From positions 1 to 24,062 of IMG/VR virus record IMGVR_UViG_2721755586_000001: 24,062 bases of DNA; one strand, 5' to 3'. Each line of letters starts with the position of its first letter. Position 1 is the first letter of the stretch. The stretch is from a virus. A program made the translations under genes and the position numbers. This document shows, piece after piece, positions 1 through 24,062 of this stretch. The notes under the pieces were generated by a model that saw nothing but the letters and a program-made list of their open reading frames with translations, was not told the origin of the DNA and ran no database searches.

Positions 1-321
1 ATGGAAAATGCAGAGCTTGAATTAAGAAGGATTAGAGTGATCCTCCTTTTGATTGGAATTGTTGTCTTGTTTGGATCGTGCGCTATCTCAAACATTGAAA
101 CGAGACAAGAAAGTTGGAATAACCATTCTCATGAAAATGCAGATGGAGTTTTACCATCATCTGCTGCACTAAAAAATAATCATTTTGCTGTTGTGAAAGA
201 TGATCAAGTACATGTGTACCGATTTGATGAAAAAGAAGGAGAGCTGACTCTCGTTACAACGAAATACATAGATGAATGGGACGACGAAGAATATGATGAT
301 GACCTTGATGAAGAAGAGTAA
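1..321 (+). CDS. ymzC: YmzC-like small membrane/lipoprotein
   Basis: ELRRIR + hydrophobic stretch + Cys, NHF.V motif and acidic tail resemble B. subtilis YmzC; synteny upstream of ymzA-nrdI. Confidence 0.75.
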   Translation: MENAELELRRIRVILLLIGIVVLFGSCAISNIETRQESWNNHSHENADGVLPSSAALKNNHFAVVKDDQVHVYRFDEKEGELTLVTTKYIDEWDDEEYDDDLDEEE

Positions 322-400
322 GCACGTAAATTTACAAATGAATGTGAAGTCGCTACACTATAATCATGCATCAGACATCTAGACAGAAAAGGATGAGTTC

Positions 401-613
401 ATGACACATAAAATTAAAATTAATCATTGGGAACAAACTTGTGAAGACGATTCCTGTTTCGAATATGGAACAAGCGTTTCTGTAAATGGGAAAGAATTAG
501 TGAGAGAAGCTTCAATCGTCTCTGCGCTTGAAGCGGTGCTAAAAGAATTAGGTGTTGAAGTGGAAATTACAGAAGTGTCAGAAGATTTACAGTGCGATGC
601 CTACAAAAAATAA
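401..613 (+). CDS. ymzA: YmzA-like hypothetical protein
   Basis: HW.QTCEDDSC.EYGT...VNGKEL motif; SD AAGGA upstream; synteny. Confidence 0.8.
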   Translation: MTHKIKINHWEQTCEDDSCFEYGTSVSVNGKELVREASIVSALEAVLKELGVEVEITEVSEDLQCDAYKK

Positions 614-786
614 AACAAAAAGTCTAGTCTACTAAGCGATTTTTTTTCGTGTTATGATAGATTTCGGTTTCAGTTGAATAGGGAGTAGAGCAGTCTATTT
701 TTAGATCCTGTTCTGCTCTATTTATTTGAACGTACGAGTTCGGCTATGAAGGTTCGGCCGGGTTGGTTGATTTTTTTCGTTTCGAA

Positions 787-833
787 CATCTATATGTTGT
801 GTTTTGAAAAAACATAGTATACTATATATAGTG
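787..833 (+). promoter_or_regulatory. Tandem NrdR boxes upstream of nrdI
   Basis: CATCTATATGTTGTG (787-801) and ATACTATATATAGTG (819-833) match acaCwAtATaTwGtg; starts are 32 bp apart. Confidence 0.85.
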
Positions 834-866
834 AATAACGAAATGATCAACAATACTAAAAACTAG

Positions 867-3333
<2,467 letters not shown>

Positions 3334-3350
3334 TTAAAGGAGAGTTTAAC

Positions 3351-4331
3351 GTGACAAAAATTTATGATGCAGCCAACTGGTCAAAACACGAAGACGATTT
3401 TACACAAATGTTTTACAACCAAAATGTAAAGCAGTTCTGGCTTCCAGAAGAGATTTCCTTAAACGGCGATCTCTTAACATGGAAATATTTAGGTGAAAAA
3501 GAGCGAGATACGTATATGAAGGTACTTGCTGGACTGACTTTACTTGATACAGAACAAGGAAATACAGGGATGCCGATTGTTGCTGAACATGTGGACGGCC
3601 ATCAGCGTAAAGCTGTACTCAACTTTATGGCAATGATGGAAAATGCGGTGCATGCGAAATCATACTCAAATATCTTCATGACACTCGCACCAACTGAAAC
3701 GATCAGTGAAGTGTTTGAATGGGTCAAGAAGAATAAATTCCTGCAAAAGAAAGCAGATATGATTGTCAGTTTATACCGTTCGATTCAAAAGGACGATCCT
3801 ATTTCTCTCTTTAAAGCAATGGTTGCTTCTGTTTATTTAGAGAGTTTCCTATTTTATAGTGGTTTTTACTACCCGCTTTATTTCTATGGACAAGGAAAGC
3901 TCATGCAAAGTGGTGAAATCATCAACTTAATTTTGCGTGATGAAGCGATTCATGGTGTGTACGTTGGATTATTAGCACAAGAAATTTACAACAAACAAAC
4001 ACCTGACGTGCAAAAAGAGCTGTATGATTTCTCTATTGACCTTTTAAACGAGCTTTATGAAAATGAACTTCATTACACTGAAGATATTTATGACCAAGTC
4101 AATTTATCGCATGATGTGAAAAAGTTTATTCGTTACAATGCCAATAAAGCGTTAATGAACCTTGGATTTGCCCCTTACTTTGAAGAAGAAGAGATTAACC
4201 CTATTGTATTGAATGGACTCAATACAAAAACAAAGTCGCATGACTTCTTCTCAATGAAAGGGAACGGCTACAAAAAAGCAACAGTTGAGCCGTTAAAAGA
4301 TGACGACTTCTTCTTTGGAGATGAATCATAA
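3351..4331 (+). CDS. nrdF: Class Ib ribonucleotide reductase beta subunit (GTG start 3351 after AAGGAG)
   Basis: [36 protein letters not shown] motifs. Confidence 0.98.
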
Positions 4332-4340
4332 GGAAAGCGT

Positions 4341-4374
4341 AAAAGTCAAAACGCATCACTCGTTTTGGCTTTTT
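4341..4374 (+). terminator. Intrinsic terminator after nrdF
   Basis: AAAAGTCAAAACG / CGTTTTGGCTTTT stem with a G-U pair and T-run. Confidence 0.65.
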
Positions 4375-4419
4375 GCCATTTCTAACAATGTGATAGTTAC
4401 ATACTGGAGGTTACCGAAC

Positions 4420-5037
4420 ATGGGAAAAATGGACGAAATCATTTTAGTAGCACCACGCGCACGCGTGTTTCAAAACGAAACACTTGCGTTTAATGGTGTG
4501 AACAGTGAAGAGAAAACAATCAGCACCATTATGAAAGAAATCGAAGAGCACTTCGAGCAAATGCGAAGAGGCGATGCAGAAGAAAATCCTGACTTCAAGC
4601 AGCCGATTCCTTATGTCGTGATTAAGCGTGAGGACGAAGTGTATGTATACGAAAGACTTCAAGGCGGGGGAGAGACTCGCTTACATCATAAGTTATCTCT
4701 TGGCTTTGGGGGGCATATGAATTTCATCGAAGGAAAAAACTTTGCTGAGATTCTAAAAGAAAATACAGATCGTGAGCTGGACGAAGAACTTTCTATTCAA
4801 GAAGAAGACAAACTTGAAATGAAAACCCTTGGTTTAATCAATGACGATGACAACAGTGTCGGCCGTGTGCACATCGGACTGTTATCAGCGCTTGAGCTAT
4901 CTCCGGGTGCTCATGTGGAAGTAAAAGAAACAGATCAAATCTCAGGAAAATGGATGAAAGCAGCCGATTTGAAAAAGCCTGAATACTTCGATCGTCTTGA
5001 AACATGGTCTCAATTTGTCGTTAACATCTTAGCGTAA
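4420..5037 (+). CDS. ymaB: YmaB, Nudix-like hydrolase (ATG 4420 after GGAGG)
   Basis: MGKMDE.ILVAPR, KQPIPY, SLGFGGHMN, RELDEEL; synteny after nrdF. Confidence 0.92.
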   Translation: MGKMDEIILVAPRARVFQNETLAFNGVNSEEKTISTIMKEIEEHFEQMRRGDAEENPDFKQPIPYVVIKREDEVYVYERLQGGGETRLHHKLSLGFGGHMNFIEGKNFAEILKENTDRELDEELSIQEEDKLEMKTLGLINDDDNSVGRVHIGLLSALELSPGAHVEVKETDQISGKWMKAADLKKPEYFDRLETWSQFVVNILA

Positions 5038-5047
5038 ATGAATACAC

Positions 5048-5085
5048 AACAAACCGGCTCAGCAGAAGACTTGAGCCGGTTTGTT
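5048..5085. terminator. Hairpin between convergent ymaB and cwlC (probably bidirectional terminator)
   Basis: AACAAACCGGCTCA / TGAGCCGGTTTGTT perfect 14-bp inverted repeat. Confidence 0.75.
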
Positions 5086-5104
5086 TCGTTACAACAGCTT
5101 CAGC

Positions 5105-5863
5105 TTATTGGAAAACGAATGCGTCGTGACCGGCCTGCTTCAATCTTGCGACGAGATCATCTGCATTTTGCTTTGTACGGAAAGCCCCGGCCTGCACTCG
5201 GAACATACCGCCGTCTAATACAACAAACGCGTCAAAGCCTTTGGATTTAAGTGTTGCTGCTAATTCATCTGCATTGGCTTTCACTTTGAAAGCTCCTGCC
5301 TGCACTTTATAAAGATTACTTGCTTTTTTTTTCAATTGAAAGGCTTCTTCTAGACCAGTCGCATGAGCGCGAGCGATGCCTTGAAGGAAGGTTGCGTTGC
5401 GGAGCTTATTAGCATCAGCTGCTGTATCGATGAAACCATTCTCTGTTAAAATAGCGGGCATAGAAGTTTCTCGAAGAACGTGGAAGTTCGCAGTTTTCTT
5501 GCCGCGGTTAGCAAAATCAACCGAGCGGACAATTTCATCATGAAGGGCATTGCGATACGTGGTGGTCGGTGCTGAAACGCCAGGATACACATAGCTTTCA
5601 AACCCTGTCCCCCCGCCAGCATTAATATGAATAGACACGAAATAGTCTGCCCCCCAGCTGTTTGCCGCATTCGTACGCTGGGACAAAGTGACGGATTGGT
5701 CAGTTGAACGACTTAAGCGGACGGAAACCCCATCATATTCACTAATCAAAATGTCTCTCAACAAAAGCGCGATTTGAAGTGTTATATTTTTCTCCAAAAG
5801 TCCATTAGCACTAGCTCCAGAATCTGTTCCTCCGTGGCCAGGATCAATAAAAATTTTCACCAT
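5105..5863 (-). CDS. cwlC: Sporulation N-acetylmuramoyl-L-alanine amidase (Amidase_3 + two SPOR repeats)
   Basis: IFIDPGHGG, SIHINAGGG, LTENGFID; two (Y/F)xVQAGAF...NAD.L repeats; synteny ymaB-cwlC-spoVK. Confidence 0.93.
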   Translation of the reverse strand: MVKIFIDPGHGGTDSGASANGLLEKNITLQIALLLRDILISEYDGVSVRLSRSTDQSVTLSQRTNAANSWGADYFVSIHINAGGGTGFESYVYPGVSAPTTTYRNALHDEIVRSVDFANRGKKTANFHVLRETSMPAILTENGFIDTAADANKLRNATFLQGIARAHATGLEEAFQLKKKASNLYKVQAGAFKVKANADELAATLKSKGFDAFVVLDGGMFRVQAGAFRTKQNADDLVARLKQAGHDAFVFQ

Positions 5864-5882
5864 CTATTCATCACCTCGTCTT

Positions 5883-5914
5883 TATTTTATGAGAAAATAG
5901 AAGAATTGCCTGTA
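5883..5914 (-). promoter_or_regulatory. Putative sigma-K promoter of cwlC
   Basis: Minus-strand CATAAAATA (5891-5883) fits the CATA-N3-TA -10 element; cwlC is sigma-K dependent in B. subtilis; -35 less clear. Confidence 0.45.
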
Positions 5915-6183
5915 CAAAATGCGGAAATCATTGAGACTCTTTTCTGCATCATTTGTGATTAAAAAGCTACATTTTTCTAAGAAAAAGCAAATTGTTGGTT
6001 TGTCCGCCCAAACGGGATGAATACAATGGAAATAGCACATCATTTCCTGGGAAACCGCAGAAATCCCTACAATATTCGGTATCTCGGGTCATTTTGACAG
6101 CAAACTTGGGCTTAAGCGGGCGATTGTCACGATTACAGCTCCACCCGAATAGAATAAAGAGAGAAGAGCGAGAGGTGAATACG

Positions 6184-6747
6184 TTGGAGCGAGCTGTCAC
6201 ATATAAAAACAACGGCCAAATCAATATTATACTTAACGGACAAAAGCAAGTATTGGTTGATGCAGACTCAGAGGCAGAATACCTAGAAGCCTTGCAGAAA
6301 AATGAGGCAAAACACAGCATCTTACGGGAAATAGAGCGTGAAATGAACAGCCTTGTCGGTATGGATGAAATGAAACGAAACATAAAAGAGATTTATGCTT
6401 GGATTTTTGTTAATCAAAAACGGCAGGAACAAGGGTTAAAGGTAGGAAAACAAGCGCTTCATATGATGTTCAAAGGAAATCCTGGCACAGGAAAAACCAC
6501 AGTTGCAAGACTTGTCGGGAAGCTTTTCTTTGAAATGAATGTGCTCTCAAAGGGTCACTTAATTGAAGCAGAACGCGGTGATCTAGTTGGTGAGTACATT
6601 GGTCATACAGCGCAAAAAACAAGGGATTTAATTAAAAAATCACTAGGTGGTATTTTGTTCATTGACGAAGCCTATTCTCTTGCACGCGGAGGAGAAAAGG
6701 ATTTTGGAAAAGAGGCGATTGATACCCTTGTAAAGAACATAGTTTAG
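6184..6747 (+). pseudogene. spoVK: spoVK 5' part (AAA+ ATPase), interrupted at ~6735 by prophage; TTG start 6184 after AGAGGTG
   Basis: ERAVTYKNNGQINIILNG N-terminus, Walker A GNPGTGKT, Walker B ILFIDEAY; ends DTLVK-NIV* where SpoVK (recalled, ~322 aa) continues DTLVK-HMED. Confidence 0.93.
6725..6745. other. Approximate prophage attachment junction
   Basis: ...CCCTTGTAAAG|AACATAG...: last host-like codon AAG ends at 6735; exact core needs the other end. Confidence 0.7.
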
Positions 6748-7127
6748 GTTTTTATGCGAATGTATTTATCCCATTACCGAAACATGAGGTTGCTTACAAC
6801 TACAGATGGGAACTGCATTTGGATAAGTTTGATGCCATAAAGGAGCTGCACTTCAAACAGCTTAAAACTGTTAGGGAAATATCTGAGGAGATGAACATTC
6901 CTGATTGGGTTATTTTAGATTTATTTAAGTCTCAAAAAGTGGACAAGCTTTCTTTCACTGAGCTATCGAAAAGAAAACGAGCAATTCATTTTGAGAAGCT
7001 TTATGATTTACATTTCAACAAAGGTATGAGTTTGAAAAAGATTTATCGTGATTATGGATTTTCGCCACCGTACACCAGGAAAGTTTTCGAAGAACATGGA
7101 CTAGAGCACAAACACTTTATAAACTGA
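6735..7127 (+). CDS. Tandem-HTH protein or 3' fragment of one (frame open from 6723; only weak TTG start at 6819)
   Basis: Two HTH-like repeats IKELHFKQLKTVREISEEMNIP / LYDLHFNKGMSLKKIYRDYGFS; no stop between junction and 7127. Confidence 0.65.
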   Translation, partial: EHSLGFYANVFIPLPKHEVAYNYRWELHLDKFDAIKELHFKQLKTVREISEEMNIPDWVILDLFKSQKVDKLSFTELSKRKRAIHFEKLYDLHFNKGMSLKKIYRDYGFSPPYTRKVFEEHGLEHKHFIN

Positions 7128-7148
7128 ACATAGGTAAGATTAAATTAA

Positions 7149-7206
7149 AATGTATAGCCATATTTAGAATTGAGGTTAAATGGGTGTCTGCATATGGCTA
7201 TACATT
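7149..7206. repeat. 15-bp perfect inverted repeat with 28-nt spacer
   Basis: AATGTATAGCCATAT (7149-7163) / ATATGGCTATACATT (7192-7206). Confidence 0.9.
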
Positions 7207-7313
7207 CTACATAAAAAATATCTTTCATTCTAAGTACACCAATTTCAATAAAAACTGAACCTTTGATATAATGAGCATAACTCTAAAATACAGTAATAAG
7301 TTAGGTGTATCTG

Positions 7314-8678
7314 ATGCATAATAAACACATCTTCGAACAAAATAAAAAGAAAAATCCATTCAAACAAAAAGATAGTGCCTCAAATAAGAGCGAACTTATA
7401 AAAAAAATGAAGTCTATACAAAAAAGTCACGAAAATGTTAATCAGGAAGAAGAAAATGAAAAGTCGGATATAAATTATAAAAAGCTTTATAAAGAACAAA
7501 AGAAATTAAACGAAAAATTAAAAAAAGAGCTAAGCCAGATATCTGAACAAGCTAAAAGAGACAGGGAAGAACTCTCAGACAAAAACAATAAGTTAAAAGA
7601 TGCTAAGAGGATTCAGCATTCTTTAATTGAAGAAATAAATTCTTTGAAATATGGAGACTCTGCTCTAATCAAAGAATATGAAGAAAAACTCACTCAAGCA
7701 CACCTAGACATCGAACGGCTGAATGAAAAATTGGAAGAAGAATTTTTAAAGTCAAAACAGTTTAGAACTTATGAAAAGCGATACAAAGCGAGTCTAAAAA
7801 CAATAAACCAATTAAAGGACAACCTAAATCAATTGAAGGGAACTGCTGAACACCTTGAAGAACGATTGGTTGAAAAAACTAAGGGTATGAAGACATTAGA
7901 ATCTAAAATTCATAAAAAGGATGAGAAAATCGAGTATTATAAATCCTTTTATGATAATTTCTATGAGAATCTAAGTTTGGTTGATCCAGAACAAATGTTG
8001 AATGATTTGTATGAACGAATGGATGAAAGCAACTACAGCAGTTTCAAGTCAGTTTTTAAATTAGTGAAGAAATATCGCTCTTTGAGCAAGTTTTACAGCT
8101 TTTCTCAAACCGAAAGAGTAAATGTGTTTGGGTATTTAAAAAAATACGAGGATAGCTATAAATTAGAAAGCACTAATGGCGAAACATATCAAATTCGAAT
8201 CCATGTAGAAGAAGCTTCAGATGAATCAGGTAAGCCAGCGAGAGGAATACTAAATGATGACGGTACAGTAGACATTGTTTTAACATACGAGGATGAAACA
8301 TCGTTTAATACAGATGAGGAAGTACACAGAGCAAGAAGAAAAAAGAGCCCTTCTAAAGAAAATGAAGTTGAGCATGTCTACATTGGAAATTTTAAGGTTT
8401 TAGTAATTAGTAGTAGGGACGGTAAAAAATTTACAGATCGGTTAAGGTTGCATGGATTACAAGCTGAGTGGATGGATGGTTTCAATAAATTAAAAGAAAC
8501 TAAAAATATGATGATCAGTGCTGATATAGTATTAGCTTGTGCTGATAGTGCTTCTCATGACATAATATACCATATTAGTAATCAAGGCAATGACCCTAAA
8601 TATCAAGTGTTGTTTAATCCAAATGAAGATACTGTAGTGTCTCGCACTATTTATGCAAAACACCAATTGAAATTATAG
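7314..8678 (+). CDS. Long coiled-coil protein with C-terminal DUF2325-like domain (start ATG 7314 or GTG 7305)
   Basis: K/E-rich heptads over ~200 aa; C-terminal KVLVISS...ADIVLACADSASHD resembles DUF2325; extended -10 TGATATAAT at 7265-7273. Confidence 0.6.
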   Translation: MHNKHIFEQNKKKNPFKQKDSASNKSELIKKMKSIQKSHENVNQEEENEKSDINYKKLYKEQKKLNEKLKKELSQISEQAKRDREELSDKNNKLKDAKRIQHSLIEEINSLKYGDSALIKEYEEKLTQAHLDIERLNEKLEEEFLKSKQFRTYEKRYKASLKTINQLKDNLNQLKGTAEHLEERLVEKTKGMKTLESKIHKKDEKIEYYKSFYDNFYENLSLVDPEQMLNDLYERMDESNYSSFKSVFKLVKKYRSLSKFYSFSQTERVNVFGYLKKYEDSYKLESTNGETYQIRIHVEEASDESGKPARGILNDDGTVDIVLTYEDETSFNTDEEVHRARRKKSPSKENEVEHVYIGNFKVLVISSRDGKKFTDRLRLHGLQAEWMDGFNKLKETKNMMISADIVLACADSASHDIIYHISNQGNDPKYQVLFNPNEDTVVSRTIYAKHQLKL

Positions 8679-8698
8679 TGTTGGGAAGAGGTAATGAC

Positions 8699-9121
8699 AT
8701 GGAAAAGAATTTCAAATTTAAAAAATATGGCATTAATATAGAAATGGGAATGAAACTGAGCAAGGGAGAATCTGAAGTTCATCAATTAAATGAGTTAATT
8801 CAAGTGGATGGAAAATCATTCAGAGTAAATAGGGCATACAAAACCATGCCTAATGAGTTTATGCATGTTAGAAATGACTATGTTCTTACTTTTGAATTAG
8901 AAGAGGAGAGACTAAGCCTTACTCCTGGAGATTTCAAGTTGAAAGATGATGAAGGAAAACTATATCCTTATTACTTCGCAAATAAAGAAGATGAATTTTT
9001 CTTGGCCGACAAAAAGATAAACAAAATTCATTTTGATGTTAAAGTAAGAGATAGATATTACTTAGTGTATTCTCCAAATTTCGGAGAAAAAGAAATAATA
9101 GTCGAAATCGATAGTCTTTAA
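8699..9121 (+). CDS. Hypothetical beta-rich protein, possibly DUF4352-like (ATG 8699 after GAGGT, or GTG 8678)
   Basis: Y.LTFE...DFKLKDDEGKLY...F.V...Y.LVYSP pattern; no signal peptide seen. Confidence 0.5.
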   Translation: MEKNFKFKKYGINIEMGMKLSKGESEVHQLNELIQVDGKSFRVNRAYKTMPNEFMHVRNDYVLTFELEEERLSLTPGDFKLKDDEGKLYPYYFANKEDEFFLADKKINKIHFDVKVRDRYYLVYSPNFGEKEIIVEIDSL

Positions 9122-9128
9122 GAGATGT

Positions 9129-9153
9129 AGGATGCAAATAAGCATCCTTTTTT
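9129..9153 (+). terminator. Intrinsic terminator closing the two-gene unit
   Basis: AGGATGC / GCATCCT followed by T-run. Confidence 0.8.
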
Positions 9154-9229
9154 GTTTCAATTAAAAGACTCTGTTCAAAATGTACGCTCTTGAAAAATTA
9201 AGAGCAATAAACTTGGTAAAACATCTCGA

Positions 9230-9245
9230 TTGCGGTATACCGAAA
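9230..9245 (+). promoter_or_regulatory. ComA-type binding site upstream of rap
   Basis: TTGCGG-TATA-CCGAAA vs consensus TTGCGG-N4-CCGCAA (one mismatch); extended -10 TGTTAAAAT at 9291-9299. Confidence 0.65.
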
Positions 9246-9333
9246 ACTTTTAAAATGTCCACCTTAACTTTACATATGCTGTAAAACGCGTGTTAAAATT
9301 ATACAAAGGGATTGTTTACAAGGAGGTAAGGGG

Positions 9334-10443
9334 ATGACAAGATTAATAGCCTCTCAGGAGGTAGGGAACATGTTAAACACCTGGAATCTTGCCATACAAA
9401 AAGGGGATTTATCAGCAGCTATTGAAATGCAAGATGATATAGATAGTGCGATTGAATCGATGGAAGAAAATCAGGACATTCTTTTGTATTATCAGCTACT
9501 GAGCTTCCGACTTAAGCTGAAACTTCAGAATATTAGCAGAAATTTGGACAAGCCGTTCTTTGAGAGAAATGCACCAGATGAAAAAGAAGAAAAAACAAAT
9601 AAACTCATGTCATACTACTTTTATTTTTACAACGGAATATATCACGACTACTTGCAAGACTATGATAAAGCCTTAAGTTATTTCAGAATAGCTGAAAAGA
9701 AACTAGCTTATGTTGATGACGAAATTGAAAAGGCTGAATTTCATTATAAATTAGCTGTTCTCTTCTATGATTTGAAAATGACTTTCCTATCTAAATATCA
9801 TACTCAAATCGCTTCAGACACTTTTAATGCACATGAAACTTATGTCAAAAGACAAATCAATTGCAGGTTGCTTCACGCATTAAACTTAATTGATCAATTC
9901 AAATATGATGATGCAAGTGGCCTCTTTAATGAAGCAGAGGAAATGATTAAGAATATAGGCGATAATCACTTAATCATACACCTGTATTACAATATGGGAT
10001 TTTTGGAAAGTAAGAAAGGCAATTACTCAGATGCCGCTGAACTATACAGGCATACCCTAAGTTACAGTGAAATCGAAAAAAATGATTTATTGAAATTGAG
10101 ATGCTTGTACGAATTATCTAGAGTTGCAATATCAACTCAAAGTAAAGAAGCAATAGAATTAATTGATCATGGTTATAGCTTATCTGAACAAGTTGATCAT
10201 GAAATTTTTAAGATTAAATTTAAATTAATGAAAGAACTTGTTTATGATGTTTCTGAGTCGCAAATAAATAATATCAGCACCTTGTGCTCAGATCTTGGAG
10301 AAAAAGGTGTATGGGTTGATTTAGAGGAAATCTTGGTTGATGTGGCGAAATATTTAGAGAGAAGAGGCTTGCTACAACAATCATTGGATTACTATAAAAA
10401 GGCCTTACTTGCAAGCCAGTATGTAGGAAAAGGAGTGAATTAA
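9334..10443 (+). CDS. rap: Rap-family response regulator aspartate phosphatase (TPR)
   Basis: I.S..VG..LN.W, MEENQDILLYYQL, YYFYFYNG, EKAEFHYKLA; 369 aa; strong SD AAGGAGGT. Confidence 0.93.
   Translation: MTRLIASQEVGNMLNTWNLAIQKGDLSAAIEMQDDIDSAIESMEENQDILLYYQLLSFRLKLKLQNISRNLDKPFFERNAPDEKEEKTNKLMSYYFYFYNGIYHDYLQDYDKALSYFRIAEKKLAYVDDEIEKAEFHYKLAVLFYDLKMTFLSKYHTQIASDTFNAHETYVKRQINCRLLHALNLIDQFKYDDASGLFNEAEEMIKNIGDNHLIIHLYYNMGFLESKKGNYSDAAELYRHTLSYSEIEKNDLLKLRCLYELSRVAISTQSKEAIELIDHGYSLSEQVDHEIFKIKFKLMKELVYDVSESQINNISTLCSDLGEKGVWVDLEEILVDVAKYLERRGLLQQSLDYYKKALLASQYVGKGVN
10323..10350 (+). promoter_or_regulatory. Putative sigma-H promoter for phr inside rap 3' end
   Basis: AGAGGAAAT-N12-GGCGAAA vs RNAGGAWWW-N11/12-RNNGAAT; typical location for phr promoters. 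Confidence 0.45.
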
Positions 10444-10578
10444 ATGAAGAAGTCAATTTTTATAATATTGTCAATAGTTGTAATGGCACTAGGTACACTT
10501 TTCTTTACAAATGGTTTGATTCAACCTTTACAAAGTGATGTCCAGACAGTCGCATCAAGAGGAAGCTCTGGTGGTTGA
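10444..10578 (+). CDS. phr: Phr pro-peptide, 44 aa (absent from ORF track): MKKSIFIILSIVVMALGTLFFTNGLIQPLQSDVQTVASRGSSGG
   Basis: ATG directly after rap stop, SD AAGGAG, signal peptide, VA cleavage motif followed by xR peptide SRGSS(GG). Confidence 0.9.
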   Translation: MKKSIFIILSIVVMALGTLFFTNGLIQPLQSDVQTVASRGSSGG

Positions 10579-10611
10579 ATGGTTAAAAAACGATAAAGTG
10601 GATTAAAGTGT

Positions 10612-10665
10612 AAGACTCCTTATGGTATTCTAGTAAAAGAATATTCCATAAAAGGAGTCTTTTTT
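10612..10665 (+). terminator. Long hairpin + T-run after phr that includes the toxin SD
   Basis: AAGACTCCTTATGG..TATTCT / AGAATA..CCATAAAAGGAGTCTT then TTTT; ATG at 10668. Confidence 0.65.
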
Positions 10666-10667
10666 AT

Positions 10668-12593
10668 ATGAAAATATTAGATACTCCCTCTCTTATATCA
10701 GCTGTTGAGAAAAGGTCAAAGGCTTATGAACAGCTTCGAGAAGAAATAACAGATTTGAAAAAGGCATTACAAGGTGTTGCCAATCTCGGTGATGAGTTCA
10801 CAGGTAAAGGTGCAGATAACATCAAAGCTTTTTATAATGATCTTGCGCTTTACACAGACACTTATCTTGACTTTATCGATATGCAAAAGGCTTTTTTAGA
10901 TGGAGTCAAAGGAAAGCTTGATGATGAATCATTAGGCGGTAGTACATTTATTGATGAGCACTTCTTAGACGCTCAAGTGAAACAGGGCATTAAGAACAAT
11001 AAAGAAATGGTTGAAGAACAAAAGGAAGCTCTTACGGCTATTTTCGATGATATTAGTGATTTGATTGAACTACAGACATTTTCCAGCAAAAAAGTAGATG
11101 AGCATTTAGATGATGCGAACGAAGAAAGAAAAGATGCGATTGATGCTTTACATAAAATAGATCATGAACTAAAAACAGAATATGAAAAATCAGAACCGAT
11201 CGAGAAACATCTTACAACCTTTTATACAAAAATGATGGCTGCTACAGGAAAAGGGAAAAATGCGCAGCCCATGTATTACGATGCAAAAGCATTTCATGAG
11301 ACAGATGTGTACAAGAATCATGATAAAATCGATGCTCAAGTAAAAGCATATTTAAAGGTGAAAAAAGAAGAAAAAGAGAAACGAAGAATAAAAGAATTGA
11401 AAGAAAAGCTCAATGATCCATCAAACATGTCAGTGGATCAATACTTTGAGATTGTAGATGAAATTGGATATGAAAATCTTTCCTCTGAACAGAAAATATA
11501 CTATGGTCAGCTTCTCCAGATCAAAGCGCAGGAAGAAGCATCAGAGGGGTTCGTTGATGTTGTAAAAGGAGCAGCAGTTGGTCTATATGATGTAGCCAAA
11601 GATACAGTAGTTGGCATCTATGATCTTGTGACAGATCCTGGAGGTGCCGTTGAATCGGTCGTAACGGCAGTTTCACATCCAATTGAAACATCGAAAGCGA
11701 TTGGAAAGTCAATTTCAGACTCATTCCAAAAAGAAGTCATCGATGGTGATGCATATTCTCGATCACACTGGTTCGCCTATGCAACTGGTTCTCTAGCAGA
11801 AATCGTCTTTGGCTCTAAAGGGGCAGGTGCCATTACAAAAACGGGGACAACAGCAGCCAAAACGACGGTGAAGAAAGGCCTTGAGCAAGGTGCAAAATCA
11901 TTAGACAGAGTCTCTATTCCGAATCTATTGCCATACTCACCAAAGTTTCAACTGGCTGGTGGAGGGAAACTTCCTTACAATGTGTTTGATGGGGAGAATC
12001 TAAAAAATAAACTTCTTTCCATGGCAAAACACTTGGACAATCAGCCTGTATATGGTATCTCTAAGACAGGTAGACGATTACCTGCACCAAAATCACCACC
12101 GACTGTTGTCAGTTACGGAGATCACTATGTGAAATGGAAACGCAAGAAGGTATTAAAACCAAATGTAGTTTATACAACAAAACAAGGGTACTCATACACT
12201 ACCGATCACTACGGACGTATTGTCAAAGTCGAAGCAAGTGATTTAAAATACGGGGAGGTCAAAAGAAACCAATATGCCCAATCTAATTCAGGGAAGCCTG
12301 ATCGATTATTAAAAGATGACGGAGGTCATTTGATTGCATCTATTTTTAAAGGGTCTGGGGATATTGATAATCTTGTGCCGATGAGTTCACAGATTAATAG
12401 AAGTGGCGGTAAATGGTACAACATGGAGCAGGAATGGTTGGCTGCACTAAAAGAGATTCCACCAAAACATGTAGAGGTAAGTATTGAGCCTATTTATCAG
12501 GGTGATTTGTTAAGACCTGAGAGTTTTTTTGTGGAATATAAAATCGGAAAAAGTTATGTTCAAGAATTTATCAAGAATCAACCTGGAGGTTAA
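10668..12593 (+). CDS. LXG polymorphic toxin (T7SSb substrate) with C-terminal non-specific endonuclease, YeeF-like
   Basis: F.GKGADNIK.FY LXG N-terminus; IPNLLPYSPKFQLAGGG linker; DDGGHLIA..F.GSG..NLVPM...INR nuclease motif. Confidence 0.92.
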   Translation: MKILDTPSLISAVEKRSKAYEQLREEITDLKKALQGVANLGDEFTGKGADNIKAFYNDLALYTDTYLDFIDMQKAFLDGVKGKLDDESLGGSTFIDEHFLDAQVKQGIKNNKEMVEEQKEALTAIFDDISDLIELQTFSSKKVDEHLDDANEERKDAIDALHKIDHELKTEYEKSEPIEKHLTTFYTKMMAATGKGKNAQPMYYDAKAFHETDVYKNHDKIDAQVKAYLKVKKEEKEKRRIKELKEKLNDPSNMSVDQYFEIVDEIGYENLSSEQKIYYGQLLQIKAQEEASEGFVDVVKGAAVGLYDVAKDTVVGIYDLVTDPGGAVESVVTAVSHPIETSKAIGKSISDSFQKEVIDGDAYSRSHWFAYATGSLAEIVFGSKGAGAITKTGTTAAKTTVKKGLEQGAKSLDRVSIPNLLPYSPKFQLAGGGKLPYNVFDGENLKNKLLSMAKHLDNQPVYGISKTGRRLPAPKSPPTVVSYGDHYVKWKRKKVLKPNVVYTTKQGYSYTTDHYGRIVKVEASDLKYGEVKRNQYAQSNSGKPDRLLKDDGGHLIASIFKGSGDIDNLVPMSSQINRSGGKWYNMEQEWLAALKEIPPKHVEVSIEPIYQGDLLRPESFFVEYKIGKSYVQEFIKNQPGG

Positions 12594-12598
12594 AAATA

Positions 12599-13078
12599 AT
12601 GGAATCAATAGAACACTATTATAAAAAAATAGCAGAATCAATTAATGAATTAATACCGTGTGATTGGGATAAAGTTTGGATGTATGCAGAAATACTAGAT
12701 GATTCGGCTGGAATTACATTTTGTTTCAACGAGACTAATAGTGAAGAGTATGTTTATGGACATCAAATTCCTCATAAATATAGTGTAAGTAAGTCAACAT
12801 ACATCCACTTATTATACGAACTTAGTGAAATTTTTGAAGCATTGAAAAAGGCATATATACAAAATGATTTAGGTGCTTGGACAACAGCTACCCTCCAATT
12901 AGATAAAACAGGGAAATTCTCGATCAATTATGGCTATGAAGATATTTTATCTATAGGGCTTTATGGTATTCAGAGAAGAGCTGTATGGGAGTATAAAACG
13001 TTCGGGTTTTTACCAGAAGACGAGAAAGATAAAGAAGCCGTGCTGAATTATCTTAAAAATAAAGAAGAAAACAACTAA
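12599..13078 (+). CDS. Immunity protein, YezG/DUF600 family
   Basis: Y..IA..INELIP.DW.KV..YAEI, W...L..TGKF.I.Y.YED; directly after toxin. Confidence 0.88.
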   Translation: MESIEHYYKKIAESINELIPCDWDKVWMYAEILDDSAGITFCFNETNSEEYVYGHQIPHKYSVSKSTYIHLLYELSEIFEALKKAYIQNDLGAWTTATLQLDKTGKFSINYGYEDILSIGLYGIQRRAVWEYKTFGFLPEDEKDKEAVLNYLKNKEENN

Positions 13079-13085
13079 TACACTG

Positions 13086-13110
13086 CCCTCCAAAATAAAG
13101 GAGGGTTTTT
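13086..13110 (+). terminator. Intrinsic terminator after immunity gene
   Basis: CCCTCC / GGAGGG + TTTTT. Confidence 0.75.
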
Positions 13111-13143
13111 GTATTAGATATGAATTGGCTCTAGAAAAAGTAG

Positions 13144-13270
13144 ACTAAGAGGATACAACTTGTTCCGACTGACTTACATAAAAATGCAGCACATATTGGT
13201 GTTGCATCAGACTTAACAGGAGGCTAGTTAAAATGAATTTTAAACGGATTAAATGCAAACTTGATCATCC
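13144..13270 (+). pseudogene. Relic of a WHH/HNH-type toxin C-terminus plus first codons of a following gene
   Basis: 13144-13227 reads TKRIQLVPTDLHKNAAHIGVASDLTGG*; AGGAGG then ATG 13233 MNFKRIKCKLD. Confidence 0.7.
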
Positions 13271-13274
13271 TTTT

Positions 13275-14285
13275 TTATTGATAATTAGATATTGATTTTA
13301 TTGCATGTTCGTAGTCATCTAAATAATAATAGGGGTCTGCTTTCATCCTTGTATACTTAATAGTCTTATTAGGATTCTCAACAAAGTATTTGGCTAGATT
13401 TGAAATTGTACTATGTATTTCTTGTGTATCAATTGTTTTGAAGTCGAAGTGTTCAAATTCGCCGAATCGTGCTTTATAAAGACACACTTTGCTGAATTCT
13501 ATGTCAGCATACGGAAGACTTTCTACAGTAATATAATTTTTCTCTATTTCTCTTAAAAGTTGGTTGAGAAGGTAATAGCCAGTTAACTGGAGAGCATCTG
13601 GAGACCTGAAGCCTACTTCTTTAACTACTTTAAAATCATATAGAGTCCCATCAACATATATGTCTGCATCTGCACCATCGACTAATAATGACGCTATCCC
13701 AAAATGAGGGTTAAAGACAACATTACTTTCGGCACTAATTATTCCACTGTCTATAAACCTATCTTCAAATACTTTCATTAGTCGATGCAATTCTGCACTT
13801 AATACATCAAATCTTTTAATTTCAAATATGTCGCTTTCGCTAACACCTGAAAAAATATTTGCTCTTGAATATCTCTCAAGGTTAGCAAGAATTAAGGCCA
13901 TTTCACAAAAATCATTGTTTAATGATAAATTCCGCTTAATATACTTATTAATTGTTTTTTGAAGTGGTTTATAAGTTCTTTTCTCTAAGCTCTCATCTCT
14001 AGTGAACATTTGTAGCTTTCTAAGTCCGTTATAAGCAACCAGTTCATTTAATACTATCTTCTTTTTTATTATTTGAGCAACTCTAAATCTTGCTAAATAG
14101 TCAAAAGCAGTTCCTATCAAACTTGAATCTGATGGTTTTTCTAAGGTGTAAGGAACTAGTAATTCATACTCTCTAGAAAATGGACTTTTTCCACTTCTTG
14201 TTTTAAACTCATTCTTTTTTGGGGCTATTGTTGCAATTATTTCTTTGAAAACCGCGTCTTTTCGTATCTTCGATGTTAATGACAT
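13275..14285 (-). CDS. Predicted RecB/Cas4-like PD-(D/E)XK nuclease (ATG 14285 after AGGAGG)
   Basis: GTAFD...ADADIYVDGTLYDFK...QLTGY (D..DxK + QxxxY). Confidence 0.7.
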   Translation of the reverse strand: MSLTSKIRKDAVFKEIIATIAPKKNEFKTRSGKSPFSREYELLVPYTLEKPSDSSLIGTAFDYLARFRVAQIIKKKIVLNELVAYNGLRKLQMFTRDESLEKRTYKPLQKTINKYIKRNLSLNNDFCEMALILANLERYSRANIFSGVSESDIFEIKRFDVLSAELHRLMKVFEDRFIDSGIISAESNVVFNPHFGIASLLVDGADADIYVDGTLYDFKVVKEVGFRSPDALQLTGYYLLNQLLREIEKNYITVESLPYADIEFSKVCLYKARFGEFEHFDFKTIDTQEIHSTISNLAKYFVENPNKTIKYTRMKADPYYYLDDYEHAIKSISNYQ

Positions 14286-14355
14286 CAATCTATCCTCCTA
14301 ATTGTTATACATAAATTGTAACAGAAGGATAGAATTTGTATACCAATATTTACAT

Positions 14356-14407
14356 CGAACAAAAGTTCTTAAAACACATTGATAAAGAACGTTTGTTCTG
14401 TTACTAT
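14356..14407 (+). promoter_or_regulatory. Two LexA (SOS) boxes and sigma-A promoter of yolD-uvrX
   Basis: CGAAC-AAAA-GTTCT (14356-14369); AGAAC-GTTT-GTTCT (14386-14399) lying between TTGATA (14379) and TACTAT (14402), 17-bp spacer. Confidence 0.9.
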
Positions 14408-14433
14408 TTAATCATTCAAAAAGGAGTGATTAA

Positions 14434-14763
14434 ATGCTTAGAGACAGAGGTACGATCAAATGGACAGCTATGATGTTACCTGAGCATGTCGCACGACTTA
14501 AACAAGACTTAGCAGAAACGAAAAAAATAGATAAACCAATTATAGATGAACAACAAGCAGAAGAATTTGAAGCAACAATTGCCTACGCAATGAGTGTTAA
14601 CAAGCCGTTAATTTTTTCAATTTATGAGTCAGGAATTGTCAATCAACTTAAAGGTTTCACACAATACATCAATTATGAAAAGAAAATGCTACATATAAAG
14701 GATTTTTCACATGAAACTCACTTTATTATTTTAGATGACATAGTGGGTGTTTCTTATGATTGA
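14434..14763 (+). CDS. yolD: YolD-like protein
   Basis: MLRDRGTIKWTAMMLPEH signature; precedes uvrX. Confidence 0.93.
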   Translation: MLRDRGTIKWTAMMLPEHVARLKQDLAETKKIDKPIIDEQQAEEFEATIAYAMSVNKPLIFSIYESGIVNQLKGFTQYINYEKKMLHIKDFSHETHFIILDDIVGVSYD

Positions 14764-16024
14764 TTACTCAAATTTACCACGTCATAAGATACTATGCGTT
14801 GATATGAAATCCTTTTATGCGTCCATTTCAGCAGTTATGATGGGTTTAGATCCTCTGAAGTGTTATCTAGCTGTTGTAGGCAACACAGAGAGGCAGGGGA
14901 GTGTGGTGTTAGCTGCAAGCCCTAAACTCAAACAAGATTTTAAGATTAAGACAGGATCGAGGCTATTCGAGATTCCCAATGATCCAAGAATCCATATAGT
15001 TAATCCTAAAATGGATACCTTTATAAACGTTTCAACTAAAATTACTCAATTGTTTTATCGTTACGTCCCAGAATGTGATGTTCACACTTATTCCATAGAC
15101 GAATCGTTTTTAAAAGTTGATGGTGTTATGAGAATGTGGAACAGTGTTGAAGAAATTGCTGAACATATCCAAGACGCCATCATGCGAGAATTTGGCTTAC
15201 CTTGTACAATTGGAATTGGCGATAATATGCTGATCAGCAAACTTGCTTTGGATTTAGAAAGCAAGAAAGCACCGAACGGCATAGTTAGATGGAGATATGA
15301 AGACATACCACAAAAACTATGGCCAGTTAGACCAATCTCTAAGATGTGGGGAATAGGTAGGCGGATGGAACAAAATTTGAATCGAATGGGCATATACACA
15401 GTTGGTGCATTAGCTAAGTATTCACTTGAAACTTTAGAAAAGAAATTCGGAGTTATGGGAAACCAAATGTTTCACCATGCTTGGGGCATAGACCTATCCG
15501 AAATAGGTGCTCCAGTGTTACAAGGGCAAGTTAGTTTCGGGAAAAGTCAGATTCTACTCAGAGATTATACGACAAAAGAAGAAATCAAAGCTGTGATTCT
15601 TGAAATATGCGAAGAGGTAGCTAAACGAACGAGAGATCACAACAAAGTAGGAAGAACGATTAGTTTAGGTATCGGATATAGCAAAGAAGAATATGGCGGT
15701 GGGTTCCACAGAAGCAAGACAATTGAAAGGCCAACCAATATCACTATGGACATCTATAACACGTGTATGGAGTTGTTTAACACGTTTTATCAGCATAAGA
15801 CGGTCAGAAGTATTTCAGTCACACTGGGGAAAATTGAAGAAGATGCTAATCAGCAGCTAACTTTATTTGATGAGAGAGGATTAGAGAAAAAAAGACAGCT
15901 TGGGTACGTTATGGATGGTATTAGAAATAAATACGGATCAAAATCGCTACTGAGGGCTGTTTCATTTACTAAGGGCGGTACTGCATTGTACAGAGCTGAT
16001 TTAACGGGCGGCCATAAAAGTTAA
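14756..16024 (+). CDS. uvrX: Y-family translesion DNA polymerase UvrX (ATG 14756)
   Basis: CVDMKSFYAS, YSIDE, MWGIG, QLTLF clamp motif, GGHKS end. Confidence 0.93.
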   Translation: MIDYSNLPRHKILCVDMKSFYASISAVMMGLDPLKCYLAVVGNTERQGSVVLAASPKLKQDFKIKTGSRLFEIPNDPRIHIVNPKMDTFINVSTKITQLFYRYVPECDVHTYSIDESFLKVDGVMRMWNSVEEIAEHIQDAIMREFGLPCTIGIGDNMLISKLALDLESKKAPNGIVRWRYEDIPQKLWPVRPISKMWGIGRRMEQNLNRMGIYTVGALAKYSLETLEKKFGVMGNQMFHHAWGIDLSEIGAPVLQGQVSFGKSQILLRDYTTKEEIKAVILEICEEVAKRTRDHNKVGRTISLGIGYSKEEYGGGFHRSKTIERPTNITMDIYNTCMELFNTFYQHKTVRSISVTLGKIEEDANQQLTLFDERGLEKKRQLGYVMDGIRNKYGSKSLLRAVSFTKGGTALYRADLTGGHKS

Positions 16025-16026
16025 TG

Positions 16027-16137
16027 TTGACATAAAATGATTTCTGATGTATTATAAAAATCTCATAAGATTTCTTCTTCTTAACGAAGAAGGGCTAGAA
16101 GGTGTTCATGGATTATTCTGTGAGCACCTTTATTTTT
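16027..16137 (+). ncRNA. Candidate sRNA 1 (~75 nt) including its promoter
   Basis: TTGACA-17-TATTAT (16027-16055); hairpin 16072-16094; terminator stem 16099-16130 with three G-U pairs + T-run; no ORF. Confidence 0.65.
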
Positions 16138-16171
16138 CACATAAAAATTGAAACCTCTAAGATGAATTCAT

Positions 16172-16333
16172 TTGATTGATGGACTGTTATAAGTTACAAT
16201 TTAATTATAATAGTGGATAGCTTCATATTTTTCACCTCCTTTGAGGTGGAACGAGCTTGGGCTACGGGAATAGCCTAGGCTAAACAAAAAAGACATTCCA
16301 ACAACTGTCCACGTTTATGGAATGTCTTTTTTT
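16172..16333 (+). ncRNA. Candidate sRNA 2 (~125 nt) including its promoter
   Basis: TTGATT-17-TACAAT (16172-16200); hairpins TTTCACCTC/GAGGTGGAA and AGCTTGGGCTA/TAGCCTAGGCT with G-U pairs; terminator AAAAAAGACATTCCA/TGGAATGTCTTTTTT. Confidence 0.65.
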
Positions 16334-16347
16334 ATTTGATAAAAACG

Positions 16348-16378
16348 AAAAAAATACCCCTACTCAAATGAGGAGGGG
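16348..16378 (-). terminator. Terminator of the minus-strand fibre module
   Basis: CCCCTACTCA / TGAGGAGGGG stem preceded by A-run on + strand. Confidence 0.7.
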
Positions 16379-16384
16379 CTTTGT

Positions 16385-17236
16385 TTATTGAACTCTAATC
16401 GAAATAAATTTTGAAATAAATGAGGAATATACTGTTGATGTTCCAGGAGTTGTTTCAAATACTCTATATACTTTATCTGCATCTTTAATTAAGTCTCCAC
16501 TAACAAGTCCATCTGTAGAACCGAACGAGAAAACTTCAGGTATCGTACCCTTTAACCCTTCACTAGCGCTTCCGTAAATAACACTGCTCATCAAAATATT
16601 TTCACCAATTTTATTCTTGCTGTTTAATCCTAAATAGGTAAGACAAGTGATTGGCGCAGTTACTGAATAATCATTTTTGATGTCAGTTACATATAATCTT
16701 CTGCCACTTCCGATGATGCTTGATGCAAATACGCAAGCACTCCATTCATGCTCATCTGCGAAAGTTACGGGCACACCTATGTAATTCAATGTAGCGGGCA
16801 AAGAAAGTGACAAGGAGTAATCAGTCAAAAAAATTATTCTGTCCTTATTACAGCTGTAATAAAGTTCGATTGGCTGATTAGGAAGAATTTCTGATTGATA
16901 AGTTATCGCTACAGCTTTCCATGTGTCACTACTTTTTGAAAATGTTCCAGTAACACCAGGAGATCCAGGCAAATATCTACCTGATAATCTCATTGAGAAA
17001 AATCGTGAATTTGTATTTGAAAATGTCGTGGATGAGCCTGCAGTAGTACTGGCAATATCCCTCATCTGAAAATAAATTTCCTTCTTTCCATCTTCACCAT
17101 TTGAAAACATCACATCATAATCAGTTGATGGACGACTAGAAATATTTTGCCATCCTGATTCAAGCATGATTTGCTTCAACTTGCTGTATAAATCTTTCTT
17201 TAAAACAGTTATTTTATTGAAAATTGAATCAGACAT
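16385..17236 (-). CDS. Hypothetical protein, paralogue 3 of 3 (putative virion/fibre-tip protein)
   Basis: 283 aa; GW.N.SS.PSTDYDVMFS.GE.G motif shared with two neighbours. Confidence 0.75.
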   Translation of the reverse strand: MSDSIFNKITVLKKDLYSKLKQIMLESGWQNISSRPSTDYDVMFSNGEDGKKEIYFQMRDIASTTAGSSTTFSNTNSRFFSMRLSGRYLPGSPGVTGTFSKSSDTWKAVAITYQSEILPNQPIELYYSCNKDRIIFLTDYSLSLSLPATLNYIGVPVTFADEHEWSACVFASSIIGSGRRLYVTDIKNDYSVTAPITCLTYLGLNSKNKIGENILMSSVIYGSASEGLKGTIPEVFSFGSTDGLVSGDLIKDADKVYRVFETTPGTSTVYSSFISKFISIRVQ

Positions 17237-17508
17237 TAATTCTTCATCCCCTTAGTCCAACTGTGCTCTAATGGTGTTTGTCTAGGGGCATTCGTGGTTG
17301 TTCCACCTAAAACGAATCCTTTTCTAATATCAGTTTTCTTCTTAGCTGATTTAATTGCAAAGGGATCCGAAACAATGATCTGTTTTTCGAAATTCGAGTC
17401 CCTTAATCCTACAACAGGCGTAGGTGAAACAATCTTGACTTTAGTATATGATGGCTTCCTCTGGCCAAATAAAGTTGAGCTCATTACAAATCCTTTTAGC
17501 TTATCCAT
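17236..17508 (-). CDS. Small basic hypothetical protein
   Basis: 90 aa; stop/start overlap with both neighbours; SD GAGGTGG. Confidence 0.65.
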   Translation of the reverse strand: MDKLKGFVMSSTLFGQRKPSYTKVKIVSPTPVVGLRDSNFEKQIIVSDPFAIKSAKKKTDIRKGFVLGGTTTNAPRQTPLEHSWTKGMKN

Positions 17509-18359
17509 TATTCCACCTCAATTCCAATATAATTTGACGGAAAAGAAGTTGTTCTGTTAGTTGTGTAGTAAGTATAGAACACCTTATATTTTTTCTTTGT
17601 AATAGAGTCAATGTAAACATCGCCATCTAACAGGGCAGTGTCTTTTATAGCATACAGCCCATCTAAATAACCTCTCACGCCTTCTAGGTTGTCACCGAAA
17701 GCAATTGGACTAATAAACATGGTGCCAAAAATGTTAGTTAGGTTGTCGCTCATAAAGGTACTTAATAAATAAGAAGCTGCCTGAGGATAATCTGCTTGAT
17801 CGTCTATTAATACTTTTCCCGTAGTCAACGGGTTAGATGAAGTAGCATAAAGACAATTTACATTCTTAGCAGTTTTACCATAAATAGTAGGCTTCCCAAA
17901 ATAGCATATGCTGGCATTCGATCTCAAAATAGTAGGAGGAACGACAGTGAAAATTATCCGATCCCTGTTTACTGAGTAATACAAAGTTAAGTCAGTTTCT
18001 GGATTAAGCGTTGCAGCAGTTGTTATAAAAACAATGTTCCAAGCTTCATTTCTTTTGAAGGTACCAGCAGTCATCGGAGCAGTAGAAGGTGCATACTCCT
18101 TACATAGTCTGAAGGAAAAATAGGCATAATCCGTTGATGAAAAATTTGTTGAAGCAGAAGGGGAGGTAACTGCACTAGCAAAAGGACGAATATTAAAATA
18201 GATGCTTTCTTTACCAGTCTCACCTGTGGAAAACATAACATCAAAATCTGTGCTAGGATTCGATGTAACATTAGTCCATCCAGCATCGATTAACAAGGAT
18301 ATAATGCGATTATAAAGATTCTTTTTCTTTATGTTTTCCTTCTTGAACACAACGCTCAT
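17508..18359 (-). CDS. Hypothetical protein, paralogue 2 of 3
   Basis: 283 aa; AGWTNVTSNPSTDFDVMFSTGETG ... EGVRGYL. Confidence 0.75.
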   Translation of the reverse strand: MSVVFKKENIKKKNLYNRIISLLIDAGWTNVTSNPSTDFDVMFSTGETGKESIYFNIRPFASAVTSPSASTNFSSTDYAYFSFRLCKEYAPSTAPMTAGTFKRNEAWNIVFITTAATLNPETDLTLYYSVNRDRIIFTVVPPTILRSNASICYFGKPTIYGKTAKNVNCLYATSSNPLTTGKVLIDDQADYPQAASYLLSTFMSDNLTNIFGTMFISPIAFGDNLEGVRGYLDGLYAIKDTALLDGDVYIDSITKKKYKVFYTYYTTNRTTSFPSNYIGIEVE

Positions 18360-18361
18360 AA

Positions 18362-19210
18362 TTAATACCCAGTAACTTCAAAGGCTATGGCAGCTGAGCC
18401 GAAAGTATTGCTGGAAAACACACCTGGGACAGCCACAAAGAATTGTCTTGAGCCGTCTTCTATGATGCTTCCATGTAGCACATTGTCATTTGGTAATCCA
18501 TAAATCCCAGTTAGTTTACCACGAGTGCCTTCACTGGTATTTCCGTAATAGAATTCAGATAACATGTACAGACCTTGAGTGTTCGGATTTTTTGGAGAAA
18601 GATTAACAATGATTGGTCTTACTGTTGCACTGGTAGCAGGAGCGATGTTCACTGGTGAATTTGAAATGAGTAGATTGTTTATAGCATCTGCTCTTGAAGT
18701 AGTTGCAAAAATTAGTCCTCTGCTATCTGGTTCATCCGCATAGATTTCATCAGGAATGCCAATGTAATTAAGCACACAACCCAATCCTGTTGCAGAAGGA
18801 CTTTCAATGACTATAATCAATCTATTCTTGTTAACGTTAAGACGATAAGTCATGGTAGTATCTTTAGATAGCACACCTGAACTAGGAGCCACCATGAAAT
18901 ACTTCCATGGCTCGCTAGGTCTACCTACAGTACCAGCAGCACCATTTGAACCAGGAGCATAGGTTTCGATTAACCTTAGCGAAGCCGAGCAAAGATCAGT
19001 TGAAATAATCGAGTTTTTGTCTGTGATATCAGTTGGCCTCATCTGGAAAACTAGTTTTTTATCTCCTGATTCTCCAGTAGAATAAAAGACATCATAATCA
19101 GAAGTTGCATTAGAGGATTTGTTTTCCCATCCAGCATTAATTAAAGAGTTTTTAATCACTGAATAGAGGTCGCTTTTAAGACAAGTCCCTGTTGTGAATA
19201 TGTATCCCAT
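18362..19210 (-). CDS. Hypothetical protein, paralogue 1 of 3
   Basis: 282 aa; AGWENKSSNATSDYDVFYSTGESG ... EGTRGKL; SD GGAGG. Confidence 0.75.
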   Translation of the reverse strand: MGYIFTTGTCLKSDLYSVIKNSLINAGWENKSSNATSDYDVFYSTGESGDKKLVFQMRPTDITDKNSIISTDLCSASLRLIETYAPGSNGAAGTVGRPSEPWKYFMVAPSSGVLSKDTTMTYRLNVNKNRLIIVIESPSATGLGCVLNYIGIPDEIYADEPDSRGLIFATTSRADAINNLLISNSPVNIAPATSATVRPIIVNLSPKNPNTQGLYMLSEFYYGNTSEGTRGKLTGIYGLPNDNVLHGSIIEDGSRQFFVAVPGVFSSNTFGSAAIAFEVTGY

Positions 19211-19220
19211 AAATAACCTC

Positions 19221-21323
19221 CTATAGTAAGTTTGTTGTTTTGATTTTTAATGTTACTAGAGCATTGTTCTGGCTATGATTGATCAATTGAACATGAATTT
19301 TTTGTGTGCCATCTTTATCCTGGCAAGGAATATTTGCGATATCGTAAATGGAATCTGACTTCAAGCTTTGATACACGATATCTCCATTTGAAGACTTATC
19401 AAAAACAGATACAGATATTAAATTTTTGTTCTCATCTTCTGCGTATACCGTTCTAATATCATACTTATCAAACCACACATCTAATGAGAGGGTTTTTGTC
19501 TCACTCGGAAGTAATTCAACAGTCTCATTGATCTCGCTTAACGTAGGCACTCCGCCTCGTCCTCCTGACATTGCAATAAAAACAATATGGTCTTCAACAG
19601 AGATTTCTTTAATAAATTCAATAGATTTGTTTGATTTTTCAATGTAGTCCATCTGTTTTGATTGAAGAGCTCCGTTTTTGTAAACCATCATTGTGTCATT
19701 GTTGTTTTCGTATTCTGGTATATTAAACAACTTAGTAGGGATAGATCGATCATTAGGCAATGATTCATATCTGTACTTAATTCCACCGCTATTAATTGAA
19801 GTGATAGTGATTTTCTTTCCAGTTTCATCTACTGCAAGTTTCGTATATCCTCCGGCAATCAACTCATAGTTCCCTGTGATTTTCTTCATTCCGACAAACA
19901 CTGAACTACTTTCGACAGGTACATAAGTCAGTCTTTCAGTGCCTTCGTTGTATGCCAGCACTTTATTGTTGCCGATACTAGATTCATCAACTAAAACTGT
20001 ACCTACTAAAGCAGGATCATGCAGGTTTGTATGAGTGTGATTAGTGTTAGACTTGAAATTTAAAGAGTCGTTGATTTTATCACTTGACCAAGTGGACACC
20101 TTATCAACGTTATTGTCATTAATAGCAGTTGCTTGCCCATTAGCTATACTCGAAACTCTTCCTTTTTCATCGACTGTAACAGTGGGATTAAGGTATGTTC
20201 CAGCTTCAACACCGTTCTTGGCCAATTGGGGAAGAGAAGCCGTCCCTGTCAAGTCACCACTTAATGTAATTCCACCTTTAACTGTTGATGTGGCATCATT
20301 TACAGAAGAAGCGCCTCCCGCATATACCCAAACATCTCCACTGTAAATGTACTGAGTTTTACTTCCACTGTGATTCGAATCACTTTTTATGAAAATCCAA
20401 TATCCACGCTGTGGAGAAGGAAAAGCTTGCATAGCAGCTGAGTAAGTATCAAACTCACCTTTAAACTGAACTCCTGTAGTGATTCCATTAATCTGATCCT
20501 GGATATTGCCAGTTACACCTAACAAGCTATTAATCTCATCGATTGATACGACTTGTCCAGACAGAGATTTTGCGAAGTCGACTATGTCATCTCCGTCTGC
20601 ATCATAAATTGCTCTTTGCATATCTCCAGAAGCCACTTTTGAACTGCCGTACATTAGGCTTCCGTTTTGCTCAGAAAATTTATCAATCACTTGCTTGTTG
20701 CTGTGCATATGACTTTTTAACTCAAGTTGATCAATAGAATTATTAACTGATTTGATGTCTTCTGTTGTAGTTTTTAACCTGTTTTCGACATTGCCTGTTA
20801 ACCCTTGTAAGTAAGCAATATCTTTAGGTTTCACATTTCCGATGGAAGTTGTTTCGGGTAATTGGACAACACCTTCAAATACAGGACTATCAACAGAAGC
20901 TTTTTTAAAGTCGAGTTCTTCAATAGCTGTTTGTACGGTGTCTGATTCAATTGAGTCAGTAGAGGTGAACACGACAGAAGAAGCATCACCGCCTGATCCA
21001 CCGCCTTGTGGAGCATCTACAAATACAAGTCCAGTACCACCTGGGTTTATCTTTATCCACTTATTTGCAAAACCTTCGTATGAAGCAGGTGTATCAATTA
21101 GATCAAGAAAGCTCAGCTCAGAGTCACCGTTTGATGAACCACTAACAAGCTCAAATTGTCCATTCTTATAAATATAAAGAGTTGGCTTATTTGATTGGGA
21201 TTCATCATTTAAGACAGCGTAGATAGCTCCTTCTTGGCCACTTTCCAGCTTCGTTTTACTTTCAACAACCAGAATTGCTTCCTTACCCGCTAAATGTTGT
21301 ATGGTCTGTAAGATTAAATTCAA
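19221..21323 (-). CDS. Mosaic phage fibre-like protein
   Basis: Fibre-type segments FLDLIDTPASY, HMHSNK.VIDK, GDM..IYD.DGD, ATSTVKGGITLSGDL, GTY..VTVDEKGRV, TWSSDKI, HTH; TTG start after GAGGTG. Confidence 0.7.
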   Translation of the reverse strand: MNLILQTIQHLAGKEAILVVESKTKLESGQEGAIYAVLNDESQSNKPTLYIYKNGQFELVSGSSNGDSELSFLDLIDTPASYEGFANKWIKINPGGTGLVFVDAPQGGGSGGDASSVVFTSTDSIESDTVQTAIEELDFKKASVDSPVFEGVVQLPETTSIGNVKPKDIAYLQGLTGNVENRLKTTTEDIKSVNNSIDQLELKSHMHSNKQVIDKFSEQNGSLMYGSSKVASGDMQRAIYDADGDDIVDFAKSLSGQVVSIDEINSLLGVTGNIQDQINGITTGVQFKGEFDTYSAAMQAFPSPQRGYWIFIKSDSNHSGSKTQYIYSGDVWVYAGGASSVNDATSTVKGGITLSGDLTGTASLPQLAKNGVEAGTYLNPTVTVDEKGRVSSIANGQATAINDNNVDKVSTWSSDKINDSLNFKSNTNHTHTNLHDPALVGTVLVDESSIGNNKVLAYNEGTERLTYVPVESSSVFVGMKKITGNYELIAGGYTKLAVDETGKKITITSINSGGIKYRYESLPNDRSIPTKLFNIPEYENNNDTMMVYKNGALQSKQMDYIEKSNKSIEFIKEISVEDHIVFIAMSGGRGGVPTLSEINETVELLPSETKTLSLDVWFDKYDIRTVYAEDENKNLISVSVFDKSSNGDIVYQSLKSDSIYDIANIPCQDKDGTQKIHVQLINHSQNNALVTLKIKTTNLL

Positions 21324-21338
21324 ATTATCACCTCATTC

Positions 21339-21596
21339 CTATCCAAAACATCTCACCATGATCTCGAACAAATTCGTATCAACTGGGTTATTGAAGGTTA
21401 TTTGGTTTTTATCGGTTTTCACATAAGAGGAAGGAGAGCACTCAACTCCTCCAACAATAACTGAAAGTTGATCTTTAGATGGATCGTAATCTGGAACTTC
21501 AATAAACGAGACTGTCTGCTCGTTCTCGTTAGGGATATATTCAAAAGACCATTTCAGTGATATTCCGCTACTTACTCTTGGGTTGAAAAAGCTCAT
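21339..21596 (-). CDS. Small beta-rich protein resembling an internal domain of the fibre-like protein
   Basis: VPDYDPSKDQLSVIVGG...Y.KTDKNQITF vs IPEYENNNDTMMVYKNG...YIEKSNKSIEF. Confidence 0.6.
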   Translation of the reverse strand: MSFFNPRVSSGISLKWSFEYIPNENEQTVSFIEVPDYDPSKDQLSVIVGGVECSPSSYVKTDKNQITFNNPVDTNLFEIMVRCFG

Positions 21597-21877
21597 GTGT
21601 GAGCTCCAGCAAAATTGTATTGAATTCCTTTTTCCTTAACCACAAAACTGATAATAGGTGCATCAATCTGATCAGTTGAAAATCCATCTCCAGCTCTAAT
21701 GAATATCGGATCTCCATGATTTATTAAAACGGTACAGTCTTGATCATTTCGAAATTGAAATTTGTAGAATTGAATCCTTGCTCTTGATGAAGTTGAGACG
21801 AGTGGGAGAATTTCAAAGTTTTCTGTATTAGTTGATTCTAGTCGAGGAGAGCCTTTATAACCATAGCCTATCCGCAT
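21593..21877 (-). CDS. Hypothetical phage protein, first gene of fibre module
   Basis: 94 aa; SD GGAGG; 4-nt overlap with next gene. Confidence 0.7.
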   Translation of the reverse strand: MRIGYGYKGSPRLESTNTENFEILPLVSTSSRARIQFYKFQFRNDQDCTVLINHGDPIFIRAGDGFSTDQIDAPIISFVVKEKGIQYNFAGAHT

Positions 21878-21900
21878 AATTTAACCTCCATAAAAAATGA

Positions 21901-21925
21901 AAAAAAGAGAGGGGTTATCCCTCTC
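21901..21925 (-). terminator. Terminator between lysis cassette and fibre module
   Basis: GAGAGGG / CCCTCTC stem with A-run on its left side. Confidence 0.75.
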
Positions 21926-22190
21926 ACATTTGTTTAATCATATCTTTTAAAACTTGAAGAAACGCTTTAGCATCCTCTTTTTCCATCCTTAAGATATCTT
22001 CATTACCCAATCCCTCAGAAAGTGAAATCTTGAGAACAGGGAAAACCACTGCATCACTTTCTTCGCTTGAAGCAGGAACTTCTATTTCATCAAGTAATAG
22101 AGTGAGAGTTTTTTCTTCACCCTCTGCATTAATATGAGCTTCTTTGAATTGATTTGGGTATGGCGAATACTTAATATTAACAGTATTCAT
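21924..22190 (-). CDS. Acidic hypothetical protein after holin
   Basis: 88 aa; start overlaps holin stop. Confidence 0.65.
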   Translation of the reverse strand: MNTVNIKYSPYPNQFKEAHINAEGEEKTLTLLLDEIEVPASSEESDAVVFPVLKISLSEGLGNEDILRMEKEDAKAFLQVLKDMIKQM

Positions 22191-22441
22191 TATTCTCTTG
22201 GCTCATCATATTCTAAAGCTTGATCGCTGTCTGACACGCCTTTAGTAGTAGGATCAACTACAATACCCATAACAGTTAACAAAGTAAGAAAAGCATTAAA
22301 TTTTTCAGTTAAGTCATCACCAAGACCAGTCAAATCATATCCGAATGATTGAGCAATAGATTGAACAAAAATAAGAGTAGCAGAGAAGATAGCTACCCAA
22401 AATGTTTTCTTTTTTAAACGTACTTTCCAGTTGATTTTCAT
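22190..22441 (-). CDS. Phage holin, phi LC3 family
   Basis: MKINWKVRLK...FW, two TM segments, GIVVDPTTKGVSDS. Confidence 0.93.
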   Translation of the reverse strand: MKINWKVRLKKKTFWVAIFSATLIFVQSIAQSFGYDLTGLGDDLTEKFNAFLTLLTVMGIVVDPTTKGVSDSDQALEYDEPRE

Positions 22442-22450
22442 TTAACATTC

Positions 22451-22840
22451 CTACTTTCCGAATAATTTCATAATATCTACACCTGCAAGATTGGCTCCAA
22501 GTAAACCAAGCACAACGATTAATAATATTTTAAATACTTGGCCTGAGGCGCTTGAGAGAAAGTCTTGATACCATTTAGTTTGAAGATCAGCACTTCTTTG
22601 CAGTTCATTTCTTAAACCAGCTATTTCATTATTCAAGTGTTGTTGATTTGTATCAATTTTTCTATTTTGTTCATTGATGTTTGTGGCCTGATTTTCTAGC
22701 AAAGTTGTAATTCTGACAACATTTTCACTTAATGTCTGATTAGTTTTCATCATTATTTTTCTATCAGCTTCAAGTTCTCTAATATTGTTTTTGATGTGGT
22801 CAATCTCAAGTTTTAAAACATCGTAATTTCCATCAGCCAT
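22451..22840 (-). CDS. Coiled-coil protein with C-terminal TM helix, XhlA/BhlA-like holin accessory (ATG 22840 or 22849)
   Basis: Heptad region plus ILLIVVLGLLGANLAGV; lies between endolysin and holin. Confidence 0.6.
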   Translation of the reverse strand: MADGNYDVLKLEIDHIKNNIRELEADRKIMMKTNQTLSENVVRITTLLENQATNINEQNRKIDTNQQHLNNEIAGLRNELQRSADLQTKWYQDFLSSASGQVFKILLIVVLGLLGANLAGVDIMKLFGK

Positions 22841-22860
22841 AAATACCATCCTCTACAATT

Positions 22861-22887
22861 AAAAAGGAGATGACTCATCACCTCCTT
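22861..22887 (-). terminator. Terminator after endolysin gene
   Basis: Minus-strand AAGGAGGUGA-UGAG-UCAUCUCCUU-UUU. Confidence 0.7.
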
Positions 22888-22950
22888 GAAGTTGATTTTT
22901 ATAAATTCTCATGGATATTTGTAAATCCACAAAAATCTATATTAATTTAG

Positions 22951-24062
22951 TTATACTTTACTTCCGTACTGACCTGAAATATAGGCTCGTTTACCTTTAT
23001 AAATTACTTCCCAGTATCCTTTGGGGTTGTTAGAACCTTTTACAGATCCTGAAATTTCAATTGTTTTGCCTAAAGCGATGGTGTCTAAATTCTTGGCTGA
23101 ATTGCGGTCAGGCTTATCCATAATAATAGCTGCATTTGAAACGCCGATAATTTTGATCTTTCCAACAGATTTAACTGATGAGCTCTTAGCTGCTTGTTTT
23201 GGTTTTGTGGCTTTCTTAACAGGAGTAGATGTTTTAACTGCGCCTGTTACTTCAACATACTTATCAGAAGCAGTAATGTAATAAGTCGCACCCTTAGAGT
23301 TTTTCACTTTATATTGATACGATGTTTCGACCTTAACTTTTTCGACAACAGTAGGGAAACCAACGCCTTTGTTGACAGTACCGACAACATCTTTATCATC
23401 CCATGAAGCTTTGGCATAAAATCGAAGACCGTCTACTTTAGATTTTAGAGAACCGCTCGCTTTAGAAGAACTAGGCTTGGAGGGAGTTGGGGAAGTGGGA
23501 GCTTTAGACTTAGTTAACAACTCTTTGATCTTAGCAAGAGTCGCTTTACCAGCGATTCCATCTACTGCAAGCTTGTTTGCTTTTTGGAATGCCTTCACAG
23601 CAGCAACAGTTTCATCACCAAAGTGGGAGTCCGCACCGTATTTAGGCAATTTATAGCCAAGCTTAATTAGATTAGACTGAATTTCTTTAACTTTTACGCC
23701 CTTATCGCCAAGACCGTAAGCTTCTACTAACTCAAGATCATTTTTGTCTGATGGCTTCGGTGTTGGGATAGTTACAGTTTTACCTGTTAAAGCTTTATTA
23801 ACATCACTGACAAATTGAACCCATGCACTTGGGTTGTTAGTGTAATAACGATGGCAGTCTTTCCATCCCACGACTTGATGGTGTGTCCAGAGGTTTTCAG
23901 ATTTGAGTCCGTAAGTTTTGAGAAGGGAAGCAGCTAATTCTACAGTTGTTTTATAAGTTGTAGCATCAGGCTTACCAGTCCAATCAGGATGAGTCATTTC
24001 AATGCCAATTGTGCAATTATTTGGGTATGAACTCAGATTTCTAAGCGCACTTGCTGTGTAAA
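22951..24062 (-). CDS. blyA: Endolysin, BlyA-like amidase (Amidase_2 + PG-binding + SH3-like domains); 5' end beyond window
   Basis: Frame open to window edge (YPNNCTIGIEM..THHQV..KDCH); DSHFGDET..AVKAFQ..DGIAG; C-terminal SLKSKVDGLRFY...YISGQYG like SPbeta BlyA. Confidence 0.82.
   Translation of the reverse strand, partial: YTASALRNLSSYPNNCTIGIEMTHPDWTGKPDATTYKTTVELAASLLKTYGLKSENLWTHHQVVGWKDCHRYYTNNPSAWVQFVSDVNKALTGKTVTIPTPKPSDKNDLELVEAYGLGDKGVKVKEIQSNLIKLGYKLPKYGADSHFGDETVAAVKAFQKANKLAVDGIAGKATLAKIKELLTKSKAPTSPTPSKPSSSKASGSLKSKVDGLRFYAKASWDDKDVVGTVNKGVGFPTVVEKVKVETSYQYKVKNSKGATYYITASDKYVEVTGAVKTSTPVKKATKPKQAAKSSSVKSVGKIKIIGVSNAAIIMDKPDRNSAKNLDTIALGKTIEISGSVKGSNNPKGYWEVIYKGKRAYISGQYGSKV

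What the first reader, a model, noticed from the sequence alone, without database searches (positions are those of the whole stretch)
6723..7127. attP may lie inside a phage HTH gene: a two-way gene-splitting switch
Seen: the double-HTH ORF called at 6819 has only a TTG with a weak SD. Its frame stays open upstream through the junction (EHSLGFYANVFIPLPKHEVAYNYRWELHLDKFD...), and the first in-frame stop (TGA 6720-6722) lies in host spoVK DNA. Inference: integration cuts both the host gene and a phage DNA-binding gene, so excision would rebuild spoVK on the chromosome and a regulator on the phage circle, letting the phage sense its own excision. Caveat: 28 extra stop-free codons is modest evidence, and another frame is also open for about 30 codons here.
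Basis: partly seen in the sequence, partly recalled or inferred. Interest (0 to 1): 0.8.

Follow-up and report, generated by a model that had tools for sequence, protein, structure and literature searches.

The report
Prophage integrase gene split by integration
The small "double-HTH" ORF beside the broken sporulation gene spoVK is the cut-off last 130 codons of the prophage's own large serine integrase, so integration splits both genes and excision rebuilds both, as already published for the related Bacillus phage Goe14.

Summary
The frame of the 102-aa ORF (6819-7127) stays open back to the spoVK/phage junction.

attP does lie inside a phage gene, but that gene is the prophage's large serine integrase, not a separate regulator.

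- **Reconstruction.** The record is a 135,457-b provirus. Its right end carries the first 559 integrase codons, which run into attR. Joining the two ends at the crossover gives one uninterrupted 689-codon ORF.
- **Relatives.** It is colinear with the 693-aa integrase of free phages Goe14, BUCT082 and SPR (65% identity in the core, 54% in the tail). An unintegrated IMG/VR contig carries the same intact gene.
- **Prior work.** Kohm et al. (bioRxiv 10.1101/2021.11.22.469490) described this for Goe14: attP inside int, truncation on integration, and a leftover ORF of about 97 aa.
- **New here.**
  - This is a divergent member from the Bacillus pumilus group.
  - The crossover is narrowed to the dinucleotide AA.
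  - attP is a 19/26 dyad lying in a disordered linker.
  - The severed tail folds as two three-helix HTH units under strong purifying selection.
  - Relatives at about 40% tail identity have the same full-length gene when unintegrated.

Whether the long and short integrase forms set recombination direction is untested.

The parts
6184..6734 (+). Host spoVK 5' part: TTG start with SD, through the first two bases of the Lys-184 codon. In the lysogen the frame runs on to a TAG at 6745-6747 in phage DNA.
   Evidence: TIGR02881 spore_V_K positions 1-137, E 4.8e-78; translation; start region.
6733..6734 (.). attL crossover dinucleotide AA. Its partner at attR is G000 135330-135331, outside the window.
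   Evidence: Intact attB in a related genome (G025) matches both host flanks exactly and has Lys = AAA. attL reads AAG and attR reads AAA, here and in an independent lysogen (G001), so the G comes from the phage and exchange occurs within AA.
6735..6760 (+). Right half-site of attP. It forms a dyad with the left half-site at G000 135304-135329.
   Evidence: 19 of 26 positions are symmetric about AA; shuffles give mean 7.4 and maximum 15. The natural attP of the unintegrated contig L050 is also 19/26.
6735..6818 (+). 28 integrase linker codons (residues 560-587 of the rebuilt protein) upstream of the TTG that an ORF finder picks.
   Evidence: Gap-free alignment to Goe14 integrase 560-587; dN/dS 0.09-0.38; predicted disordered, pLDDT 59-69.
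6819..7127 (+). The 102-aa ORF of the finding. It is most of the integrase C-terminal domain plus the stop codon, not a gene of its own.
   Evidence: 54% identity to Goe14 integrase residues 559-689, E 9e-48. tblastn hits fall inside annotated serine recombinase genes of free phages.
6804..6932 (+). First three-helix HTH unit of the C-terminal domain (tail residues 24-66).
   Evidence: AlphaFold2 model with mean pLDDT 88; helices 24-41, 46-53 and 57-66. Z 5.2-5.7 to the HTH domains of GcrA, Tc3 transposase and Sin recombinase.
6954..7094 (+). Second three-helix HTH unit (tail residues 74-120).
   Evidence: Helices 74-95, 100-107 and 111-120. Z about 5 to the HTH domains of DeoR and Tn3 resolvase. 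The same unit recurs in multi-HTH repeat proteins that match Sigma70_r4 and HTH_7.
7146..7209 (.). Conserved 23-nt-arm hairpin just after the integrase stop. It marks the end of the conserved int-att module; similarity to related prophages ends near 7228.
   Evidence: Identical arms in the window, L048 and L007. The alignment diverges completely after about 7228. Folding gives -23 kcal/mol, z -4.8 on the + strand and -7.1 on the - strand.

Best explanation
The window holds the left junction (attL) of a 128.6-kb SPbeta-like prophage inserted in spoVK of a Bacillus pumilus-group host. The phage attachment site lies inside the phage's own large serine integrase gene, in a disordered linker between the canonical core and an extra C-terminal domain made of two HTH units. 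The core comprises the resolvase catalytic domain, the recombinase domain and the zinc ribbon with its coiled coil. Integration therefore separates codons 1-559, which stay at the right prophage end and acquire a meaningless host-coded tail, from codons 560-689, which land next to the spoVK 5' half as the apparent 102-aa ORF. Excision rejoins spoVK on the chromosome and the 689-codon integrase on the phage circle. That much is shown. The following is inferred. The long form can only be made from circular phage DNA, and I take it to be the integration form. The short prophage form still has every domain of an ordinary large serine integrase, and I take it to carry out excision, probably with a directionality factor that has not been identified. 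I rate the structural part at about 0.95 and the claim that long and short forms control direction at about 0.35.
For: - **ORF across attP.** A 600-codon serine recombinase ORF at G000 133655-135457 runs into attR. It has the Resolvase, Recombinase and Zn_ribbon_recom domains. Joining attR-left, AA and attL-right gives a 689-codon ORF with no stop.
- **Colinearity with Goe14.** Identity to the 693-aa Goe14 integrase is 65% over residues 1-529 with no gaps and 54% over 559-689.
- **Free phages.** In Goe14, BUCT082 and SPR the homologous stretch lies inside a 2082-nt integrase CDS. The Goe14 record marks the attachment site inside that CDS and also annotates a nested leftover ORF.
- **Natural attP form.** An unintegrated IMG/VR contig (L050) has the intact gene across a natural attP, while nine other lysogens have the spoVK junction at the same base.
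- **Site occupancy.** 46 of 49 genomes of the genus have an intact attB. The three without it are exactly the three with a full-length tail hit.
- **attP symmetry.** attP is a 19/26 dyad around AA.
- **Selection.** The tail has dN/dS 0.04-0.10 and is stop-free in every lysogen examined.
- **Distant relatives.** Full-length relatives at about 40% tail identity (P0007, P0011) are flanked on both sides by phage genes, as expected for the circular form.
- **Literature.** Kohm et al. describe the same split for Goe14 and propose that the long form integrates and the short form excises. Goe14 lysogens are inducible with mitomycin C, so the truncated form does not prevent excision.
Against: - Nothing contradicts the structural reading.
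- **Direction control.** No experiment or computation here shows that the tail affects recombination at all.
- **Short form alone.** By established knowledge of this family, an ordinary large serine integrase needs a directionality factor to recombine attL with attR, so truncation alone may not explain excision.
- **Directionality factor.** Kohm et al. found no sprB-like gene in Goe14. I did not screen this prophage, and such factors are too diverse for that absence to mean much.
- **Record limits.** The record ends 126 b into the spoVK 3' part, so the right flank is incomplete.
Confidence: 0.85

Rival explanations
1. The split is a passive by-product. attP happens to sit in a tolerant linker, the tandem-HTH tail is an accessory or dispensable DNA-binding add-on, and direction is set entirely by a separate, unidentified directionality factor, as in other large serine integrases.
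For: The short form keeps all canonical domains. The linker around attP is predicted disordered. The host-coded tail on the short form varies from 41 aa here to 4 aa in G001 through synonymous host differences, so it carries no function. Directionality factors are structurally diverse and easily missed.
Against: The tail is under strong purifying selection (dN/dS 0.04-0.10). The arrangement of core, attP-bearing linker and tail is kept in relatives down to about 40% identity, which argues that the tail at least matters to the phage.
Confidence: 0.4
2. The fragment left at attL is also expressed in the lysogen, from the TTG at 6819 or by read-through from the spoVK promoters. It would act in trans on the truncated integrase or on DNA, for example as a mother-cell-timed excision cofactor.
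For: The fragment lies directly downstream of the spoVK promoter region and 5' half on the same strand, with no terminator-like site between them. It contains almost the whole folded domain. B. subtilis-type copies have an ATG at the MHF position, which yields a 97-99 aa ORF. No sprB-like factor was found in Goe14.
Against: No start codon is conserved. The MHF position is CTG here and in L048 and TTG in L007, and it is simply a hydrophobic helix residue in full-length relatives. The TTG at 6819 has only a weak SD. By established knowledge, synthetic integrase fusions to a directionality factor favour excision, which fits poorly with the long form being the integrating form.
Confidence: 0.15
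3. This is a stand-alone HTH regulator gene that starts at TTG 6819, and the open frame upstream is chance (the default reading the first reader set out to challenge).
For: An ORF finder lists 6819-7127 as a 102-aa ORF. Many database proteins of 90-150 aa match it.
Against: The upstream 28 codons are homologous to integrase residues and are under purifying selection. The short database proteins begin at or near the junction motif, and where context was read (P0014) the protein sits at a spoVK junction. Free phages encode the stretch only as part of the integrase.
Confidence: 0.03

Closest known systems
Bacillus phage vB_BsuS-Goe14 integrase/attP (also phages SPR, BUCT082, BUCT083 and SPbetaL2, and the B. 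subtilis BS155 prophage); Kohm et al., bioRxiv 10.1101/2021.11.22.469490
   Same: Same target (the Lys codon before HMED in spoVK). attP lies at the same codon of the integrase. The core of 559 codons and the tail of about 130 codons have the same lengths, and the same leftover ORF appears at attL. The core is colinear at 65% identity and the tail at 54%.
   Different: The host belongs to the B. pumilus group. DNA identity is only about 71% in the tail, with no blastn match in the part of the core queried (the last ~170 core codons). The outer attP motif differs. The host Lys codon is AAA, so the shared core is 2 bp (AA) rather than the published 3 bp (AAG). The leftover ORF has no ATG.
SPbeta SprA/SprB with spsM, and the skin element's SpoIVCA with sigK
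   Same: A large serine integrase of a prophage or prophage remnant interrupts a mother-cell sporulation gene that is rebuilt by excision. The Goe14-type integrase is closer to SpoIVCA than to SprA according to Kohm et al..
   Different: In those systems attP lies outside the integrase gene, the integrase is unchanged by integration, and a separate small directionality factor is known for SPbeta (SprB). Sporulation-time excision is not shown for spoVK prophages.
SSV1-type integrases of archaeal fuselloviruses (from my own knowledge)
   Same: attP lies within the integrase gene, so integration partitions the gene and excision restores it.
   Different: They are tyrosine recombinases of archaeal viruses that target tRNA genes. 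The split removes part of the catalytic protein, whereas here the complete catalytic core survives.
Integration-dependent immunity of mycobacteriophages BPs and Brujita (from my own knowledge)
   Same: attP lies inside a phage regulatory gene, so the integrated and free genomes encode proteins with different C-termini, and this sets the lysogeny decision.
   Different: There the split gene is the repressor and the recombinase is a tyrosine integrase. Here the split gene is the serine integrase itself, and no effect on immunity is known.

Membership tests
Large serine recombinase (serine integrase) | N-terminal resolvase-type catalytic domain | tested here: met
   PF00239 at E 4.1e-22, residues 26-174 of the ORF at G000 133655-135457. 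Weak matches to the TP901-1 integrase and gamma-delta resolvase catalytic domains in the PDB.
Large serine recombinase (serine integrase) | Recombinase domain followed by a zinc-ribbon domain with a coiled-coil insert | tested here: met
   PF07508 at E 1.5e-14 and PF13408 at E 1.3e-07. A coiled-coil-like hit appears at residues 396-478 of the colinear Goe14 protein. The coiled coil was not modelled directly for this copy.
Large serine recombinase (serine integrase) | Short dyad-symmetric attP with exchange at a central 2-bp overlap | tested here: met
   19/26 dyad around AA. The AA overlap is deduced from attL AAG, attR AAA and intact attB AAA. The cleavage chemistry itself cannot be tested here.
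Goe14-type self-splitting integrase of SPbeta-like phages | attP inside the 3' part of int, so that the two prophage ends join into one ORF | tested here: met
   A 689-codon ORF runs across the reconstructed attP. A natural intact copy is found in L050.
Goe14-type self-splitting integrase of SPbeta-like phages | Integration at the Lys codon before HMED in spoVK | tested here: met
   The junction is at the same base in ten lysogens. Intact attB is present in 46 of 49 genomes of the genus.
Goe14-type self-splitting integrase of SPbeta-like phages | Homologous C-terminal extension of about 130 aa | tested here: met
   54% identity, E 9e-48, no gaps.
Goe14-type self-splitting integrase of SPbeta-like phages | Long form integrates and short form excises | not testable with these tools
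Independent HTH transcription regulator gene | Own conserved start codon and ribosome-binding site | tested here: not met
   The first start is a TTG with a weak SD. The candidate start positions are Leu or Met codons that vary among copies.
Independent HTH transcription regulator gene | HTH DNA-binding fold | tested here: met
   Two three-helix HTH units at pLDDT 88. PDB matches are generic only, Z about 5. No Pfam family reaches E 0.01 for this copy.

The most novel reading that the evidence does not exclude
The split is itself the directionality switch, and it is wired to host development. The long integrase, made only from circular DNA, would be locked into integration by its tethered tandem-HTH tail. 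The severed tail at attL sits behind the spoVK sporulation promoters, so it would be made in the mother cell and act in trans on the short integrase to trigger excision and rebuild spoVK. That would be a serine integrase whose directionality cofactor is a piece of itself.
Probability: 0.12. Interest if true: 0.75.

Novelty: new member of a known kind. Interest (0 to 1): 0.35.

Why it matters
The finding corrects an annotation trap. In lysogens of this phage group the integrase appears as a normal-length recombinase with a junk tail at one prophage end, and as an orphan "HTH protein" at the other.

It also shows that the Goe14-type arrangement is not a single-phage oddity. It extends to B. pumilus-group phages and to relatives with only about 40% tail identity.

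Three details give later experiments a footing. They are the 2-bp crossover, the dyad attP encoded in a disordered linker, and a tail made of two resolvase-like HTH units. How serine integrases with long C-terminal extensions control direction is an open question raised in the recent literature. This natural long/short pair is a ready test case for it.

Tried and rejected
- **Wrong att register.** Aligning attL and attR on the shared 6-mer AACATA would rebuild spoVK with two extra bases and break its frame. I rejected it in favour of the register that gives the in-frame attB found intact in related genomes.
- **Word-indexed search.** The search for longer proteins with the tail found nothing. 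The exhaustive representative search then found three fused integrases of 636-691 aa, so the blank was a limit of the index.
- **blastn with the core.** A blastn search of phages with the last ~170 core codons of the integrase found nothing, although protein identity to Goe14 is 65%.
- **Foldseek.** Searching the PDB with the whole tail model gave no match at E <= 0.001. The wide aligner gave only generic HTH matches at Z about 5.
- **Profile against PDB.** One apparent hit, 8vd6 'CAP repeat', is the sum of five weak repeats of a generic HTH motif. I give it no weight.
- **Single-protein scan of genome contigs.** It returned only one locus. An 18-sequence alignment was too diverse for the search for related loci, so I used a 6-sequence alignment instead.
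- **Not done.** I did not fold the full-length protein, because the tool returns no inter-domain contact information. I did not screen the prophage for a directionality factor.

Full report
**What is in the window.** The window is the first 24,062 b of a 135,457-b IMG/VR provirus record.
- A spoVK gene starts at TTG 6184 behind a good SD and matches the spore_V_K model over positions 1-137.
- It leaves the host reading after the Lys codon at 6733-6735 and stops three codons later.
- The rest of spoVK begins at G000 135332, at the far end of the record.
- Genes to the right of the junction are typical of the SPbeta 'yok/yol' end: an LXG toxin with YezG-like immunity, a Rap protein, YolD and a UvrX-like polymerase.

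**Checking the observation.** In the frame of the 102-aa ORF, translation from 6720 gives a stop, four host codons and then 130 open codons to the TGA at 7125-7127. The first possible start is the TTG at 6819, and it has a poor SD.

**What the open frame is.**
- The last 1.8 kb of the record holds a 600-codon ORF (G000 133655-135457) with the Resolvase, Recombinase and zinc-ribbon domains of a large serine integrase.
- This ORF does not stop before attR. It reads on into spoVK DNA in the wrong frame for 41 codons.
- I placed the crossover by requiring an in-frame spoVK. The only register that does this shares the dinucleotide AA, at window 6733-6734 and G000 135330-135331.
- Joining the right end, AA and the left end gives a single 689-codon ORF. 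The core's last residues, Ile-Gln, are followed directly by Glu-His, the first residues encoded at 6735.
- The prophage measures 128,597 bp from core to core.

**Independent support from free phages.**
- A blastn search with the leftover ORF hits five Spbetavirus genomes. The match falls inside a 2082-nt gene annotated as a serine recombinase.
- In the Goe14 record an 'attachment site' feature is annotated inside that gene. Its surrounding sequence is nearly the same as my reconstructed attP.
- The Goe14 protein is 65% identical to the core over residues 1-529 without a gap. It is 54% identical to the window's tail over 559-689, and that alignment begins at the junction itself.
- An IMG/VR contig (L050) carries the gene intact across a natural attP.

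**Population picture.**
- Within the genus of the nearest genome (a B. pumilus isolate whose SpoVK N-terminal part is nearly identical to the window's), 46 of 49 genomes have an intact attB. The three without it are exactly the three with a full-length tail hit next to a truncated spoVK.
- Ten lysogens from IMG/VR and genomes share the junction to the base.
- One genome has an intact attB identical to both host flanks of the window, with Lys encoded as AAA. In the window, and independently in G001, attL reads AAG and attR reads AAA. The G is therefore phage-derived and strand exchange lies within AA.
- This narrows the 3-bp AAG core reported for Goe14 to the 2-bp overlap expected of serine recombinases.

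**Anatomy of attP and the tail.**
- attP is a strong dyad, with 19 of 26 positions symmetric around AA. Shuffles give a mean of 7.4 and a maximum of 15. The natural attP of L050 also scores 19/26.
- It is encoded in a stretch that AlphaFold2 models as disordered (pLDDT 59-69 for the first 20 tail residues). The rest of the tail folds confidently (mean pLDDT 88) into two three-helix HTH units.
- The conserved Phe-Tyr-Ala/Val motif just after the junction coincides with the outer attP half-site motif, so it probably reflects a DNA constraint.
- Structure searches return only generic HTH matches at Z about 5. These include the HTH domains of the Tc3 transposase and of the Sin, Tn3 and Hin serine recombinases.
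- No Pfam family reaches E 0.01 for this copy. The same repeat unit occurs in long multi-HTH proteins that match Sigma70_r4 and HTH_7.

**Selection and spread.**
- dN/dS is 0.04-0.10 for the HTH part and 0.09-0.38 for the 28 linker codons upstream of the TTG.
- Every lysogen examined keeps the tail frame open. One genome has a decayed copy with TGA stops elsewhere.
- An exhaustive search of 1.84 billion representatives found 53 relatives. Three are fused integrases of 636-691 aa, and many are 90-150 aa proteins that begin at or near the junction motif.
- Where context was read, a short one (P0014) sits at a spoVK junction. Another (P0010) sits downstream of a DinB-family gene, so its setting is unresolved.
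- Two full-length ones are flanked on both sides by phage genes, as expected for circular genomes.

**Is the fragment a gene of its own?** Probably not.
- No start codon is conserved. B. subtilis-type copies have an ATG at the Met-His-Phe position, giving ORFs of 97-99 aa.
- That position is CTG in the window and in L048 and TTG in L007. In full-length relatives it is simply a hydrophobic helix residue.
- Read-through from the spoVK promoters cannot be excluded. No terminator-like site lies between them and the fragment.

**What is already known.** Kohm et al. (bioRxiv 10.1101/2021.11.22.469490) reported the following for Goe14:
- The prophage integrates in spoVK.
- attP lies in the 3' coding region of the integrase.
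- The integrase is truncated by 131 aa on integration.
- A 97-aa ORF identical to the lost C-terminus appears at the other end.
- The integrase resembles SpoIVCA rather than SprA.
- No sprB-like gene is present.
- The extended form might integrate and the truncated form excise.

I found no later experimental test of that idea. Goe14 lysogens are inducible. A 2025 study of directionality factors notes that some serine integrases with long C-terminal extensions may lack a cognate factor or use another solution.

**Mechanism.**
- Shown: the reciprocal split and its exact geometry.
- Inferred: the long form is made only from circular DNA and serves integration. The short form has every canonical domain and serves excision, most likely with an unidentified cofactor.
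- The host-coded tail on the short form is 41 aa here but 4 aa in G001, because of a synonymous difference in the host Asp codon. It is unlikely to matter.
- I could not test docking of the tail on the core or look for expression or attP reads.

**Verdict.** The feature is real and neatly resolved, but it is a new member of a published kind rather than a new mechanism. The gene that is split is the integrase, not a regulator.

Noticed in passing
L046:3414-5435 (GCA_001894745.1, BBYF01000002.1): Another Bacillaceae genome has a prophage at the same spoVK site. Directly after the integrase-tail fragment it carries a complete 331-aa SpoVK-like gene of its own (TIGR02881 at 383 bits against a cut-off of 423; 61% identical to the host N-terminal part). 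This may be a phage-borne replacement for the gene it disrupts.
   Followed up: partly
window 7146-7209, boundary near 7228: A hairpin with 23-nt arms just after the integrase stop is identical in three B. pumilus-group prophages whose coding DNA has diverged heavily at synonymous sites. Similarity ends abruptly about 20 nt later, which marks the edge of the mobile int-att module. On the minus strand it is followed by a U-rich run, so it may terminate transcription coming from inside the prophage.
   Followed up: partly
G000 135332-135457 (outside the window) and L008:2455-2469: The truncated integrase gains a host-coded tail of 41 aa in this lysogen but only 4 aa in B. pumilus 36R, because a synonymous change in the spoVK Asp codon creates a TAA in the integrase frame.
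   Followed up: yes
L013/L014 (G027:C15:122495-122763): One genome with an intact spoVK holds a decayed copy of the integrase tail with TGA stops at another place, apparently a remnant of an old element.
   Followed up: no
P0018, P0019, P0035 and others: Proteins of 350-840 aa built from five to seven or more tandem copies of the same HTH unit as the integrase tail. They match Sigma70_r4, HTH_7 and HTH_23, and their function is unknown.
   Followed up: no
L045:760-1149: A 129-aa tail-like protein (P0010) lies downstream of a DinB-family gene rather than spoVK. This may be a different integration site for this integrase clade.
   Followed up: no

What the first reader, a model, noticed from the sequence alone, without database searches (positions are those of the whole stretch)
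16027..16333. Tandem pair of small RNAs, each opening with an anti-start-codon/anti-SD sequence
Seen: two back-to-back units of sigma-A promoter, short ORF-less RNA and terminator, whose stems need G-U pairs on the + strand. Both begin with CAU, a short spacer and a pyrimidine tract: CUCAUAAGAUUUCUUCUUC and CUUCAUAUUUUUCACCUCCU. The second is the exact complement of AGGAGGUGAAAAAUAUGAAG. The opposite-strand ORFs are trivial (MRFL*, MKLSTIIIKL*) and end at the -10 elements. Inference: a cassette of trans-acting RNAs that block translation initiation of specific host, own or rival-phage mRNAs. The phr start region (AGGAGUGAAUUAAAUGAAG) is a partial in-window match, though such matches are generic.
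Basis: partly seen in the sequence, partly recalled or inferred. Interest (0 to 1): 0.75.

Follow-up and report, generated by a model that had tools for sequence, protein, structure and literature searches.

The report
Orphan type I antitoxin RNA in prophage
An SPbeta-like prophage of Bacillus safensis has kept only the antisense-RNA half of a small toxin-antitoxin gene pair whose toxin half sits intact on a B. safensis chromosome, so this RNA may be a phage tool for silencing a host or rival toxin, though it could also be a well-preserved relic.

Summary
The sequence features are real. After the uvrX stop lie two + strand units, each a promoter-like site, a short ORF-less hairpin RNA and a terminator, with stems that need G-U pairs only on the + strand.

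Unit 2 is not a generic anti-SD RNA. Its core (16207-16281) is 72/75 identical to a Bacillus safensis FO-36b chromosomal locus. There the opposite strand carries a -10 box, a 5'UTR with an SD-sequestering hairpin, a 25-aa hydrophobic ORF and a terminator: a type I toxin-like gene. The host flank of this prophage is 99% identical to FO-36b.

In the window and five related phage or metagenome loci the toxin ORF is cut to 0-16 codons. In five of these six copies its promoter is gone too. The antisense core and a + strand promoter persist. The core is far better conserved than neutral sites (87% against 51-53%; P about 1e-9).

Best reading: an orphan type I antitoxin-like sRNA, possibly acting in trans.

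Unit 1 has the same layout but no detectable homologue or target. Its 5' tail is deleted in one relative and the unit is absent in two. It may be mainly the uvrX terminator.

No expression data exist.

The parts
16027..16055 (+). P1, a sigma-A-like promoter (TTGACA-17-TATTAT) starting 2 nt after the uvrX stop codon
   Evidence: 11 of 12 consensus matches. 93-100% conserved in L003, L004 and L005. The -35 box lies at the same position in L070 and L071, where that promoter (TTGAAA-17-TAAAAT / TAAACT) drives unit 2 directly.
16062..16137 (+). Unit 1: a short ORF-less RNA of about 76 nt. It has a 5' tail CUCAUAAGAU, hairpin 16072-16094, and an intrinsic terminator (stem 16098-16131, U-tract 16133-16137). 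It is also the first terminator after uvrX.
   Evidence: Fold energy -29.9 kcal/mol on + against -18.4 on - (z = -5.5). Flagged by the terminator scan. Three one-sided stem changes in L003 all keep + strand pairing. Present only in L003, L004 and L005. L005 has lost the tail.
16136..16200 (+). P2 region with two promoter-like sites for unit 2: TTCACA-16-TAAGAT at 16136-16163 and TTGATT-17-TACAAT at 16172-16200
   Evidence: Each 9 of 12. The same sites are found in L004. In L003 the second -10 box improves to TATAAT. Which site is used is not known.
16207..16281 (+). Toxin-derived core of unit 2. It is antisense to the 5'UTR, SD (16233-16239 = CACCTCC), start codon (CAT 16224-16226) and first 7 codons of a type I toxin-like gene. 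It contains the anti-SD hairpin 16230-16251 and hairpin 16254-16281.
   Evidence: 72 of 75 identical to B. safensis FO-36b L059 5905-5979. All 3 differences lie in one hairpin loop. The core is conserved far above neutral sites.
16286..16336 (.). Palindromic bidirectional terminator that ends unit 2. It stands where the toxin promoter lies in L004 and L059.
   Evidence: 15-bp perfect stem. Its loop is inverted in L005. The L070 version has drifted to G-U pairs valid only on the + strand.
16194..16226 (-). Remnant of the toxin ORF (MKLSTII + IKL*). No promoter lies upstream of it on this strand.
   Evidence: The intact ORF MKLSTIILIVIALAHLIVSLITLIK is at L059 5960-6037. Other truncations are 16 aa in L003, 11 aa in L071, and a destroyed ATG in L070.
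16345..16375 (-). Terminator hairpin of the convergent 283-aa gene (16385-17236). Context only; it marks the right-hand boundary.
   Evidence: Sequence. Appears as the first stem in the weak rli61-like alignment.

Best explanation
Unit 2 is an orphan type I antitoxin-like small RNA gene.

An ancestor of these SPbeta-like phages of the Bacillus pumilus group carried a type I toxin-antitoxin cassette downstream of uvrX. The toxin was a 25-aa membrane-type peptide encoded on the - strand. Its ORF, and in most copies its promoter, have since been deleted. The roughly 75 nt antisense to the toxin's 5'UTR, SD and start codon were kept, together with a + strand promoter and terminator.

The RNA, about 130-165 nt long, would pair over about 75 nt with toxin mRNA made elsewhere: from the B. 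safensis chromosome or from another mobile element. This would occlude the ribosome-binding site and probably create an RNase III substrate. The toxin would be neutralised in trans, serving as counter-defence, anti-addiction or protection during SOS induction.

Shown: the homology, the truncations, the conservation, and the + strand promoter, terminator and structure signals.
Inferred: transcription, pairing in vivo, toxicity of the peptide, and any benefit to the phage.

Unit 1 is a lineage-restricted insertion of about 110-140 nt with the same layout (tail, pyrimidine-arm hairpin, terminator). It certainly supplies the first terminator after uvrX. Whether it is also a regulatory RNA is open.
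For: 1. The core 16207-16281 is 96% identical to FO-36b locus L059. There the opposite strand has TATAAT, a 5'UTR hairpin that sequesters GGAGGTG, a 25-aa hydrophobic ORF and its own terminator.
2. The host flank (window 1-6000) is 99% identical to FO-36b, so the toxin occurs in the phage's host species.
3. The native locus and L004 have an intrinsic terminator on the antisense strand (12 bp plus a T-run) exactly at the toxin's predicted transcription start. This implies a native cis-antisense RNA that ends there.
4. There are at least three different truncation patterns: window/L004/L005 with 10 codons and L003 with 16 (same break point), L071 with 11, and L070 with no ATG. There are also two promoter arrangements. 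All retain the same core.
5. Core identity between window and L070 is 59/68. Four-fold degenerate sites in uvrX are 0.507 identical and those in the downstream gene 0.525 (P = 4e-10 and 2e-9).
6. A + strand promoter-like site precedes the core in every copy scanned.
7. Stems carry G-U pairs specific to the + strand, and the + strand folds are more stable.
8. The four provirus records searched whole (G000, G092, G093, G094) have no intact toxin.
9. The slot hosts such cassettes: L004 carries a second intact toxin-like cassette here, and the same cassette occurs in an ICE-like context.
Against: - There are no expression data of any kind.
- Only one intact toxin copy was found: FO-36b, out of 91 family-level species genomes, with none in the viral or plasmid collections. 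The peptide matches no Pfam or NCBIfam family. Its toxicity is unproven.
- Losing the toxin first is the expected neutral route of TA decay, so an orphan antitoxin can be a relic.
- The high core identity could reflect mosaic recombination. Against closer relatives the excess over the neighbouring gene is modest: 0.94 against 0.85 for window and L003 (P = 0.016).
- There are no double-sided compensatory changes.
- G022 carries the orphan but no detectable toxin. FO-36b carries the toxin but no orphan.
- Whether this lysogen has the toxin is unknown.
- The native antitoxin promoter is not identified.
Confidence: 0.55

Rival explanations
1. Inert relic plus ordinary terminators. The region is the decayed stump of a toxin-antitoxin cassette lying between convergent transcription units (yolD-uvrX on +, the fibre-like genes on -). 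The hairpins matter only as terminators, the promoter-like sites are AT-rich chance matches, and no regulatory RNA acts.
For: - Promoter and terminator counts are not above shuffles.
- The toxin is gone, and toxin-first loss is the neutral decay path.
- Unit 1's terminator is the first one after uvrX.
- In L070 and L071 the core directly follows uvrX and could be just its 3'UTR and terminator.
- No compensatory double changes.
- Rfam finds nothing.
Against: - The non-terminator part (ATATTTTTCACCTCCTTTGAGGTGGAA) is invariant in all 7 copies, including its unpaired bases.
- Against L070 the core is 87% identical while flanking neutral sites are 51-53%.
- At least three truncation patterns all spare the same 68-75 nt.
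- P1 matches 11 of 12 and is positionally conserved in three arrangements.
Confidence: 0.3
2. One reading: a cassette of two dedicated trans-acting anti-SD/anti-start RNAs that repress various phage, host or rival-phage mRNAs, for example phr or aimP.
For: - Both units start with CAU, a spacer and a pyrimidine tract.
- The aimP-like gene at provirus position 74219 has a start region matching 18 of 20 to the unit 2 complement.
- The phr start region is a looser match.
Against: - Unit 2's anti-SD is buried in a 9-bp stem.
- The best in-provirus duplexes are within the range of shuffled queries: unit 1 -25.3 against a shuffle mean of -24.5; unit 2 -38.5 against a shuffle minimum of -39.7.
- Unit 1's tract is not an anti-SD.
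- Unit 1's tail is deleted in L005. Its complement has no match with up to 3 mismatches in FO-36b.
- The CAU of unit 2 is lost in L070.
- The two units are not homologous.
Confidence: 0.1
3. The - strand is the functional one: the mini-ORF MKLSTIIIKL, or a truncated toxin mRNA, is the product.
For: A perfect SD (GGAGGTG) lies 6 nt from the ATG. L004 still has the toxin promoter.
Against: - No - strand promoter lies upstream in the window, L003, L005, L070 or L071; a terminator sits there instead.
- ORF length varies (10, 11 or 16 codons) and the ATG is destroyed in L070.
- Stems carry A-C mismatches on the - strand.
Confidence: 0.03

Closest known systems
Bacillus subtilis prophage-borne type I toxin-antitoxin systems (bsrG/SR4 and yonT/SR6 on SPbeta; txpA/RatA on skin)
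   Same: Small hydrophobic toxin with its SD held in a 5'UTR hairpin. Antisense RNA antitoxin with its own sigma-A promoter and intrinsic terminator. Location on SPbeta-type prophages. RNase III-dependent silencing is documented for these systems (PMC3531473, PMC5848175).
   Different: Those antitoxins overlap the 3' end of the toxin mRNA, and both genes are present. Here the RNA covers the 5'UTR, SD and start codon, and the toxin gene is missing. There is no sequence match: Rfam, Pfam and NCBIfam are all negative.
5'-overlapping or fully overlapping type I systems (hok/sok, ibs/sib, zorO/orzO)
   Same: The antisense RNA is complementary to the toxin's translation initiation region or 5'UTR. 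The toxins are very short hydrophobic peptides: Ibs is 18-19 aa, and the peptide here is 25 aa.
   Different: Those are proteobacterial families with no detectable homology to this one. They are cis-encoded pairs, not orphans on a phage.
PhiTE pseudo-ToxI, and other phage-borne antitoxins (T4 Dmd, orphan DarG-like enzymes)
   Same: The phage carries only the antitoxin half of a host toxin-antitoxin system and uses it to escape the toxin (reviewed in PMC12548467).
   Different: Pseudo-ToxI is a type III RNA that binds the toxin protein, and the others are proteins. Here the proposed action is antisense pairing with the toxin mRNA. My paper searches found no phage-borne type I example.
Chromosomal 'anti-addiction' antitoxins
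   Same: An antitoxin kept without, or apart from, its cognate toxin neutralises a toxin encoded on another replicon (PMC12548467).
   Different: The described cases are protein (type II) antitoxins on chromosomes acting against plasmids. Here an RNA on a prophage would act against a chromosomal or mobile-element toxin.

Membership tests
Type I antitoxin RNA (general class) | Extended antisense complementarity to a toxin mRNA | tested here: met
   72 of 75 nt are complementary to the 5'UTR, SD, ATG and first 7 codons of the FO-36b toxin-like gene.
Type I antitoxin RNA (general class) | Cognate small hydrophobic toxin gene encoded at the same locus | tested here: not met
   In the window the ORF is cut to 10 codons and has no promoter. 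No intact copy exists in the 135-kb provirus or in three related proviruses. Hence 'orphan'.
Type I antitoxin RNA (general class) | Own promoter and terminator; non-coding | tested here: met
   Promoter-like sites precede the core in every arrangement. Terminator hairpins are present. The only + strand ORF candidate, a 23-aa frame in unit 1, loses its ATG in L003. Consensus-level evidence only.
Type I antitoxin RNA (general class) | The RNA is expressed and neutralises the toxin; the toxin is toxic | not testable with these tools
   No transcriptome or functional data are available.
Known Bacillus type I families (TxpA/BsrG/BsrE/BsrH, YonT, YhzE) and curated sRNA families | Sequence or profile match of the toxin or the RNA | tested here: not met
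   No Rfam family reaches its gathering score, and the best E-value is 0.04. Pfam and NCBIfam give no significant hit for either the 25-aa or the 34-aa peptide.
Phage-encoded antitoxin mimic (counter-defence) | The cognate toxin is present in the phage's host and limits the phage; the phage RNA relieves this | tested here: inconclusive
   The toxin occurs in the host species representative FO-36b. It was found in only 1 of 49 genus genomes. The lysogen's own genome is not available, and a defence role is untested.
SD-targeting trans sRNAs (RoxS/RsaE-like logic) | Accessible C-rich or anti-SD motif in loops or single strands, with multiple mRNA targets | tested here: not met
   The anti-SD lies in a 9-bp stem. 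In-provirus target scores are no better than shuffles. No Rfam hit.

The most novel reading that the evidence does not exclude
SPbeta-like phages of the Bacillus pumilus group deliberately keep a stand-alone antisense RNA against the translation start of a host or mobile-element type I toxin. It is expressed from its own promoter and, in some phages, as the 3' end of the SOS-induced yolD-uvrX transcript. Its role would be to disarm toxin-based abortive infection or addiction. That would be the first base-pairing (type I) antitoxin used as phage counter-defence. The variation in the hairpin loop (CGGGAA / CTGGAA / GTGCAA) would mark specificity variants, and unit 1 would be a second such RNA against a toxin not yet sampled.
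Probability: 0.3. Interest if true: 0.75.

Novelty: new variant of a known kind. Interest (0 to 1): 0.55.

Why it matters
Type I toxin-antitoxin pairs are common on prophages, but their role in phage-host conflict is poorly defined. Phage antitoxin mimics are known only for protein-binding RNAs (type III) and for protein antitoxins.

A conserved, toxin-less antisense RNA on a phage, with its exact target on the host species' chromosome, would give a directly testable case of RNA-antisense counter-defence or anti-addiction. It would also point to a new small-toxin family that no profile library currently recognises.

If it turns out to be a relic, it still shows how TA cassettes decay toxin-first in a hot spot downstream of uvrX. 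It also warns that 'anti-SD sRNAs' read from raw sequence can be the mirror image of a lost gene's ribosome-binding site.

Tried and rejected
Database and homology searches that gave nothing:
- Rfam at E-value and gathering thresholds: only sub-threshold terminator-like hits.
- blastn against the phage and plasmid collections: no match.
- Pfam and NCBIfam for both toxin peptides: nothing significant.
- An exact-pattern scan of genome contigs returned mostly unrelated sequences containing the CACCTCC...GAGGTG motif. Only the B. safensis hit was relevant.
- Unit 1 homologues in 49 genus and 91 family genomes: none. The 24-nt hit in FO-36b lies in a coding region in the same sense, so it is not a target.
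- Intact toxin in IMG/VR by exact pattern: none.
- The toxin peptide is too short for the large protein searches and is not in the 15-billion-protein collection.
- tblastn of both toxins against the provirus: only noise.

Target searches for the RNAs:
- The complement of the unit 1 tail in FO-36b and G022 with up to 3 mismatches: nothing meaningful.
- A duplex scan of 638 SD-bearing start regions in the provirus scored no better than shuffled queries.

Other readings considered and rejected:
- Unit 1 and unit 2 are not homologous to each other (z = 1.45).
- The + strand 23-aa ORF inside the unit 1 terminator is rejected because its ATG becomes ACG in L003.
- The syntenic site in four sister species has no toxin there.
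- The genome behind L091 is not held, so co-occurrence in that strain could not be checked.
- SPbeta itself has sunI-sunA after uvrX and nothing homologous to these units.

Left as inference: unit 1 as an insertion bounded by the 8-bp repeat ACATAAAA (16030-16037 and 16139-16146). This is compatible with the sequences, but MAFFT places the gap differently.

Full report
CONTEXT

The window is the left end of a 135-kb provirus record. It carries an LXG toxin with YezG-like immunity, YolD and a Y-family polymerase UvrX. UvrX is 74-76% identical to that of SPbeta and phi3T.

Window 1-6000 is host DNA and is 99% identical to the species-representative genome G001, Bacillus safensis FO-36b. So this is an SPbeta-like prophage of B. 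safensis.

The finding lies between the uvrX stop (16022-16024) and the convergent 283-aa gene at 16385-17236. In SPbeta this slot holds sunI-sunA, and nothing there is homologous to the two units.

THE OBSERVATION

- P1 (TTGACA-17-TATTAT, 16027-16055) is the best promoter-like site in the region, at 11 of 12.
- Unit 1 (about 16062-16137) folds into a 9-bp hairpin and a 15-bp terminator stem followed by a U-tract.
- Unit 2 (about 16207-16335) folds into four hairpins and ends in a perfect 15-bp palindromic terminator.
- Both units fold better on the + strand: -29.9 against -18.4 kcal/mol for unit 1 and -48.3 against -42.3 for unit 2. The + strand z-scores are -5.5 and -6.9.
- Eleven of the 67 + strand pairs are G-U and would be A-C mismatches on the other strand.

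The raw counts of promoter-like and terminator-like sites are not above shuffles. Significance therefore has to come from comparison with related sequences.

WHAT UNIT 2 IS

Exact-pattern and BLAST searches found the intergenic region in five other places:
- three close proviruses, L003, L004 and L005;
- a prophage in another Bacillus species, G022 / L070;
- a metagenome contig, L071.

The decisive hit is a chromosomal locus of B. safensis FO-36b (L059). Seventy-five nucleotides (window 16207-16281) are 96% identical to it.

In FO-36b the opposite strand reads as a complete small gene:
- a TATAAT box;
- a 5'UTR with two hairpins, the second pairing CCACCTC with GGAGGTG and so sequestering the SD;
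- 6 nt, then an ATG;
- a 25-aa hydrophobic ORF, MKLSTIILIVIALAHLIVSLITLIK;
- its own terminator.

This is the anatomy of a type I toxin gene. The peptide matches no Pfam or NCBIfam family.

On the antisense strand, a 12-bp hairpin followed by T6 sits exactly at the toxin's predicted transcription start in FO-36b and in L004. This is best explained by a native cis-antisense RNA that covers the toxin's initiation region and terminates there.

The window's MKLSTIIIKL* is therefore the first seven codons of this toxin followed by unrelated sequence. In the window the toxin promoter has been replaced by the palindromic terminator.

PATTERN ACROSS COPIES

The toxin is broken differently in different copies:
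- 10 codons in the window, L004 and L005;
- 16 codons in L003, through a stop-codon change;
- 11 codons in L071, where homology to the toxin runs three codons further;
- no ATG at all in L070.

L004 still has the toxin promoter and the native antisense terminator. The others have the palindromic terminator.

In L070 and L071 the core follows directly after the uvrX stop. It lies behind a promoter (TTGAAA-17-TAAAAT or TAAACT) whose -35 box sits where P1's does in the window.

None of the four provirus records searched whole contains an intact toxin.

The 68-nt core is 87% identical between the window and L070. Four-fold degenerate sites are 51% identical in uvrX and 53% in the downstream gene (binomial P = 4e-10 and 2e-9). 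The stretch ATATTTTTCACCTCCTTTGAGGTGGAA is invariant in all seven copies.

Within the intergenic region, the spacer between the two units is only 56% identical between the window and L003. The core is 94% identical over the same comparison.

All three differences between the window and FO-36b lie in the loop of the second hairpin.

MOST LIKELY MECHANISM

The + strand RNA is an antitoxin homologue that has lost its toxin. If toxin mRNA is present, from the host chromosome or from another element, about 75 nt of near-perfect complementarity across the SD and start codon should block initiation. By analogy with B. subtilis type I systems, the duplex should also be cut by RNase III (PMC3531473).

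Phage-borne antitoxin mimics are established for ToxIN (pseudo-ToxI of PhiTE), for RnlA/LsoA (Dmd) and for DarTG (reviewed in PMC12548467). My literature searches found no type I example.

The homology, truncation pattern, conservation and strand signals are shown. Transcription, pairing in vivo, toxicity of the peptide and any selective benefit are inferred.

CAVEATS

- Only one intact toxin copy was found: 1 of 49 genus genomes and 1 of 91 family genomes, with none in the viral contigs or plasmids.
- At the syntenic site in sister species the toxin locus is absent, so it is an accessory islet.
- G022 has the orphan but no toxin. FO-36b has the toxin but no orphan.
- Losing the toxin first is the expected route of neutral TA decay.
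- Mosaic exchange could inflate core identity. Against L003 the excess over the neighbouring gene is only 0.94 against 0.85 (P = 0.016).
- No double-sided compensatory substitutions exist. There are five one-sided changes, all through G-U and all keeping + strand pairing.

UNIT 1

It occurs only in the window, L003, L004 and L005. Relative to L070 and L071 it behaves as a 110-140-nt insertion between the shared promoter and unit 2. A 109-bp segment is bounded by the 8-bp repeat ACATAAAA, which I offer only as an inference.

Its layout mirrors two other RNAs: the native antitoxin, and the antisense side of a second toxin cassette in L004 (CAT, spacer, pyrimidine-arm hairpin, terminator hairpin, U-run). 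But:
- it has no significant sequence similarity to unit 2 (z = 1.45);
- it has no homologue in 91 genomes;
- no complementary start region was found in the provirus or in FO-36b;
- its 5' tail is 75% conserved in L003 and deleted in L005;
- its 'anti-SD' is UUCUUCUUC, which is not complementary to an SD.

P1 and the first hairpin are well conserved (93-100% and 96%). The terminator stem changes in L003 keep + strand pairing. So a + strand RNA structure is selected. At the least it is the uvrX terminator. Possibly it is a second, orphaned antisense RNA whose partner has not been sampled.

The generic 'anti-SD' model is not supported.
- The anti-SD of unit 2 is buried in a 9-bp stem.
- The phr site is a loose match.
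- The best in-provirus match, an aimP-like gene at 74219 with 18 of 20 matching, is what a consensus SD plus an MK start would give by chance. Duplex scores fall within the range of shuffled queries.
- The - strand mini-ORFs are not functional products. They have no upstream promoter, they vary in length, and the ATG is lost in L070.

OVERALL

Unit 2 derives from a type I toxin-antitoxin locus and is antisense to the toxin's start region: about 0.85 confidence. Unit 2 is a functional trans-acting antitoxin: about 0.45. Combined, I give the best explanation 0.55.

It is a new variant of a known kind and is readily testable.

Noticed in passing
L004 1530-2165 (also L091 2740-3180): A 640-bp insertion next to unit 2 carries a second type I toxin-like cassette. 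It has a 34-aa ORF MLLALDVTANCFSIIASFMTIRFLLKQQKASLKD (L004 1804-1908, - strand) with its SD in a hairpin, its own terminator, a convergent promoter (TTGCAA-18-TATAAT, with TG before the -10 box) and an antisense hairpin plus U-run at its transcription start. A nearly identical cassette sits in an ICE-like context (TcpE, VirB4-like AAA_10, NlpC/P60) in NCBI assembly GCA_048159725.1.
   Followed up: partly
L005 1513-1559, compared with window 16286-16332: The loop of the palindromic terminator is inverted in L005 relative to the window, while the arms are identical. This looks like a flip by recombination between the perfect inverted repeats. It is consistent with a terminator that works in either orientation.
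   Followed up: no
L059 6224-6238; L004 about 1685-1700 and 1722-1738; L091 3186-3200 and 3226-3240: A motif AATTATTTGT(T/C)GCGC, with a looser variant in the second L004 copy, recurs downstream of the toxin genes in three loci. It is a tandem direct repeat in L091 and L004. It could be part of the native antitoxin or its control region. Unexplained.
   Followed up: no
L059 6300-6404 (+): A second small hydrophobic ORF, MENEQKYKRRCVLIAILLFNLLCCVLWIIFILML (34 aa), lies behind a TATAAT box just downstream of the FO-36b toxin. This suggests a cluster of small membrane-peptide genes in that islet.
   Followed up: no
Provirus G000 74219-74344 (outside the window): An arbitrium AimP-like 41-aa pro-peptide ends in SASRGA. 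Its start region AGGAGGTGAGATATATGAAG matches 18 of 20 to the sequence complementary to unit 2. This is probably a generic SD plus MK start.
   Followed up: partly
window 16264-16269; matching loop in L003, L004, L005, L059, L070 and L071: Variation in the core concentrates in the loop of the second hairpin: CGGGAA in the window, CTGGAA in L005, and GTGCAA in the other phage copies and the native locus. In antisense-RNA systems such loops often set pairing specificity.
   Followed up: no
window 16030-16037 and 16139-16146: An 8-bp direct repeat ACATAAAA brackets the 109-bp body of unit 1. Deleting the segment between the repeats gives a sequence resembling the single-unit arrangement of L070 and L071.
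   Followed up: partly
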